Shown piece after piece: positions 1 to 64,000 of a stretch of DNA of 64,000 nt (positions are counted from its first letter, which is position 1; each line of letters begins with the position of its first letter). The position numbers were made by a program, and so were the translations under genes. This DNA comes from Candidatus Omnitrophota bacterium (GTDB lineage: Bacteria; Omnitrophota; Gorgyraeia; Gygaellales; Profunditerraquicolaceae), in assembly GCA_028715785.1 (NCBI GenBank), contig JAQURC010000001.1:12766-76765 (forward strand). Reading direction: 5' to 3'. The notes below the pieces were generated by a model, which was not told the DNA's origin, did no database searches, and was given only the letters and a program-made list of their open reading frames with translations.

Positions 1-911
<911 letters not shown>

Positions 912-913
912 AT

Positions 914-2533
914 ATGTCGACGAATAAATTATTAGGGGAGATGCTGGTAAAAAGAAATTGTATTACCCAGGAGCAGCTTGACCAGGTGCTTAAGGACCCT
1001 GTCTGCCAGGAGGATATGCTCGGGGCTGTTCTGGTGAACAAGGGCCTGTTAAAAGAAGAGGACTTGCTCAAAGCGCTTTCCGAGCAGTTCAATTTACCGT
1101 TTTTCGCCCGCTTAAAAGACGCCCACATCTCTACGGAGGCGATTAAGGCTGTGCCGGCCAAATTCGTCAAGCACTATGGTTTTATGCCGATTAGTTTGGA
1201 GGGCCAGGTTTTGACCGTGGCGGTATTTAACCCCATGGATGTTTGGCTGGCGGAAAATATCAAATTGAACCTGGGGTTTAGGGTCAGCCGGATTTTAACT
1301 TCCCGGCGCGAGGTGGAGGCGGCGATACATAAATATTACGGGGCGGTGGCCGGAACCGTCGATAAGATCATGGAGGAGAAGATCGGCCAGGGCACAAAGT
1401 TAGCCAAGGATGAGAGCGTTGAAGATATTGAGAAAAACGCGGGTGAAGCATCGGTGATCGAGCTGGTTAACCAGATAATCAGCGAAGCAATCAAGATGCG
1501 CGCCACGGATATCCATATTGAGATATACGTGGACAAGGTAGTCTTGCGTTACCGTATTGACGGGGTCCTTCGGGAAATGAAGATGCCCCAGGACGCTTAT
1601 TATATCGAGCCGGCGATTGTTTCACGGATTAAAATTATGTGCCATTTGGATGTCGTCGAACACCGCGTCCCGCAGGACGGCCGGGCAAAGGTGCGCCTGC
1701 TTGACGGGCAGGAAGTAGACTTAAGGGTTTCGATATTGCAGGGATATTTCGGGGAGAATGTAGTTATCCGTATCCTGCCTTCCCAGGTGTTATTGGATTT
1801 GAATAAAATTGGATTTTCACCCGAAGATTTAAAAACGATCGAGAGGCTTTTACAAAGACCCCACGGGATTATTTTAATTACCGGCCCTACCGGAAGCGGC
1901 AAGACCACTACGCTTTATACCTGCTTAAGCCGCCTGAACCGCAAAGAGGTGAAAATTATCAGTATTGAAGACCCGGTTGAATACGCCATCGAAGGGATAA
2001 CCCAGATCCATGTTAATCCTAAAGTAGGTTTGACTTTTGCCAGCGCCTTAAGGAGCGTCTTAAGGCATGACCCGGATATTATGATGATCGGGGAGATCCG
2101 TGATTCTGAAACCGCGGACCTGGCGATCCGCTCGTCGCTTACCGGGCATTTAGTTTTTTCCACCCTGCATACCAATGATTCTGCTACCGGTATTGCCCGG
2201 CTGATGGATATGGGTATCGAACCGTATCTTTTAGCTTCTTCGGTTGAGGTAATTATCGCCCAGCGCCTGGTGCGCCTGCTTTGCCCGTTATGCAAAGGCC
2301 GCGGTTGTGAATCTTGCAGTGAGACGGGATTTAAGGGGAGAAGGGCGATATATGAAATTATGCTTATCGATGATGAAATCCGCGGTATGATTACCGAGCA
2401 TAAGAACGCCCAGGATATTAAGGCCAAAGCCAGGGAAAAGGGCATGCGCACGCTTATGGAGAATGGCATGCTTTTGGTCCAGCAGGGTTTAACGACTAAA
2501 GAAGAGATCATGCGGGTGGTGGAATTGGAGTAA
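914..2533 (+). CDS. gspE: Type II secretion / type IV pilus assembly ATPase (GspE/PilB family)
   Basis: N-terminal GSPII_E_N-like domain. Walker A LITGPTGSGKTTTLY. Tetracysteine CPLCKGRGCESC typical of GspE/PilB. ATG at 914 preferred over ORF-track start 887, which overlaps atpD. Confidence 0.9.
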   Translation: MSTNKLLGEMLVKRNCITQEQLDQVLKDPVCQEDMLGAVLVNKGLLKEEDLLKALSEQFNLPFFARLKDAHISTEAIKAVPAKFVKHYGFMPISLEGQVLTVAVFNPMDVWLAENIKLNLGFRVSRILTSRREVEAAIHKYYGAVAGTVDKIMEEKIGQGTKLAKDESVEDIEKNAGEASVIELVNQIISEAIKMRATDIHIEIYVDKVVLRYRIDGVLREMKMPQDAYYIEPAIVSRIKIMCHLDVVEHRVPQDGRAKVRLLDGQEVDLRVSILQGYFGENVVIRILPSQVLLDLNKIGFSPEDLKTIERLLQRPHGIILITGPTGSGKTTTLYTCLSRLNRKEVKIISIEDPVEYAIEGITQIHVNPKVGLTFASALRSVLRHDPDIMMIGEIRDSETADLAIRSSLTGHLVFSTLHTNDSATGIARLMDMGIEPYLLASSVEVIIAQRLVRLLCPLCKGRGCESCSETGFKGRRAIYEIMLIDDEIRGMITEHKNAQDIKAKAREKGMRTLMENGMLLVQQGLTTKEEIMRVVELE

Positions 2534-2573
2534 AAATAGAAACGGTTCCTTTATTTCAATAGGAGACATAAGT

Positions 2574-3800
2574 TTGGAATTTAAATATAAGGCCAAGAAA
2601 AACCTCAATGAAGTTGTCGAGGGTAAGATCGACGGCGGTAGTGTGGAGCAGGTGCTTGAAGAACTGCAGGCAAAAGGGCTTGTGCCGGTTTCCGTCGAGC
2701 CGTTAGCCGGCCCTCCTGTTTCCGCCCCACCATCCCCCAAACCCGAAACTGTTTCCAGCCCAATCGGGAAATGGGGTTTAAAAAACCTGGTTTTATTCAC
2801 TCAGAAACTTTACAATCTGGTTAATTCCCGCGTAGAGCTGCTTAGCGCCTTGAGGCTGTTAGAAAAGAACAGCCAGAATAAGACAGAAAAATTGTTGCTC
2901 GGCGAGGTGGTAAAGAATATTAAAGACGGCGTTTCGTTTTCCAGCTGCCTTAGCCGTTACCCGCAGTATTTCCCGCAATTTTACGTTAATATAATCCACA
3001 CCGGCGAGGCAACCGGCAAGCTCAAAGATGCTCTTATCCAGCTCTTGGATTACCTGCGCCGGTTTGAGGATTTAAGGACCAAGGTAAAGCAGGCGCTGGC
3101 TTATCCCATATTCATGACTTTGGTTGGCGCAGGCACAATATTTGTAATGCTTACTTTTGTCCTGCCGCGCTTGGCCGGGATGTTCGAAGATTTCCAGGCG
3201 CAGCTGCCCTTGCCCACGCTTATTTTGCTCAATATCGCCAATTTCCTTAAGGCTTATTGGATATTTATAATCGGATCTATTATTATGCTTGTTCTCGCTT
3301 TTAAGATCAGGGGCGCAGGCAAAGAAAGTGTTTTTAGCCGGCTGAAATATCATATCCCGATTGCCAAAGATATTGTCTATAAACAGTCGGTAGCGAATTT
3401 TTCCAGGAGTTTATCCCTGCTTTTGCAAAGCGGAGTGAACCTGCTTTCTGCTCTGGCCGACGCCGGCCCGATAATCGGCAACCCGGTTTATGTCAGCCAG
3501 CTTGAGCAGGTGCGCAAAGATATCAGCCAAGGCATGCCTTTTTCAGATTCCCTGGCCAAATTCAAGATCTTCCCGGACTTTTTTGTGCAGATGATCCGCG
3601 TCGGCGAAGAAGGGGGCAGGCTGGATAGCGTGCTTGCGGATATCGCCGATTCTTATGAAAAAGAGATTGAGGCGGATTTAAAGGTTGTCAGTTCCCTTAT
3701 TGAACCGGCAATAATTTTGGTCCTGGGCCTGGTTATCGGGGCGATGGTTATTGCCATGCTCCTGCCGATATTTAATATGAACACCCTCGTTGGCGGATAA
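2574..3800 (+). CDS. gspF: Type II secretion / type IV pilus inner-membrane platform protein (GspF/PilC family)
   Basis: 408 aa with two T2SSF-like repeats and 3 TM segments. TTG start 8 nt after AGGAGA. Position immediately after gspE. Confidence 0.85.
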   Translation: MEFKYKAKKNLNEVVEGKIDGGSVEQVLEELQAKGLVPVSVEPLAGPPVSAPPSPKPETVSSPIGKWGLKNLVLFTQKLYNLVNSRVELLSALRLLEKNSQNKTEKLLLGEVVKNIKDGVSFSSCLSRYPQYFPQFYVNIIHTGEATGKLKDALIQLLDYLRRFEDLRTKVKQALAYPIFMTLVGAGTIFVMLTFVLPRLAGMFEDFQAQLPLPTLILLNIANFLKAYWIFIIGSIIMLVLAFKIRGAGKESVFSRLKYHIPIAKDIVYKQSVANFSRSLSLLLQSGVNLLSALADAGPIIGNPVYVSQLEQVRKDISQGMPFSDSLAKFKIFPDFFVQMIRVGEEGGRLDSVLADIADSYEKEIEADLKVVSSLIEPAIILVLGLVIGAMVIAMLLPIFNMNTLVGG

Positions 3801-3854
3801 AAACAAGGGGACGGTTCTCGAAAACAGAGAACCGTCCCCAATATTCCAATATTC

Positions 3855-5228
3855 ATGAAAACTAAAGTAATCATTGAACTTGCGGAGTCCTATCTTAAGG
3901 TCGGTATCGGCCGAAGGGTTGCGGTTGAGCCCCTGGCCAGCACCGAACCGGCGGTTATTTCCAATGCTTTAAGCTTGATATTAAAACAAAATAAATGCAG
4001 TAAAAACTTCGATGTTTTTGTGGTGTTTAACCGCAACAAAATAACCGTTCGCCGCGTAGACCTGCCTTCGCAAGACCCCAAGGAGCTTGAACAGATGCTG
4101 GGCTTGTGCCTGGTGCGCCAGATCCCCTATCAAAAAGAAGAGGTTTGCTGGGCATATCAGAATTTGGGATTTGACGGCACAAACAACAGCCACCTGATCC
4201 TGGCCATTGCCTTAAAAAATGTTTTTAAAAATATTGTCAATGCTTTTATCCCCATAAATATCCTCCCGGAAGCCATATTAATGAGCTCGCAAGGGCTCCT
4301 GCATTATGTGGCTGAAGCATGCAAAGATAAATCTTTGCTGGAGGGTTCGTATCTGATCCTGGATATTGACGCAAATTACAGCGATTTGGTGCTGGTGCAT
4401 GATCACAAACTAGGCTCGAGCGTGGTAATACCGCAGGGGGCAGTCCAGTTAAAAAACGAGCAGGAAAAAGAAAAATTTGCCATTGAATTGAAGCAGGCGC
4501 TGGTTGCCTTGAATAATGAAATTCCCGAAGCCAAATGCGACAGGTTATTCTTAACCGGGGCGGCAGCCGAACATCTTGTTTTTATCGAGTCAGTCCTGGG
4601 CAGGGATTTTAATTTGAAGGCGCAGTATCTTTCTTCCAGAGAGTATGATACTTTTATCTCCGGAGGCTTAAAGGACATTTCTTTGTCTGCGGTGATGGGG
4701 TTTAATTCGCAGATAGCCAAGGACGATATTAAATTTATTGTCCCCGAGCTGCAGATAAAAAAAGAAATGAAATCCAAAGTGCAACAATTGATGATCCTGG
4801 GGGTCCTCCTGGTTTATATCTTGATTTCTTTGGGCGGAATTGCTTTGCTCAGGCTTATTCAGCAGCAGCTTTATTCAGCCAGCCTCAAGGGGAGAGTTGT
4901 CTCTTTAGCTAAAGAGACCAAGGACCTGGAGGATATTACCGAAAAATTAAAAATTGCCAGGCAATACGTAGACTCCAAGTCTTCGGTATTATCTTCTTTA
5001 TATTCGCTAAATAGATTATGCCCGGAGAGCGTAACCATTACCAATTTTAACTGGGAGCTTCAAAAGAGCCTGTCTTTCAGGGGGTACGCGCAACAGATCC
5101 CGGATATTTTAGCTTTTACCAATACTCTTAGCAATTCCGAATCTTTTAAGGGCGCGCAAAACCGTTACACCCGCAGGCGTAAATTAAAGGATAAGGATGT
5201 GGTTGATTTTGAGGTTGTCGTAAAATGA
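3855..5228 (+). CDS. pilM: PilM-like actin-fold assembly ATPase fused to a PilN-like transmembrane/coiled-coil domain
   Basis: N-terminal ~300 aa has PilM-like blocks (LILDIDANYSDLVLV, LFLTGAAAEHL). A single TM (LMILGVLLVYILISLGGIALL) is followed by a coiled coil and a PilN-like C-terminus. Confidence 0.6.
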   Translation: MKTKVIIELAESYLKVGIGRRVAVEPLASTEPAVISNALSLILKQNKCSKNFDVFVVFNRNKITVRRVDLPSQDPKELEQMLGLCLVRQIPYQKEEVCWAYQNLGFDGTNNSHLILAIALKNVFKNIVNAFIPINILPEAILMSSQGLLHYVAEACKDKSLLEGSYLILDIDANYSDLVLVHDHKLGSSVVIPQGAVQLKNEQEKEKFAIELKQALVALNNEIPEAKCDRLFLTGAAAEHLVFIESVLGRDFNLKAQYLSSREYDTFISGGLKDISLSAVMGFNSQIAKDDIKFIVPELQIKKEMKSKVQQLMILGVLLVYILISLGGIALLRLIQQQLYSASLKGRVVSLAKETKDLEDITEKLKIARQYVDSKSSVLSSLYSLNRLCPESVTITNFNWELQKSLSFRGYAQQIPDILAFTNTLSNSESFKGAQNRYTRRRKLKDKDVVDFEVVVK

Positions 5229-5758
5229 GAGAACTGACTTCCAAGGAAAAAATATTATCGGCATGCATCGGTTTATTGCTGGGGTTATTTATGGTTAAAA
5301 GCTTTGTCCTGGGCCCGATATACGAAAAAACCGCTGTTTTTTCCGCAGAGATAGAGCAGTCTAAAATGGCTATACGTAAATACCTGGCCTTAAACCATAA
5401 CCGCACCCAGATCCTTAAGGCGCAAAAACAAATCGAAGGTTATTCCAGCCTCCGGGGATCTGACGAAGAAAAATCAGCGATGGTGATGAGCAAGGTTGAG
5501 GCTGAAGCCAGGAGATCCAAACTGCAAATATTAGACATGAATGCAATCGGGGCGACCAAGGTAAAGGGCGGAGTGGTTACGCTTTACCGTGTTTCCTTGC
5601 GCGCCGAAGGCCAGCTGAAAAATATCCTGGATTTTATCTCCGGGATTGAAGGGGCAAATATTTTGTTGGAGGTTGAGAAAATCAGTTTGTCTGCCAAGGA
5701 TGAAACCGGAAGCGTTTTAAAAATAGATGCAACCATATTAGGAGTTTCATTTTCTTAA
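5225..5758 (+). CDS. PilO/GspM-like pilus assembly protein
   Basis: 177 aa with an N-terminal TM and coiled coil, then a small periplasmic domain. 4-bp overlap with pilM-N. Call rests on operon context. Confidence 0.45.
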   Translation: MRELTSKEKILSACIGLLLGLFMVKSFVLGPIYEKTAVFSAEIEQSKMAIRKYLALNHNRTQILKAQKQIEGYSSLRGSDEEKSAMVMSKVEAEARRSKLQILDMNAIGATKVKGGVVTLYRVSLRAEGQLKNILDFISGIEGANILLEVEKISLSAKDETGSVLKIDATILGVSFS

Positions 5759-5775
5759 GTGTCGCCTAATATGTA

Positions 5776-5801
5776 GTAGGGGAGGTTTAAACCTCCCCTA
5801 C
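5776..5801. repeat. 26-bp perfect palindrome GTAGGGGAGGTTTAAACCTCCCCTAC (REP-like hairpin family, copy 1)
   Basis: Exact inverted repeat centred on TTTAAA. Intergenic between the pilO-like gene and gspG. Identical core at 11448 and 14488, covariant cores at 15911 and 60555. Confidence 0.8.
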
Positions 5802-5831
5802 AGCTGTTAATAACTAACCAGGGAGGCGTCC

Positions 5832-6230
5832 ATGAAAAAAGCTTTTACCTTGATTGAGTTAATGCTGGTAGTAATTATTATCGGAGTTTTATCGGCGATG
5901 GTCGTCCCTAGGCTTGCCGGCCGCTCCGAGCAGGCGCGCGCGCAGGCGGCAAAAACAGATATTAATTCCAGTATCCCGCTTGCCCTTGATCTTTATGAGA
6001 TGGATATGGGCCGCTATCCTGAATCCCTGGATTACCTGAGGACGCGCCCGCCGGCGGAGGGGGATAGCTGGCATGGCCCATATTTAAAGAAGAGGCCGAT
6101 GGACCCCTGGAATAAACCTTATCTATATAAAGCCCCGGGCGACCATAATCCGGATGGCTACGATCTTTTTTCTGCCGGTAAGGATGGACAACCCGGCACA
6201 ACAGACGATATTATAAACTGGGGTGAATAA
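5832..6230 (+). CDS. gspG: Major pseudopilin (GspG family, prepilin-type N-terminal cleavage/methylation)
   Basis: MKKAFTLIELMLVV prepilin leader. C-terminal DPWNKPYLYKAPGDHNPDGYDLFSAGKDGQPGTTDDIINWG matches the GspG signature. Confidence 0.8.
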   Translation: MKKAFTLIELMLVVIIIGVLSAMVVPRLAGRSEQARAQAAKTDINSSIPLALDLYEMDMGRYPESLDYLRTRPPAEGDSWHGPYLKKRPMDPWNKPYLYKAPGDHNPDGYDLFSAGKDGQPGTTDDIINWGE

Positions 6231-6615
6231 TTTGAAAGGGTTCACTTTAGTCGAGATTATGATCAGCGTATTGATACTGGGATTTGGTTTGACCCTGGCG
6301 GCCAATTCCTATATTGTTGCCTTAAGAGGAATAAACTCTACGGCTAACAGCATCGAAGCTTTGCGCCTGGGGCGAGAAAAGCTGGATGCCCTTGAGGCCT
6401 CCAGTTTAAAAGACGGCTTATCCGCTTCCGTTAGCCGGGATATTTTAAAATCTTCCGCTAAAAATTATGATTATAAACAGGAAATCATTGAGATGACCCT
6501 GCCAAAAGATTTAGCTAAAATTCTCGTAAAGGCCTGCCTGAGCCTTAGCTGGCAGGAACAGAATGCCACAAAAAATGTCGCCCTTTCCACATACCTGCCC
6601 AGACAAAAACAATAA
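6223..6615 (+). CDS. Minor pseudopilin (GspI-like)
   Basis: MNNLKGFTLVEIMISVLIL prepilin N-terminus. ~130 aa. Overlaps the gspG stop. Confidence 0.55.
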   Translation: MNNLKGFTLVEIMISVLILGFGLTLAANSYIVALRGINSTANSIEALRLGREKLDALEASSLKDGLSASVSRDILKSSAKNYDYKQEIIEMTLPKDLAKILVKACLSLSWQEQNATKNVALSTYLPRQKQ

Positions 6616-7171
6616 ACTAGGCGCCTTCACTTTAGTGGAGCTGCTTATCGCGGTTTCTATATTTTCCGTCGTAAGCATCGCCATCTATTCGACTTTTAGT
6701 TCAGGCGCATCTGTTTTAAGCCGCGTAAAAAATATTGACCTTGCCCAGCAGAAGATCTTGCTTAAAACCGAGAGATTTTCCAGGGAATTAAGGGAACTTC
6801 CCGCTTGCAGGAAGCAGTTGTTCCTTGGCGCTAAAACAAAAATTAGTTTCCCCGGTAATTCCGATTATATCCCCTGCCGTATAACTTATTATTTTGATGA
6901 CGCCTCTTCTTGTTTTATGCGCGTAGCGGATAAACTAAGCCAGATCATTACCCCCGAGGGAAAAATAGACGCGCAGTTTAAATCCAAGCCCGTGGTTTTT
7001 TTATCCAAGGTCAAAGAAATAAAATTCAGCTACCTTGTTTTAGACCTGGCTAAGAACGAATATAAGTGGATAGATGAATGGCAGCAGGATTATCTGCCTG
7101 TTGCCGTTAAGTTAACCGTTACCAGCCAAACCCAAGAATATGTCTCGACGGTATTTTTACCCAAAGCATAA
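6563..7171 (+). CDS. Minor pseudopilin (GspJ-like)
   Basis: GAFTLVELLIAVSIF prepilin motif after a short leader. The true start may be the ATG at 6575. ~200 aa. Confidence 0.5.
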   Translation: MPQKMSPFPHTCPDKNNKLGAFTLVELLIAVSIFSVVSIAIYSTFSSGASVLSRVKNIDLAQQKILLKTERFSRELRELPACRKQLFLGAKTKISFPGNSDYIPCRITYYFDDASSCFMRVADKLSQIITPEGKIDAQFKSKPVVFLSKVKEIKFSYLVLDLAKNEYKWIDEWQQDYLPVAVKLTVTSQTQEYVSTVFLPKA

Positions 7172-8081
7172 ACATAAGCCAGAAGGCCATAAGAAAGCAA
7201 GCATCCTGGTGGTCTGCCTCTGGGCGATAATGATCCTTTCCATATTGGGCATGGGTTTGTCCGGCCTGGTTTTCCAGGAGATCAAGTTTGCCAGGACTTA
7301 TCAACGGTTATGTTTTTCTTTGCCCATGGCCAGAGGAGCGTTAAAAGAAGTATTCTACTTAAGGCAAACGGACATTAGCCCTGCTTTTGATACCTTTGAT
7401 GAATTAACCAAAGAGAATGAAACGGCCTTGTGCGGGGGCAATTCTTACAGATACTATTTTGCGGATAAAAGCGGCCCCGCCGATAAAAGCCCGGTTGTTA
7501 CCAGCCAGATTATCGACGAGAGCGCGCTGATTAATTTAAATACCGCTTCCAAGGATGTGCTGATGAGGCTGCCGGGGATGGATGAAGAGCTGGCGGAAAA
7601 AACAGTTAATTCCGGGCTGCGCCCTTTTAGCTCGATCAATGAAGTGTTTTTAGTCGAAGGCATGGGCCGCGATAATTTTATGCTTTTTAAGGATTTGATC
7701 ACTGTGTATGGGGCAGGGAAAATAAATATTAATACCGCAGGCAAAGCGGTACTTTTAGCCTTGGGTTTAGATGATGAGTTGGTGGGAGTGATTTTGCGTT
7801 TTCGGCAAGAGCACAAGATCCCCAATCCCGATCCGGCATCCACCGAAGATCTGGGTTATGGTTTTTCCAGTGCCAGTAAGATACTCGATGATTTAAGGGC
7901 GTTTACCTTTTTGAGTTTAAAGCAGGAGCAGGCTCTCCTGGGGCTGCTTCCCGTCCTGGATGTAAAATCAGAGTATCTGCGTTTTAATATTATCCCTTAC
8001 TCCGGCGGCAGGCAGGGGGTGCGCTATAGCATTGTTATCCATCCGGCAAGCAAAACGATTCTCTCCTGGAATGAACAATAA
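7140..8081 (+). CDS. Minor pseudopilin GspK-like protein with two helix-hairpin-helix motifs
   Basis: Hydrophobic N-terminus ILVVCLWAIMILSILGMG. INLNTASKDVLMRLPGMDEELAEK and KININTAGKAVLLALGL HhH motifs are characteristic of GspK. Confidence 0.6.
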   Translation: MSRRYFYPKHKHKPEGHKKASILVVCLWAIMILSILGMGLSGLVFQEIKFARTYQRLCFSLPMARGALKEVFYLRQTDISPAFDTFDELTKENETALCGGNSYRYYFADKSGPADKSPVVTSQIIDESALINLNTASKDVLMRLPGMDEELAEKTVNSGLRPFSSINEVFLVEGMGRDNFMLFKDLITVYGAGKININTAGKAVLLALGLDDELVGVILRFRQEHKIPNPDPASTEDLGYGFSSASKILDDLRAFTFLSLKQEQALLGLLPVLDVKSEYLRFNIIPYSGGRQGVRYSIVIHPASKTILSWNEQ

Positions 8082-8197
8082 TTGGCTTGACAAAGAAGAC
8101 TATATTTATTAAGATTAAATAGTAAAATTTTACTATATAACAGGAGCGCGCCGGTTGTTTTTGGAGCTAAACTCATTAATTTCAATAAGGTTAGGGA

Positions 8198-8464
8198 ATG
8201 ATTTGGGAAGCTGAAACTGAAAGTAAATTTAAGACCCTGATTTCCAAAATACCCGTATTCCATCGGCATATTACCGAATCAGTGGTCAGCCGCCAAGCAG
8301 AGAAAATCGCCGGCAATCGTAATTGCAGCCAGGTGGAAGATCGGGATGTGATCGCCGCTTTTTTCTCCGATGTCCCCTCGCCGTTCTACAGCATGATGGT
8401 CCGTCTTCTTGAGCAGAATGGTTTTGATTATAAAAAGTACGGTTTTCCAAAGGAGACTCGGTGA
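8198..8464 (+). CDS. Small PCP_red-like domain protein (protochlorophyllide-reductase 57 kDa C-terminal-like fold), function unknown
   Basis: 88 aa. WEAETESKFKTLISKIPVFHRHITESVVSRQAEKIAG resembles PCP_red family small proteins. First gene after a promoter-like gap (TTGACA at 8089). Confidence 0.35.
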   Translation: MIWEAETESKFKTLISKIPVFHRHITESVVSRQAEKIAGNRNCSQVEDRDVIAAFFSDVPSPFYSMMVRLLEQNGFDYKKYGFPKETR

Positions 8465-9468
8465 TGCGTATAGCAATCATTGGCGCCGGGGCCATAGGCT
8501 GTTTGGTTGCCGCTTATCTTAAGGAAAAGGGCGAAGATGTAACCTTAGTCGGCCGCAGTGGTGCGGTCAAGGCGATTAGAGAAAACGGTATTATTGTTTC
8601 AGGGATCAGGGGCAATCTTTTGGCGCATATCGGCATTTCCGACACCCTGAACTATGTCCCGGATTTAGCGATCCTGGCTACTAAAACACAGGATATCAAT
8701 TCTGTTTTGCAGGATAACTCGCATTTACTGCAGAACTCCCTCTTGTTGACCATTCAAAACGGCGTCCGGGCGGATAGTCTGGTTGCCCGGTACGTGCCTG
8801 CGCAGAAGGTTATTTCCAGCATAGTCATGTTCGGTGCAACCAACTTAGAGCCGGGCAAGGTAGTGCATAATTTCGAAGGCAGCTGGGTATTGGGGAGTTT
8901 CTTTAATCCCAATCCTTCCGAGTCTCTGCTGTCCGTGAGCCTGGTTTTAGATAAGGCGTTCCCGACGATAATAAGCAAAGACATAAAGGGGATGAAATAT
9001 TTGAAGATTTTTGTCAATGCCAGCAATTGCCTGCCGGCAATCATCGGCAAGAGCATGCAGGAGGTCTTTAGCGACCTGGCGGTCAGCCGGATCAGTATCG
9101 CTATCTGGAAAGAAGCCTTCAGGATTATCGATTATATCGGGATAGATCTGGTCTCTCTCCCGGGGTTCCCGCTGGAAAACCTTACCAAGCTTACTTCGAT
9201 GCCCAGCGAGTTGGCGGCCCAGGTTTTTTCGGAACGCATGAAAAACCTGAGCAAAGAACCGTTATACGGTTCGATACTACAGAGCATAATGCGCGGTAAC
9301 CTTTCGGAGATCGATTATATTAACGGTGAATTTGTGCGCCTGGCCGAAGAGAATTCTATGCAGGCTCCTTTAAATAAGATTTTAGTGGAGATGGTGCATC
9401 AGGTGGAAAAGAATAACCGGTTTTTCAGCAAAGAAGATTTAATCCAGAAAACAAAAGAGTTGATTTAG
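8461..9468 (+). CDS. 2-dehydropantoate 2-reductase family oxidoreductase (ApbA/PanE-like)
   Basis: N-terminal Rossmann IAIIGAGAIGCLVAAYL...DVTLVGR. ~335 aa typical of the ketopantoate reductase family. 4-bp overlap with the upstream gene. Confidence 0.65.
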   Translation: MMRIAIIGAGAIGCLVAAYLKEKGEDVTLVGRSGAVKAIRENGIIVSGIRGNLLAHIGISDTLNYVPDLAILATKTQDINSVLQDNSHLLQNSLLLTIQNGVRADSLVARYVPAQKVISSIVMFGATNLEPGKVVHNFEGSWVLGSFFNPNPSESLLSVSLVLDKAFPTIISKDIKGMKYLKIFVNASNCLPAIIGKSMQEVFSDLAVSRISIAIWKEAFRIIDYIGIDLVSLPGFPLENLTKLTSMPSELAAQVFSERMKNLSKEPLYGSILQSIMRGNLSEIDYINGEFVRLAEENSMQAPLNKILVEMVHQVEKNNRFFSKEDLIQKTKELI

Positions 9469-9472
9469 AAAA

Positions 9473-10060
9473 ATGAAAGAAGTTAAAACCCCTTTTCCCC
9501 GCTTAAAACTTACCGTAACCCAAGTCTTGGGGGATTGTTACCACGGTTATAAAAGCGGCGATGAAATTATTTTAGAAGATTTTACCCACGCCCCGGTCCA
9601 TTTTTGCTTAGGGCTGGCGCACGCGCTTTTTCCGGTAATCTATGCTTTGAGCTTTGGGGCAAAATTCGGGTTCCGCGATAACCAACGCTCTTTACTGGTC
9701 ACCTGCCCCGACGGAGGAAAGCTGGAATTTAAGGCCGAGATTTTAGATAAAGGGGGTAAACTTGAGGTTGTCCCAAGAGATCCCCGGCATAAAGGGCCAA
9801 ATCCCAAGAAGATGGTTATTGAGGTAGTTGAGGCAAAAGGGAAATGCGCCTTTGGATATAAAGTCGGGGACAAATGGGAGACGCAGGGTTTAAAATGTAT
9901 CCCGGGTTTTTGCGGGGCGGCATTCCACACGGCTTTTCCGGCATTGTTTGCCTTAAATTTCGGAGCCAAATTTTTCTTTATGCCGGATCCGGATTCAATC
10001 GATACGGTTACCTGCCCGGACGGCGGCAATATTGTGTTTAAGGTGACAAGGGTCGAATAA
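9473..10060 (+). CDS. Tandem-duplicated TIGR04076-family protein (two ~95-aa repeats with conserved Cys/His/Pro residues)
   Basis: Both halves carry KGxCxxGYKxGD...CP.GFCxxAFHxxFPxxxALxFGAKF...TCPDGG...VFKVTRVE. Internal repeat visible by eye. Confidence 0.55.
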   Translation: MKEVKTPFPRLKLTVTQVLGDCYHGYKSGDEIILEDFTHAPVHFCLGLAHALFPVIYALSFGAKFGFRDNQRSLLVTCPDGGKLEFKAEILDKGGKLEVVPRDPRHKGPNPKKMVIEVVEAKGKCAFGYKVGDKWETQGLKCIPGFCGAAFHTAFPALFALNFGAKFFFMPDPDSIDTVTCPDGGNIVFKVTRVE

Positions 10061-10083
10061 TCATTAAAGTAATTTACGACCCT

Positions 10084-10162
10084 TGTCATTGCGAGGAGCG
10101 TAGCGACGAAGCAATCACTAAAAGCGAGATTGCTTCGGGCACTTCGTGACCTCGCAATGACA
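10084..10162. repeat. MITE-like element, TGTCATTGCGAG...CTCGCAATGACA family, copy 1 (79 bp)
   Basis: 12-bp terminal inverted repeats plus inner inverted repeat GAAGCAATC/GATTGCTTC. Intergenic before the KS gene. Confidence 0.7.
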
Positions 10163-10178
10163 CAAGAAGGAATATTAT

Positions 10179-11441
10179 ATGAATAAACGACGAGTTGTGA
10201 TTACCGGCATTGGAGTAATTTCGCCAAACGGCATTGGTAAATATAACGCCTGGGAAGGTTTTTCCAGCGGAAAAAGCGGGGTACGTTTAGTTGACGGCTT
10301 TGACGTCTCGGTTTTTAATACCAAGATTGCCGCCGAAGTCAGGGATTTTGACCCTTTTAAATTAGGGCTGAACCACCAGGAGGCCATGCGTATGGACCGC
10401 TATGTGCAGTTCGGGGTAACTGCCGGCAAAATGGCGGTAGAGGACAGTAAATTAGATTTTTCCAAAGAAGATACCCGGCGCATCGGAGTTTGTTTGGCCA
10501 ATGCCATCTGCGGGACAAAATATATGGAGGAGGAGTTTGCTTTAGTTACCGAGGACGGGAAAAAACCGATTAATCCGGCTTTAGTGCGGCCGGATTTATA
10601 CGACGCGGCGATGTTTAACACTCCTTCGATAGAAATCAGCGCGCGTTTTGGCTTAAAAGGGATTTGCAATACTATTTCTACCGGATGCACTGCCGGCACG
10701 GATTCATTGGGTTTTGGTTTAGAAAGTATCCAGGATGGGGAGCAGGATGTAATGATCTGCGGGGCCGCGGAAGCCCCGCTTACCCCGATCACCTTCGGCG
10801 CTTTTGATGTGGTCAATGTTTTATCCGTGCACAATGACCATCCGCAGAAAGCATCGCGCCCTTTTGATAATCAGCGCGACGGATTTGTGCTCGGAGAAGG
10901 GGCGGGGATTCTAGTCCTTGAAGAATTAAATCACGCTTTAAAACGCAATGCCCCGATTTATTGCGAAGTGTTAGGTTTTGGCACCAGCTGTAATGCCTTT
11001 CACATGACCGACCTGCCTTCCGACGGCCGGGCAATGGAAACCTGTATCAGCTTGGCTTTAAAAGATGCGGAAATAAAACCGGATGAAATTGATTATATTA
11101 ACGCCCATGGCTCAAGCACGCGGATGAATGATATTTTTGAAACCAACGCCTACAAGGCGATTTTCGGCCAGTATGCTTATAAGCTGCCGATCAGTTCGCT
11201 TAAGTCCATGATCGGACATCCCCTGGCTGCGGCAAATGCCATTGAGATGACCATGGTTTCGATGATGTTTGAAAAAAACATCCTGCCTCCGACGATAAAT
11301 CAGGACGAAAAAGACCCGCAGTGCGATTTATATTATATTCCCAATCAGGCAATCCAGAAAAAAGTTAACACGATCATAAAAACCAGCAGCGGTTTTTCAG
11401 GGATACATTCGTCATTGGTTTTAAAAAGGTTTAAGGAGTAA
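10179..11441 (+). CDS. Beta-ketoacyl-ACP synthase (KAS I/II-type, catalytically intact; KS-alpha-like)
   Basis: Active-site Cys in TISTGCTAGTDS. His in AFHMTD and INAHGSST. GHPLAAANAIE. Full Cys-His-His triad. Confidence 0.9.
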   Translation: MNKRRVVITGIGVISPNGIGKYNAWEGFSSGKSGVRLVDGFDVSVFNTKIAAEVRDFDPFKLGLNHQEAMRMDRYVQFGVTAGKMAVEDSKLDFSKEDTRRIGVCLANAICGTKYMEEEFALVTEDGKKPINPALVRPDLYDAAMFNTPSIEISARFGLKGICNTISTGCTAGTDSLGFGLESIQDGEQDVMICGAAEAPLTPITFGAFDVVNVLSVHNDHPQKASRPFDNQRDGFVLGEGAGILVLEELNHALKRNAPIYCEVLGFGTSCNAFHMTDLPSDGRAMETCISLALKDAEIKPDEIDYINAHGSSTRMNDIFETNAYKAIFGQYAYKLPISSLKSMIGHPLAAANAIEMTMVSMMFEKNILPPTINQDEKDPQCDLYYIPNQAIQKKVNTIIKTSSGFSGIHSSLVLKRFKE

Positions 11442-11447
11442 TCCAGA

Positions 11448-11473
11448 GTAGGGGAGGTTTAAACCTCCCCTAC
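11448..11473. repeat. 26-bp palindrome GTAGGGGAGGTTTAAACCTCCCCTAC (REP-like, copy 2) with flanks CCAGAG/TCTGTGGATAA
   Basis: Identical core to 5776 and 14488. Between the two KS genes. Confidence 0.8.
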
Positions 11474-11493
11474 TCTGTGGATAACTTAGAATA

Positions 11494-12735
11494 ATGGAAA
11501 AAATCGCAATTACCGGCATCGGCGTAGTCAGCCCTTCGGGTATCGGAAAGCGGCAGTTCTGGGCAAACCTTAAAAGCGGGCGCTCGTTTATTAAAAAGAT
11601 CACCCGTTTTGACGCCTCATTATACCCGGCGCATATTGCCGGCCAGATCGACGATTTGGAAAAATACAGCCATATTTCCGAAAGGCTCTTAAAAAAAATC
11701 GACGCCTTTTCGCATATGGCGCTGGTGGCTTCGGAGATGGCCCTGCAGGACGCCGGGATCGATATTAAAAATGAGGATCCAAGTCTTGTGGGGATTTTTT
11801 TGGGCAACGCTATCGGCGGCTGGCTGTATGCTGAAACCGAATTAAGGGATTTATATTTAGAAGGCCGGGAGGGCGTTTCGCCTTATATGGCCTCGGCCTG
11901 GTTTCCCGCGGCTCCCCAGGGGCAGGTCTCCATTTATTATGGAATAAAAGGTTTTAGCAAGACCGTGGTCAGCGACCGGGCCAGCTCTTCGATGGCTTTA
12001 GGGTACGCCAGGAAAGTTTTAGCTAAAAACAAACTAAATATGATTTTGGCAGGGGGGATGGAGGCTCCGGTTACCCCGTATGCCTTATTATGTTGTAATA
12101 CTTATGGGGCGCTATCTAAGAATAACAACAATCCCCAGGGAGCGTACCGGCCATTCGATAAACAGCGCAGCGGTTTTGTCATCGGCGAAGGCGCCGGAAT
12201 TGTAGTAATGGAAAGTATCCCGCGCGCCCAAGAAAGAGGAGCAAATATTTTAGGGGTAATTAGCGGATACGGCACCACTTGTGACGGGGCGGATAGGATT
12301 AATTGCGCCAGTGACGGCAAAGAGTTGGCGCGCGCCATTAATATGGCGCTTAGTGACGCAAAGGTAAATCCCGAAGAGATCGGTTATATCAGTTTAGATG
12401 GTTTAGCAGTTGATCTTTGGGATAATTCTGAAATTGCGGCGTTGAAACTGGTTTTTGGAAATAATTTAAAAAATATTCCGCTCAGCTGCCCCAAATCCAT
12501 GTTCGGGAATTTGCTCGGCGCATCCGGGGCATTGGATATGATTATCGCGCTTTTAACTATGGAGCACGGTTTGGTTGCCCCGACTTTAAATTTAGAGGCC
12601 CCGGTTTTGAACAATTTAAATTATGTGGCCGGTGAAGCCAGGGAATATAAAGTAAGCAAGTCTTTGATCATCTCGCGCGGCCGCGGCGGGATTAATTCGG
12701 TTCTAGTAGTTGAGAAAAACGGAGGAAAAAAATGA
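11494..12735 (+). CDS. Ketosynthase-like protein lacking the catalytic triad (chain-length-factor / KS-beta-like partner)
   Basis: Thiolase-fold KS homology throughout. The active-site position reads SDRASS (Cys->Arg). The His positions read GTTCDG and ISLDGLAV (His->Cys/Asp). 4-bp ATGA overlap with the downstream radical SAM gene. Confidence 0.75.
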   Translation: MEKIAITGIGVVSPSGIGKRQFWANLKSGRSFIKKITRFDASLYPAHIAGQIDDLEKYSHISERLLKKIDAFSHMALVASEMALQDAGIDIKNEDPSLVGIFLGNAIGGWLYAETELRDLYLEGREGVSPYMASAWFPAAPQGQVSIYYGIKGFSKTVVSDRASSSMALGYARKVLAKNKLNMILAGGMEAPVTPYALLCCNTYGALSKNNNNPQGAYRPFDKQRSGFVIGEGAGIVVMESIPRAQERGANILGVISGYGTTCDGADRINCASDGKELARAINMALSDAKVNPEEIGYISLDGLAVDLWDNSEIAALKLVFGNNLKNIPLSCPKSMFGNLLGASGALDMIIALLTMEHGLVAPTLNLEAPVLNNLNYVAGEAREYKVSKSLIISRGRGGINSVLVVEKNGGKK

Positions 12736-14192
12736 AAATATTATTCGTTATGCCCAGGGTAGGCGCGTGGGCGACGCACGGCATTCACCGGTCACCGAAC
12801 CAGCTTTACGCGCACTGGGCTGCGTATGCGCGGGAGAGGGGTTACGAAGATGTCGCGGTCATCGACGGAAGGGCCCTGGAAATACCCATGGAGCAGCTGG
12901 TGGAGCAGGTAAAGGCAAAAAACCCGGATGTAGTGGTCATGGGAGAGCAACTGCACGGTTATGGCGGCTACGGCGTATTACGGCATTTTAAAGACGCGGC
13001 CATTGGGATTAAAAAAGCGCTGCCTAAAACAAAAATAATTCTCGGCGGGCTATGGTATTCAGCAATGCCGGTGCCGACATTAGAGGAGAACTCCGCGGTT
13101 GACTTTGTGGTTATGGGTGAAGAGGAATCTTTCGGAGACTTGATCGAAGCAATAGATAAAAATAAGCCGCTTGGCGATGTGGGTGGCGTTACTTCCCGTA
13201 TTGACGGGGCAATTGTTATGGGCCCGCATAAGCCGCTGATGGAAGATTTAGACAAGCTTCCTTTGCCGGCTTATGATTTATTTCCGATGGATAAATACGT
13301 GGGCCATACTTATTGGAAACCGTTTGTGGATATGGTAACCTCAAGGGGCTGCCCTTCAGCCTGTACTTTTTGCTACGAATGGGACCAGTTTGATCCGCGT
13401 TCGCCTTCAGATTTCTTGAAATGGCGGGCTAAATCTCCGGAAAGAGTCATGGAAGAAATGAATCTTCTGCATAGAAAATACGGGGTTAAAGTCGTAGTTA
13501 TTCAGGACGATAATTTTAATGTCGACCCTAAAAGAGTGCAGAAGTTTTGCGAACTTAAAAAAGCATCGAATAATCCAATCAAGTGGGTATCTTTAGGCCG
13601 GGCTGTTGATTGGGTCAATTGCGAATCCATCCTGCCCCTGATGAAAGAAAATGGTTTATTCATGGGCGTTTTTGGCATCGAGGTGACGACCCAGTCAGAG
13701 CTTAAACGGATCGCCAAAGGCATTACTATCGACCAGATTAAAAAAACCATAGAGATCTTACGCAAGAATGATATCGCTATCGTGGCGGATATCATGATGG
13801 GTTTTGATTATGACACCGAGGCTATCGTCAAGCAGAGGTTTGAGTTTACCGATATGGTGGACCCGGATATTTTATGGGTAGGTTATGTTACCCCTGCCCC
13901 GAATTCACCGATGTGGAGGATTGCTCTAAAGAAAAACTGGATTGATCCTAAGAAAGTAGATTTTAGCCAATGGGATTTTCTCCATCCGGTAATCCCTACG
14001 GACCATCTATCCACAGAAGACCTTGGCCGTTTGGGTTCCTGGTGCATGCGTGAATTTTTCTCAAAGCCCGGGCGGATAAACAGGATTATGGAGAGTAATT
14101 TTGATCCGTTAGCCAAGCTCTGTTTCAAGGATGTTATGGATGGAATAGGCAAATGGGAAGCAGTCGCGACAAAAGGCGAAGTGCAGATATAA
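12732..14192 (+). CDS. Class B (cobalamin-binding) radical SAM enzyme
   Basis: N-terminal B12-binding-like domain, then radical SAM SRGCPSACTFCYE (CxxxCxxC). 486 aa. The first ~300 nt are markedly GC-rich. Confidence 0.85.
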   Translation: MKILFVMPRVGAWATHGIHRSPNQLYAHWAAYARERGYEDVAVIDGRALEIPMEQLVEQVKAKNPDVVVMGEQLHGYGGYGVLRHFKDAAIGIKKALPKTKIILGGLWYSAMPVPTLEENSAVDFVVMGEEESFGDLIEAIDKNKPLGDVGGVTSRIDGAIVMGPHKPLMEDLDKLPLPAYDLFPMDKYVGHTYWKPFVDMVTSRGCPSACTFCYEWDQFDPRSPSDFLKWRAKSPERVMEEMNLLHRKYGVKVVVIQDDNFNVDPKRVQKFCELKKASNNPIKWVSLGRAVDWVNCESILPLMKENGLFMGVFGIEVTTQSELKRIAKGITIDQIKKTIEILRKNDIAIVADIMMGFDYDTEAIVKQRFEFTDMVDPDILWVGYVTPAPNSPMWRIALKKNWIDPKKVDFSQWDFLHPVIPTDHLSTEDLGRLGSWCMREFFSKPGRINRIMESNFDPLAKLCFKDVMDGIGKWEAVATKGEVQI

Positions 14193-14197
14193 TGTGC

Positions 14198-14251
14198 CAC
14201 CCCGCGCTTATAGGAATTGCGCGGGTGTGCCCTTGTGGGCTAGGAGAATAA
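14198..14251 (+). promoter_or_regulatory. Conserved two-hairpin 5' leader element (copy 1) ending in AGGAG-N7-ATG of the acp gene
   Basis: CCCCGCGCTTATAGGAATTGCGCGGGTGTGCCCTTGTGGGCTAGGAGAATAAATG. Same module upstream of rpsT, pilT and prfB. Confidence 0.6.
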
Positions 14252-14491
14252 ATGGATATAAAAATAAAAGTTAAAGAAGTGTTGGCGAATTTGCTAAAAG
14301 TTAAAATTGAAGAGTTAAAGGATGAGGTATCTTTGATCAACAGTATCGGCGTGGATTCTACCGAGATGGTGGAGTCGGTAATTGCCCTGGAAAAATCATT
14401 TGGGGTCAAGCTTAGCCCCAAGGAGATCACCAAGAATTCGACCATTAACGATATCGTAAATAATATCCAGCCAAAGTTATCCACAGAGTAG
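14252..14491 (+). CDS. Acyl carrier protein
   Basis: 79 aa. GVDSTEMVE phosphopantetheine-attachment motif. The stop TAG lies inside the REP palindrome. Confidence 0.8.
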   Translation: MDIKIKVKEVLANLLKVKIEELKDEVSLINSIGVDSTEMVESVIALEKSFGVKLSPKEITKNSTINDIVNNIQPKLSTE

Positions 14492-14513
14492 GGGAGGTTT
14501 AAACCTCCCCTAC
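14488..14513. repeat. 26-bp palindrome GTAGGGGAGGTTTAAACCTCCCCTAC (REP-like, copy 3), left flank TTATCCACAGA
   Basis: Identical core. Overlaps the acp stop codon. Confidence 0.8.
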
Positions 14514-14540
14514 TACGGGAATGGGAAAGGAGTTAGAGGG

Positions 14541-15341
14541 GTGAAGATTGTTGACTTGAGCCTGCCCATCGATGAAAAGGCTTTTGAGGTGCACAAGGTT
14601 GAGATCGAGCGGATAACCCATAAAGCCGGCGTCGATAAGTTCAACCGGGTGATTATGGGCAAGACCCTCTTAGGCAGAATAAAATACGCCTTAGGCGCCC
14701 GCATCGTCAGAAAGGGGCAGCTGCCCGATGAAGAATTCCTCTCTTTGGAGATTGTACATGCTCCGGTGCATATAGGAACACACCTGGATTACTCCTTCCA
14801 TTATGGATCAAAATCAGAAAATCGCCCTTCCAAGACCGCGGATGAGATCCCGTTAGAATATTGTTACCAGGACGGGGTTAAACTTGACTTCCGGCATAAA
14901 AGACCCAATGAAGTAATCAAGGCGCCGGATATAGAAAGCGCCCTGAAAAAGATAAATTATCAGCTTAAGCCTTTAGATATTGTGTTATTGCACACCGCCG
15001 CCGATAAGCTCTATGGCGGGCCAAAATATTTCTCGGATTATCCCGGGGTTGATCCTGGGGCCATCGGTTATCTTTTGGATAAAGGAATTAAAATCTTTGG
15101 CACAGACACGATGGGGATTGACCGGCCATACAAATTTATGCTTAAGGAATTCCTGGAAACAGGGGACCCCAAAACTTTTTATCCGGCGCATTTTTATGGA
15201 CGGAAAAGAGAATTTATTCATATAGAACGCCTGGCTAACTTAGAGAAGTTGCCGGATTGTGGATTTAAAATTATCTGTTTTCCTATACGCATCAAAAATA
15301 CCGGGGCCGCCTGGGCCAGAGTGGTGGCTTTTTTAGATTAA
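14541..15341 (+). CDS. Putative cyclase family protein (PF04199-like; kynurenine formamidase/polyketide cyclase fold)
   Basis: HAPVHIGTHLDYSFHYG matches the HxGTHxDxPxH cyclase signature. GTG start after AAGGAG. Confidence 0.7.
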   Translation: MKIVDLSLPIDEKAFEVHKVEIERITHKAGVDKFNRVIMGKTLLGRIKYALGARIVRKGQLPDEEFLSLEIVHAPVHIGTHLDYSFHYGSKSENRPSKTADEIPLEYCYQDGVKLDFRHKRPNEVIKAPDIESALKKINYQLKPLDIVLLHTAADKLYGGPKYFSDYPGVDPGAIGYLLDKGIKIFGTDTMGIDRPYKFMLKEFLETGDPKTFYPAHFYGRKREFIHIERLANLEKLPDCGFKIICFPIRIKNTGAAWARVVAFLD

Positions 15342-15455
15342 TGGCGTAAAACGGGTCCTGTCTTGGGTATTTTCTAGCGCTAAACGCGCGTCGAAAACAC
15401 CCAAGCCACCCGTTTTATCAAAATCTAAAAAAGCAAAATAATAGCGGAGGATGAA

Positions 15456-15896
15456 ATGGGACATACTTGCAATTCAATAATTATTAAGGCGCCTTATGAG
15501 TTAGTTTTTGATATCTCTAATGACATCCCGCGCTGGACGCAGTTGTTCGGCAGCGAATATAAAAAAGCCGAAATCCTAAAAAAAGAAGCCAACAAAATCA
15601 CTTTTCGCCTTACCGACGACGAAGATAAATCCTGGGTTTCCTGGAGATTGTTATACAAGGATAATTTCTTTACCTATTCGGAGCGCTATGAACCGAAATT
15701 CCCCTTTAATTATATGAAAATTATCTGGCTCTATACGCCAAAGCCCGAAGGGATAGAGTTAACTTGGATCCAGCATTTCCAGATGGATGAAAAGGCCAAG
15801 TTTAACGATGAGCAGGTGGAAGGTTTTATCAATAAACATTCCAAAGAGAACTTATTGATTTTTAAGAAGGTTATTGAAGAGGCAGCACTTAAATAA
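15456..15896 (+). CDS. SRPBCC superfamily protein (polyketide cyclase/dehydrase-like, Bet v1 fold)
   Basis: 146 aa. IIKAPYELVFDISNDIPRWTQLF N-terminus and overall pattern typical of Polyketide_cyc2/SRPBCC proteins. Confidence 0.55.
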   Translation: MGHTCNSIIIKAPYELVFDISNDIPRWTQLFGSEYKKAEILKKEANKITFRLTDDEDKSWVSWRLLYKDNFFTYSERYEPKFPFNYMKIIWLYTPKPEGIELTWIQHFQMDEKAKFNDEQVEGFINKHSKENLLIFKKVIEEAALK

Positions 15897-15910
15897 AGGT
15901 TATTCACAAT

Positions 15911-15936
15911 GTAGCGGACGTTTAAACGTCCGCTAC
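15911..15936. repeat. 26-bp palindrome GTAGCGGACGTTTAAACGTCCGCTAC (REP-like, copy 4; covariant arms)
   Basis: Same architecture and TTTAAA centre as 5776. Both arms changed in a complementary way. Confidence 0.75.
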
Positions 15937-15967
15937 GGTCAGGTTAGGATTATACGGGAGGTTAATT

Positions 15968-16744
15968 ATGAGCACAGATTTAAAAGGCAGGATTGCCATT
16001 GTTACCGGTGCCAGCCGCGGTATCGGTAAATCTTTAGCTTCAACCGCAGCAGGTTTGGGCATAAATTTAGTTATCGGCGCCAGAGGACAAGGCCCTTTAG
16101 AAGAAACTGCGGATGAGCTTGCCAGGAAATATAAGGTCCGGGTATTGCCGGTTGCCTGCGACGTCACAAAATTAGAGGACTTGGAAAATTTGGTAAACAA
16201 GGCTAAAGCTGAATTCGGCAAAGTCGATATTTTGATTAATTGCGCCGGAGTTTCCTCGCAATATCCTTTTAACGAGCAGCCGATCGAGGATTTTGAAAAA
16301 TTGGCGCATACGAATTATCTGGGCTATGTGCGGTTAATCCGCCTGGTAATTAACGATATGATCAAACAAAAATACGGGGCGATCATCAATATCGTTTCCG
16401 GCTCGACGCTGGTGGATCCTGTCCCCAGAAATTTCATTGTTTACAGCTCGCTTAAAGTCGGCCTGCGCGCTTTTTCAAAAGGCCTGTTTTGGGAGTTGCG
16501 CGACCACGGGATCAAGGTTACTTCTATTTTACCCGGAGTCACCGATACGGATTTAACCGGCAAGCTTAAGGATATTACCAGCGATACATCGCGCCTTATG
16601 AGCACGCAGGCAATCGAGGATGCGGTGCGTTTTGCTTTGACTGTGCCGGCTAATGTTTGTCCTCTTGAGATCTCGGTAATTAACCAACAAACACCTTGGA
16701 CTGCTCCGGTAATACCGTTTAAACAGCAGCACCCGGGAAAATAA
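15968..16744 (+). CDS. SDR-family oxidoreductase (ketoreductase-like)
   Basis: TGASRGIGKSLA cofactor motif. YSSLKVGLRAF (YxxxK) catalytic motif. Confidence 0.85.
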   Translation: MSTDLKGRIAIVTGASRGIGKSLASTAAGLGINLVIGARGQGPLEETADELARKYKVRVLPVACDVTKLEDLENLVNKAKAEFGKVDILINCAGVSSQYPFNEQPIEDFEKLAHTNYLGYVRLIRLVINDMIKQKYGAIINIVSGSTLVDPVPRNFIVYSSLKVGLRAFSKGLFWELRDHGIKVTSILPGVTDTDLTGKLKDITSDTSRLMSTQAIEDAVRFALTVPANVCPLEISVINQQTPWTAPVIPFKQQHPGK

Positions 16745-16757
16745 GCGGAGAGAAGAA

Positions 16758-17369
16758 ATGAAAAAAATATTTTTTGCGGCAGCAACAGTAGTTTTATTTA
16801 CGGCAGGGGTTTGTTTAGCTGAAGGCGGTAATTTATTAATTGATGATTTTGAAATTTCAGTTACCGGCGGCCCCGAAGGAACGGTTGATTTCGGCGCAGG
16901 TAACGGCTCAAGCGTGGAGGTAACAGCGGCTAGTGATATTAAAAATAGCGGCAATCAGGCATTAAAGGTAGTTTATGACGCATCTCCGGGAGGATATATT
17001 TATGTAGCCCGCGGCTTTGGGCTTGACGCCAGGAACGCTAACTGGCCAATCCAGCCTTCGGATATTAAATGGGAAGAATACAGCGCGATATCATTCTATG
17101 TTTACGGAGCGGATTCTAAAGCGAAAATCGCTTTTGATATAAAAGATAACGGCGGGGAGATCTGGCGTTTTATGACCGAGGATGATTTTAAAGGCTGGAA
17201 GAAAGTAGTTTGCAGTTTTGATAAATTTGTCGTGCGCGACGATTGGCAGCCAAACGACGCGGACAATAACAAGCAGTTGGATTTTCCGGTTAAGATCTTC
17301 CAATTTGAACCGCTTCCCGGATCAAAAGGGACTTTTTATTTTGACACGGTGGAGCTGGTTAGAAAATAA
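16758..17369 (+). CDS. Secreted beta-sandwich protein (CBM11/CIA30-like), function unknown
   Basis: Signal peptide MKKIFFAAATVVLFTAGVCLA. Gly/aromatic-rich beta-strand pattern. Confidence 0.35.
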   Translation: MKKIFFAAATVVLFTAGVCLAEGGNLLIDDFEISVTGGPEGTVDFGAGNGSSVEVTAASDIKNSGNQALKVVYDASPGGYIYVARGFGLDARNANWPIQPSDIKWEEYSAISFYVYGADSKAKIAFDIKDNGGEIWRFMTEDDFKGWKKVVCSFDKFVVRDDWQPNDADNNKQLDFPVKIFQFEPLPGSKGTFYFDTVELVRK

Positions 17370-17382
17370 GAAAGGTGGGGAT

Positions 17383-17796
17383 ATGAATAACCAGGATGTT
17401 AAAAATTTAAAGAAACGTTATTTTATCTGGCTCTATAAAACCGCCAAAGAAACCTTTGATAAATATGAACGCAAGTTTACGCAAGTCGATATCGATAAGG
17501 ATATCCTGGCGGAAATGGAGAAAGAGCTTTTAGGTTCCTACCTTCCCCATGAAAAAGATGCCCTGCAGAGGCAGATCAACGATTTTCAGAAATATATCGA
17601 AAATAAGGAAAAGGCCTGTTCAGAACTCAGGGACCAGCATAGAAAGATCAATCCGGATTTTATTTTCTCGGAAATAAAACTGAATGCGATTGAGAAGGTA
17701 ATCGTCAGGGGGTTGGGCAGGAGGGGGCTGGAAGAGATCAGGTCCCTTTATGAAAAAGAGATGGCCGAACGCATCTTAAAGAGCACGGAGCATTGA
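17383..17796 (+). CDS. Hypothetical coiled-coil protein
   Basis: ATG at 17383 after AAAGGTGGGG. The upstream part of the ORF-track frame overlaps the previous gene. Confidence 0.4.
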   Translation: MNNQDVKNLKKRYFIWLYKTAKETFDKYERKFTQVDIDKDILAEMEKELLGSYLPHEKDALQRQINDFQKYIENKEKACSELRDQHRKINPDFIFSEIKLNAIEKVIVRGLGRRGLEEIRSLYEKEMAERILKSTEH

Positions 17797-18707
17797 TGTT
17801 AATCGACGCGCATAGCCACTGGCTGCCGGATGAAATAATTAATAATGCCCATTTTTTCCATAAGGGCTGGGGGGATATCCAGGCGCAGCTGGCGATCATG
17901 GAGGCGCTGGGGATCAACCGGGCGGTTTTAAGTTATCCTAATTCGGACGCGCATTTGAAATTAGGCAGTGTCAGCCAAGTGGCGCATATTTATAATGATA
18001 ATGTCGCCAAAATTTTAAAGGCCCATCCCAAAAGATTTATCGGCGCCGCAGTTTTGCCTGTGGATAATTCCGTCGATATGCTGGAAGAGCTAAGGCGGGC
18101 AATCAATGAACTGGGTTTTAAGGCAATTTCCCTTGCCTCAAGCTATAACGGTATATATTTAGACGATAAGATGTTTTTACCTATATATAAAGAAGCGCAA
18201 GAGAAGGATATCCCGATCTTTGTGCATCCGCAGATTGTAAACCCGATAGGTTTTGAGCGGGTCAAGGATCCGCTGCTTACTCCGGTTGTTGAATATGTTT
18301 TTGACACCACGATTTCAATCGGCAAGCTTTTAATGTCGGATATTTTGCGCCAGTATCCTAAAGTAAAATTTATTTTCGCCCATTTCGGCGGGGCAATCTG
18401 CTATCTTAAGCAGCGTTTTGACGCCACCTATCAGATGCTGCGGGGGATGAACTTTGTCAAAGACCTGCAGGGGCTTCCTTCGGATTATCTTAAGAATATT
18501 TACGTTGATACCAGCGGCGATACTACTAGCGCGAATTTTCTGCTTGCCCTTGAACTTATGGGGCCTAAACATATTTTGTGGGGCAGCGACTGGCCGGCAA
18601 AGAAAGATGTTGCCAGCGGCATCAAAGCCGTCAACGATTTGGATATATCCCAGGAGAATAAACAGAATATCCTGGGGGGAAATTTAGAAAAATTATTTGT
18701 TCTTTAG
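17793..18707 (+). CDS. Amidohydrolase-2 family metal-dependent hydrolase (TIM barrel)
   Basis: N-terminal IDAHSHW metal-binding motif. ~300 aa. Confidence 0.65.
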   Translation: MMLIDAHSHWLPDEIINNAHFFHKGWGDIQAQLAIMEALGINRAVLSYPNSDAHLKLGSVSQVAHIYNDNVAKILKAHPKRFIGAAVLPVDNSVDMLEELRRAINELGFKAISLASSYNGIYLDDKMFLPIYKEAQEKDIPIFVHPQIVNPIGFERVKDPLLTPVVEYVFDTTISIGKLLMSDILRQYPKVKFIFAHFGGAICYLKQRFDATYQMLRGMNFVKDLQGLPSDYLKNIYVDTSGDTTSANFLLALELMGPKHILWGSDWPAKKDVASGIKAVNDLDISQENKQNILGGNLEKLFVL

Positions 18708-18933
18708 TATTTTGCTCTTTCAGGATATTGTTCGCGTGCGAAATTTTTCGCCGTGTGCTGCGGTTTACGGCTCGCTCCGGCAGCGCAGTGTTCCTTGCGT
18801 ATTATGAGATTGCCTGCGCTCGCCGTAACTCCTTGCACACATTTGCCGAAAAATTTCTAATGCACGCTCCACAATATCCTTCGAGTAAAATTTAACCGAG
18901 CAAGTCTCGTCACCGCAAAACGGAGTAAGGATT

Positions 18934-19308
18934 ATGATAAAATTATTGAATTTAATTATCGGGGGAGCGGCGGGGACAATTGCCAGGTATCTTTTGGCCG
19001 GCGTTGTTTACAGGTTTATGGGCGCCGGGTTCCCTTACGGCACCTTAATTGTCAATATCAGCGGCTGTTTTATCCTGGGTTTTCTAGCTTCTTTATCGGA
19101 TAAGAAATTTATCCTGGGCCCGGATGCCAGGATCCTGTTGATGATCGGTTTTTGCGGAGCGTATACCACATTTTCAACCTTGATCTTTGAAACCGACAGT
19201 TTAGTCAGGAATGGCCAGGCAGTCCGCGCTTTTACCAATATTTTTGCCAGCGTAATTTTTGGTTTTATATTATTCAGGATAGGCAGCTTATTAGGAGAGA
19301 TAATATGA
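18934..19308 (+). CDS. crcB: Fluoride ion channel CrcB/Fluc
   Basis: 124 aa with four TM segments. GxxGTxxRY-like N-terminus (GGAAGTIARYLL). Confidence 0.85.
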   Translation: MIKLLNLIIGGAAGTIARYLLAGVVYRFMGAGFPYGTLIVNISGCFILGFLASLSDKKFILGPDARILLMIGFCGAYTTFSTLIFETDSLVRNGQAVRAFTNIFASVIFGFILFRIGSLLGEII

Positions 19309-19634
19309 AAATTCCCGCGGATGGAAAGCTTTTAAGGATTTTTATCGGTGAGGCGGACAAATGGAACGGCCGGCCGCTTTATGAGGAGATTATATTGTTG
19401 GCCAAGAAGGAAAAATTGGCCGGGGCAACGGCAATCAAAGGATTTATGGGGTTTGGCTGTAAAAGCCATATGCATACCGCTAATTTATTGCGGCTTTCCG
19501 AGGACCTGCCGGTGGTTATTGAAATCGTGGATAGCGAAGAGAAAATCAATCAGTTTATTCCGCAGTTGGATAGCATGGTTAAGGAAGGGCTGGTTACTCT
19601 CGAAAAAGCAAACGTAATTATGTACCGGGCGTAA
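19305..19634 (+). CDS. DUF190 family protein (commonly co-transcribed with crcB)
   Basis: 109 aa. LRIFIGEADKWNGRPLYEEII pattern. 4-bp overlap with crcB. Confidence 0.65.
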   Translation: MKIPADGKLLRIFIGEADKWNGRPLYEEIILLAKKEKLAGATAIKGFMGFGCKSHMHTANLLRLSEDLPVVIEIVDSEEKINQFIPQLDSMVKEGLVTLEKANVIMYRA

Positions 19635-19658
19635 TCGTAATTAAGAGGAGAAACTAAA

Positions 19659-20408
19659 ATGCAAATGCAGAAGAATGTTCATCTCACAGGCAAGGATTTA
19701 ACGGAAATGGTCCAGCTTCGGAGGCAGGATGTGGGCAAATACGCCATTGTTCCCGGGCCGCGCGACCGGCTGGATGTTTTAATGAAAAAAATAGAAAACC
19801 CGGTGCGTAATTTTTCGTTTATGGAATACACTATGTATACCGGCACTTATGAGGGGATCAAGGTTACCGGGATTAACGGCGGGAGGTTTTCCACGGACAC
19901 TTCGATTACTACCGAGGTAATGTGCAATGCCGGGATACAAAATATTATCCGCATCGGCACAGCCGGCGCCCTTGATGAAAATATCAAAGTTGGCGATCTG
20001 TTTGTAGTAGATGAGGTTATCCGCGGGGACGGGGTAACCCCTTATTATGTGGATAAAGATTTTAAAACAGTCAGTGACAAGAAGATCTCCGACCTTCTTT
20101 TTGAGATTGCCAAAGGCATGGGGTTAAACGTGCACCGCGGCAAGGCATGGACTACGGATGCGCTTTTACGCGAAACCCGCGAAATTGTCGAAGCCAAGCG
20201 CAAAGAAGGAGCAAGGGCGGTAGATATGGTTTCCTCAACGCTCTTGACTATCTGCCAGACTTATAATATTAAAGCCGGATCAATCCTGGCGGTAAGCGAT
20301 AACGTGATCACCGGAGAGATGGGCTTTATGAATCCACTTTATTATATGGCGGAAAGTAATTTAATAAAGATTGCATTGGAATTAGTTAAAAAATTAGAGG
20401 GCAAATAA
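19659..20408 (+). CDS. DeoD-type purine/MTA nucleoside phosphorylase (PNP_UDP_1 family)
   Basis: TGTYEGIKVTGINGG...IIRIGTAGAL...MVSSTLLTICQTYNIKAGSILAVSDNV parallels DeoD/Udp conserved blocks. Confidence 0.7.
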   Translation: MQMQKNVHLTGKDLTEMVQLRRQDVGKYAIVPGPRDRLDVLMKKIENPVRNFSFMEYTMYTGTYEGIKVTGINGGRFSTDTSITTEVMCNAGIQNIIRIGTAGALDENIKVGDLFVVDEVIRGDGVTPYYVDKDFKTVSDKKISDLLFEIAKGMGLNVHRGKAWTTDALLRETREIVEAKRKEGARAVDMVSSTLLTICQTYNIKAGSILAVSDNVITGEMGFMNPLYYMAESNLIKIALELVKKLEGK

Positions 20409-20411
20409 ACT

Positions 20412-20556
20412 TGTCATTGCGAGCCCCGAAGGGGCGAAGCAATCTCGCTTTTAAGATTGCGCAGCCTGTTCCGAGCGAAGCGAAGGAATCCGGTTGCGAG
20501 GGGCTGCTGGTTTGCTTCGGCTTCGCCTCGCAACCGCTGCGCTCCTCGCAATGACA
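20412..20556. repeat. MITE-like element, TGTCATTGCGAG family, copy 2 (145 bp, composite)
   Basis: Terminal IRs TGTCATTGCGAG / CTCGCAATGACA with an extra internal partial copy (GGTTGCGAGG...CCTCGCAACC). Its translation forms the spurious N-terminal extension of ORF 20457. Confidence 0.7.
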
Positions 20557-20561
20557 CTAAA

Positions 20562-21482
20562 ATGACTATGAAATTTTCTCCCTTATTTTGGCCGATACAA
20601 TTGAAGGGCAATGTAATTTACATCTTGGATGAAACTAAATTGCCGCAAAGGTTGGTTTATCTCAAGGCCAAAAATTACTTAGAGGCATGCCGGGCAATCA
20701 AGCAGATGAAGACCCGCGCCGTAGGCCAGGTGCTTTTGGTAATGTATGCCTTTCTTTTAAGCAAGCGGCAGAATAAAAATTTAGCCAAAGTCGCCAAAGC
20801 CATTAACGCCACCCGGCCGACCCTATCCTTTAAATTTTTAACCGATATGGTTTTAAGCTGGGAAAAAGGCGGCGCGCCGCTTGAAAAAAGTATTTTAGGT
20901 TTCCTAGCGATGCTTAAAACCAAACGTATCGAGCAGGCCAGGGAGGCGGCTAAATTACTTAAAGACGGCGATGTAGTCTTGACACACTGTAATATCAGCG
21001 GCCTGATGCCCTTAATTGCCGAGTTTGCCAAAGAGCAGGGCAAGAAAATAAGTTTTTACGTTACGGAAACCCGTCCGTATTTGCAAGGCTCGCGCCTTAC
21101 TGCCTGGGAAATCCAGCGCGCGGGTTTTGATGTTACGATCATCACCGATAATATGGTGGCATATTTATTATCGTTAGGTAGAGTGACCAAAGTTATCGTC
21201 GGAGCAGACCACTTAACCTTAAACGGGGACATCGCCAATAAGATCGGCACCTATCAGATCGCGGTAGTCGCCAGGTATTTCAAGATTCCTTTTTACGTAA
21301 TCTGTCCGCCGGCATCGAAATTAAAAAGCGGAAAAGAAATTAAAATTGAAATCCGGCCGGATAATGAATTAAAAATTTATCAGGGGCTGCATTTGGCGCC
21401 CAAAGAGGTTAAAGCGTATTATCCGGCCTTTGACGTTACGCCGGCAAAATTAATTACCCGGCATATTCATTTGGGGGTTTAA
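20562..21482 (+). CDS. mtnA: S-methyl-5-thioribose-1-phosphate isomerase (eIF-2B alpha/beta/delta family)
   Basis: YVTETRPYLQGSRLTAWE and GADHLTLNGDIANKIGTYQIAVVA blocks. The ATG at 20562 follows the MITE, whose terminal CAATGAC supplies an upstream in-frame ATG-ACA-CTA-AAA-TGA mini-ORF. Confidence 0.8.
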   Translation: MTMKFSPLFWPIQLKGNVIYILDETKLPQRLVYLKAKNYLEACRAIKQMKTRAVGQVLLVMYAFLLSKRQNKNLAKVAKAINATRPTLSFKFLTDMVLSWEKGGAPLEKSILGFLAMLKTKRIEQAREAAKLLKDGDVVLTHCNISGLMPLIAEFAKEQGKKISFYVTETRPYLQGSRLTAWEIQRAGFDVTIITDNMVAYLLSLGRVTKVIVGADHLTLNGDIANKIGTYQIAVVARYFKIPFYVICPPASKLKSGKEIKIEIRPDNELKIYQGLHLAPKEVKAYYPAFDVTPAKLITRHIHLGV

Positions 21483-22478
21483 ATGCCAGAGCAGGAATTA
21501 AAACTGGAAATTATCCAGGTAGGCAGGCGGCTTTATGCTGCCGGCCTGGCCGTAGCCAAGTCCGGAAATTTAAGCGCACGGCTTGACAGCGAGAATATCC
21601 TGATTACCGCCACCGGAACAGCCTTGGGCCAGTTAAAAGAAAGCGATATCGTTAAGGTAAATTTAGCCACCGGTAAATCCGAGGCAGGGCCGAACCCCAG
21701 CTCCGAACTGCCTTTGCACAGTTTAGTCTATAAAAATTTTCCGGCTAAGGTTGTAATCCATTGCCATCCGCCGCTAATTAACGGATATTTTGCCGTCGCC
21801 AAAACGCTTAAGGCAATGAGTTTTGAAACTAAATTTTATCTCGGAGATATTCCGGTAATCCCCCAGGAAACCCCGACGGTGACGGCTCCTGCGCCGGTTA
21901 TCGCGGCATTAAAAACAAATAATCTGGTTATCTTGAAGAATCACGGGACAGTGGCAATTGGCGATAAGTTTGAAGAGGCCCTAAGTATTACCGAAGCATT
22001 AGAGGAGGCGGTTAAAAGCGCCGCCGTTGGCCGGCTGTTTGATAAAAACATTTTGGATGATTTAGACTTGGCTTTAAAAGATGATTTAAAGCGCAATGAC
22101 CCGGCCTATGCCATGTTTAGCCTGCCGCATATCCAGGCAATCGTGGATTTAGTCAACAAGGATGAGTTTATCGCCCAAAAGGGAAAAGAGCTGGGCCTGA
22201 CGGTGCAGCTGGCGATCAAGCTCGATGACACGAGCGAGGTTTTTAAATTTAGTTTTGAGCAAGGCAAAATCGTAAAACTGGATACTGACAGCCTTGCCCC
22301 TTTTGTTATTTCCGCGCCCCGGCCTGTATGGGAGCAGGTATTTTTAGGCAAACTGGATTCATTTGTGGCAGTTACCCAGGGTAAAATGAAATTAAGCGGC
22401 CAATTAGGCCAGCTTTCCAAATGGTATGTCCCGTTTAACCGCCTTTTTGTTTTATTCCGGGAGGTAAAAATCAAATGA
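21483..22478 (+). CDS. Class II aldolase/adducin-domain protein fused to a C-terminal SCP2-like domain (candidate methylthioribulose-1-P aldolase or dehydratase)
   Basis: VVIHCHPPLINGYFAV class II aldolase metal-binding block. C-terminal ~110 aa with GKMKLSGQLGQLSK is SCP2-like. Confidence 0.65.
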   Translation: MPEQELKLEIIQVGRRLYAAGLAVAKSGNLSARLDSENILITATGTALGQLKESDIVKVNLATGKSEAGPNPSSELPLHSLVYKNFPAKVVIHCHPPLINGYFAVAKTLKAMSFETKFYLGDIPVIPQETPTVTAPAPVIAALKTNNLVILKNHGTVAIGDKFEEALSITEALEEAVKSAAVGRLFDKNILDDLDLALKDDLKRNDPAYAMFSLPHIQAIVDLVNKDEFIAQKGKELGLTVQLAIKLDDTSEVFKFSFEQGKIVKLDTDSLAPFVISAPRPVWEQVFLGKLDSFVAVTQGKMKLSGQLGQLSKWYVPFNRLFVLFREVKIK

Positions 22479-23962
22479 ATTTAAAATGCCCGCTTTATAT
22501 CAACGGACAATTTATCGAAACCGCGGAAAAACAGAATATCATTAATCCCTCTACCGGTAAGGTGATTGCTGAGTCTTCTCATGCTTCGGTAAAAGAGGTG
22601 GAACTGGCTATATCCGCTGCCCGAGAAGCTTTTGATCATGGGCCCTGGCCGCATTTTTCTTTAGCTGAGCGTAAGGAATTTATTTCAAAGATCGCTCAAG
22701 GCATTTTAGCTAATGCTGGAGAACTTGCCCAGTTGGAGACACACAATACCGGCAAGCCGATCAAAGAAACTACTTTTATGGATATCCCCTCTAGCGCGAA
22801 AACTTTTGAGTTTATGGCGGACAATTTTGCCGCCTATCTTCACAATGAAAAAGTCAATATTCCTGAAGATGCCCAGGCCAAGATAGTTTCTGAAGCTATA
22901 GGGGTGGTGGTTTTGATTGTGCCTTGGAACTATCCGCTATTAATCGCCTGTTGGAAGCTGGCTTCCGCTTTGGCTGCCGGTAACACGGTTATTTTAAAGC
23001 CCTCCAGCCTTACTCCGCTTACGGCCTTAGAACTTGCAAAAATTATCCATCAAGCCGGTTTTCCCGCCGGAGTGGTAAATGTAATTAACGCAACCGGAGC
23101 AAAAATCGGGGAACATCTTTGCGCGGATAAACGCGTGGATATGGTCTCCTTTACCGGCAGCAACGAAACAGGCAAACAGGTCCTGCAGTATTCTTCCAAA
23201 AACGTGAAGAAGCTGATTATGGAGCTTGGCGGCAAATCCGCCAATTTGATATTTAATGATGTGGATTTGGATGTGGCGGTGAATAGCTCCCTTACCTCTA
23301 TTTTTTTAAACCAGGGGCAGATGTGCACGGCGATGTCGCGGATTTTCGTGCAAGAGGGTATTTATGATAATTTTCTGGCCAGCTTTATCGAGAAGGCCAA
23401 ACGCATAAAATTGGGTTTAGCCGATAATTTTGAAACGCAGATGGGCCCCTTGATCACCGACGCGCAGCGCAAAAAAGTCATTGCTTATATTGACAAGGCA
23501 AAGGCCGAAGGAGGCCAGGTCTTGTGCGGGGGGAAAATTCCGGAAGACGCGGAACTGAAAAACGGTTATTTCTTTGAGCCCACGGTTTTAGTTGACGTCG
23601 GAGCGCATTTGCATATAGCCAAGGAAGAGGTTTTTGGCCCGGTAGTCTTGGTGCATAAATTTTCCAGTCCGGATGAAGCCGTGGCTTTAGCCAATAGCGT
23701 GGATTTTGGTTTGGCTGCCTGCATTTGGAGCAAAGATTTATCTTTGGCACAGGATTTGGCCAAAAAAATAAATGCCGGCACGGTTTGGATCAATACTTAC
23801 GGCATGTTTTATAACCAGCTTCCTTACGGCGGGTTTAAGCAGAGCGGCTTCGGCAAGGAGCTGGGCCGGCACGGATTTTTGGAATATACCCGTTTAAAAA
23901 ATATAATTATCGACCAGTCCCAGGCAGGCAAGCCCCTGGTTAATTACTGGTACGGATTCTAA
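22475..23962 (+). CDS. NAD(P)-dependent aldehyde dehydrogenase
   Basis: 495 aa. ELGGKSANLIF and catalytic Cys in QGQMCTAMSRIFV. FTGSNETGK. ALDH-family architecture. Confidence 0.85.
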   Translation: MNLKCPLYINGQFIETAEKQNIINPSTGKVIAESSHASVKEVELAISAAREAFDHGPWPHFSLAERKEFISKIAQGILANAGELAQLETHNTGKPIKETTFMDIPSSAKTFEFMADNFAAYLHNEKVNIPEDAQAKIVSEAIGVVVLIVPWNYPLLIACWKLASALAAGNTVILKPSSLTPLTALELAKIIHQAGFPAGVVNVINATGAKIGEHLCADKRVDMVSFTGSNETGKQVLQYSSKNVKKLIMELGGKSANLIFNDVDLDVAVNSSLTSIFLNQGQMCTAMSRIFVQEGIYDNFLASFIEKAKRIKLGLADNFETQMGPLITDAQRKKVIAYIDKAKAEGGQVLCGGKIPEDAELKNGYFFEPTVLVDVGAHLHIAKEEVFGPVVLVHKFSSPDEAVALANSVDFGLAACIWSKDLSLAQDLAKKINAGTVWINTYGMFYNQLPYGGFKQSGFGKELGRHGFLEYTRLKNIIIDQSQAGKPLVNYWYGF

Positions 23963-25506
23963 TGAATGCAGCCAGACTCTTAGAGCAGCGCGCAAAAGAA
24001 TACGGGCAGAAAACGGCGGTTATTTTCCGCCAGGAGGAGATTTCATTTGCCCGGTTAAAGGACAGGGTATTTTCTCTAAGCGCCAGCCTGCTTAAGCTGG
24101 GCGTCAAGCCGCATGATTTAGTCGCAATTTATCTTCCTAACCGGCCGGAATATATTGTCAGCTATCTGGCGATCTGGTCCATCGGCGCCTGCAGCGTGCC
24201 GTTGGATTTTATGCTTACCGAAGATGAAATAACCTCCTGCCTGGCGCACTGCCAGGCAAAAATTTTAATTACCAAACATAAAGCCGGTATCTCATTTGCA
24301 AATTTAAAGGCCAGGCTCCCTTTATTAAAAAATATTATTTTCTGTCAGTCAGAAGATAAAGAATGCTTAAGTTTCGAGAAATTGCTGGAGGAGGGGGCCA
24401 AAGAAAACCCCGGAATAGAAATTAACGAGAAAGATCCCGCCATAATTTTTTATACCTCCGGCACTACCGGTAAGCCCAAAGGCGTCTTGATCAATTATGC
24501 CCAATTGGATGCCCCGCCAAAATCCATGGCCTTTTTTGTCAACTCGGATTTAAGCGCAAAAGATACCGCGCTCTGCGCTTTGCCATTCTCCCACTTAGGC
24601 GGGTTAATTTATATCCAGAATATGCTCTCTTTCGGCTTATCCCTGGTCCTAATGGAGCGTTTTATGCCTTTGGATTTTTTGAAAAACGTGCAGAATTATA
24701 AAGTTAATTTTTTCTGGATTGTCCCTTCGATGTATTACGCGCTCCTGCAGTTAAAAGAGTTTGAGACATTTGATTTATCCAGCCTGCGCTGGATTGTTAC
24801 TTTCGGCGCTTCCAATTCTCCGGATGCTTTACGCAGGTTTCATCAGTTTTGTCCCAAGGCTTATCTTTTAAACGGCTGGGGCCTGACCGAGACCAATGCC
24901 CCCACCGTAGTGCTGCCGATGGGCTCGGAAAATATCGAAAGCGTAGGGCGCCCTGCCCCTTGGATTGAGGTCAAGATATTTTCAGAGAGCGGCCAGGAGT
25001 TGCCCGCAGGCCGGATAGGGGAAGTAGCGGTAAAGAGCTGGGTAGTTACCGACGGATATTTTAAGGATGCGGAATTAACGCAGGAAACTATCCGCGCTGG
25101 CTGGTTTTACACCGGAGACTTAGGCAGGTTTGATGTCCGGGGTTTTCTTTATATCGTCGGCAGGAAAAAAGAAATGATTAAGGTCGGCGGCGAGATTGTT
25201 TTTGAGCCGGAGGTGGAGGCAGCCTTACAAAAATATCCGGATATTGCGGAAGCCGCGGTAATCGGAGTGGCCGATAAGCTAAGAGGAGAGGCGCCCAAGG
25301 CATTTTTGGTGGCTAAAGAAGGCAGGAAAGTTTGCGAAGAAGATTTACGTTATTTCTTGCGCCAGCATTTGGCGCATTTTAAGATTCCGCATTATTTCGA
25401 ATTTTGCGCCTGTCTTCCCAAGAACCGCGTTGGTAAGATTGATAAAGAACGATTACGTTTGTGTCATTGCGAGGGCGAAGCCCGAAGCAATCTTAAACAT
25501 ATATAA
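23962..25506 (+). CDS. AMP-dependent acyl-CoA synthetase/ligase
   Basis: YTSGTTGKPKGV AMP-binding motif. The last ~14 codons and the stop are supplied by the downstream MITE. Confidence 0.8.
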   Translation: MNAARLLEQRAKEYGQKTAVIFRQEEISFARLKDRVFSLSASLLKLGVKPHDLVAIYLPNRPEYIVSYLAIWSIGACSVPLDFMLTEDEITSCLAHCQAKILITKHKAGISFANLKARLPLLKNIIFCQSEDKECLSFEKLLEEGAKENPGIEINEKDPAIIFYTSGTTGKPKGVLINYAQLDAPPKSMAFFVNSDLSAKDTALCALPFSHLGGLIYIQNMLSFGLSLVLMERFMPLDFLKNVQNYKVNFFWIVPSMYYALLQLKEFETFDLSSLRWIVTFGASNSPDALRRFHQFCPKAYLLNGWGLTETNAPTVVLPMGSENIESVGRPAPWIEVKIFSESGQELPAGRIGEVAVKSWVVTDGYFKDAELTQETIRAGWFYTGDLGRFDVRGFLYIVGRKKEMIKVGGEIVFEPEVEAALQKYPDIAEAAVIGVADKLRGEAPKAFLVAKEGRKVCEEDLRYFLRQHLAHFKIPHYFEFCACLPKNRVGKIDKERLRLCHCEGEARSNLKHI

Positions 25507-25558
25507 TTATTTAGGATTGCTTCGTCGTCGCAAAAAAACGCTCCTCCTGGCAATGACA
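25463..25558. repeat. MITE-like element, TGTCATTGCGAG family, copy 3 (96 bp)
   Basis: TGTCATTGCGAGG...GAAGCAATC...GATTGCTTCG...CTCCTGGCAATGACA. Overlaps the 3' end of the acyl-CoA ligase gene. Confidence 0.7.
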
Positions 25559-25576
25559 CTAATTTAGAATACAATC

Positions 25577-26608
25577 ATGCAAGATATTAAGGAATTAGGT
25601 TTAAAAGAGCTGGAAGATAAATTACAATCCTTAGGCCTTCCCAAATACCACGCCAGACAAATCTTCAAATGGATCTATCAAAAAGGAGCCCTTGATTTTA
25701 ACAACATGAGCGATTTACCGGCAGCTTTAAGGAAGAAGTTAGCCGGTGAATTTTATATCCTGGGCCTTGAGCTTGCGGACCTGCAGAGATCTAGCGACGG
25801 GACAACCAAGTTCCTTTTTGAGTTAAAAGATAAAAACCTGATTGAAGCGGTGAATATCCCGGCGGCCCGGCGGGTTACCGGCTGCATCTCCTCGCAGGTA
25901 GGCTGCAAATTTTCCTGCCAATTTTGCGCAAGCAGCCTAAAAGGATTTAAGCGTAATTTAACCGTCGGCGAAATTCTGGATGAAGCGCTTTATTTAAAAA
26001 ACAATACGCAGCAGGCGGAGTTGACGCATATAGTGTTTATGGGCACCGGAGAGCCTTTGGATAATTACGAAGACGTGCTTAAATCCATCCGTATGATTAA
26101 TTCCCCTTATGCCTTTAATATCGGCGCCCGGCGGATTACCATCTCAACCAGCGGGATTATCCCGGGGATAAAGAAGCTGGCAGGCGAGGATTTACAGATC
26201 GAGCTTTCCATATCTTTGCACGCAGCCGATGATAAGACCCGCAGCCAGCTTATGCCGGTAAATAAACGGTATCCCCTGGAAGCGCTAATCAAATGCTGCC
26301 ATGAATATATTGCTAAAACCAACCGCCAGATTACTTTTGAGTATATCCTAATCAAAGGGGTTAATTCTAGTTTGCCTTCAGCGCAAAATCTGGTTAAGCT
26401 TTTAAAAGACCTGAGATTAGCCAAGGTAAACCTGATCCCGGCAAACCCAATTACCGCATTGAAGATCATCCCTCCGTCAAAAGCAGAGATCGGGGCATTT
26501 AAAGAATGTTTGTTTAAAAGCGGGATTAATGTTACATTAAGGCAGGAGCGCGGGCAGGATATCCAGGCGGCATGCGGACAATTGAGGTTAAGGTATGAGA
26601 ATAAATAA
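25577..26608 (+). CDS. rlmN: 23S rRNA/tRNA (adenine-C2)-methyltransferase, radical SAM
   Basis: CISSQVGCKFSCQFCAS radical SAM cluster in RlmN context. C-terminal ...IQAACGQL. Confidence 0.85.
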   Translation: MQDIKELGLKELEDKLQSLGLPKYHARQIFKWIYQKGALDFNNMSDLPAALRKKLAGEFYILGLELADLQRSSDGTTKFLFELKDKNLIEAVNIPAARRVTGCISSQVGCKFSCQFCASSLKGFKRNLTVGEILDEALYLKNNTQQAELTHIVFMGTGEPLDNYEDVLKSIRMINSPYAFNIGARRITISTSGIIPGIKKLAGEDLQIELSISLHAADDKTRSQLMPVNKRYPLEALIKCCHEYIAKTNRQITFEYILIKGVNSSLPSAQNLVKLLKDLRLAKVNLIPANPITALKIIPPSKAEIGAFKECLFKSGINVTLRQERGQDIQAACGQLRLRYENK

Positions 26609-26613
26609 ATTAT

Positions 26614-26699
26614 TGTCATTGCGACTGCGAGGCGAAGCCGAAGCAGGAAGCAATCTCTTTAAAAGGATTGCTTCGTCGCTGCCGCTCCTGGCAATGACG
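26614..26699. repeat. MITE-like element, TGTCATTGCGAG family, copy 4 (86 bp)
   Basis: TGTCATTGCGACTGCGAGG...GAAGCAATC...GATTGCTTCG...CTCCTGGCAATGACG. Its right terminus provides the ATG of the downstream lipoprotein gene. Confidence 0.7.
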
Positions 26700-27281
26700 A
26701 CTGTTTGTTCACTCATTATTTTTTCCGGCTGCGCAAAGCGGGAAATTAAAAACGCGGATTCAAAAGGCAAGGTTATTATCTGTTTCGGAGACAGCCTTAC
26801 CTTTGGTTATGGCGCCTCCCCCGGGGAGGATTACCCTGCAGCGCTGGCAAAATTAGTAAAACTTCCGGTGATTAATGCCGGCGGAGACGGAGATACCACA
26901 TTTATTGCTTTAGAGCGTTTAGATAATGATGTCTTGGCTAAAAATCCGCGCCTGGTGATTGTGGAGTTTTGCGGGAATGATTTTCTTAAAAAAATACCCA
27001 AAGAGGACACGGTCAGGAATTTAAGCGAAATTATCGGCCGCATCCAGGAGAAAGGGGCGATGGTTGCCCTGGTGGATATCAGTTCCGGGATGTTTTTCCA
27101 GGAATACCGCCGGGCTTTTAAAAAACTGGCCGCTGAGAAGGGGGCGATATTTGTCCCGGTAGTTTTGGGTAAAATTATCACTAACCCGGCGATGAAAAGC
27201 GATTTTTTCCACCCCAACGCCCGCGGCTACAAAATCATTGCCAGCCGGGTCTATAACGTAATAAACCGGTATATCCAATAA
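26694..27281 (+). CDS. SGNH/GDSL-family hydrolase lipoprotein
   Basis: Lipobox LIIFSGC. GDSLTFGYG block I. GNDF block III. C-terminal DFFHPN (DxxH). Start ATG lies inside the MITE terminal repeat. Confidence 0.7.
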   Translation: MTTVCSLIIFSGCAKREIKNADSKGKVIICFGDSLTFGYGASPGEDYPAALAKLVKLPVINAGGDGDTTFIALERLDNDVLAKNPRLVIVEFCGNDFLKKIPKEDTVRNLSEIIGRIQEKGAMVALVDISSGMFFQEYRRAFKKLAAEKGAIFVPVVLGKIITNPAMKSDFFHPNARGYKIIASRVYNVINRYIQ

Positions 27282-27283
27282 AG

Positions 27284-27517
27284 ATGAAGAAAATAAGTTT
27301 AAAGCAGATGAAGGAAAAACAAAAAGGGATTGTTTGCGATATTTCCGCCGGCCCGGCTTTGCAGAACAAGTTTATGAGCATGGGGATTTATAAAGGCAGG
27401 GAGATTGCCAAGATCAGCCATATCGGTTTAAAAGGCCCGGTTGCCATCAAGGTTGGCAGGAGCGTTCTGGTCCTAGGGCATGGGGTGGCCAGTAAAATCA
27501 CCATCGAAATCCAATGA
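27284..27517 (+). CDS. feoA: Ferrous iron transport protein A (FeoA)
   Basis: 77-aa SH3-like protein directly upstream of feoB with a 4-bp overlap. Confidence 0.7.
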   Translation: MKKISLKQMKEKQKGIVCDISAGPALQNKFMSMGIYKGREIAKISHIGLKGPVAIKVGRSVLVLGHGVASKITIEIQ

Positions 27518-29241
27518 TCAAAAAAATATTCTTAATCGGCAATCCAAATGTCGGCAAGAGCGTGGTTTTTTCGCGGCTTACCGGAGTTCAGGTTATCTCC
27601 TCTAACTATGGCGGAACGACAGTTGAGATTACCCGCGGGGTTTTAAAACTCGGAGGCCAGGAGATTGAAGTGGTGGACCTGCCGGGAACATATTCGCTTG
27701 AGGCAAGCTCTAAATCCGAGGAAGTAGCCGTAACGATATTAAAAGATTACCCTAAAGAAGAGTGCGTGGTGGTCAATATCGTTGATTCTACAAACCTGGA
27801 GCGCAATCTTTATCTGAGCTTAGAGCTTATCGAAGAGGGGCTGCCGGTAATTGTGGCTTTAAATATGTGCGATGAGGCCAAACATCACGGGGTGAGTATT
27901 CAGGTCGATAAACTGGAAAAAATCCTGGGAGTGCCGGTTATCCCGACTTGCGCGATTACCGGTTTAGGCATTAAGCTGCTTTTAGAAAGGATCGCGGAAA
28001 CCAAACCCGTAGAGCGCCAAAGATTTTCACATCGGCAGCGTTGGCAGGAAATCGGCAATATTATCGGACAGGTGCAGCAATTGACCCATCGTCATCACAG
28101 CCTGCGGGAAATTTTGGAGGATGCCTCGGTCAGGCCGTTTAGCGGCGCGCTAATTGCTATCGCAATAATCCTGGTTTCATTTGAGGTTGTGCGTTTTATC
28201 GGTGAAAATTTAATTAATAGGATCGCCGATCCAATATTTCTTAACCTCTACCAGCCTCTTTTGGCCAAGCTCAGTTCTTTTCTGGGTGAGGAGAGTTTTA
28301 TCCACCATTTGGTAATCGGGGACCTGATTAACGGCCGGATTGATTTTAAACAGTCTTTAGGGATATTGACGACCGCCCCTTATATCGAATTTGCCATGGT
28401 GCTGCCTTATATCATTTCGTTTTACTTTGTGTTGGGATTACTGGAGGATATCGGTATCCTGCCGCGCCTAGCGATGCTTTTGGATAATATTTTACACCAT
28501 TTAGGGCTGCACGGTTTTGCGATTATTCCGGTATTGTTGGGTTTAGGCTGCAATGTTCCCGGGATTTTAGCTACCCGTAATCTTGAATCCAGGCGCGAGC
28601 GTTTTATTGCCGCGACATTAATTTCTATCGGAGTGCCTTGCGTGGCATTGCAGGCAATGATCTTCGGCCTCTTGGGCAGGTTCTCCGGTTGGTATGTTTC
28701 CGGGGTGTATCTGGTGCTTTTGGCTGTTTGGCTGGTTTTAGGAATAATCCTTAATCATACGGTCAAAGGTTACAGCCCGGAGCTTTTAATCGAGATTCCC
28801 CCATACCGGCTGCCGTCGCTGTCGACATTATGGAAAAAGCTGTTTTTACGGATCAAGGGATTTTTAATCGAAGCCGCGCCGCTGGTCTTAGTGGGTGTTT
28901 TGATCATCAATGTTCTTTTATATTTTAAGTTGTTTGGTTTATTAACCGGCATCTTTGCCCCGGTGATTAAAGGATTGTTTGGTTTACCTAAAGAGGCCGT
29001 GGTTTCTTTGGTGATGGGGTTGTTTCGCAAAGATGTGGCAGTGGGCATGCTTATGCCGCTGGCATTAACCGCCAAACAGTTATTCATTACTGCGGTGCTT
29101 TTAGCGATATCTTTTCCCTGCGTGGCAACCTTTGTCGTATTTTTTAAGGAATTAGGGCTAAAGGATTTAATCAAGGCTTCCCTGATCATGCTTACCGTTG
29201 CCCTGGTTACCGGGACATTGCTTAATTTTGTTATTCATTAA
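27514..29241 (+). CDS. feoB: Ferrous iron transporter B (FeoB)
   Basis: N-terminal G domain IFLIGNPNVGKSVVFSRLTG...DLPGTYSL. Polytopic membrane C-terminus. Confidence 0.85.
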   Translation: MIKKIFLIGNPNVGKSVVFSRLTGVQVISSNYGGTTVEITRGVLKLGGQEIEVVDLPGTYSLEASSKSEEVAVTILKDYPKEECVVVNIVDSTNLERNLYLSLELIEEGLPVIVALNMCDEAKHHGVSIQVDKLEKILGVPVIPTCAITGLGIKLLLERIAETKPVERQRFSHRQRWQEIGNIIGQVQQLTHRHHSLREILEDASVRPFSGALIAIAIILVSFEVVRFIGENLINRIADPIFLNLYQPLLAKLSSFLGEESFIHHLVIGDLINGRIDFKQSLGILTTAPYIEFAMVLPYIISFYFVLGLLEDIGILPRLAMLLDNILHHLGLHGFAIIPVLLGLGCNVPGILATRNLESRRERFIAATLISIGVPCVALQAMIFGLLGRFSGWYVSGVYLVLLAVWLVLGIILNHTVKGYSPELLIEIPPYRLPSLSTLWKKLFLRIKGFLIEAAPLVLVGVLIINVLLYFKLFGLLTGIFAPVIKGLFGLPKEAVVSLVMGLFRKDVAVGMLMPLALTAKQLFITAVLLAISFPCVATFVVFFKELGLKDLIKASLIMLTVALVTGTLLNFVIH

Positions 29242-29339
29242 TTAAACCGGCCGATTTATTCTCTGTTGACTTAAGGTTATCATTGTAGTATTTTAAATTA
29301 GTGGTTTTATTAACAAAAAATAGAGAGGAGGGAGGGAGA

Positions 29340-30056
29340 ATGAAGAGGTTGTTTTTATTTGCGGTTGTTGTCAGTTTTTGTTTGTATTTACCGTTAGATA
29401 AGGCAGCTGCAGAGTCAGATGAAGCTCTGGCTCAAGGGGAGATTTCTTCTGATGTGCAGCAGGTAAAAGAACAGCGTCAACAGTTAAAGTCTGATATTGG
29501 GGAAGCAAGAAGCGAGCAAAAAGATTTGCGGGATCAGATTCGGGCGGCAACGCAGGCAGGAGATTATGAGAAAGCAAGAGAGCTTAGGGGGCAGTTAAGG
29601 ACAACGCGCCAGGAGAATAGGCAGCAGATAAAACAGGAAGCCCAGGCATTGAAGGGATCAAGGCAGGAATTAAAACATGATATAGGCCAGGCGCATCCAC
29701 GGGCAGCAGACCGTCTTGAAGATGTCCGTGACAGGAGAGAAGATATCCGTGATCGCAGAGAAGACGTCCGTGACCGTCGTGAAGATCGGCGCGACCGCGG
29801 GGAAGATGTCCGCGACCGTCGGGAGGACAGGGTTGATCGCCGGGAGGATGTGCGCGACCGGCGTGAAAATAGGCTTGATCGTCGGGAAGACGTGCGCGAT
29901 AGAAGAGAAGACGTCCGTGATCGAGGCCAGAAGCAGGGAGTTAGGGATCATGGCGCCGGTGTAGGCAGGGGAGCCGGACAGGGCGGTGCGCATAGGCCAG
30001 AATCGGTAAGGCCGGCTGGCGGTGGAGGGGCAAGAGGCGGCGGCAAGCGGCGTTAA
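29340..30056 (+). CDS. Secreted low-complexity protein with ~10 tandem heptad repeats (EDVRDRR) and a Gly-rich tail
   Basis: Signal peptide MKRLFLFAVVVSFCLYLPLDKAAA after GGAGGGAGGGAGA. 21-bp DNA tandem repeats encode the heptads. Confidence 0.5.
   Translation: MKRLFLFAVVVSFCLYLPLDKAAAESDEALAQGEISSDVQQVKEQRQQLKSDIGEARSEQKDLRDQIRAATQAGDYEKARELRGQLRTTRQENRQQIKQEAQALKGSRQELKHDIGQAHPRAADRLEDVRDRREDIRDRREDVRDRREDRRDRGEDVRDRREDRVDRREDVRDRRENRLDRREDVRDRREDVRDRGQKQGVRDHGAGVGRGAGQGGAHRPESVRPAGGGGARGGGKRR
29704..29922. repeat. Coding 21-bp tandem repeat array (~10 units) inside the heptad-repeat protein gene
   Basis: Repeating GAAGATGTCCGTGACCGTCGT-like units. GC-rich relative to surroundings. Also generates spurious alternate-frame ORFs. 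Confidence 0.7.
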
Positions 30057-30076
30057 TTTAATTGTTATTAATAGGA

Positions 30077-30112
30077 ATAGGGGGCAGAATTAATTCTGCC
30101 CCCTATTTTTTT
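30077..30112 (+). terminator. Rho-independent terminator (perfect 14-bp stem ATAGGGGGCAGAATT/AATTCTGCCCCCTAT followed by T7)
   Basis: Perfect palindrome followed by TTTTTTT, downstream of the repeat-protein gene. Confidence 0.7.
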
Positions 30113-30114
30113 AG

Positions 30115-30197
30115 TACCGGGAGAGGGACTTGAACCCACATGAGCTTGCGCTCGGCAGCTTTTGAGGCTGCTGCGTCTGCCATTTCGCCATCCCGGC
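30115..30197 (-). tRNA. tRNA-Leu (anticodon CAA)
   Basis: Reverse complement GCCGGGATGGCGAAATGGCAGACGCAGCAGCCTCAAAAGCTGC...GTGGGTTCAAGTCCCTCTCCCGGTA. Anticodon loop CTCAAAA. Long variable arm. TTCAAGT T-loop. Discriminator A. No encoded CCA. Confidence 0.75.
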
Positions 30198-30210
30198 ATA
30201 TATTTTTAAG

Positions 30211-30239
30211 TTGACGCTAAGCATTTTATATTCTAAAAT
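30211..30239 (+). promoter_or_regulatory. Sigma70-like promoter for tRNA-Ala (TTGACG-N17-TAAAAT)
   Basis: Consensus-like boxes with 17-nt spacing, ~25 nt upstream of the tRNA. Confidence 0.45.
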
Positions 30240-30263
30240 AGCAAAGGTCAATACATAAATTTT

Positions 30264-30339
30264 GGGGCTGTAGCTCAGCTGGGAGAGCACTTGCATGGCA
30301 TGCAAGGGGTCAGGAGTTCGATCCTCCTCAGCTCCACCA
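30264..30339 (+). tRNA. tRNA-Ala (anticodon GGC) with encoded CCA
   Basis: GGGGCTGTAGCTCAGCTGGGAGAGC...CTTGCATGGCATGCAAG...GGTTCGATCC...CAGCTCCACCA. G3:U70 alanine identity pair present. Confidence 0.85.
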
Positions 30340-30385
30340 ATTTTTTAAAAGGGCGGATAGTTTCCGTCCTTTGTTTTATAAGCTA

Positions 30386-30414
30386 TTGACGCTCATTTTA
30401 GGAGGGGGTATAAT
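30386..30414 (+). promoter_or_regulatory. Sigma70-like promoter (TTGACG-N17-TATAAT) placing the TSS within a few nt of the nfo ATG (leaderless-type)
   Basis: The -10 ends 9 nt before the ATG at 30424. No SD sequence between them. Confidence 0.45.
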
Positions 30415-30423
30415 CTAAACATT

Positions 30424-31272
30424 ATGATCCTAGGCGCGCATATTTCCGGGGCAGCTAAGATTTACCAGACGCTGGATATCGCTCACGGTTTAAAGTGCGA
30501 TACCATGCAGATATTCAGCCGTTCCCCGCAGTCCTGGCGCAACGGCAGCCAAATTGCCCCCGAAGAGATCAAGGAATTTATCATCCGGCGCAAGAAATAT
30601 AAAATTAACCCGGTTTTTATCCATATATCTTACCTGATCAATCTGGCTTCCCCTGATGCGCGCCTCTATCACGGCTCCATCCAGGCCTATATCGAGGATA
30701 TCCAGGAGGCGGGTAAGTTAGGCGCCGATTATATTGTTACGCATATGGGCAGCCATAAGGAGACCTCCGAGGATGCCGGGATCAAGCGGTTGATTGAGGC
30801 GCTGAATAAAATAATCGAAAAGACCAGAGATTCAAAGGTCGGAATATTATTGGAGAATACTTCCGGCAGCGGCTCCTGGCTGGGCTATAGATTCTATCAT
30901 CAGCATAAAATTATCAAAGGCATAAAAGAAAAATCGCGCGTAGGTTTGTGCCTGGATACCGCCCATGCTTATCTGGCCGGCTATAACCTGGCAACTGAAG
31001 ACGGGCTTGAGAAAATGATTGATGAGATTGATGAGATGGTTGGAATAAAATTAATTAAGCTCATCCATCTTAATGACGCCGCCGGAGAGTTAGGCTGCCA
31101 CTATGACCGCCACGCTCATATCGGCCAGGGCCATATTGGCTTGGCCGGAATGAAAAGAATTATCAATCATCCTAAGTTAAAGAATATCCCGATGATTTTA
31201 GAAACACCCAAAAGCACCGAAAACAGCGATAAGGAAAATCTGGCTTTGGTCAGAAAGCTGGCACGCAAATAA
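30424..31272 (+). CDS. nfo: Endonuclease IV (AP endonuclease family 2)
   Basis: 282-aa TIM-barrel protein with [19 protein letters not shown] and HLNDA metal-binding blocks. Confidence 0.85.
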
Positions 31273-31273
31273 A

Positions 31274-33673
31274 ATGCATTACGATTTTAAAAAGGTCGAA
31301 GAAAAATGGCAGAAGCACTGGCAGAAAACCCATGCCTTCCGCGCGCAGGCCGACCCTAAGCGCAAAAAATATTACCTGTTGGAAATGTTTCCCTATCCCA
31401 GCGGTAAAATCCATATGGGCCATGTGCGTAATTACACCATCGGCGATGTCGCCAGCCGTTTTAAGACCCTGGAAGGTTATAACGTAATGCACCCGATGGG
31501 TTTTGATGCCTTTGGCCAGCCGGCGGAGAACGCGGCGATAAAAAATAAAACCAAGCCCGGCGACTGGACGCGTAAATGCATCAAGGAGATGGAAACAGAG
31601 TTAAAAAAAATGGGTTTTTCTTATGACTGGGAGCGGGAAGTTTCTACCTGCCAAAGCGATTATTATCAATGGAACCAGTGGATCTTCCTCAAAATGCTTG
31701 AACGCGGCCTGGCGTATAGGAAGGCTTCGCAAGTCAACTGGTGCCCAAGCTGCGCCACGACTTTAGCCAATGAAGAAGTTATCGAAGGCGGCTGCTGGCG
31801 CTGCCATACAAAAGTAGAACAAAAAGATTTAGAGCAATGGTATTTAAAGATTACCGAATATAAAGAAAGGTTGCTGGAGGATTTGAGCCAGCTTAAAGAT
31901 TGGCCCCCGCGGGTTTTGGCAATGCAGAATAACTGGATCGGCAAAAGCAGCGGTGTGGATATTTATTTTCGCCTGGAGAATAGCGATAAATTAATTTCAG
32001 TATTTACTACCCGGGTGGATACTATTTTTGGGGCAACCTATATTGTTTTGGCCCCGGAGCACCCGTTAGTTTTAGATTTGATTAAAGGCACACGTCAGGA
32101 AAAAGAGGCCTTAGAGTTTATTAAAAAGGTTGCCAGCGAAAGTAAAATAGTGCGCGCCGCATCCGATGTTAAAAAAGAAGGGGTTTTTACCGGAAGCTTC
32201 GCGATTAATCCGGTAAATAATGAAAAGGTCCCGGTTTGGATTGCCGATTATGTTTTGATGGAATATGGAACGGGTGCGATTATGGCTGTGCCTACGCATG
32301 ACGGGCGGGATTTTCTTTTTGCCAAAGAGCATAAATTGCCGATGCGTATTGTCATCTCGCCTAAAGACGGGTCTTTAAAATCCGCGGAAGAATTAACGCA
32401 GGCATATGAAGGTAATGGCGTGCAAATAAATTCCGGAGAATTTAACGGCTTAGATAATCGGGAGGCAAAGACAAAGATCGCCCAATGGATGGAGGCTAGG
32501 GGCATTGGTAAAATTCAAACGCATTGGCGTTTACGTGATTGGTTGATTTCCCGCCAGCGTTATTGGGGCACCCCGATACCGGTGATTTATTGCCCGGCCT
32601 GCGGCATTGTTCCTGTCCCTTGTCAAGATTTACCCATTGAGCTGCCCGCTGATGCGCCTTTTACCGGAGAAGGCGGAAGCCCTTTAGGCAAGGTCAAGAA
32701 ATTTGTAGAGGTAAAATGTCCTAAGTGTAAAGCAAATGCCCGGCGCGAAACCGATACAATGGCCACTTTTTTTGACTCCTCATGGTATTTCTTAAGGTTC
32801 TGCTCGCCTAAATTTAAAGCCGGACCGTTTGATGTGAATGAAGCCAAATACTGGATGACCGTTGACCAGTATATCGGCGGCATTGAACACGCGATCTTGC
32901 ATTTATTGTATTCCCGTTTTTTTACTAAATTTTTCCAGGATTTAAAGATGGTTGATTTCAGCGAGCCATTCGATAAACTGCTCACTCAAGGGATGGTCCT
33001 AAAAGACGGCGAGGTTATGTCAAAGTCCAGGGGCAATATCGTTGATCCGGACTCAATGATCAAAAATTACGGCGCCGATGCCCTGCGCCTGTTTATCTTA
33101 TTTGCCGCTCCGCCGGAAACCGAGCTGGAGTGGGAGGAGCGCGGGTTAGAAGGAGCGTATAAATTTTTAAACCGTGTCTGGCGGATCCAGGAAAATTTAA
33201 AAGACGATGCAGATCCGCAGGTATTAAAAGCTTTACACAGGACGATAAAAAAAGTAGGCGCGGATTTTAGCGAATTTAAGTTTAACACGGCTATTGCCAG
33301 CTTAATGGAGTTGACCAACGTTATTTATCAGTCAGGCGCGGATAAACAGGTATTTTCTGCCTTGATAATTATGCTTAGCCCGATTGTCCCGCATTTTGCC
33401 GAGGAGCTTTGGCAGATTTTAGGGCATAAGGAAAGTATATTTAAAACCGGCTGGCCTAAATATGATCCCCAGTTATTGATTGAAGAAAAAGTGGAGTTGG
33501 TGATCCAGGTTAACGGTAAGCTGCGCAGTAAAATTGAAGTGCCATGCGGCATATCCGAAGATAAGCTTAAGGAGCTGGTATTTAAAGATGAGAAATTGGC
33601 CCCTTGGCTGGAAGGCAAAACCCCGAAGAAATTCATTCTTGTCCCGCAAAAACTCGTCAATATCGTAATCTAA
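31274..33673 (+). CDS. leuS: Leucyl-tRNA synthetase
   Basis: [13 protein letters not shown] (HIGH). VMSKSRGN (KMSKS). CP1 editing domain. 799 aa. Confidence 0.95.
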
Positions 33674-33676
33674 TAA

Positions 33677-34385
33677 GGGGGACGTCCTCTTAGGGGACAC
33701 CCTTATATTAAAATAATTGTTAGAAGCGGCCTCTTTTTACGTCAATTAAAGTAAAAGGAGGATTTTTTATGCCAAGAAAAGCGCGAGAGTTGATTGACGG
33801 GGGACATTACCATGTTGTAACCAGGGGGATTGATTGTAGGAGATTATTTAGGGATGAAACAGATAACCAGTATTTTTTAGACATCATGGCTGCTAATCTG
33901 CCGAAATTCAAAATTTCAATTTTTCATTATTGTCTTATGGTAAACCACATTCATCTGTTGATTAAAGCCATAAGAGCAGCGGATCTGCCAAAGTTTATGC
34001 AGGTAGTTTTACAAGGATACGCTCATTATTTCAGAAAGAAATACCTTTCGGCAGGATTTATTTTTCAGAACCGATATAGAAGCCGGTTAATCGATAATGA
34101 TCTCTATCTCTTGGAATGCGGCCGGTATATCGAAAAGAACCCTCTGAGATCAAAAATAGTGTCAGAGCTTTCCAGATATCGCTGGAGCAGTTATCTGCTA
34201 TATGCAACTGGTAAACAAAATGACATAGTTAAGGCATTGGATCCTTTATATTTAGATTTAGCCAGTACAGACGAGAAACGCAGGGAGGCGTATGTTAATT
34301 ATGTCTTACAGGGGCGGCCATATGAAGATATTTTAGATAAAGAATTTCATATCAAATAGGGTGTCCCTTTTTAGGACGTCCCCCC
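33677..34385 (+). mobile_element. REP-associated tyrosine transposase (RAYT) unit: tnpA-REP gene flanked by 26-bp inverted repeats
   Basis: Left IR GGGGGACGTCCTCTTAGGGGACACCC (33677-33702). Right IR GGTGTCCCTTTTTAGGACGTCCCCCC (34360-34385). They are reverse complements apart from the central loop. Confidence 0.75.
33769..34359 (+). CDS. IS200/IS605-like Y1 (HuH) transposase of the REP-associated (RAYT) type
   Basis: 196 aa. HuH motif GHYHVVTRG. Second His cluster NHIHLLI. Catalytic Tyr region QNRYRSRLIDND...RYIEKNP. Typical RAYT size. Confidence 0.8.
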   Translation: MPRKARELIDGGHYHVVTRGIDCRRLFRDETDNQYFLDIMAANLPKFKISIFHYCLMVNHIHLLIKAIRAADLPKFMQVVLQGYAHYFRKKYLSAGFIFQNRYRSRLIDNDLYLLECGRYIEKNPLRSKIVSELSRYRWSSYLLYATGKQNDIVKALDPLYLDLASTDEKRREAYVNYVLQGRPYEDILDKEFHIK

Positions 34386-34748
34386 AATTAAAACATCCTT
34401 AATGTCAAAAAGCAGTCTTTGGTAATCGATGGGTTTTTCGACATAGACGGTGATCCCGCTTTTGGCGGCGACATGCTTGTCGATCTCTTCATGTTTTAAG
34501 GAGGTGGCGATAATCGGTGTATCGATAAACTCCGGCAGGCTTTTTATATCCTGGGCGACTTTAAAACCGCTTTCATCCGGCAGGACCAGATCAAGGAGTA
34601 TGCAATCCGGTTTCTCCGCCTTAACTTTTTCTACGCCTTCCTTGCCGCTGTAGGCAGTTACTACCTGGTAACCCGCCTTAAGTAACGCTTCCTTATTTTC
34701 CTTGGCGATGTTGTAATCATCGTCAATGATCAGGATTTTCTTAGGCAT
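34371..34748 (-). CDS. Single-domain response regulator (CheY-like receiver)
   Basis: MPKKILIIDDD...ILLDLVLPDESG...ATSLKHE receiver motifs. Start chosen at MPKK, not the longer ORF-track frame. The stop overlaps the RAYT right IR. Confidence 0.75.
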   Translation of the reverse strand: MPKKILIIDDDYNIAKENKEALLKAGYQVVTAYSGKEGVEKVKAEKPDCILLDLVLPDESGFKVAQDIKSLPEFIDTPIIATSLKHEEIDKHVAAKSGITVYVEKPIDYQRLLFDIKDVLIGGTS

Positions 34749-34890
34749 AATTAAATTATACACTAAAAAACCCATGATTACAATTAGATAAGGCCCTGTT
34801 TCCCGATTGGCTGGGAAACAGTTTCTCATTCGATAGTTAGATTATGGGGTTTTGTGCGTCTATTGAAGCGGAAAGGAGAGCCAAAGCGGC

Positions 34891-35220
34891 ATGTTTAATT
34901 TTACCCCGGAAGAAAGAAAGGTCATTCTGTTCATTTTAGGGCTGGCGTTTTGCGGGCTGGCGTTAAGTAATTTAGCCAAAGCCGGCTGCCGCATCGAGAG
35001 AATAGTTTGTCCGCAAGTCCAATTAGCCAGAATAAACCTTAATCAAGTAACGTTGGAAGAATTAACCCGGTTTAAATGCGTCTCGGCGAAATTGGCTCAA
35101 GCCATCATAGAGCGCCGTAACCTGGGTAAAAAATTTGCCAGCTTAGAGGAGCTCAAAGAGGTTAAAGGGATAGGGGATAAACGCTACGAGAAATTAAAGG
35201 AGGTATTCTTTATCGAATGA
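34891..35220 (+). CDS. comEA: ComEA-like helix-hairpin-helix DNA-binding competence protein
   Basis: N-terminal TM. INLNQVTLEELTRFKCVSAKLAQAIIERRN and ELKEVKGIGDKRYEKLK HhH motifs. Confidence 0.7.
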   Translation: MFNFTPEERKVILFILGLAFCGLALSNLAKAGCRIERIVCPQVQLARINLNQVTLEELTRFKCVSAKLAQAIIERRNLGKKFASLEELKEVKGIGDKRYEKLKEVFFIE

Positions 35221-36728
35221 AACGCCCTCTTGCGGCCCTGACCGTATTTTATTGCCTAGGGATTATTCTAGCCGACCTTATGCCGGCAGGCTTGCGGATA
35301 ATTATGGCAGCAGGTGTAATTATTTTTTTTGCGGCAAGCTTATTGAGGGTAAAAAATTATATATTTGCGGCCTTACTGTTATTTTTAGCGCTGCTTTTCG
35401 GGTATTTAAGCTTAAAAAATTCCTGCCAATTGCCTAAATGCCATATCGCCAAATTAATTCCCTATAAAGCTGAGTCTGTTTCAGTGGTAGGCGTTATTGA
35501 TAATGATCCTATCTACCAGGACAGAAATGTATCCTTTATCCTTAAGACAGAAAAAGTGGGAATAGGCGACTTTTGGCAGAAGGCCTGTGGTAAGATTTTG
35601 GTCAGGGTTTTTAAAAAAGAGGCATTTTTTTATGGGGATAGATTATTTTTAAGAGGGAATTTATATCGACCATTTTCTTTCTCAAAGGGATTTGATTATA
35701 GGAATTACCTAAAACATCAGAATATCTACCTTATCCTTAGCCTAGGAAAAGATAGCGGCATGGTTAAGCATCTGGAGAAAAATGCCGGTAATTCCGTATT
35801 ATCTTTTTCCTTTAAGATAAAGCACCGATTCAGGGAGGTAATTATTAAGAATCTATCCCCTTTCTCGGCAGGCATAATGAATGCCCTTATCTTAGGAGAT
35901 AGGCAGGATTTGTCTCAGCATTTGTTGGATATTCTAATGAAATTAGGCACCATTCACATAATTGCAATCTCAGGATTTAATGTAGGAATAGTTGCTTTTA
36001 TAATCTTATTAATTTTAAAAATAATAAAAATCCCCAGAAAACCGCGCTATATCTTTACGATATTGTTGTTGATTATTTATTGCGTTCTAACCGGCGCAAG
36101 CCCACCGGTAGTGCGCGCAACGGTTATGGCGGTTATTTTCCTTTGTGCCTATTTTTTTGAGCGAGAGGTGGATATTTACAATTCCCTGTCACTTGCCATA
36201 TTAATAATACTTGGGGTTAACCCTTGGCAGATTTTTGAGATTAGTTTTCAACTTTCATTCTTAAGCGTGATTTCTATTGTCTGGCTTACGCCCAAAATTA
36301 AATCCATATTTCCAGAAAAGTTAGATAAAATACCGTGGCTGCGTTTTCTAATTTTAACATTCTCTGTATCATTCGCAGCCTGGATTGGACTCTTACCTTT
36401 AATTGCCTATTACTTTAGGACTTTCACGACCATTACCGTATTGGCAAATATGATTATTGTCCCTTATTCGGCTGTTATTACAACTACAGGGTTTAGTTTT
36501 GCGCTGATCGGCATATTAATTCCTCCTTTGGCCCCTATCTTCGCAGTGACCAATGAGTTGCTTATCTTAATATTATTTAGGATTCATTATTTCTTAGTCG
36601 GCATCCCCGGAGCATATTTTAAGCTGCCCAACATATCTTTTGTTTACGTTCTTCTTTATTACATCCTGCTTGCGTCAATTTTTAATTTCCCTAAGTTTTA
36701 TTTTAATAATAGGTTGCATAAAAAGTAG
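35217..36728 (+). CDS. comEC: ComEC/Rec2 DNA internalisation channel (competence domain only, no C-terminal metallo-beta-lactamase domain)
   Basis: Polytopic membrane protein with the Competence-domain pattern (IAISGFNVGIVAF...). 4-bp overlap with comEA. Confidence 0.75.
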   Translation: MKRPLAALTVFYCLGIILADLMPAGLRIIMAAGVIIFFAASLLRVKNYIFAALLLFLALLFGYLSLKNSCQLPKCHIAKLIPYKAESVSVVGVIDNDPIYQDRNVSFILKTEKVGIGDFWQKACGKILVRVFKKEAFFYGDRLFLRGNLYRPFSFSKGFDYRNYLKHQNIYLILSLGKDSGMVKHLEKNAGNSVLSFSFKIKHRFREVIIKNLSPFSAGIMNALILGDRQDLSQHLLDILMKLGTIHIIAISGFNVGIVAFIILLILKIIKIPRKPRYIFTILLLIIYCVLTGASPPVVRATVMAVIFLCAYFFEREVDIYNSLSLAILIILGVNPWQIFEISFQLSFLSVISIVWLTPKIKSIFPEKLDKIPWLRFLILTFSVSFAAWIGLLPLIAYYFRTFTTITVLANMIIVPYSAVITTTGFSFALIGILIPPLAPIFAVTNELLILILFRIHYFLVGIPGAYFKLPNISFVYVLLYYILLASIFNFPKFYFNNRLHKK

Positions 36729-36889
36729 CCTTGTAGAGCGGAGTTTTATTTGAATAAGGTGTATGTAAGTGGTAAAATACAGCCATAAATATTATAACTT
36801 TCGGTTGGCCGTTGGTTGCGGCGGCTCGGGATGGCGATAAAACAGCCTTTTAATTCCTGATAAAACATGCTTAAGCTAAAACCAGGGTT

Positions 36890-37190
36890 TCAATATGCGG
36901 ATAGAAAAGAAATAAGCTTGAAAGGGGGTTGAAAATATTATTTTCCTGGGGGGTGTCGGATGCGCTGGATTTGACGCAGAAAGCAAGGGCATCCTAAGAA
37001 AAATATTACAAAAGGAGGCAGATTTATTTTTCATTTTGGGCGACCTTGTATGTTCGGGTACCGTATATTTATAACCGGCGGAGGCGGAGCGAGAATCTAC
37101 GAATTAGAAAAAGATAGGTTAAGGTCACGCCATGCCATAAGGCTGGATTTAGAGAATGATGATGCGGTAATTTTTGAAGTTATGCCTATT
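36890..37190 (+). pseudogene. Possible decayed calcineurin-like metallophosphoesterase gene remnant
   Basis: No ORF >60 aa in 470 bp of GC-elevated sequence. Frame fragments read MRIEKK*, ...KEADLFFILGDLVCSGTVYL* (GDxxxxG phosphoesterase-like) and ARIYELEKDRLRSRHAIRLDLENDDAVIFEV. A G6 homopolymer sits at the frame break. Confidence 0.25.
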
Positions 37191-37195
37191 ATATT

Positions 37196-37789
37196 ATGAA
37201 GAAAATACTTTTTCTGGCTGTTATTTTAATATTAATTTGCGCGGGAACCTCGCTTCTTTACCATAATACTCAACAAGCGGATATAAATTATTATCAAGGC
37301 CGTAGATTATTTGAAAAGGGCAAGTTCGAACAGGCAATGCAATTTTTTCATAAGGCTTCTGACGTAGAGCCATCACGGCTCGATGTGCTTAAAGATTTGG
37401 CTTATACCTACCAGTGGACGGGTGAATATGAGAAAGCAGCAAGTATCTTTCAACAAATTCTTTCCCTTAAGCCGCATGATAACGAGATAAAAAAATCCTT
37501 AGCCCAGACTTTAAGTTGGCGGAAAGAATACGAGAAAGCCATCCGGCTTTATAAAGAGGTTATCGCAGACTCAAATAGCCTTGATGCCAAGAGACAATTG
37601 GCCGAAGTCTATATATGGAATAATCAGTTTAAAGAAGCCAAGGAAATTCTGGCTGAGATTTTAAAGATAGCTCCCCAAGACAGGAAAGCGAAATTCTTGC
37701 TTGCCAAAGCCATGCAGTATTCCGGCCAGGCAGAACAGGCTATTAAGATCTACAAAGAGCTCTTAGAGGAGAGGAATAGAGATGAATAA
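37196..37789 (+). CDS. TPR-repeat protein (N-terminal TM/signal anchor)
   Basis: Multiple 34-aa TPR units (YYQGRRLFEKGKFEQAMQFF...). Confidence 0.7.
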   Translation: MKKILFLAVILILICAGTSLLYHNTQQADINYYQGRRLFEKGKFEQAMQFFHKASDVEPSRLDVLKDLAYTYQWTGEYEKAASIFQQILSLKPHDNEIKKSLAQTLSWRKEYEKAIRLYKEVIADSNSLDAKRQLAEVYIWNNQFKEAKEILAEILKIAPQDRKAKFLLAKAMQYSGQAEQAIKIYKELLEERNRDE

Positions 37790-39416
37790 AAGAAGAGCCG
37801 GCAGCCATAAAAAAGAAATTTTTATTCTGGTTATTTTGTGTATTTTAATCAGCTTTGCTCTTGCATGGGCAGCTGACATTGAAACAAAAGAAATCAAAAG
37901 ATCCCTGGCAGAAGCTTATGTGGCTAGCGGAGATTACGCGCAGGCGGAAAAGATCCTTAAAGGCCTTATTAAAAATGACCCTCGAAACCTGGAAGCCAAA
38001 ATTTCCCTTGCGGACTTTTTCGCCTATAAACATGAGTTCGATAAAGCCGTCATTTTATATAAAGAGATTCTTAACGCGAAAAAGGATTTGGAAATTAAGA
38101 AAAAACTGGCAGATGTCTTAAGTTGGGATAAAAGATACGCGGAATCTTTGGAGTTGTATGATGAAATACTTAAGGAGAAAGAGGATGTCGGGGCAGGATT
38201 GCAGAAGGCGCGTGTCTTGGGTTGGGAAAGAAGATATGCGGAGTCGCTGAAAGAATACCATCGCATATACGAAGCCAGCCGCAATGAGCTGATTGGATTG
38301 GAAATGAAAGCAAAAGAGGCATATTGGAATAACCGGGTAAAAAGCGCCGCAAGCCATTATAACGAACTTATCAAAAATGATCCCGCTAATCTTGAGGCTA
38401 TGTTTGATTTAAGCCAGACATATGCTTATCAGTCTATGTGGAAGGATGCCCTTCAGGCATACCAGAGGATACTTGATATATCGCCTACTCATTTCAGGGC
38501 CAAGGAAGGATTAAAAAAGGCAAAGCTTATATCAGAACATTGTTCTTTAAAGTCTGGATACGAATTTTTTGAAGCTGACAGCACCGGCAGGGATCAGGAT
38601 ATTAGAAGGAGCAGTTTTTTTAATGAGTTCAATTATCCGCTGAATTATAATCTTAGCCTTAGCGCCGTATACCGGTTAACCTACAGGAGCTTTGCCGATT
38701 TTAGCGGCCTCTTGGAAAATGAGTGGAGGATAAAAGCGTCCTATATTAATAACCCGGACTGGCGGCTTGATGGATTTTATGATTTTATTGTTTATAACAG
38801 AGATATAAATACCATGCATACTTTTGGAGCAAGCTACAATTTTAGGATCTTTGATTACGGGATCTCCAATTTTTCTTATGAGAGGGAAAGGCTTGAAAAT
38901 AACAGTACCGTTATCAGGGGCAGGTTTTACAGCGATAATTATAAAGAGCGGCTGGATATGGAGATTAATAAAAGGCTTAAATTGGGGATGGATTACCTGT
39001 TTGCCAGTTATTCAGACGGCAATTACAAGCTTGAGCCGGGAATGGATCTTTTGTATTATTTTTCCCTTGATCCAAAGAGGCTCACGGTTAAATACAGGTA
39101 TTTCTATAATAATTTCGATAAGAAGGTGAGCGATTATTTCTCGCCCAAAGGTTTTTCTACGAATTCTCTGGCATTCAATTGGAGGCATTTTTTAAACAAG
39201 GAAGAGATATTTTTCGGCGCCGATGACCTTTATTATGGTCTGGGTTATGAAATTACAGTGGATTCCAAGAATGTGGTAGGCAATAAGTTCAGCGCGGAGC
39301 TAAATTGGGACATCAGTAAAAGTCTAAACATCAATATAAAAGGATCGGTGGTAAAATCCAGCTCAAACGTTTATAAGGATAAAAATATAATTACGGCAGT
39401 AAAATATTATTTCTAA
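37782..39416 (+). CDS. TPR-containing outer-membrane beta-barrel export protein (BcsC/PgaA-like)
   Basis: N-terminal TPRs. C-terminal ~300 aa of alternating Tyr/Phe-rich beta-strands ending in ...AVKYYF (C-terminal Phe, OMP signature). Confidence 0.6.
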   Translation: MNKRRAGSHKKEIFILVILCILISFALAWAADIETKEIKRSLAEAYVASGDYAQAEKILKGLIKNDPRNLEAKISLADFFAYKHEFDKAVILYKEILNAKKDLEIKKKLADVLSWDKRYAESLELYDEILKEKEDVGAGLQKARVLGWERRYAESLKEYHRIYEASRNELIGLEMKAKEAYWNNRVKSAASHYNELIKNDPANLEAMFDLSQTYAYQSMWKDALQAYQRILDISPTHFRAKEGLKKAKLISEHCSLKSGYEFFEADSTGRDQDIRRSSFFNEFNYPLNYNLSLSAVYRLTYRSFADFSGLLENEWRIKASYINNPDWRLDGFYDFIVYNRDINTMHTFGASYNFRIFDYGISNFSYERERLENNSTVIRGRFYSDNYKERLDMEINKRLKLGMDYLFASYSDGNYKLEPGMDLLYYFSLDPKRLTVKYRYFYNNFDKKVSDYFSPKGFSTNSLAFNWRHFLNKEEIFFGADDLYYGLGYEITVDSKNVVGNKFSAELNWDISKSLNINIKGSVVKSSSNVYKDKNIITAVKYYF

Positions 39417-39418
39417 CT

Positions 39419-40945
39419 ATGAAGTTAAATAAAATAGCCGTTTTCAATTTATTGCCTGTTTTTACCCTGATTGCCGTCTTAATTTATATTATTATCAGGG
39501 TGGGTTTATTTTTTATCGGCAGTTATTCAATAATAGACAGGGTTTTCGCTGTCATACTGATACTGGGGGATTTTTTTGTTCTTCTGCACAGCATTGGTTA
39601 TGCCTTGAATATTTTGAGGGTTGTCCCCGGCAAAAAAGGAAATTTAGCCGATGAAGCATCCGCAAAGGAAAAGTGGGAAGACTCGCCGCCGGTAGCCATC
39701 TTGGTTGCTGCCCGGCATGAGCCAAAAGAGGTTTTGGACGATACTTTTATGACGCTTTACAATCTTAATTACAGGAATAAAACAGTTTATTTCCTTGATG
39801 ACAGCTCCGAGGAAGAATATAAAAGAGAAGCTGAAGAATTAAGCAAGGAATATAATCTAAAACTTTTTAGAAGGGAACAAAGGCACGGCGCCAAGGCCGG
39901 GATTATAAACGATTGCCTTAAAAATCTGGCGGAGAAATACGTGGTTATTTTTGACGCTGACCAGAACCCTCTTCCGGATTTTTTGGGAGATCTCGTGCCG
40001 ATAATGGAGCAAAATGAAAGGCTTGGTTTTATACAGACACCCCAGTTTTACTCAAACATAGAAGAGACAAGAGTTGCCAGGGCTGCCGCATTTCAACAGG
40101 CGGTATTTTATGAATACATCTGCGAAGGAAAAGGTTCGGGCGGCGCGATGTTTTGTTGCGGAACCAATATTATTTTCAGGCGAGACGCTCTTTTAGATGT
40201 AGGCGGGCTTGATGAGTCTACGGTCACCGAGGATTTTGCCACTTCCGTTAAGCTGCATAGCCGCGGCTGGAAGTCGCTTTATTATAACCATGTATCCACC
40301 TTTGGGATGGCGCCCCAAGATCTCGTTGGTTATTTTAAGCAACAGTTCAGATGGGCAACAGGGACAATATCAGTGTTTAAAAAATTGCTCCGGAGATTCT
40401 TTACTCACCCCTTTTCCTTAAGGCCAATACAGTGGTGGGAATATTTTTTATCAAGTTCTTATTATTTGATAGGACTTGCTTTTTTCTGTTTGATGATTTG
40501 CCCGGTAGTATATCTTTTGTTTAAGGTGCCCTCATTTTTCGTCAAGCCGGAGATATATTTTGCGGCTTATTTACCTTACATCATCCTTTCAATGATGGTT
40601 TTTTATATTTTACTTGGTTCAAGAAGCTATAAGATAAAAGACTTATTTTTAGGCCAGCTGCTGGGGGTATGCACATTTTCTGTTTATATCAGGGCAGCAG
40701 TATCTGCTTTTTTAGGGGTTAAAACTACTTTTGGAATAACCGAAAAGACCAAAGGAAAGGCAACGCCGTATATAAAATTATGGCCTCAGCTAACTTTTAT
40801 GCTTTTAAATTTTATAGCCGCAGCCTGGGGTATAAATAGGTTTATCTATGAAAGAGAGCCGGCAATACTGGTTAACGGGTTCTGGGCTTTTTACCATTTT
40901 GGAATTTTATCCAGTATATTCTATTTTAACCAGGAAGCCAGATGA
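39419..40945 (+). CDS. Processive family-2 glycosyltransferase (cellulose/hyaluronan-synthase-like exopolysaccharide synthase), no PilZ domain
   Basis: YFLDDSSEE, VIFDADQNP (DxD), TVTEDFAT (TED) and QQFRWATG (QxxRW) motifs in order. 2+~5 TM segments. Confidence 0.8.
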   Translation: MKLNKIAVFNLLPVFTLIAVLIYIIIRVGLFFIGSYSIIDRVFAVILILGDFFVLLHSIGYALNILRVVPGKKGNLADEASAKEKWEDSPPVAILVAARHEPKEVLDDTFMTLYNLNYRNKTVYFLDDSSEEEYKREAEELSKEYNLKLFRREQRHGAKAGIINDCLKNLAEKYVVIFDADQNPLPDFLGDLVPIMEQNERLGFIQTPQFYSNIEETRVARAAAFQQAVFYEYICEGKGSGGAMFCCGTNIIFRRDALLDVGGLDESTVTEDFATSVKLHSRGWKSLYYNHVSTFGMAPQDLVGYFKQQFRWATGTISVFKKLLRRFFTHPFSLRPIQWWEYFLSSSYYLIGLAFFCLMICPVVYLLFKVPSFFVKPEIYFAAYLPYIILSMMVFYILLGSRSYKIKDLFLGQLLGVCTFSVYIRAAVSAFLGVKTTFGITEKTKGKATPYIKLWPQLTFMLLNFIAAAWGINRFIYEREPAILVNGFWAFYHFGILSSIFYFNQEAR

Positions 40946-41886
40946 GAAATTTATTTTGGATAGGAATCTTTGTTTTGGTTGTTGCAAGCGCCGCCGCGCT
41001 TATTTACCATGGAAGAACAGGCTCATATTGTTATACGGGAGCATTCTTGACGGATAACCCAGCCAAAGATGATATAACTAATTTTAAAAATAGGTATGGG
41101 AAAAAGCCGTTTCTGGTTATGGTTTTTATTGATTGGGATAAATTTTTAGATGACAGAGTGATAAAAGATGTCTATTCGCAAGGCAGTGTTTTATGCGTTA
41201 CCTGGGAACCCTGGAACGCGCAGACTCAAGAAGGCATTAATTTTGATGAGCTGTTAGCGGGAAAATATGATAAATACATAACTGATTTATCCTTGCAGCT
41301 TAAGAATATCGAAAAGGGTGTTTTTATCAGGTTTGGCCATGAAATGAACGGGAATTGGTATCCTTGGGCTGGAACTAAGATAGGCGGGGATAAGTTTATC
41401 GCGGCATATAAATATGTAAAAGACATATTTGATAAAACAGGCGCAATTAATGTAAAATGGGTTTTTTCCATAAACTGGGAGGACGCGCCCAAAGAAAATA
41501 ACTCCTTTGTATCGTATTATCCCGGCGACGCATACGTAGATTATATCGGCATAGACGGTTATAATTGGGGCAATACAAAGCCGTGGAGCAGGTGGCTGAG
41601 TTTCCGCGATATTTTCTTAAAGGTTTACAATACTATTGTTGAGAATTATAATAAGCCTGTATTAATAACGGAATTCAGCTCTACTGGTAAGGGGGGAGAT
41701 AAGGCAGGCTGGATTAAGGGGGCGATGAGCGAAATCAAGAAAATGAAAAAAATAAAGGCATTTGTCTTATTTAACGCCGACAAAGAGACAGATTGGAGTT
41801 TTCCGCATAACAGCGGATGCGCAGAGGAGCTTAAAAGGCAGCTGAAGAGCCCATATTTTATAGACATGCCGGGAGAAAACCTATGA
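40942..41886 (+). CDS. Glycoside hydrolase, GH26-like (beta-mannanase/mixed-linkage glucanase fold)
   Basis: RFGHEMNGNWYPW (acid/base Glu) and LITEFS (nucleophile Glu) blocks. N-terminal signal anchor. Confidence 0.6.
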   Translation: MRNLFWIGIFVLVVASAAALIYHGRTGSYCYTGAFLTDNPAKDDITNFKNRYGKKPFLVMVFIDWDKFLDDRVIKDVYSQGSVLCVTWEPWNAQTQEGINFDELLAGKYDKYITDLSLQLKNIEKGVFIRFGHEMNGNWYPWAGTKIGGDKFIAAYKYVKDIFDKTGAINVKWVFSINWEDAPKENNSFVSYYPGDAYVDYIGIDGYNWGNTKPWSRWLSFRDIFLKVYNTIVENYNKPVLITEFSSTGKGGDKAGWIKGAMSEIKKMKKIKAFVLFNADKETDWSFPHNSGCAEELKRQLKSPYFIDMPGENL

Positions 41887-42122
41887 TAAAAAAAGAAGAG
41901 CTGTTGAAATTCTTAAAAGAGGCCGAGGTATTGGAAGAAAAAAGCATACCTGTTTATACTAAACATCTTGACAGCACCTTATTTCTCTCCGGATTCAGTA
42001 AAGAGGAGCAGGAGGAACTAAAGAAAGTTCTTTTAATCCTGAAGAAAGGGTCAGAAGAACATAGAGAAATATACGAAGATTTAATTAATAAGATAAGGGA
42101 GTCCGCTAAAGATGTTTACTAA
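41883..42122 (+). CDS. Small hypothetical protein (helical, EExxH-like motifs)
   Basis: 79 aa. Overlaps flanking genes by 4 bp/11 bp, suggesting translational coupling inside the EPS operon. Confidence 0.35.
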   Translation: MIKKEELLKFLKEAEVLEEKSIPVYTKHLDSTLFLSGFSKEEQEELKKVLLILKKGSEEHREIYEDLINKIRESAKDVY

Positions 42123-42639
42123 AGAAGATTATAAGAAATACTTTGAACAGCTTGCCGGGATTGAAAGGCTTATGATATACCTTGTCAGGGACATGCTTCT
42201 TTTGATAGAAGATGAGGGGTTAAAGGATACGCTAAGCCGGATTGCAAGCGATGAAGTAAGGCATTATGAATATGTAAAGCAGTTATTTGACAGCCTCTTG
42301 TTAGGTGGCGAGCAAGACAAGCGGCAGTTTGTCCGCCGCCATTCATTAGGCAGAATGAAAATAAAAGTTGTGGGTAAAGATATCATTTTTGATGCATATT
42401 GCGCGAATATTTCCCAGACAGGAGTATGCATAGAATTTGAAGGGGGAAAAGCGCCCGAAGGCGATCTTGAGTTATGGATTGAGTTTTTTGATAAACAAGA
42501 ACCCCAGCATCATTTCGGCAGGATTGTGTGGTCTGCGCAAATAGATCCGGAATTGAGCGTGGGAAAGATAAATTATAAAGGAGGGTTAGAGTTTCAAGAA
42601 AAAGCGGCCTATTATGAAAATAATTTTAAAAAAAGCTAA
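42112..42639 (+). CDS. Stand-alone PilZ-domain (c-di-GMP receptor-like) protein
   Basis: C-terminal RRHSLGR...NISQTGVCI matches the PilZ RxxxR / (D/N)xSxxG motifs. Immediately downstream of the GT2 synthase locus. Confidence 0.55.
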   Translation: MFTKEDYKKYFEQLAGIERLMIYLVRDMLLLIEDEGLKDTLSRIASDEVRHYEYVKQLFDSLLLGGEQDKRQFVRRHSLGRMKIKVVGKDIIFDAYCANISQTGVCIEFEGGKAPEGDLELWIEFFDKQEPQHHFGRIVWSAQIDPELSVGKINYKGGLEFQEKAAYYENNFKKS

Positions 42640-42873
42640 CCATATCAGTTAACGTTGGGGGAAAAGGCATTAGGATTCAAACCTACCTTTTAAAAAACTC
42701 CCACCTAAGAGATATCCTGAAAATGCAAAATATGTAACTGTAAATATAGGCCTGTCCGGCTTGATTTATCCGCATCCGGCCGGCCTTTTTAGCGCTCCTG
42801 CCTCGATGTCGATCAATTTACTCTTAACCATAAATGCCATCATGGTTAAGCTGCCGTTTGCCTATATTTACCT

Positions 42874-42902
42874 TTGACAAAGCCATTCGGCTATGCTAAA
42901 TT
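42874..42902 (+). promoter_or_regulatory. Sigma70-like promoter (TTGACA-N17-TAAATT) ~9 nt upstream of the bamD ATG (leaderless-type)
   Basis: Perfect -35 hexamer. AT-rich -10. No SD. Confidence 0.4.
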
Positions 42903-42911
42903 CATAATATT

Positions 42912-43865
42912 ATGAAACGCATAATTTTAAGCTTGTTAATAATTTCCTTTTTGTCTATCCAGCCGGCATATTCTTACTGGATTTGGACTCCCAAAAGCGG
43001 CAAATGGGTAAACCCGAAAAGCCTGCCAAAGGATAATCCTAAAGAACAGTTTGCGTATGCCAAGTCTTATTTTGATAATAATAAATACGAAGAAGCAAAG
43101 CGTGAATTCCGTAAACTGCTTAAGGCTTATCCTAAGTCTGCTGAAGCCGCGGAAAGCCAGTATTATCTGGGTTTGGTAGAAGAGCAGCAGGGTAAATTAT
43201 ATGAAGCATTCCAGGCTTATCAAATGGTTATCGACAAATATCCTTTTAGCGAGCGCATCCAGGAGATCATTGAGAAGGAATATAAAATTGCCGAGAAATT
43301 TATGGCCGGGGAAAAACGTAAAGCATTGGGCATAGATTTGCCTGTGGATAACCCGGCGATCGAGATATTTGGGAAGGTGGTGGAAAATTCCACCTACGGG
43401 CCTCTGGCGCCAAAAGCGCAATATAAATTAGGCCTGGTCTTAAAAGGACTGCTGCGTTATTACGAGGCCGAAGAGGAATTTAATAAAGTGGTTTCCCGCT
43501 ATCCGGACAGCGAATGGGCATCGGCGGCAAAATTCCAGATCGCCTCCTGCCGGGCCAGCCTGTCCAAAGGCGCAGCTTACGACCAGGGCGCGGCGCAGGA
43601 GGCTAAAGAAAGGTTTGAGGATTTTGTAAAAGAGCATCCCGATGCCGTGCTTTCACTGGATGCGCAGAAAAACATCGATCAAATCCGGGAGAAGGAGGCG
43701 CAAGCCAGCTATGATATCGCCCGTTTTTATGAAAAACAAAGAGCCTTTGATTCGGCAAAGATCTATTATAATGACATCATCAATAACCACGCGGAAAGCC
43801 CCTGGGCCAAGGAAGCTTCGGCTAGGTTACAGATAATGGAGCAGAAAAATGAAAAAAAGAATTAA
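42912..43865 (+). CDS. bamD: Outer membrane protein assembly factor BamD-like TPR lipoprotein
   Basis: Signal peptide. TPR-like repeats (YYLGLVEEQQGKLYEAFQAYQMVIDKYPFSE...). Size and context with lptE. Confidence 0.6.
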   Translation: MKRIILSLLIISFLSIQPAYSYWIWTPKSGKWVNPKSLPKDNPKEQFAYAKSYFDNNKYEEAKREFRKLLKAYPKSAEAAESQYYLGLVEEQQGKLYEAFQAYQMVIDKYPFSERIQEIIEKEYKIAEKFMAGEKRKALGIDLPVDNPAIEIFGKVVENSTYGPLAPKAQYKLGLVLKGLLRYYEAEEEFNKVVSRYPDSEWASAAKFQIASCRASLSKGAAYDQGAAQEAKERFEDFVKEHPDAVLSLDAQKNIDQIREKEAQASYDIARFYEKQRAFDSAKIYYNDIINNHAESPWAKEASARLQIMEQKNEKKN

Positions 43866-44430
43866 ATTTTCTTTATTCCTGATTAGCGCATTTTGCCTCT
43901 TAACCGCTGTTTTAGCCGGTTGCGGCTATACCAGCCGCTCGATGATTTCCGGCAAATACCGGACAATCTACATCGCACCCTTCCTGAATAAAGTAGATAT
44001 AACTCAGGAGGCTTATTCCGCTAATAAATACCGAATTTACCGTCCGATGCTGGAAACGGATATTACCAAAAAAGTAATTAACAAGTATCTTTTTGACGGA
44101 AACCTGAAACCGATAAAGGAAGACCTGGCGGATTTAGCGCTCAAGGGGGAATTGATTGAATACCGTAAAGACCCTTTGAGTTATACTGCAAACGGCGAGG
44201 ATGTTACCGAATACCGCATCAATATCTATGTAAATTTAAGCCTCTGGGATAAAAAAGAAAATAAACTTGTTTGGGAAGAGAAGAACTTTAACGGCAACTA
44301 TTCTTATTTTGTCAGGACCTCAACGATAAATCCGGGAAATGTGGTTGTAGTATCCGAAGATACGGCGGTGACCAATGCTATCGAAGACCTTGCCCGCCGG
44401 ATTGTCGAGCGTACAGTTGAGCAATGGTAA
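43849..44430 (+). CDS. lptE: LPS-assembly lipoprotein LptE-like
   Basis: Lipobox LAGCGY. ~190 aa. Immediately upstream of holA as in the enterobacterial leuS-lptE-holA arrangement. Confidence 0.5.
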   Translation: MKKRIKFSLFLISAFCLLTAVLAGCGYTSRSMISGKYRTIYIAPFLNKVDITQEAYSANKYRIYRPMLETDITKKVINKYLFDGNLKPIKEDLADLALKGELIEYRKDPLSYTANGEDVTEYRINIYVNLSLWDKKENKLVWEEKNFNGNYSYFVRTSTINPGNVVVVSEDTAVTNAIEDLARRIVERTVEQW

Positions 44431-44431
44431 T

Positions 44432-45070
44432 ATGGTTTATTTACTTGTCGGCCAGGATGTGGCGGCTAAAGAAACCCAGCTTAAGAAAATAAAACAGGAA
44501 TCCCTTCCGAAAGAGCTGCAAGATTTCAATCTTGATACCTTATACGCTAAAGAAATAACTTTAAAAGATATCCAGGAGCGTCTTCTGGCCATTCCGCTAA
44601 AAAGCGCCAAAAGAATCGTAGTGATTAAAGACGCGCATTTTCTTAATGCGCAGTCCCGTAATTTCCTCTTGAGCTATGCCAAAAAACCCCATCAACAATT
44701 AATCCTGGTTTTGGATTTCCAGCAGTATGATTATAAGGATGAATTTATTAAGGGTATATCCGCGCATGGTTCGCTGCTGCGTTTTAAGGAGGTAACCAAT
44801 CCGGACACCTTCACTTTAAACCGGCAGATTGAATTAAGGCAAACCGATTATGCCCTGCGCATATTAAATCAGCTCCTTAAAGAGGGAGAGGCCCCGGAGC
44901 GTATCCTCGGAGGCTTGCGTTTTGCCTGGGAGAAGCAGGATATCCGGACTCAAGCAGCCAGAAGGAAGCTTAAGCTCCTGCTTAATTGCGATATAGAGAT
45001 AAAAACAGGCCGTTTAAAGCCTGCTTTTGCTTTGGAAAAATTAGTGGTAAACTTATGCGGATTTGCTTAA
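44432..45070 (+). CDS. holA: DNA polymerase III delta subunit (short form)
   Basis: MVYLLVGQD...IVVIKDAHFLN...LILVLDF pattern of HolA N-terminal domains. ATG at 44432 chosen. Confidence 0.55.
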   Translation: MVYLLVGQDVAAKETQLKKIKQESLPKELQDFNLDTLYAKEITLKDIQERLLAIPLKSAKRIVVIKDAHFLNAQSRNFLLSYAKKPHQQLILVLDFQQYDYKDEFIKGISAHGSLLRFKEVTNPDTFTLNRQIELRQTDYALRILNQLLKEGEAPERILGGLRFAWEKQDIRTQAARRKLKLLLNCDIEIKTGRLKPAFALEKLVVNLCGFA

Positions 45071-45316
45071 GCGGCGCATCAGGCGCGATTTTTTGCGGTT
45101 AGCTGTGCCTGCGGGGATTATATTTTTCTTGGCCGCCTTATCCAGCTGGGAAAAGACCTTGGAGATAAATGTTTTGGCTTCGCCAGCGTCTTTTTTAGCA
45201 ATTAATTCCTGGAATTTTTTGACGGCTTTTTTAAGCTGCAGCTTGACCTTAAGATTACGGGCATGCTTTCTTTTATTTACGCGGTTGCTTTTTAATGATG
45301 TTCTGCGTCTTGGCAT
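45053..45316 (-). CDS. rpsT: 30S ribosomal protein S20
   Basis: MPRRRTSLKSNRVNKRKHARNLKVKLQLKKAVKKF... 87 aa, basic. Confidence 0.9.
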   Translation of the reverse strand: MPRRRTSLKSNRVNKRKHARNLKVKLQLKKAVKKFQELIAKKDAGEAKTFISKVFSQLDKAAKKNIIPAGTANRKKSRLMRRLSKSA

Positions 45317-45370
45317 ATATTCTCCTTGCCCAGAAGGGCATACCCGCGCAATTCCTTATAAGCGCGGGGT
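45317..45370 (-). promoter_or_regulatory. Conserved two-hairpin 5' leader element (copy 2, minus strand) directly upstream of rpsT
   Basis: Reverse complement CCCCGCGCTTATAAGGAATTGCGCGGGTATGCCCTTCTGGGCAAGGAGAATATATG. Confidence 0.6.
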
Positions 45371-45412
45371 ATTAATTTTATAGATTAATATTATTAACAT
45401 AATTAACCGCTC

Positions 45413-46963
45413 ATGTCAACAAACAAATATTCCTTAAATAGCCAGAATCAGGCGGTTGCCCGTTCAGCCGGGGTGATTAGCCTGGCTACCCTTGCCTCGC
45501 GCATCCTGGGATTTATAAGGGACATAGTCATCGCCCGGCTGTTTGGAATCTATGTTTATGCCCAGGCCTTTGTCATCGCTTTTCGCATACCCAACCTTTT
45601 CCGCGACCTGGTCGGCGAAGGGGCTTCTAATGCCGCGATTGTCCCGGTCTTAAGCGAATATAACCTTAAGCGTCCCAAAGAAGAGTTCTGGGAGCTGGCC
45701 AATCTCCTGCTTAACCTGCTTTTGGTTATACTTAGCGCAATAACCATACTGGGGATTATTTTTTCTCCGTTGATCGTGCGCCTGATTGCTCCCGGATTTA
45801 TTGCCTCTCCGGATAAGCTGCAGGCAACCATTAATTTAAACCGGATGATCTTTCCCTATATACTGCTTATCGGCCTGTCTGTTTATGCCATGGCCGTGCT
45901 TAACTCGCTGAAGAATTTTACGGTTTCGGCGTTTGCTCCCTGTTTTTTAAATATCTCGATAATTATTTGCTCTCTGCTTTTGGGGGAAGGCACAAAGGGC
46001 CTGGCAACCGGAGTCTTGCTGGGCGGCATCCTGCAGTTGGCAGTGCAGGTCCCGGTTTTGTATAAGAAAGGTTTCCGTCCAAAACTCAAGCTTGATTTTA
46101 AACATCCCGGGTTAATCCAGATTAAAAAATTAATGCTGCCGCGGCTGGCAAGTTCCGGCATTTACCAGCTGAATAATTTTGTGGATTCGATTTTCGGTTC
46201 GTTGGCCGCCGTTGTCGGAGACGGAGGGGTAGCCGTGCTTTATTTTGCCTATCGGCTTATCCAATTCCCCATAGGTATTTTTAGCAATGCCATTGCCCAG
46301 GCAATCCTGCCGACCTTCTCGACGCAGGTATTGGAAGACAGCCATGAGAACCTTAAAATTACCCTTTCCTGGGGGCTGCGCGCGGTTCTTTTTGTGATGT
46401 TACCGATAACCGCGCTTTTTATGGTTTTGGCCCAGCCTTTGGTTTTTACTTTTTTTGGCGGCGGCAGGTTTGATTCTCATTCGGGTTTTTTGACCAGCAA
46501 CGCCTTATTTTTCTATAGTATCGGCTTATGCGCTTACGGGAGCACGAAAATATTGCAATGCTGTTTTTTTGCCCTCAAGGATACGGCCACTCCCGCAAAA
46601 ATAGCCGGCCTTGCCCTGGTGATGAATGTTATCCTGAATACACTTTTGATGTTTCCGCTTAAAACCGGCGGCCTGGCTTTGGCAACCTCGATTTCCGGGA
46701 TAGCCGTTTTTTTTCTCCTGTTTTTTATTCTGGGCAGGCGCCTGGGAGGGTTCGGAGAACGTAAAATATTATTTTCGTTCCTGCGTATTTTTGCCGCATC
46801 CAGCTGCATGGCCGGCGTCTGTTTCCTGGTGAACCGGGCCTTAAACCTTGGCTGGGCGTTATTTTGCGGGGTTTTATCTTATATTGTTTTTTGTTTTATT
46901 TTTGGCGTCGTTGAATTAAAAGAGCTTATCCGGAAATTCTTATGGGGAAGGTACAAGATCTAA
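45413..46963 (+). CDS. murJ: Lipid II flippase MurJ (MviN)
   Basis: 516 aa, 14 TM. N-terminal ARSAGVISLATLASRILGFIRDIVIARLFG and FRIPNLFRDLVGEGA blocks. Confidence 0.9.
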   Translation: MSTNKYSLNSQNQAVARSAGVISLATLASRILGFIRDIVIARLFGIYVYAQAFVIAFRIPNLFRDLVGEGASNAAIVPVLSEYNLKRPKEEFWELANLLLNLLLVILSAITILGIIFSPLIVRLIAPGFIASPDKLQATINLNRMIFPYILLIGLSVYAMAVLNSLKNFTVSAFAPCFLNISIIICSLLLGEGTKGLATGVLLGGILQLAVQVPVLYKKGFRPKLKLDFKHPGLIQIKKLMLPRLASSGIYQLNNFVDSIFGSLAAVVGDGGVAVLYFAYRLIQFPIGIFSNAIAQAILPTFSTQVLEDSHENLKITLSWGLRAVLFVMLPITALFMVLAQPLVFTFFGGGRFDSHSGFLTSNALFFYSIGLCAYGSTKILQCCFFALKDTATPAKIAGLALVMNVILNTLLMFPLKTGGLALATSISGIAVFFLLFFILGRRLGGFGERKILFSFLRIFAASSCMAGVCFLVNRALNLGWALFCGVLSYIVFCFIFGVVELKELIRKFLWGRYKI

Positions 46964-48186
46964 GGGAAAAGATTTTAGCGGCTCCGGATTCTCCGGGTGT
47001 TTATTTGATGCGCGACAGCGCCGGGGAGGTGCTTTATGTCGGCAAGGCCAATTCGCTAAAAAAGCGTCTTTTTAGTTATCTAGCCAATAATTTAGACGCC
47101 AAAACCTCGGCCTTGATCTCTAAGACAGCAGGCTTGGAGTTTAAGTTATCCGCTAATGAGGCGATGGCCTTATTGCTGGAGGCCGGCCTCATCCATGAGC
47201 TTAAGCCAAGATACAATATTTCTCTTAAAGATGACAAGAGTTTTCCTTTGGTTAAGATCTCCAACGAAGAGTTTCCGGCAATTTCTATTACGCGCAGGAA
47301 AAATGGGGCGGCCGGACGATACCTGGGGCCTTATACCAACGCCAAGCTCCTGAAAAATGCGCTTAAAATTATCCGGCATAGTTTTGGGTACCGCTCATGC
47401 CGGCGCCTGCCCAAGCAGAGCTGTATTTATTACCGGATCAATCTCTGCCCGGCTCCTTGTATCGGCGGGATCAGCGCTAAAGAATATAAGGCCCTGATTG
47501 ACAAAATTATTTTTGTTTTAGAAGGAAGGACGGATCTGTTGATCCGCAAGCTGAATAAGTCAATGCAGGATAAATCCCGGGCCCATGATTTTGAGGCGGC
47601 CGCCAGGAGGCGCGATCAGATCATTGTTTTATCCGAGATGTCGGCATCTCCCGGAAGGTTTACCCGCCAAGGGGAATTAGAGGACTTAAAAAACAGGCTG
47701 GGTTTGGAAAATCTGCCCGAAAGGATCGAGGGGTTTGATATTTCCAATATTTCAGGAAAGCAGGCCGTCGGTTCAATGGTCAGTTTTCAAAATGGCATCG
47801 CGGATAAAAATAACTACCGCCGTTTTCGCATCAAGGGTTTTTCCGGGATCAACGATTATAAAATGCTTGCGGAGGTGGTCACCCGGCGCTATAGCCGGCT
47901 GGCCAGGGAAAAGGCGGCCTTGCCGGATCTCCTGCTTATCGACGGAGGCAGGGGGCACCTATTGGCCGCTTCCTCGGAATTGAGAAAGCTTAACCTTACT
48001 ATTCCCCTGGTCAGCATTGCCAAAGAAAAAGAGAATATCTATAGCAGTACAAAATCCGGCGTTTTAGTTTTTCCTAAAGATACGCCGGCAATAAATTTGA
48101 TCCGCCGCATACGCGATGAGGCGCATCGGTTTGCTTTGAGTTACCATCGTATCTTGCGCAAAAAAGAGATATTTAAAAAATGCTGA
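46942..48186 (+). CDS. UvrC-family excinuclease, short form (GIY-YIG + UVR + endonuclease region; lacks C-terminal RNase H-like/HhH part)
   Basis: GIY-YIG GVYLMRDSAGEVLYVGKANSLKKR. UVR-like FEAAARRRDQIIVL. 414 aa versus ~600 for canonical UvrC. Confidence 0.65.
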   Translation: MGKVQDLREKILAAPDSPGVYLMRDSAGEVLYVGKANSLKKRLFSYLANNLDAKTSALISKTAGLEFKLSANEAMALLLEAGLIHELKPRYNISLKDDKSFPLVKISNEEFPAISITRRKNGAAGRYLGPYTNAKLLKNALKIIRHSFGYRSCRRLPKQSCIYYRINLCPAPCIGGISAKEYKALIDKIIFVLEGRTDLLIRKLNKSMQDKSRAHDFEAAARRRDQIIVLSEMSASPGRFTRQGELEDLKNRLGLENLPERIEGFDISNISGKQAVGSMVSFQNGIADKNNYRRFRIKGFSGINDYKMLAEVVTRRYSRLAREKAALPDLLLIDGGRGHLLAASSELRKLNLTIPLVSIAKEKENIYSSTKSGVLVFPKDTPAINLIRRIRDEAHRFALSYHRILRKKEIFKKC

Positions 48187-49151
48187 ATTTTCAAAGGATA
48201 AGAGGGGTTTTGTTTTATTTAAGCGTGTTTTTGTTTTTTGCCGGGCTCCCCCTTATCATTTCTTTTGCTTTAGGGTATAAATTCAATGCGCATACTTTAA
48301 AATTCTCCAAGACCGGGTTAATTTTCGTTAAGACCCAGCCCGACGGGGCAAAAATATATCTTAACGGAAAGCTCATCCCCCAGAGGAGCCCGGCAAGTAT
48401 GCAAGAGCTGGTCCCCGGTGTTTATAAAATTTCCATAGAGTTAGCGCAGCATTATCCCTGGAAAGGAGAGGTTGATGTGGAGGCAGGCAAGGTCAGCCGC
48501 CTGGATAAGGTCATCCTCTTCCCCCTAAGGCCTAACCTCCAGCAGTTGAATCAGGAGAGGTTTTCTTCTTTTCACATCGACACTGAAAAGAAACTGATTT
48601 ATTATCTGGATCGGGAAAATAAGGTTGTTTACAGGTCGGACTTAGAAGCGAACAATTTTGAGGATGTGGCAAGTTTACCAGAAAAATTTACGCAGATTGC
48701 CGGCTGGCAGGTCTGCGAGGATAAAAGAAAACTGTTTGTTTTTAATCCGCATCAGATCAGCGTGGTTTTTTTTGATAATCAGGGCGATTATGGGTATCCG
48801 GATTACCCCGTATTTTTGGATTACCCGCAGGAAAAGATAGCCAGTGTTTTTTGGCATTCGGACAGCTACCATTTGATCGTGCTGACCGACAAACACGTCC
48901 AGGTAATTGAGTCCAGGCCGCGGGCCTTGCCGGTTAATTTGGTGGAATTGAATAAAGAAGGGGCAGCGGCATTTTATGATCGCCAAGAAAACGCGCTTTA
49001 TTTCAGCGACAGCCAAAGGAGCCCCGATGGCAGTTTTTATAATAACCTGTATAAGTTGAACTTAAGCACCAGTTCTCTTTTGTTGGAAAGGCTGATGGCC
49101 CAGCCCTTCAAGGGCGTTAAATCGATAAGAAAGGAAAGGCCCGGTGAATAA
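48180..49151 (+). CDS. PEGA-domain membrane protein
   Basis: N-terminal TM, then QPDGAKIYLNGKLIPQRSPASMQELVPGVYKISIELAQHYPWKGEV (PEGA pattern). Confidence 0.55.
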   Translation: MLNFQRIRGVLFYLSVFLFFAGLPLIISFALGYKFNAHTLKFSKTGLIFVKTQPDGAKIYLNGKLIPQRSPASMQELVPGVYKISIELAQHYPWKGEVDVEAGKVSRLDKVILFPLRPNLQQLNQERFSSFHIDTEKKLIYYLDRENKVVYRSDLEANNFEDVASLPEKFTQIAGWQVCEDKRKLFVFNPHQISVVFFDNQGDYGYPDYPVFLDYPQEKIASVFWHSDSYHLIVLTDKHVQVIESRPRALPVNLVELNKEGAAAFYDRQENALYFSDSQRSPDGSFYNNLYKLNLSTSSLLLERLMAQPFKGVKSIRKERPGE

Positions 49152-50637
49152 GAGAGTGTTCTTAAGGCGCGCCTTGGAAATTATACCCGGAGGATTGTCC
49201 TGGGGGGTAATCATTTCGTTGATCCTCTTGTCTATTGTGCATCCGGTAGCCAGCGCCATAATAATCATTACTTTTGATTTCTATTGGATTATTCGCACGG
49301 TTTATCTGACCACTCTTTTGATCATGGCGCATCACCGGCTTTTCCAGCTTCGGCGCGAGGATTGGCTGCAGCGTTGTTTGGGGCTGCCCAAAGATAAAGG
49401 TTTCTTGCGATTGTATCAATTAATCATATTTCCGGTTTATAACGAGGGCCTGGAGGTCTTGCGGCCGTCTTTGTCCGCTTTAAGCAGGAGCCATTACCCG
49501 GAAGAAAGGATTATCGTGGTTATGGCTTTTGAAGAACGCAATATCCACGCGCATGATAATGCTTTAATTTTGGAAAAAGAATTTGCCGGCCGGTTCGGCG
49601 CCTATTTGTCCACCTTCCATCCCGATGGTTTATCCGGGGAGGCCCGGACCAAAGGGGCAAACGCCACCTGGAGCGCTAAAGCTGCCAGAAAATTCATCGA
49701 TAGCCGCAAGATTGCTTATGAAGATGTGATCGTTTCCTGTTTTGACGCGGATACCTGTGTCGAGCCGCAATATCTTGGGTGTCTGAGTTACCATTTTTTG
49801 ACTTCCGATAAGAAACATCAGGCAAGTTACCAGCCGATGCCGGTTTATAATAATAATATCTGGCAGGCCCCTTCCTTTGCCAGGCTGGTTGAGATCAGCA
49901 GTTCATTTTGCCAGTTGATTGAAAGCATGCGCCTGGAAAAGTTCGTTACATTTTCAAGCCACAGCATGAGTTTTAAGACGCTGGTGGAGGTGGATTATTG
50001 GCCGACGAACATGATCTCCGATGATTCGGTGATCTATTGGAAAGGGTATCTGCATTATAACGGAGATTACCGGGTGGTACCGTTATATATCACGGTTTCC
50101 ATGGACGTGGCTTATTCCAGCAATATCTGGCGGACCATTGTTGTGCAGTATAAGCAGAAGAGGAGATGGGCCTGGGGGGTGGAGAATTTTCCTTTCGTCG
50201 TCGATGGATTTATAAAAAATAAAGATATCCCGCTGGCCAATAAATTAAGGAGGTCATTCCATCTTTTAGAAAGCCATGTCACCTGGGCCGTCTGGGCGTT
50301 TATACTTGTGGTGATCGGATACCTGCCCATACTTTTCGGCGGGGCTTTTTTCAGCCAGATGGCCATTGCTTATAATTTACCGAAAATCACCGGATTATTA
50401 TTCCGGTTTACTTTGTTGACCAGTTTGACCTGGATATTCTTAAGCTGGACAATTTTGCCTCCGAAACCTAAAGGGGTCAGTGTATTTAAGAATGTGCTTT
50501 TGGTTTTGGAGTGGGTCTTTGTCCCGTTTATAATCTTGATTGTCGGTTCCTTCCCGGCAATCGATGCCCAGAGCCGGCTGATGTTTGCCAAATATATGGA
50601 ATTTAATCCTACGTTAAAAGGGGATAAGGTGTTATAA
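49144..50637 (+). CDS. Membrane-embedded family-2 glycosyltransferase-like protein
   Basis: SCFDADT (DxD-like), ISDDS and QYKQKRRWAWG (QxxRW-like) motifs with N- and C-terminal TM clusters. Confidence 0.55.
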   Translation: MNKRVFLRRALEIIPGGLSWGVIISLILLSIVHPVASAIIIITFDFYWIIRTVYLTTLLIMAHHRLFQLRREDWLQRCLGLPKDKGFLRLYQLIIFPVYNEGLEVLRPSLSALSRSHYPEERIIVVMAFEERNIHAHDNALILEKEFAGRFGAYLSTFHPDGLSGEARTKGANATWSAKAARKFIDSRKIAYEDVIVSCFDADTCVEPQYLGCLSYHFLTSDKKHQASYQPMPVYNNNIWQAPSFARLVEISSSFCQLIESMRLEKFVTFSSHSMSFKTLVEVDYWPTNMISDDSVIYWKGYLHYNGDYRVVPLYITVSMDVAYSSNIWRTIVVQYKQKRRWAWGVENFPFVVDGFIKNKDIPLANKLRRSFHLLESHVTWAVWAFILVVIGYLPILFGGAFFSQMAIAYNLPKITGLLFRFTLLTSLTWIFLSWTILPPKPKGVSVFKNVLLVLEWVFVPFIILIVGSFPAIDAQSRLMFAKYMEFNPTLKGDKVL

Positions 50638-50645
50638 TATTTATC

Positions 50646-50699
50646 CACTCCGCGCTTATAATGTATTGCGCGGGTGTGTCCTTATGGGCAGGAGGGAAA
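50646..50699 (+). promoter_or_regulatory. Conserved two-hairpin 5' leader element (copy 3) directly upstream of pilT
   Basis: CTCCGCGCTTATAATGTATTGCGCGGGTGTGTCCTTATGGGCAGGAGGGAAAATG. The G-U wobble in hairpin 2 keeps the pairing. Confidence 0.6.
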
Positions 50700-51773
50700 A
50701 TGGATATTAAGAAATTATTGCGGGAAATGGTGGACAAGAACGCCTCGGATCTTTTTTACCGTGCCGGAGGCACCCCCCGCCTGCGAATTGACGGCAAAAT
50801 CGTCTCTATGGATACCAAGGTTTTAAGCATGGAAGAGGTTATGTTTGCTACCGAACAGCTGGCTAGTGCCAAGCAGCTGGAAGTCTTCAGAAACTACCTG
50901 GACGTGGATTTTGCGGTATACCTGGATGAATTCAGGCGCCGTTTCCGGGTAAGTATATTTACGCAGAGAAATTGGCCTTCAATCGTTATTCGAAATGTGC
51001 GCAACAGTATAGCTACATTTGAAGAGCTGAATCTTCCTGCCGAGATATTTAAAAAACTCTCTATGGAAACCCGCGGCCTTGTGCTTCTGACCGGAAGTAT
51101 GGGCAGCGGCAAGTCCACGACGATTGCCAGCATGATCGAATATATCAATAATAACTCCAAAAAACACATCTTGACTGCCGAGGAGCCGATTGAGTTTACC
51201 TTCGAAGACAAGCAGTCAATTATCAACCAGCGGGAGCTGGGGGTCGATGTCACAACTTATTCCACCGCCCTGCGCGCCTTTACCCTGCAGAGCCCGGATG
51301 TGATGTTTATCGGCAATATCCGCGATTATGAAACCGTCTCCAGCGCCATTGCCGCCGCGGAAACCGGGGTTTTGGTTTTGAGCACTTTGCACACAATTAA
51401 TGCTTCCCAGTCCGTGGAAAGATTGATCAACTTTTTCCCTCCGCACCAGCATCAGGAGGTAAAGAATCAGTTGGCCTCGCTGCTTAAAGGGATAATTTCA
51501 TTACGCCTGGTGCCTGCTAAGCATGGTGTCGGAAGGGTCCCCGCTTATGAGATTATGCTTTTGACCCCCACGATCAGCCGCCTGATCCGCGAAGGAAAGA
51601 TTTGGGAGATCCCCGATTTTATCGACGATGGAGCGGTATTCGGTATGCAGTCGTTTACCCAATCTTTGGTTAAATTAGTTCATGAAGGCAAAATAAGCCT
51701 GGAGGATGCCACGCTTGCCGCGGATAGCCGCGAAGAATTTATGCTGGCCTACAGGGGGATCAAGAAATCTTAA
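50700..51773 (+). CDS. pilT: Type IV pilus retraction ATPase PilT
   Basis: Walker A LLTGSMGSGKSTT. No N-terminal GSPII_E_N domain and no tetracysteine. PilT-specific C-terminal region. ~358 aa. Confidence 0.85.
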   Translation: MDIKKLLREMVDKNASDLFYRAGGTPRLRIDGKIVSMDTKVLSMEEVMFATEQLASAKQLEVFRNYLDVDFAVYLDEFRRRFRVSIFTQRNWPSIVIRNVRNSIATFEELNLPAEIFKKLSMETRGLVLLTGSMGSGKSTTIASMIEYINNNSKKHILTAEEPIEFTFEDKQSIINQRELGVDVTTYSTALRAFTLQSPDVMFIGNIRDYETVSSAIAAAETGVLVLSTLHTINASQSVERLINFFPPHQHQEVKNQLASLLKGIISLRLVPAKHGVGRVPAYEIMLLTPTISRLIREGKIWEIPDFIDDGAVFGMQSFTQSLVKLVHEGKISLEDATLAADSREEFMLAYRGIKKS

Positions 51774-51837
51774 TGCAACAGTTTCCTCTTCACCTTGGGA
51801 ACTGCTTACGACCCAATCGGGAAATGGGGCCTAAGAC

Positions 51838-51892
51838 ACCCCGCGCTTATAAGGTATTGCGCGGGTCTGCCCTTGCGGGCAAGGAGATAATT
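51838..51892 (+). promoter_or_regulatory. Conserved two-hairpin 5' leader element (copy 4) directly upstream of prfB
   Basis: CCCCGCGCTTATAAGGTATTGCGCGGGTCTGCCCTTGCGGGCAAGGAGATAATTATG. Confidence 0.6.
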
Positions 51893-52991
51893 ATGCTAGA
51901 AGAAATTAAAAGTAAGCTTAGTGAAATCGGAGTAAGGATTGAGAACCTACGAGGTTATCTTTGACGTTGCCGGGAAAAAGAAACGGATAGATATTTTATC
52001 CGGCCAAATGTCTTCCGAAGGATTCTGGAATAATACCGAACAGTCTACCAGGATAGTCAGGGAATTGAAGGACCTTAAAGGCACGGTCGAGCCTTGGGAT
52101 CTGGCTTATAAAAAATATCAGGAGCTGGTTGAGCTTATCCCTTTGCTTAAAGAGGATGACCAGGACCTGATTTTAGATCTAACGCATAATGCCGGAGCCC
52201 TTACGGAAATAATCGATAAATTGGAATTCCAGGTGCTTTTGGGGGGCAGGCTGGATAAGAATAGCGCGATCTTAAGTATCAATGCCGGAGCAGGGGGCAC
52301 GGAATCCTGCGATTGGGCGGGGATGCTCTTTAGGATGTACAGCCGTTTTGCGCAAAGGTGCGGCTATAGCGTAAAGACAATCGATATACTTGCCGGAGAA
52401 GAAGCGGGGATTAAAAATATAACTGTTTTAATCGAAGGCCCGTATGCCTTTGGTTATTTAAAAGCCGAGCGCGGCGTGCATCGGTTAGTGCGTATTTCGC
52501 CTTTTGACGCCAATAAACGCAGGCATACCTCTTTTGCTTCCGTAGATGTGATCCCGGAAATAGAGGAGGAGCTGGATATAAAAATCGAGGAGAAAGACCT
52601 GCGCATAGATGTTTACCGGTCTAAGGGGGCCGGCGGCCAAAGCGTCAACACCACGGATTCGGCGGTGAGGATTACCCATATACCGACCGGAATCGTGGCG
52701 CAGTGCCAGAATGAGCGTTCGCAGTTTCAAAATAAACAGACAGCCCTAAAAATACTCAAGGCCCGTATTTATGAAGCCCAGCAGGCGAAAAAACAGGAGG
52801 AATTAAAACAGCAGGATGCGGATAAAAAGAAAATTGAGTGGGGCAGCCAGATCCGTTCGTATGTTTTACATCCCTATAATTTGGTTAAAGACCACCGCAC
52901 GGATTTTGAGACCGCAGACAGCCAGAAAGTTTTAGACGGCGGCCTGGATGAATTTATCGAGGCCTATTTAAAGTTCAGTGCCGGCAAATAA
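51893..52991 (+). CDS. prfB: Peptide chain release factor 2 with programmed +1 ribosomal frameshift (frame 0: 51893-51961, shift at CTT TGA C, frame +1 to 52991)
   Basis: Frame 0 MLEEIKSKLSEIGVRIENLRGYL stops at TGA 51962-51964 within GAGGTTATCTTTGAC (SD-like GAGG + CUU UGA C). +1 frame continues DVAGKKKRIDILSG... and contains GGQSVNTTDSAVRITHIPTG (GGQ) and SPF. Confidence 0.9.
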
Positions 52992-53000
52992 GAAGGAAAA

Positions 53001-55922
53001 ATGTTAGGTTTAATTAAAAAAATTATCCTGCAAAATAAACAGAATGCTATCCGCAGCAGGTTCCCCGGATTAAATATAACTTTACATTCTGAGATGCCCA
53101 GCCCTTCGATGAATAAGATGGTTGAAGTAGCCGGGCTGGTTAATTTGGTGAATTCTTTGGAGCCCAAGATAAGCGCCTTAAGCGATACGGCCTTGGCCGC
53201 CAAGTCGGATGAATTCAGGGAACATTTAAAAAATAAATCCGCGCAATTTTCCCAGGAGCTGGAGGAATTGCGCCAGGCCATGCTCAGGGTGGTTATTCCC
53301 GAAGAAAAGGAAAAATTAAAGGAAAAATTAAAGGTCAGCCGTAACCGGATCTTTGCCGAGATATTGCCCGAGGCTTTTGCCGTGGTCAGGGAGGCATCCA
53401 AGCGCACCATCGGCCTGAGGCATTTTGACGTGCAGATTGCCGGAGGCATTATCCTGCACGAAGGCAGGATCGCCGAGATGTCTACCGGAGAAGGAAAGAC
53501 CTTGGTGGCTACCCTGGCTGCCTATCTTAACGCTTTATTGGGCAAAGGGGTGCATGTGGTTACAGTCAACGATTATCTTGCCCGGCGCGACCGCCAGTGG
53601 ATGGGGCCGATTTATGAGTTCTTAGGTTTGTCCGTGGGCGCTATCCAGCATGATATGAGCGATGAAGAAAGAAAGGTTGCTTATGCCTGCGATATAACTT
53701 ACGGCACGAACAATGAATTTGGTTTTGATTATCTGCGCGATAATATGAAATATTCGCTTGAGGAATTGGTGCAGAGGCCTTTCTATTATGCTGTCGTCGA
53801 TGAGGTTGATTCGATATTAATCGATGAGGCGCGCACTCCTTTGATTATCTCCGGGCCTGCGGAGGAATCCACGGAAAAATATTACACTGCCAAGAAAATA
53901 GTCGAGCAATTAGACGGCCGCAGGGTCACGGAAAAAGACGAGATCGACGCAAAATATAAAGGCATAGACCTGGGCAAAGGATTTGACTATGTCGCCGATG
54001 AGAAGGCCCAGACCGTAGCCTTGACCGAGGCAGGAGAGATCAAGGCCTCAAAGCTTTGGGGCGTAGAGACCCTGCATGCCTTAGAAACAATCGAATACCG
54101 GCACCACACTATCCAGGCTTTACGGGCAAAAGAATTTTTCCAGCTCGATGTGGATTATGTGATTAAGGACGGGCAGGTGATTATCGTCGATGAATTTACG
54201 GGGCGCCTGATGCCCGGCCGGCGCTGGTCAGACGGCCTGCACCAGGCGGTTGAATCTAAGGAAGGTTTAAAGATCGAGCGGGAAAACCAGACTCTGGCCA
54301 CCATAACTTTCCAGAATTATTTCCGCATGTATGAAAAATTAGCGGGGATGACCGGCACGGCTTTTACCGAAGCCAACGAATTTAAAAGCATCTATCAATT
54401 GGACGTGGTTGTTTTGCCCACCAACAAAGTTTTAGCGCGCAAGAATTATTCCGACCGGATTTATAAAACCGAAAAAGAAAAATTTAACGCTGTCGTCGAT
54501 GAGATTGCCGAGCTTTACAATTTAGGCAAGCCCGTATTAGTCGGTACGATCACTATCGATAAATCCGAGAGGCTTTCGGAGATGCTCAAGCGCCGGGGGA
54601 TCCCGCACCAGGTATTAAATGCCAAATATCATGAAATGGAAGCCCAGATTATCGCCCAGGCCGGCAGTTATAAAGCCGTAACGATTGCCACCAATATGGC
54701 CGGCCGCGGCACGGATATACTTTTGGGAGGCAACCCCGAATTTATCGCCAAAAATGTGGCCAAAGAGAAATTGGACCCCCAGGATCCAGATTACCATAGT
54801 GAATATAAGAAGATACTTGAGCGTTATAAAACCGAGTCCGCCATTGAACATAATAAAGTAGTGGAATTAGGCGGGTTACATGTCTTAGGCACGGAGCGCC
54901 ATGAGGCCAGGCGTATCGATAATCAGCTGCGCGGCCGCAGCGGCCGCCAGGGGGATCCGGGATCTTCGCGTTTTTATGTTTCATTGAAGGATGACCTCAT
55001 GCGCCTGTTCGGCTCAGACAGGATCATCGGATTAATGGATAAACTGGGTTTAGAGGAGGGCCAGGTTATCGAACACCCCTGGGTCAGCGGCTCCATCGAG
55101 ATCGCCCAGCGCCGGGTGGAACAGCATAACTTTGAAATCAGGAAGCAGCTCTTAGAATATGATAATGTGATGAATAAACAAAGAGAGATTATTTACGGCC
55201 AGCGCCTGCAGATCCTGGAAGGTTTTTCTCTGAAAGAGAACATCATCGGAATTATTCCCAGGCTGGTGGATGATTATCTAAAAATTTACGGCCATGGGGA
55301 TTCCCCGGGGATAGACATAACCGGCCTGGTTAATTCGATAGTTTTAAATTTCGGGCTGCAGTTGGATACGCAGGCATTTATGAATCAAAACCCGCAGGAA
55401 TTGAATGATAAATTAACCGGCCTGATGCTTGAAGCTTATGGGAATAAAGAAAAGGAGATTGAACCGCAATTGCTGCGTAGTTTAGAGCGCATGGTCTTCC
55501 TGCAGATTATCGACAGTAAATGGAAGGACCATCTTTATGCCATGGACAGCCTGCGCGAGGGCATTGGTTTGCGCGCCTACGGGCAAAGGGATCCTTTAAT
55601 CGAGTATAAGCGTGAGGCCTTCGGCATGTTTAGCCAGATGATCGGGGCTATCGAAGAAGACGCGGTGCAGACTATCTTTAAATTACAGCCGGCCAGACCG
55701 GACAGGTTCCAGGGTGTTTTTAGCTCTGTCCCCAAGGAGTTTTCTCATCCTGAGGCGGACAAGTTTCAAGCTTCTTCTCCGGGAGAAGATTTGCCAGAAT
55801 TTGCCGCAGCCCCAAAAGAGCCGGCAGCTAAACCCGCGCAATCCCAGCATCCTAAAGTAGGCCGCAATGACCTCTGTCCTTGCGGTTCGGGCAAGAAATA
55901 TAAAAAGTGTTGCGGAAGATGA
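53001..55922 (+). CDS. secA: Preprotein translocase ATPase SecA
   Basis: 973 aa. DEAD-like motor. C-terminal zinc-binding [14 protein letters not shown]. Confidence 0.95.
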
Positions 55923-57415
55923 GCGCTACGATCCTGCCTGTGCTGGCCGCGGTTTTGTTGTCGCTTTCATTCTCCAGTTTTAATCTTTGGTTATTCGGCT
56001 GGTGGGCTTTTATCCCTCTTTTTTTCGCGCTGGAAAATAAATCCCTGCGCCGGTCGTTTATTACCGCTTATCTGTTCGGGATTGTTTTCTGGAGCCTGAC
56101 AATATACTGGCTCATCCATGTCACCTTAACCGGCCAGGTAGTTTTAATTCTATATCTGGCGGTATATCCGGCTATTTTTGGCTGCGTTTTTTATTTTTCC
56201 CGTTTTTTCTCACCGGCCTGCCGCCTGGTTTTTCTGCCCGCTTCCTGGGTATTATTGGAATATATCCGCAGCCGTTTATTTAGCGGATTTCCCTGGTCAC
56301 TGGCCGGGTTTTCCCAATACCAGAATTTGCCGGTTATCCAAATTGCCGATATCACCGGCGCCTGGGGAGTCAGTTTTCTGGTTGTTTTAGTTAATATCGC
56401 CGCCTATCTAATCTTGCGTAAACAATCAAGGATAAAGGTTTTTTTGATCTGCGCGTCAATACTGTTTTTATCTTTGCTCTACGGATTTTATAAATTAAGT
56501 TCTAAACCTGATTTGGCCGGAGCTGGAAAACCGTTGAAGGTTTCCGTAGTCCAGGGCAATATCCCCCAATATTTAAAATGGAATAAGCAGGCGGTCGATT
56601 TTATCTTAAATAATTATAAGGAATTGACGGCTGCGGCTGCTCAAGATAAGCCGGGCCTGGTTATCTGGCCTGAAGCATCTGTGCCGGGCGTCTTTGGGCA
56701 GGATGATGCCGAATTTAAACAGGTTTTTTCTTTAGCCGGCCGGCTAAAAATCAATTTATTGACCGGGGCGGTCTCGCGTTTTGGCCAGAGTTATTTTAAT
56801 AGCGCCCTGTTTATTGATAGTTCGGGTGAGCCGGCAGCAATTTATCATAAGCTCCATTTGGTGCCGTTCGGAGAATATATACCGCTTAAAAGTATTTTCC
56901 CATTTTTGCAGACGATCGCCCCTATCGGGGACATCGAGCCCGGAAGGGAATACACCATATTCAGGCAGCCGGCTGATTTCGGCGTGCTTATTTGTTTTGA
57001 GGATCTTTTTCCCGCGTTGTCCCGCCAGTTTGTAAAAAGAGGCGCAAGGTTTTTGGTTAATATTACCAATGACGCCTGGTATAAGGAGGGCAGCGCCCCT
57101 TACCAGCATTTTGCCGCTTCGGTTTTCAGGGCAGTTGAGAATCATGTGTACCTGGCCCGGGCAGCCAATACCGGGATCTCCGGATTTATCGGCCCTTCCG
57201 GCAGGATTTTATCAATAGTGGGCGGCGCGGGCGGCCGGAAGATTTTTGTAACAGGCTATTGCAGCCAGGATATTTATTTAATCCCGGCCCAGCGCACTTT
57301 CTACACCCGTTACGGAGATATCTTCATTATTTTTTGCCTGTTGCTTGAGTGTTTGGTGATAGTATTTTCTCGACCGCAAATTCATAAGATGCTAAGATAT
57401 AACCATGCGCAATAG
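55919..57415 (+). CDS. lnt: Apolipoprotein N-acyltransferase
   Basis: N-terminal polytopic membrane domain. C-terminal CN-hydrolase domain ([10 protein letters not shown]..., WPEAS, ICFEDLF). ATG at 55919 overlaps the secA stop (ATGA). An alternative GTG start exists at 55907. Confidence 0.85.
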
Positions 57416-58805
57416 AAAATTTTTAATCTTTTTACTGTTCTTATCGCTTAGCGGCTGCGTTACGGTTAAAAAACCTGATTTAGCCCGTTGGAAGGCCCTG
57501 CCGGCATTAGAATCGTTTAAAAAAGATGAACGGATTTTAATTTTGGCTCCGCATCCCGATGATGAAGCAATCGCCTGCGCCGGGGTCATTCAAGAGGCGC
57601 TTAGTTCCGGGGCTAAAGTGAAAGTGGCCTATTTGACCAACGGCGACCATAATGAACTGGCATTTATCGTTTATGAAAAAAGAATAACCGTCCGCCAGGG
57701 CGAATTTATCCATATGGGGCAGGTGCGCCGGAAAGAAGCCGTGAAAGCAATGGAATCTTTAGGGCTTTCTGAAAATGACCTGGTTTTTTTAGGATACCCC
57801 GATTTTGGCACCTTTGAAATCTTTTGCAATTATTGGCGCACCCAACGGCCCTTTCGTGACCGCCTGACCCGCATATCCTATGTTCCTTACAAAAACAACC
57901 CTTCTTATGGGGCGCCATATTACGGAGAAAGCATTTTAAACGACCTGGTTAACCAGATTTTAGATTTTAAACCCGATAAAATATTTGTTTCACATCCTTT
58001 CGATGTTAATGTCGACCATAAGTCATTATATCTGTTTCTTCAAGTGGTTTTGAGCGATTTAGAGGGCAAGGTCCCTAAGCCTAAAGTTTACCCCTACCTT
58101 GTGCACTGCGTCGGCTGGCCCAAGCCGCGGCATTACCATCCGGAACTGGAGCTATATCCGCCGGATAAATTCATCGGTTCCAAGATTAATTGGCAGCGTT
58201 TCAATTTGAGTTTTAAGCAATTGGATAAGAAACATGAGTCGGTCCTCTTTTATAAAAGCCAGACCCAATCCAGCGCTTTTTATTTATTGTCTTTTGCCAG
58301 GGAAAATGAGCTTTTCGGCGATTATCCGGCCCTTGAGCTGGCCCCAAAACCAAAAGACAGCCTAATTTCTTATCTGGGCGCTTCAAAAATATTCAGCGCC
58401 CCGCAGTATGCGCAGGATTCACGGGATTCTGATGCGGCAGAAGATAAGGGGCTTGTCAGCTACGCGCAGGAAAATAATTATTTTATCATCCGCCTGGATA
58501 CGCCTAAACAGCCTGGCAGCAGGCTCAAGGTAATGTTTTATATCTTTGGATATGCCAAGGACACCGCTTTTGCCCGGATGCCCAAGATACGCATTATTAC
58601 CGCGGGCAGGAAGTTTAAGGTATTTAGCGCCAAGGACAAAGTTGTCAATTCCGGAGTCCGCTTAGATTTCGGCAAGGACTATTTAATTTTAAGAGTCCCG
58701 CTTAAACTTTTAGGAGGGCCGGATTACCTGCTTACATCGCTTAAGGTTTACCATGGCAATTTACCCGTTGATGCCATAGGTTACCGTAAAATAAAAATTA
58801 AATAG
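57405..58805 (+). CDS. PIG-L/LmbE-family N-acetylglucosaminyl deacetylase-like lipoprotein with extra C-terminal domain
   Basis: Lipobox LSLSGC. ILILAPHPDDEAIACAG and HxxH-type motifs of the PIG-L family. Confidence 0.6.
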   Translation: MRNRKFLIFLLFLSLSGCVTVKKPDLARWKALPALESFKKDERILILAPHPDDEAIACAGVIQEALSSGAKVKVAYLTNGDHNELAFIVYEKRITVRQGEFIHMGQVRRKEAVKAMESLGLSENDLVFLGYPDFGTFEIFCNYWRTQRPFRDRLTRISYVPYKNNPSYGAPYYGESILNDLVNQILDFKPDKIFVSHPFDVNVDHKSLYLFLQVVLSDLEGKVPKPKVYPYLVHCVGWPKPRHYHPELELYPPDKFIGSKINWQRFNLSFKQLDKKHESVLFYKSQTQSSAFYLLSFARENELFGDYPALELAPKPKDSLISYLGASKIFSAPQYAQDSRDSDAAEDKGLVSYAQENNYFIIRLDTPKQPGSRLKVMFYIFGYAKDTAFARMPKIRIITAGRKFKVFSAKDKVVNSGVRLDFGKDYLILRVPLKLLGGPDYLLTSLKVYHGNLPVDAIGYRKIKIK

Positions 58806-58816
58806 GGGGAGGGTAT

Positions 58817-59302
58817 ATGTTGGAGTTGAAGCTAATAAAGATAGAGAAGCCGCTTGAGCTGAATTTTATTTTAGGCCAGGGGCATTTCATCAAAATAGTA
58901 GAGGACCTTTATGAGGCTTTAGTTAATAGCGCTCCGGGGATAAAATTCGGCCTGGCATTTACCGAAGCTTCAGGGGCGTGTAAAATAAGATGCGAAGGCA
59001 ACGATACTGCCCTTAAAGAGTTAGCCTGCAAAAATGCGCTGGAGCTGGCAAGCGGGCACAGTTTCATTATTTTCTTAAAAGACGCCTATCCGATCAATGT
59101 GTTAAATGCCATAAAGAACATCCCCGAAGTATGCAGCATATATTGCGCTACCGCTAACTCTGTAGAAGTAATTGTCGCAGAAAACCAAACCGGCCGGGGA
59201 ATATTAGGGGTAATTGACGGCCTAAGCCCTAAGGGCATAGAGGATGGTTCAGATGTCGCCTGGCGCAAGGGGCTGTTGCGTAAAATCGGCTATAAACTTT
59301 AA
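58817..59302 (+). CDS. Conserved hypothetical protein resembling the 'adenosine-specific kinase' (PF04008) family
   Basis: 161 aa. IIGQGHFIKIVEDLYEALV...GIKFGLAFTEASG...NVLNAIKNIPEVCSIYCATAN...GRGILGVIDG pattern recalled from that family. No search was run. Confidence 0.4.
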   Translation: MLELKLIKIEKPLELNFILGQGHFIKIVEDLYEALVNSAPGIKFGLAFTEASGACKIRCEGNDTALKELACKNALELASGHSFIIFLKDAYPINVLNAIKNIPEVCSIYCATANSVEVIVAENQTGRGILGVIDGLSPKGIEDGSDVAWRKGLLRKIGYKL

Positions 59303-59325
59303 CCGGGCCCGGAGCGGATTTATTA

Positions 59326-59353
59326 TTGAAATTCAAAAGCAGTTTGCTATAAT
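59326..59353 (+). promoter_or_regulatory. Sigma70-like promoter (TTGAAA-N16-TATAAT) 13 nt upstream of the lpxL-like ATG (leaderless-type)
   Basis: Consensus -10. No SD before the ATG at 59367. Confidence 0.45.
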
Positions 59354-59366
59354 TTGACTAAATTAT

Positions 59367-60278
59367 ATGGATACTAAAAAACTCCGTAAAAGCGCCGGCC
59401 GTTTTGCGGCATGGCTGGGATTGAATATATGTTCTTTGATCGTTAAGGTTATCCCTGCCGCCTGGCTTTATGTTTTTGCCAAGAACATTGCTATGCTGGC
59501 TTATGTTTTTGCGAAAAAACAAAGAAAGATCGCTTTGGACAGCCTGACTATCGCCTTCGGCAAGGAGAAATCCCGCCGGGAAATCGAAGAAATAGCCAGG
59601 AATTGTTTTATCTATATGGCCAAGAGCGCCGTTGAGCTGATGTTCTTTTTTGACAAGCCCCGGGCTTTAAGGGAAATGATAGAAATCCAGGGCCGCCAAA
59701 ATCTGGATAAGGCATTGGCCGGCGGCCGGGGCGCGATTTTAGTCAGCGCGCATTTTGGCAATTTCCCGCTTCTTTTAGGCAGGCTGGCATTGGAAGGATA
59801 TAAAGCCGGCGGAATTATGCGGCCGATGCGCGATAGCAGGGTAGAAAAGATTTTCCTGGAGAAAAGGGATAAGTTTGGCGTAAAGACAATTTACAGCCAG
59901 CCGCGCAATGAATGCGTGAATAACACAATTGCCGCTTTGCGCAATAATGAACTGGTTTTTATCCCCATTGACCAGAATTTTGGGACAGGGGGAGTGTTCG
60001 TGAATTTTTTTGGGGAGAAAGCGGCAACCGCTACCGGCCCGGTAATTTTTGCGCAGAGGACCAAAGCCGCCCTTATCCCGTGTTTTATCCTCAGGCAGCC
60101 TGATGACAGGCACAAGATAATTTTTGAAACAGAGCTGGAATTAAAAGAAGGCAAGGACCCCCAGGACACCATCTTGATAAATATCCAGAGGCTCACCGAT
60201 GTTATCGAATCTTATATACGCAGGTATCCTGCGGAATGGGGCTGGATCCACCGCAGATGGAAAAGTAAACCCGGTTAA
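59367..60278 (+). CDS. Lipid A biosynthesis (Kdo2-lipid IVA) acyltransferase, LpxL/HtrB family
   Basis: N-terminal TM. ILVSAHFGNF (HX4D-like acyltransferase motif region). ~300 aa. Confidence 0.7.
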   Translation: MDTKKLRKSAGRFAAWLGLNICSLIVKVIPAAWLYVFAKNIAMLAYVFAKKQRKIALDSLTIAFGKEKSRREIEEIARNCFIYMAKSAVELMFFFDKPRALREMIEIQGRQNLDKALAGGRGAILVSAHFGNFPLLLGRLALEGYKAGGIMRPMRDSRVEKIFLEKRDKFGVKTIYSQPRNECVNNTIAALRNNELVFIPIDQNFGTGGVFVNFFGEKAATATGPVIFAQRTKAALIPCFILRQPDDRHKIIFETELELKEGKDPQDTILINIQRLTDVIESYIRRYPAEWGWIHRRWKSKPG

Positions 60279-60294
60279 AAAAGGAGGAGTTAAA

Positions 60295-60519
60295 ATGGCG
60301 CAAGAAGAGAAAAAATGTTGTGGTTCAGGGGAGAGCTGTTGTGATCCTAAAAAAATGCTTTCAACGCTGCTTAAGGTCATTTTAGGCTTGGTGTTTTTAG
60401 TTTTAGGAGGCCTGGCAATTTATAAATTCTGGCCGGATCTTCTTACGATTATTAGGGGCGGGGTGGGTTTATTCCTGCTTTTAGCCGGTGTAATTACTTT
60501 GGCCATAGCCAAGGAGTGA
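60295..60519 (+). CDS. Small membrane protein with N-terminal Cys-rich motif (CCGSGESCCD) and two TM helices
   Basis: ATG at 60295 after AAAGGAGGAG. The ORF-track frame starts earlier inside lpxL. Confidence 0.4.
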   Translation: MAQEEKKCCGSGESCCDPKKMLSTLLKVILGLVFLVLGGLAIYKFWPDLLTIIRGGVGLFLLLAGVITLAIAKE

Positions 60520-60526
60520 AAATAAA

Positions 60527-60612
60527 AAGGGGACGTCTATTCTTTCTGTGCTTTGTAGCTGACGTTTAAACGTCAGCTACTCTGTGGATAAAAAATAGAA
60601 CGTCCCCTTTAT
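60527..60612. repeat. Nested palindrome: outer arms AAAGGGGACGT(T)CTATT enclosing 26-bp REP-like palindrome GTAGCTGACGTTTAAACGTCAGCTAC (copy 5, 60555-60580) plus TCTGTGGATAA flank
   Basis: Inner palindrome is covariant with copies 1-4. Outer arms share the GGGGACGT motif with the RAYT terminal IRs. Confidence 0.75.
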
Positions 60613-60615
60613 TAA

Positions 60616-62007
60616 ATGAAAAGCCAGATTTTTAAGCTGATCTCTTTGTTCCTCTTAGCCTTCTCCCTTGGCGCCTGCGCCAATTTTTCCGGGATGAACG
60701 CGCAGCAGTCCCTTTCCATCGGCATATTTTCCGCATCGATATTAGGCACTCTTTTCTTCTGGGATTTCCGACTCAGTTTTGCTTTTATCGGCACATCCAT
60801 ATTGTTGATGACCAAGACCATCGACCTGGAGCATGTCATTGAATTTTCATCGCTTGAGGTCATCCTTTTTCTGGTGGGGATGATGGTGATCATCGGGCTG
60901 CTTAAAGACTCGGGGGTTTTTGCCTGGATCGTCAGCCTCATTTTACGGATACCCAAATTGACCGGTAAAAGATTTGTTTTGTTTATTGCCCTCTTATCTG
61001 CCTTGCTTGCGTGCATGGTTGATGAAGTAACCTCGATCATTTTTATTGTGGCGGCGGTTCTGGAAATTTGCGATTATTTTGAGGTTAATCCCGTGCCTTT
61101 TGTGATCATCTCTGTTTTGGCTACCAATATCGGATCTGCGGCTACGGTTTTGGGAAACCCTATCGGCATACTTATTGCTTCAAAATCCGGCCTGACCTTC
61201 GAAGACTTTATCGCCAAAGCTTTCCCCCTGGTTTTATTTTGTTTGGCCGCCGCTATTTTTATCCTTTTGTTTTGGTACAGGAAATCCATAAAGTTCCTTG
61301 ACGGGCAGATGAAAAGCCTGGGGGCCAATGAAATATTGATCAGGTTGATTTCCGTGCCGCCGGAAAGAAACCTTAAAATAAGCCTGGGGATATTCGGGGC
61401 AATGCTTATTTTCATCTCTTTGCACCACCGCATGGAAATCGCCTGGGGCCTGCCGCCAAATACCGTTTTACTGGTCGTGCCCCTGGTTGCCAGCGGCCTG
61501 GTAATGATCTGGAAGCATCATCGGGCCAGGAAGTTTATCGAAAAGGACGTGGAGTGGTGGACCCTGCTTTTTTTCCTGCTCTTATTCGTGCAGGCAGGGA
61601 CATTAAAATATACCGGGGCAACTGTTTTTATCGCCAAGCAGATGCTTTCGGCAACCGGGAATAATTTGAACTTTTTGATTTCTTCCATGCTCTGGGTAAG
61701 CACAATCGGCTCAAGCGTCCTGGATAACGTGGTCCTGGTGGCAGCTTTTATCCCTGTGGTGCAGGGGTTTCAGAGTTTGAATATGAACCTGCAGCCGTTA
61801 TGGTGGGCTTTGCTTTTTGGCGGCTGCCTGGGAGGCAATATCACCCTTGTCGGCTCTACCGCAAATATCGTGGCCATCGGTATTGTTGAAAAGGAAAAAC
61901 GGATCAAGATAAGTTTTCTTACCTGGTTTTGGATCGGGTTATTGGTGGGTCTGGCGACTACTTTGATTGTTATGGCGGCGCTTATTTTCCTGCCGTTTTA
62001 CAGATAG
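60616..62007 (+). CDS. ArsB/NhaD-superfamily ion transporter (Na+/H+ antiporter NhaD or anion permease-like)
   Basis: 463 aa with ~12 TM segments. Internal duplication pattern. GNPIGILIA and GGNITLVGSTANIVA motifs. Confidence 0.65.
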   Translation: MKSQIFKLISLFLLAFSLGACANFSGMNAQQSLSIGIFSASILGTLFFWDFRLSFAFIGTSILLMTKTIDLEHVIEFSSLEVILFLVGMMVIIGLLKDSGVFAWIVSLILRIPKLTGKRFVLFIALLSALLACMVDEVTSIIFIVAAVLEICDYFEVNPVPFVIISVLATNIGSAATVLGNPIGILIASKSGLTFEDFIAKAFPLVLFCLAAAIFILLFWYRKSIKFLDGQMKSLGANEILIRLISVPPERNLKISLGIFGAMLIFISLHHRMEIAWGLPPNTVLLVVPLVASGLVMIWKHHRARKFIEKDVEWWTLLFFLLLFVQAGTLKYTGATVFIAKQMLSATGNNLNFLISSMLWVSTIGSSVLDNVVLVAAFIPVVQGFQSLNMNLQPLWWALLFGGCLGGNITLVGSTANIVAIGIVEKEKRIKISFLTWFWIGLLVGLATTLIVMAALIFLPFYR

Positions 62008-62063
62008 CTTGACAAATAAAAAAATATATGATAATTTATACCCAATCTTAAAAGGAGGCTGCG

Positions 62064-62588
62064 ATGGATTTAAAAAAATTTGCGCTTTTGTCCGGCTTTA
62101 TTATCTTAGTTACGGTTACTACGTTTATCGCCTTTGCAGAGGAGCCTGTTGCGGCTCCGGAAGCTCCTGCGGCGGCTCCGGTTGAGCAAACGGCTGCGCC
62201 CAAGGGTGAAAATGAAACACAGTGGGCCTGGGGCGAGGTAACCAATTTAGACGCGCAGGCAAAAACGCTTACCTTAAAGTGCCTGGATTATGAAACTGAT
62301 CAGGAGAAAAACATTGTTTTGACCGTCGATGAAAAGACGGGTTTTGAAAATATTAAAAGTTTCGATGAAATAAAGATAAATGACACTTTAAGCATAGACT
62401 ATACGGTTGGCTCCGACGGTAAGAATATCGCCAAGAACATCAATTTTGAGAAACCGGATTCCTCCCCTGCTGCTCCTGCTTCGGCTGTAGAAGCGCAGCC
62501 GGCGAGCCAACCGGTAGAAGCCGCCGGCTCATCCGCACCGGCAGCGCCACCAGCACCGGCTGTCCAAGAGTCCCAGGTTCAGCAATAA
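62064..62588 (+). CDS. Secreted protein with Pro/Ala-rich linkers, function unknown
   Basis: Signal peptide. AAPEAPAAAPVEQ and PAAPASAVEAQPAS low-complexity segments flank a ~90-aa globular domain. Confidence 0.4.
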   Translation: MDLKKFALLSGFIILVTVTTFIAFAEEPVAAPEAPAAAPVEQTAAPKGENETQWAWGEVTNLDAQAKTLTLKCLDYETDQEKNIVLTVDEKTGFENIKSFDEIKINDTLSIDYTVGSDGKNIAKNINFEKPDSSPAAPASAVEAQPASQPVEAAGSSAPAAPPAPAVQESQVQQ

Positions 62589-62704
62589 TTTTCGGCTAGC
62601 GTTTGCCCTTGGCGGAGTTTTGCCGGATAAAAACTTAAAAGGTGTTCAAAGGCAGGGCCTTAAAACCCTGCCTTAAGTTTTTCTATTACAGAATCCAATT
62701 TATT

Positions 62705-63343
62705 ATGCAAGATATAAAACTGATTATTTTTGATTTAGACGGCACCCTGGTGGATGCTTACGCGGCGATAAACAGCAGCTTTAATTATGTGCTGCGCAAA
62801 TTGGGGCTAAAACCGCAAAGAGCAGATGTCATCCGGCGTTCTGTGGGCTGGGGAGACCTGAATTTACTTAAGCCGTATGTTCCCGGCAGTGACCTGAAGC
62901 GGGCTTTGAGGCTATACCGCAGACATCATAAACATAGCCTGCTTGAGCATGCGCATCTCTATCCCCATGCCAGGCCTCTTTTGCGCCGTCTTAAAGCAGA
63001 AGGCTATAAATTGGCGGTAGCCAGTAATCGGCCAACCGAATTTTCCCTTATCTTATTAAGGCATCTGCGGCTGATAGAGCTGTTTGATTATGTGCTTTGT
63101 GCCGATAAATTAAGACACGGGAAGCCCAATCCGGAAATATTAAATAAAATAATCAAGCGTTTTTCTTTTAAAAAAGCGCAGGTTTTATATGTAGGAGATA
63201 TGGCCATCGATGCGCAGGCCGGCAGGCGCGCCAAGGTTAAAACAATAATTGTTACCGGGGGCTCCAGCAGCAACCTTGAGATTAAAAAAGAGAAGCCGTT
63301 TAAGGTTATTTCTAGAATCGACAGGCTTCCGGCATTACTTTGA
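62705..63343 (+). CDS. HAD-superfamily hydrolase (phosphoglycolate phosphatase-like)
   Basis: LIIFDLDGTLVD motif I. VASNRP motif II. YVGDMAIDAQAG motif III/IV. ATG at 62705. Confidence 0.75.
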   Translation: MQDIKLIIFDLDGTLVDAYAAINSSFNYVLRKLGLKPQRADVIRRSVGWGDLNLLKPYVPGSDLKRALRLYRRHHKHSLLEHAHLYPHARPLLRRLKAEGYKLAVASNRPTEFSLILLRHLRLIELFDYVLCADKLRHGKPNPEILNKIIKRFSFKKAQVLYVGDMAIDAQAGRRAKVKTIIVTGGSSSNLEIKKEKPFKVISRIDRLPALL

Positions 63344-63450
63344 TTTGGGTGACGAGCCTTGGCTTTGGCAGGACCCGTTAAGCTTAAGTTATCCGTATAA
63401 TTAGTTTCCCTTGACAGTCAGGTTAATCGGTAATATTATAAAAAATAAGC

Positions 63451-64000
63451 ATGAAAAAAAGTTTCCAATTACTTGGATGCGCGGTTACGCTGTTGTTTCT
63501 GGCAGGGTGTTTTTCGACAAAAGCGCATTCCGTGTTAGACAAATCTTTGATGGGCCAGCCGCTTAGCCCATACGCCGGAGCCCGCGCCAAAATCGCGGTT
63601 AACGATTTTGAGTTAAAAACCTCCGGGATAGACGCGCAGACCGGTTTGGCCGTAAAGGATTATTTTATTAGTATCCTAAATACTACCAAGCGTTTTACGG
63701 TCGTTGCCCCGCAAGAGGCGGATCTAGTTATCAGCGTCGGAATTATTGAGTTCATACCGGAGAGCTCCGGAGGAAAATCCGGTTTAGCCGGAGGCGGAAG
63801 CAGCGCCAGTAGTTTTATGGGGGGCCTGTTGGGGGAGGTTTTAAACAAAGCAAATATGCAACTGAGTTTGCGCATTATTGACCGGGCCAGCTCGACGGTA
63901 ATAAACAGCCGGGATATCCAAAGCCAGGCGGTGGAGAATCCCGGGAAGAAAATAAAGACTCCCCATGATAAGGTTTTTAAGGCGGGCTTAAGCGAATACG
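63451..64000 (+). CDS. Lipoprotein, CsgG-like fold suspected (3' end outside window)
   Basis: Lipobox FLAGC. KIAVNDFELKTSG...KRFTVVAPQEAD pattern. Open to the window end. Confidence 0.35.
   Translation, partial: MKKSFQLLGCAVTLLFLAGCFSTKAHSVLDKSLMGQPLSPYAGARAKIAVNDFELKTSGIDAQTGLAVKDYFISILNTTKRFTVVAPQEADLVISVGIIEFIPESSGGKSGLAGGGSSASSFMGGLLGEVLNKANMQLSLRIIDRASSTVINSRDIQSQAVENPGKKIKTPHDKVFKAGLSEY

What the first reader, a model, noticed from the sequence alone, without database searches (positions are those of the whole stretch)
37196..42639. Exopolysaccharide synthase locus with a PilZ-less GT2 synthase, a GH26 hydrolase and a separately encoded PilZ protein
The locus contains a TPR protein, a TPR+beta-barrel outer-membrane exporter (C-terminal ...YYF), a processive GT2 with D, DxD, TED and QxxRW motifs, a GH26-like hydrolase, a small helical protein and a protein whose C-terminus carries PilZ motifs (RRHSLGR...NISQTG). 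Cellulose, alginate and Pel synthases normally carry the c-di-GMP-binding domain in cis. A split trans-acting PilZ receptor and a GH26 (mannanase/mixed-linkage glucanase family, not GH8) point to a non-cellulose polymer under c-di-GMP control.
Basis: partly seen in the sequence, partly recalled or inferred. Interest (0 to 1): 0.55.

Follow-up and report, generated by a model that had tools for sequence, protein, structure and literature searches.

The report
BcsB-less glucan secretion operon, iron-PilZ regulator
A six-gene operon in an uncultured Omnitrophota bacterium encodes a stripped-down machine for making and exporting a beta-glucan, probably a mixed-linkage one; it appears to be controlled by a two-piece iron-binding-type protein, one piece of which carries a c-di-GMP sensor, and the same uncharacterised operon recurs in many anaerobic bacterial phyla.

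Summary
Window 37196-42639 (+) holds six tightly packed genes:
- a TPR protein;
- a TPR plus 16-strand beta-barrel porin of the BcsC/PgaA/PelB class;
- a 508-aa BcsA-like GT2 synthase with all catalytic and channel motifs, but no PilZ domain and no BcsB partner;
- a GH26 enzyme 42% identical to CtLic26A, the only characterised lichenase I found cited for GH26;
- a 79-aa helical protein (s79);
- a 175-aa protein (s175) with a canonical PilZ domain.

New here:
- The operon is conserved across Omnitrophota, Elusimicrobiota, Planctomycetota, Desulfobacterota and other phyla.
- The 79-aa protein and the N-terminus of the PilZ protein are paralogous helix hairpins. Together they match di-iron ferritin-like/rubrerythrin four-helix bundles.
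- Their genes share a conserved 11-nt overlap.

Best reading: a BcsB-less, synthase-dependent beta-glucan system, probably mixed-linkage, gated in trans by a split ferritin-like/PilZ module. The polymer's identity, metal binding and the trans action are inferred, not shown. It is a new variant of a known kind, of moderate to high interest.

The parts
37196..37789 (+). TPR protein, 197 aa, with one N-terminal hydrophobic segment (residues 4-22). Probably the periplasmic TPR scaffold of the export porin. In relatives it is fused to the next gene.
   Evidence: Pfam TPR families. KD hydropathy scan. Fused TPR197+TPR-barrel proteins of 676-1334 aa occur in L005, L007, L010 and L015.
37782..39416 (+). 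Outer-membrane exporter, 544 aa. Signal/anchor helix plus about six TPRs (residues 8-252; nt 37803-38537), then a 16-strand beta-barrel (residues 255-543; nt 38544-39410). It ends in YYF.
   Evidence: AF2 with alignment A2: pLDDT 90.8, pTM 0.82, 16 strands. Foldseek hits: BcsC 9b8a E 2e-15, PgaA barrel 4y25 TMt 0.78, PelB 9h80_M, BcsC 6tzk.
39419..40945 (+). Processive GT2 synthase, 508 aa, BcsA-like. Motifs: DDS127-129, HGAKAG156-161, DAD179-181, QTPQ206-209, FCCGT245-249, TED270-272, QQFRW308-312 and gating-loop FGITEK438-443. It has two N-terminal and four to five C-terminal membrane helices. It has no PilZ domain.
   Evidence: Pfam/NCBIfam. PDB phmmer to BcsA 4hg6/5ej1, E about 1e-41, over BcsA residues 137-561. 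Invariant columns in A1. Hydropathy scan.
40942..41886 (+). GH26 glycoside hydrolase, 314 aa, with an N-terminal signal/anchor (periplasmic). It belongs to the lichenase (CtLic26A) branch. Predicted acid/base is E134 and nucleophile is E244.
   Evidence: PDB phmmer E 3e-56 to C. thermocellum CelH GH26 = CtLic26A (2vi0, 2bv9). HE and EF catalytic blocks are aligned. 42% identity over 255 residues.
41883..42122 (+). s79: 79-aa cytosolic helix hairpin, the first half of a split ferritin-like four-helix bundle. E18, Y25 and H60 are invariant; E19, H28 and S57 are conserved in more than 90% of sequences.
   Evidence: No Pfam hit alone. Paralogous to the N-terminus of the next protein (hhalign 91%, E 1e-6). 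Concatenated-pair profile hits di-iron bundles.
42112..42306 (+). N-terminal 65 residues of the 175-aa protein (the 's64' domain). This is the second helix hairpin, carrying the canonical half-site E18 ... E48-x-x-H51.
   Evidence: Alignment to Due Ferri DF1 ligand positions. E18 in 64/70, E48 in 57/70 and H51 in 63/70 sequences. The start codon lies inside the s79 stop region (ATGTTTACTAA). The same 11-nt overlap occurs in 42 of 52 pairs.
42319..42639 (+). PilZ domain of the 175-aa protein, with RxxxR (R71-R75, nt 42322-42336) and NxSxxG (N99-G104, nt 42406-42423). Predicted c-di-GMP receptor.
   Evidence: Pfam PF07238, 28.6 bits against cut-off 22.5. Motif conservation in 70 homologues. NCBI names the identical protein MDD5464780.1 'PilZ domain-containing protein'.

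Best explanation
The locus is one operon for a minimal synthase-dependent exopolysaccharide system of a Gram-negative Omnitrophota bacterium.

Shown by sequence or structure comparison:
- The 508-aa GT2 is a BcsA-type processive synthase. It keeps the catalytic motifs, the gating loop and the membrane-helix region that aligns with the channel part of BcsA. It lacks the region matching the first ~58 positions of the CelA model, the PilZ domain and any BcsB partner.
- The 197-aa TPR protein plus the 544-aa TPR/16-strand barrel form a BcsC/PgaA/PelB-type periplasmic scaffold and outer-membrane pore.
- The GH26 enzyme is exported and belongs to the lichenase branch.
- s79 and the N-terminus of the 175-aa protein are paralogous hairpins of the ferritin-like/rubrerythrin type.
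- The C-terminus of the 175-aa protein is a canonical PilZ domain.

Inferred:
- The synthase polymerises UDP-glucose and threads the chain through the inner membrane. The TPR/porin takes it across the periplasm and outer membrane.
- By analogy with BcsZ, PgaB, PelA and AlgL, the operon hydrolase cuts the operon's own polymer. The polymer is therefore most likely a (1,3;1,4)-beta-glucan, or at least a beta-glucan.
- s79 and the 175-aa protein form a 1:1 cytosolic heterodimer, a four-helix bundle with a di-metal site. This bundle docks the PilZ domain onto the synthase, so that c-di-GMP, and possibly O2, redox state or iron sensed at the metal site, opens the gating loop in trans.
For: Operon structure: genes overlap or nearly abut.

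Synthase: BcsA match with all motifs.

Exporter: 16-strand barrel with BcsC/PgaA/PelB as best structural matches.

GH26: E 3e-56 and 42% identity to CtLic26A, with both catalytic Glu conserved. CtLic26A is the only GH26 beta-1,3/1,4-glucanase cited in PMC10470212 and PMC6556568.

Synteny: the order TPR, TPR-barrel, GT2, GH26, s79, s64 recurs in 80 species-level loci from at least 7 phyla. GH26 lies within 8 kb in 58 of 71 loci, and 53 s79/s64 pairs were found.

Translational coupling: an identical 11-nt overlap joins s79 and s64 in 42 of 52 pairs.

PilZ: above Pfam cut-off, with motifs conserved in about 90% of 70 homologues. About 55 full-length fusion clusters at 50% identity exist.

Split bundle: the hairpins are paralogous. 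The pair profile hits the designed di-iron proteins DF1/DFsc (E 2e-6 to 9e-8), symerythrin, bacterioferritin, TM1526 and EncFtn. 29 of 34 concatenated pairs hit Pfam Rubrerythrin, best E 2e-9.

Links to c-di-GMP and to UDP-sugar supply:
- A stray s82/s162-PilZ pair sits next to a GGDEF gene in L088.
- A UDPGP-family gene sits directly upstream in the closest relative's locus, L002.
Against: - No experiment exists for any member of the family.
- The GT2 is equally distant (about 26-27% identity) from BcsA and from rhizobial BgsA-like synthases, so the sequence does not tell the linkage.
- The window's own s79+s64 concatenate scores only 16.9-17.7 bits for Rubrerythrin, below the 22.8 cut-off.
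- The s79 half has SxxH instead of ExxH.
- Many related loci have the short s64 without PilZ (22 of 71), or no s79/s64 detectable by BLAST (25 of 71). The module is therefore accessory, not essential.
- Physical contact between the module and the synthase is not shown.
- No GGDEF/EAL gene lies in the 64-kb window.
Confidence: 0.55

Rival explanations
1. This is a cellulose (beta-1,4-glucan) synthase operon of an unusual BcsB-less type. The GH26 enzyme simply plays the BcsZ role as an endo-beta-1,4-glucanase.
For: The best named matches of the GT2 are cellulose synthases (TIGR03030 at 221 bits; BcsA structures at E 1e-41). JGI annotates homologues as 'cellulose synthase (UDP-forming)'. The RiGT2 paper notes that models cannot separate cellulose synthesis from MLG synthesis (PMC10374906).
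Against: The score is far below the CelA equivalog cut-off (221 against 699 bits). There is no BcsB and no GH8 BcsZ. The hydrolase is in the GH26 lichenase branch, for which PMC10470212 cites beta-1,3/1,4-glucanase activity. Identity to BgsA-like MLG synthases is the same as to BcsA.
Confidence: 0.25
2. The s79/s64 bundle is a metal-free structural adaptor that merely tethers accessory domains (PilZ here) to the synthase. It does no redox or iron sensing.
For: In all 13 loci where the GT2 has a ~100-aa C-terminal extension, the partner s64 has lost H51 (replaced by F/Y) and E18, yet the pair is retained. The s79 half-site is non-canonical (SxxH). The window pair is below the Rubrerythrin cut-off.
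Against: In the window's subtype the ligand set E18/H60 (s79) and E18/E48/H51 (s64) is invariant or conserved in more than 90% of sequences across phyla. It aligns residue-for-residue with the DF1 ligands E10/E36/H39. Such conservation is not needed for a plain helical adaptor.
Confidence: 0.3
3. s79 and the 175-aa PilZ protein are a general oxidative-stress or c-di-GMP module that only happens to sit beside the polysaccharide genes and does not act on the synthase.
For: Pairs can occur away from the synthase: next to a V4R-GGDEF gene (L088) and next to a GH162 gene (L089). Many synthase loci lack a detectable pair.
Against: 53 pairs lie immediately downstream of the GT2/GH26 genes in loci from several phyla whose flanking genes otherwise differ. 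In the window, the s79 start overlaps the GH26 stop by 4 nt. L087 has two tandem pairs directly after GT2-GH26.
Confidence: 0.12
4. The polymer is not a glucan but a beta-mannan or beta-xylan, as expected from the bulk of family GH26.
For: The Pfam GH26 model is dominated by mannanases. GH26 also holds beta-1,3-xylanases and mixed-linkage xylanases (PMC10470212).
Against: Mannanases and xylanases match about 45-50 orders of magnitude worse than the lichenase. The GT2's nearest characterised relatives are glucan synthases.
Confidence: 0.07

Closest known systems
Bacterial cellulose secretion system (BcsA-BcsB-BcsZ-BcsC)
   Same: A processive GT2 synthase-translocase with D, DxD, TED and QxxRW motifs and an FxxTxK gating loop. 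A periplasmic hydrolase is encoded in the operon. The outer-membrane porin is a TPR plus 16-strand barrel. Control by c-di-GMP through a PilZ domain is expected.
   Different: No BcsB. The synthase lacks the region matching the first ~58 positions of the CelA model and the C-terminal PilZ domain. The hydrolase is GH26 (lichenase branch), not GH8. PilZ sits on a separate soluble protein fused to half of a ferritin-like bundle. The GT2 scores 221 bits against the 699-bit CelA cut-off.
Rhizobial mixed-linkage beta-glucan system BgsA-BgsB-TolC
   Same: A BcsA-like GT2 without a canonical cis PilZ domain. Activated by c-di-GMP. The product is MLG, which is what the lichenase-type GH26 suggests here.
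   Different: BgsA binds c-di-GMP in its own C-terminal domain. Export uses an HlyD-type adaptor (BgsB) and TolC, not a TPR porin. No hydrolase or ferritin-like genes are present. Identity is only about 27% (PMC5567048, PMC13438883).
Romboutsia ilealis RiGT2 (1,3;1,4)-beta-glucan synthase
   Same: A BcsB-independent BcsA-like synthase lacking the N-terminal helix that contacts BcsB. It shows that bacterial BcsA-like enzymes can make MLG.
   Different: It is from a Gram-positive bacterium, has a cis PilZ domain that did not bind c-di-GMP, and has no porin (PMC10374906).
Alginate Alg8/Alg44, Pel PelD, and E. coli BcsE-BcsRQ
   Same: Precedents for c-di-GMP receptors encoded separately from the glycosyltransferase, and for small cytosolic regulatory subunits of a synthase.
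   Different: From established knowledge, Alg44 is membrane-anchored with a periplasmic HlyD-like domain, PelD uses a degenerate GGDEF site, and BcsE uses a GIL domain. None has a ferritin-like partner. The 175-aa protein has no membrane segment.
Helix-hairpin di-iron proteins (encapsulated ferritin EncFtn, symerythrin, designed Due Ferri DF1)
   Same: A four-helix di-metal bundle assembled from two E...ExxH hairpins. The s64 half aligns with the DF1 ligands.
   Different: Here the two hairpins are different gene products (a heterodimer). One half-site is altered (SxxH plus extra H28/Y25). One hairpin is fused to PilZ. The genes sit in a polysaccharide operon.

Membership tests
BcsA cellulose synthase (TIGR03030 / NF008558) | GT2 catalytic motifs D, DxD, TED, QxxRW | tested here: met
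   DDS127-129, DAD179-181, TED270-272 and QQFRW308-312 are invariant in A1 and aligned to BcsA.
BcsA cellulose synthase (TIGR03030 / NF008558) | Membrane channel region and FxVTxK gating loop | tested here: met
   Alignment covers BcsA 4hg6 residues 137-561. FGITEK438-443 is present. Hydrophobic helices found.
BcsA cellulose synthase (TIGR03030 / NF008558) | C-terminal PilZ domain in the same polypeptide | tested here: not met
   The protein ends at residue 508, just after the last helix. There is no PilZ hit.
BcsA cellulose synthase (TIGR03030 / NF008558) | BcsB co-polymerase encoded alongside | tested here: not met
   None of the six operon genes, nor the flanking genes, has a BcsB-type assignment.
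BcsA cellulose synthase (TIGR03030 / NF008558) | Score above the curated equivalog cut-off | tested here: not met
   221.2 bits against 699.1 (TIGR03030); 138.8 against 992 (NF008558).
BcsC/PgaA/PelB-class exopolysaccharide porin | Periplasmic TPR array followed by a 16-strand C-terminal beta-barrel | tested here: met
   AF2 pLDDT 90.8, helices 8-252, 16 strands over 255-543. The best Foldseek matches are BcsC, PgaA and PelB.
BcsC/PgaA/PelB-class exopolysaccharide porin | Sequence membership in the BcsC or PgaA equivalog models | tested here: not met
   Only weak TPR-level hits, e.g. PgaA model at 23 bits against 367. The profile search of PDB finds TPR proteins only.
GH26, lichenase (CtLic26A) branch | GH26 fold signature with acid/base and nucleophile glutamates | tested here: met
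   Pfam GH26 at 38.6 bits against 20.2. E134 and E244 align with CtLic26A E109 and E222.
GH26, lichenase (CtLic26A) branch | Closer to the lichenase than to mannanases or xylanases | tested here: met
   E 3e-56 and 42% identity against best mannanase at 2e-9 and xylanase at 2.5e-4.
GH26, lichenase (CtLic26A) branch | Hydrolysis of (1,3;1,4)-beta-glucan | not testable with these tools
   Needs an enzyme assay.
PilZ c-di-GMP receptor (PF07238) | Pfam gathering score | tested here: met
   28.6 bits against 22.5, residues 70-144.
PilZ c-di-GMP receptor (PF07238) | RxxxR and [D/N]xSxxG binding motifs | tested here: met
   R71-R75 and N99-S101-G104. Conserved in 61-64 of 70 homologues.
PilZ c-di-GMP receptor (PF07238) | Binding of c-di-GMP | not testable with these tools
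   Needs ITC or DRaCALA.
Ferritin-like / rubrerythrin di-iron four-helix bundle | Significant match to family models | tested here: inconclusive
   The window pair concatenated scores 16.9-17.7 bits against cut-off 22.8. However, 29 of 34 family pairs match Rubrerythrin (best E 2e-9), and the pair profile hits di-iron bundles in PDB.
Ferritin-like / rubrerythrin di-iron four-helix bundle | Two E...ExxH half-sites | tested here: inconclusive
   The s64 half is canonical (E18, E48xxH51). The s79 half has E18/E19 and S57xxH60.
Ferritin-like / rubrerythrin di-iron four-helix bundle | Four helices in one chain | tested here: not met
   Split into two genes with an 11-nt overlap. This resembles EncFtn or DF1 hairpin dimers.
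BgsA-type MLG synthase | BgsB (HlyD adaptor) partner and a C-terminal c-di-GMP-binding domain | tested here: not met
   No HlyD-type gene in the operon. The GT2 has no C-terminal cytosolic domain. About 27% identity to the pSymB homologue.
Alg44-type trans PilZ co-polymerase | PilZ linked to a membrane anchor and a periplasmic HlyD-like domain | tested here: not met
   The 175-aa protein has no hydrophobic segment, and its other domain is a helical hairpin.

The most novel reading that the evidence does not exclude
A widespread, so far undescribed class of Gram-negative mixed-linkage beta-glucan secretion systems (GT2 without BcsB, TPR porin, lichenase-type GH26). Its synthase would be gated directly by a natural heterodimeric 'Due Ferri'-like di-iron sensor fused to PilZ, so that oxygen, redox or iron status and c-di-GMP are integrated at the enzyme itself in anaerobes.
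Probability: 0.22. Interest if true: 0.8.

Novelty: new variant of a known kind. Interest (0 to 1): 0.6.

Why it matters
- Bacterial mixed-linkage glucans are known only from Rhizobiales (BgsA) and from Romboutsia and its relatives. A third system, spanning many phyla, would change the view of how common this polymer is in anoxic sediments, groundwater and bioreactors.
- The synthase works without BcsB. A systematic operon survey assumed BcsB to be obligatory (PMC7112194), so this family was invisible to it.
- The split ferritin-like/PilZ pair would be a new kind of c-di-GMP effector.
- It would also be a natural counterpart of designed di-iron helix-hairpin proteins.
- The system is small enough (six genes) for heterologous reconstitution. 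A cultured species, Desulfobacter curvatus DSM 3379, carries the core cluster (L066).

Tried and rejected
1. Single-sequence AlphaFold2 of the 544-aa protein failed for the C-terminal half (pLDDT about 25). The run was repeated with an alignment.

2. A profile search of PDB with the 544-aa family found only TPR proteins. The barrel needed the fold comparison.

3. Idea tested: the ~100-aa C-terminal extension of the 608-aa GT2 paralogues is the same PilZ domain relocated.
- BLAST found nothing.
- Pfam PilZ scored 16.2 bits, E 0.014.
- hhalign gave 17% probability.
- The extension lacks RxxxR and DxSxxG.
- Conclusion: at best a degenerate PilZ-like domain. The idea is not supported.

4. Idea tested: the cis extension and s64-PilZ are mutually exclusive. 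The counts are 1/13 against 11/33, Fisher p = 0.13. This is suggestive only, and the loci are not independent.

5. Assigning the product from GT2 similarity failed. BcsA and BgsA-like proteins are both at about 26-27% identity.

6. Search for a c-di-GMP riboswitch or other RNA in the 5' intergenic region found nothing.

7. Search for GGDEF/EAL genes in the window found none.

8. Promoter and terminator scans were no better than shuffled sequence.

9. Literature searches for GH26 combined with cellulose synthase/BcsA, for Omnitrophota cellulose synthase, and for PilZ with rubrerythrin found no description of this system.

Full report
**What is there**

Window 37196-42639 carries six + strand ORFs:

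| Coordinates | Length | Short name |
|---|---|---|
| 37196-37789 | 197 aa | TPR protein |
| 37782-39416 | 544 aa | TPR-barrel protein |
| 39419-40945 | 508 aa | GT2 synthase |
| 40942-41886 | 314 aa | GH26 hydrolase |
| 41883-42122 | 79 aa | s79 |
| 42112-42639 | 175 aa | s175 |

- Neighbouring genes overlap by 8, 4, 4 and 11 nt, or are 2 nt apart. They form one operon.
- It lies between comEA/comEC (34891-36728) and bamD/lptE/holA (42912-45070).
- An identical TPR-barrel protein and an identical 175-aa protein are on record as MDD5464776.1 and MDD5464780.1 from a Candidatus Omnitrophota MAG.
- All close GT2 homologues are also from Omnitrophota.

**The synthase**

- The 508-aa protein matches GT2 families and Cellulose_synt.
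- It matches the CelA model TIGR03030 at 221 bits, far below the 699-bit cut-off. The match covers model positions 59-565 of 714.
- Against solved structures it aligns with Rhodobacter BcsA (4hg6, 5ej1) at E about 1e-41, over BcsA residues 137-561. That span includes the catalytic domain, the QxxRW helix, the gating loop and the C-terminal membrane helices. It stops before the BcsA PilZ domain.
- Motifs invariant in a family alignment: DDS127-129, HGAKAG156-161, DAD179-181, QTPQ206-209, FCCGT245-249, TED270-272, QQFRW308-312. In the gating loop FGITEK438-443, the residues F438, G439, T441 and K443 are invariant.
- A hydropathy scan finds two N-terminal and at least three strong C-terminal membrane segments.
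- No gene in the operon or its flanks resembles BcsB.
It fails three defining features of BcsA proper: a cis PilZ domain, a BcsB partner and the equivalog score.

**The exporter**

- Pfam sees only TPRs in the 197-aa and 544-aa proteins.
- A single-sequence structure prediction failed for residues 253-544.
- With a 48-sequence alignment (A2), AlphaFold2 gave pLDDT 90.8 and pTM 0.82. The model has helices 8-252 followed by 16 beta strands over 255-543.
- The best Foldseek matches in the PDB are E. coli BcsC (9b8a, E 2e-15), the PgaA barrel (4y25, TM-score 0.78 on the target, rmsd 4.1 Å), PelB of PelBC (9h80_M) and BcsC 6tzk.
- In relatives, the 197-aa TPR protein is fused to the barrel protein (676-1334 aa). 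The two window genes are therefore a split BcsC-like unit.

**The hydrolase**

- The Pfam GH26 score is modest (38.6 bits).
- A direct comparison with solved structures gives E 3e-56 to the GH26 module of Clostridium thermocellum CelH, i.e. CtLic26A. The HE (E134 against E109) and EF (E244 against E222) catalytic blocks align.
- Identity is 42% over 255 residues.
- The best mannanase scores E 2e-9 and the beta-1,3-xylanase E 2.5e-4.
- According to PMC10470212 and PMC6556568, GH26 holds mannanases, beta-1,3- and mixed-linkage xylanases, and a small lichenase branch represented by CtLic26A.
- The N-terminal hydrophobic segment (residues 4-22) places the enzyme outside the cytoplasm.

**The two small proteins**

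- s79 has no family hit. Residues 70-144 of the 175-aa protein pass the PilZ gathering score (28.6 against 22.5).
- The 175-aa protein carries R71-x-x-x-R75 and N99-x-S101-x-x-G104.
- Across 70 distinct homologues these positions are kept in 61-64 sequences.
- An exhaustive HMMER search of 1.84 billion representatives finds 82 relatives. About 55 are full-length fusions of 150-183 aa, and most of the rest are proteins of about 53-69 aa that match only residues 1-65.
- Profile comparison shows that s79 and residues 1-65 of the 175-aa protein (the 's64' domain) are paralogues (hhalign 91%, E 1e-6).
- A profile of 34 s79+s64 pairs joined in silico (A3) hits:
  - the designed di-iron helix-hairpin proteins DF1/DFsc (1mft E 2e-6, 2hz8 E 9e-8);
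  - symerythrin (E 1.4e-4);
  - bacterioferritin, the TM1526 di-iron protein and encapsulated-ferritin subunits.
- 29 of the 34 joined pairs match Pfam Rubrerythrin (best E 2e-9) and 13 match Ferritin_2. The window pair itself stays below the cut-off (17 bits against 22.8).
- The s64 residues E18, E48 and H51 align with the DF1 ligands. In s79, E18, Y25 and H60 are invariant, and E19, H28 and S57 are conserved in more than 90% of sequences.
- Neither protein has a membrane segment.
- The s64 start codon lies inside the end of s79 (ATGTTTACTAA). The same 11-nt overlap is found in 42 of 52 pairs from several phyla. This argues for coupled translation and a 1:1 complex.

**Distribution**

- A scan of one genome per GTDB species returned 528 relatives of the GT2. 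The best 80 loci come from Omnitrophota, Elusimicrobiota, Planctomycetota (Phycisphaerae), Desulfobacterota (including cultured Desulfobacter curvatus DSM 3379), Latescibacterota, Fibrobacterota, Sumerlaeota and others.
- The gene order TPR, TPR-barrel, GT2, GH26, s79, s64 recurs throughout.

Among 71 loci with at least 2.5 kb downstream sequence:

| Feature | Loci |
|---|---|
| GH26 within 8 kb | 58 |
| Plain GT2 plus s64-PilZ, as in the window | 11 |
| Plain GT2 plus short s64 | 22 |
| No s64 detected by BLAST | 25 |
| GT2 with a ~100-aa C-terminal extension | 13 |

- Of the 13 loci with the extension, 12 have a short s64. That s64 has lost H51 and E18.
- Two of these loci examined (L002/L003 and L005/L006) have a response-regulator gene directly after the pair.
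- The extension is only marginally PilZ-like and lacks the binding motifs.
- Pairs also occur in tandem after GT2-GH26 (L087), beside a V4R-GGDEF gene (L088) and beside a GH162 gene (L089).

**How it most likely works**

Shown:
- The domain identities listed above.
- The operon structure.
- The conserved synteny.

Inferred:
- The GT2 polymerises a UDP-sugar and translocates the chain. UDP-glucose is suggested by its nearest relatives, and a UDPGP-family gene sits directly upstream in the closest locus, L002.
- The TPR/porin conducts the chain out of the cell.
- The periplasmic GH26 trims or clears the polymer. In the cellulose, PNAG, Pel and alginate operons the resident hydrolase or lyase acts on the operon's own product (established knowledge). 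A lichenase-type enzyme therefore points to a (1,3;1,4)-beta-glucan.
- The s79/s175 heterodimer would bring a PilZ domain to the synthase. It would relieve gating-loop inhibition on binding c-di-GMP, as the cis PilZ domain does in BcsA.
- Its conserved di-metal ligands suggest a second input: O2, peroxide, redox state or iron. This would fit the anaerobic lifestyles of the host phyla.
- I put about 0.55 on this composite. The glucan-secretion core is much more likely than that. The MLG assignment stands at about 0.5-0.6, and metal sensing at about 0.4.

**Comparison and novelty**

- The system works like Bcs but is not a member. It has no BcsB, no cis PilZ domain, no GH8, and its score is below the equivalog cut-off.
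- It differs from rhizobial BgsBA-TolC in its export route and receptor. It differs from Romboutsia RiGT2, which is Gram-positive and has a cis PilZ domain (PMC5567048, PMC13438883, PMC10374906).
- A soluble PilZ domain fused to half of a ferritin-like bundle was not found in the searchable literature.
- A systematic operon survey required bcsB by design and would have missed this family (PMC7112194).
- I therefore rate it a new variant of a known kind, with interest 0.6.

Noticed in passing
L002/L003, L005/L006, L007, L014, L016, L019-L023, L031, L040, L046 (relatives, not the window): A sister subtype of the operon has a ~608-aa GT2 with a conserved ~100-aa C-terminal domain (motifs KFEYK, LPExL..GT..MCK, IFDG.V, GFET.IG). 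The domain is only marginally PilZ-like. Its s79/s64 partners have lost the metal ligands. In L002/L003 and L005/L006 a response regulator follows the pair, with Hpt, hybrid-kinase or hemerythrin genes nearby.
   Followed up: partly
L087 7881-9480; L088 3630-5573; L089 189-936: The s79/s64-PilZ pair behaves as a movable module. It occurs as two tandem copies after GT2-GH26 (L087), directly after a V4R-GGDEF diguanylate cyclase gene (L088), and beside a GH162 beta-1,2-glucanase-type gene (L089).
   Followed up: partly
window 39419-40945, residue Q300: The position aligned with BcsA E371 is Q in the window protein but E in the six homologues aligned in A1 (GMxPExL). From memory, E371 is the partner of PilZ R580 in the autoinhibitory salt bridge.
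   Followed up: no
window 34001-42000: G+C is 0.39-0.41 across comEC and the polysaccharide operon, against 0.42-0.49 in the rest of the window. The operon's flanks differ between relatives, so it may move as a unit.
   Followed up: no
window 33769-34359 (+): A 196-aa ORF with an IS200-like Y1 transposase domain (E 1e-13) lies between leuS and a response-regulator gene, about 3 kb upstream of the operon.
   Followed up: no
window 34371-34829 (-): A stand-alone response-regulator receiver protein (152 aa) lies on the opposite strand upstream of comEA/comEC. No link to the operon was established.
   Followed up: no
L002 4028-5410: In the closest relative's locus, a UDPGP-family (PF01704) nucleotide-sugar pyrophosphorylase gene sits directly upstream of the TPR gene. 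The window has no such gene at that place.
   Followed up: no
window 42112-42639 vs P0121: A second assembly carries a 170-aa version of the PilZ protein that is 100% identical over 96% of the query. The two records differ at one end.
   Followed up: no
L066 (Desulfobacter curvatus DSM 3379, NZ_KB892908.1): A cultured, publicly held strain carries the core cluster: three TPR genes, a 1059-aa TPR-barrel protein, a 543-aa GT2 and a 356-aa GH26. The contig ends about 0.3 kb after the GH26 gene (1.4 kb after the GT2), so the presence of s79/s64 could not be judged.
   Followed up: no
window 30115-30336: Two divergently oriented tRNA genes lie between an unassigned 251-aa ORF and a xylose-isomerase-like TIM-barrel gene.
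   Followed up: no
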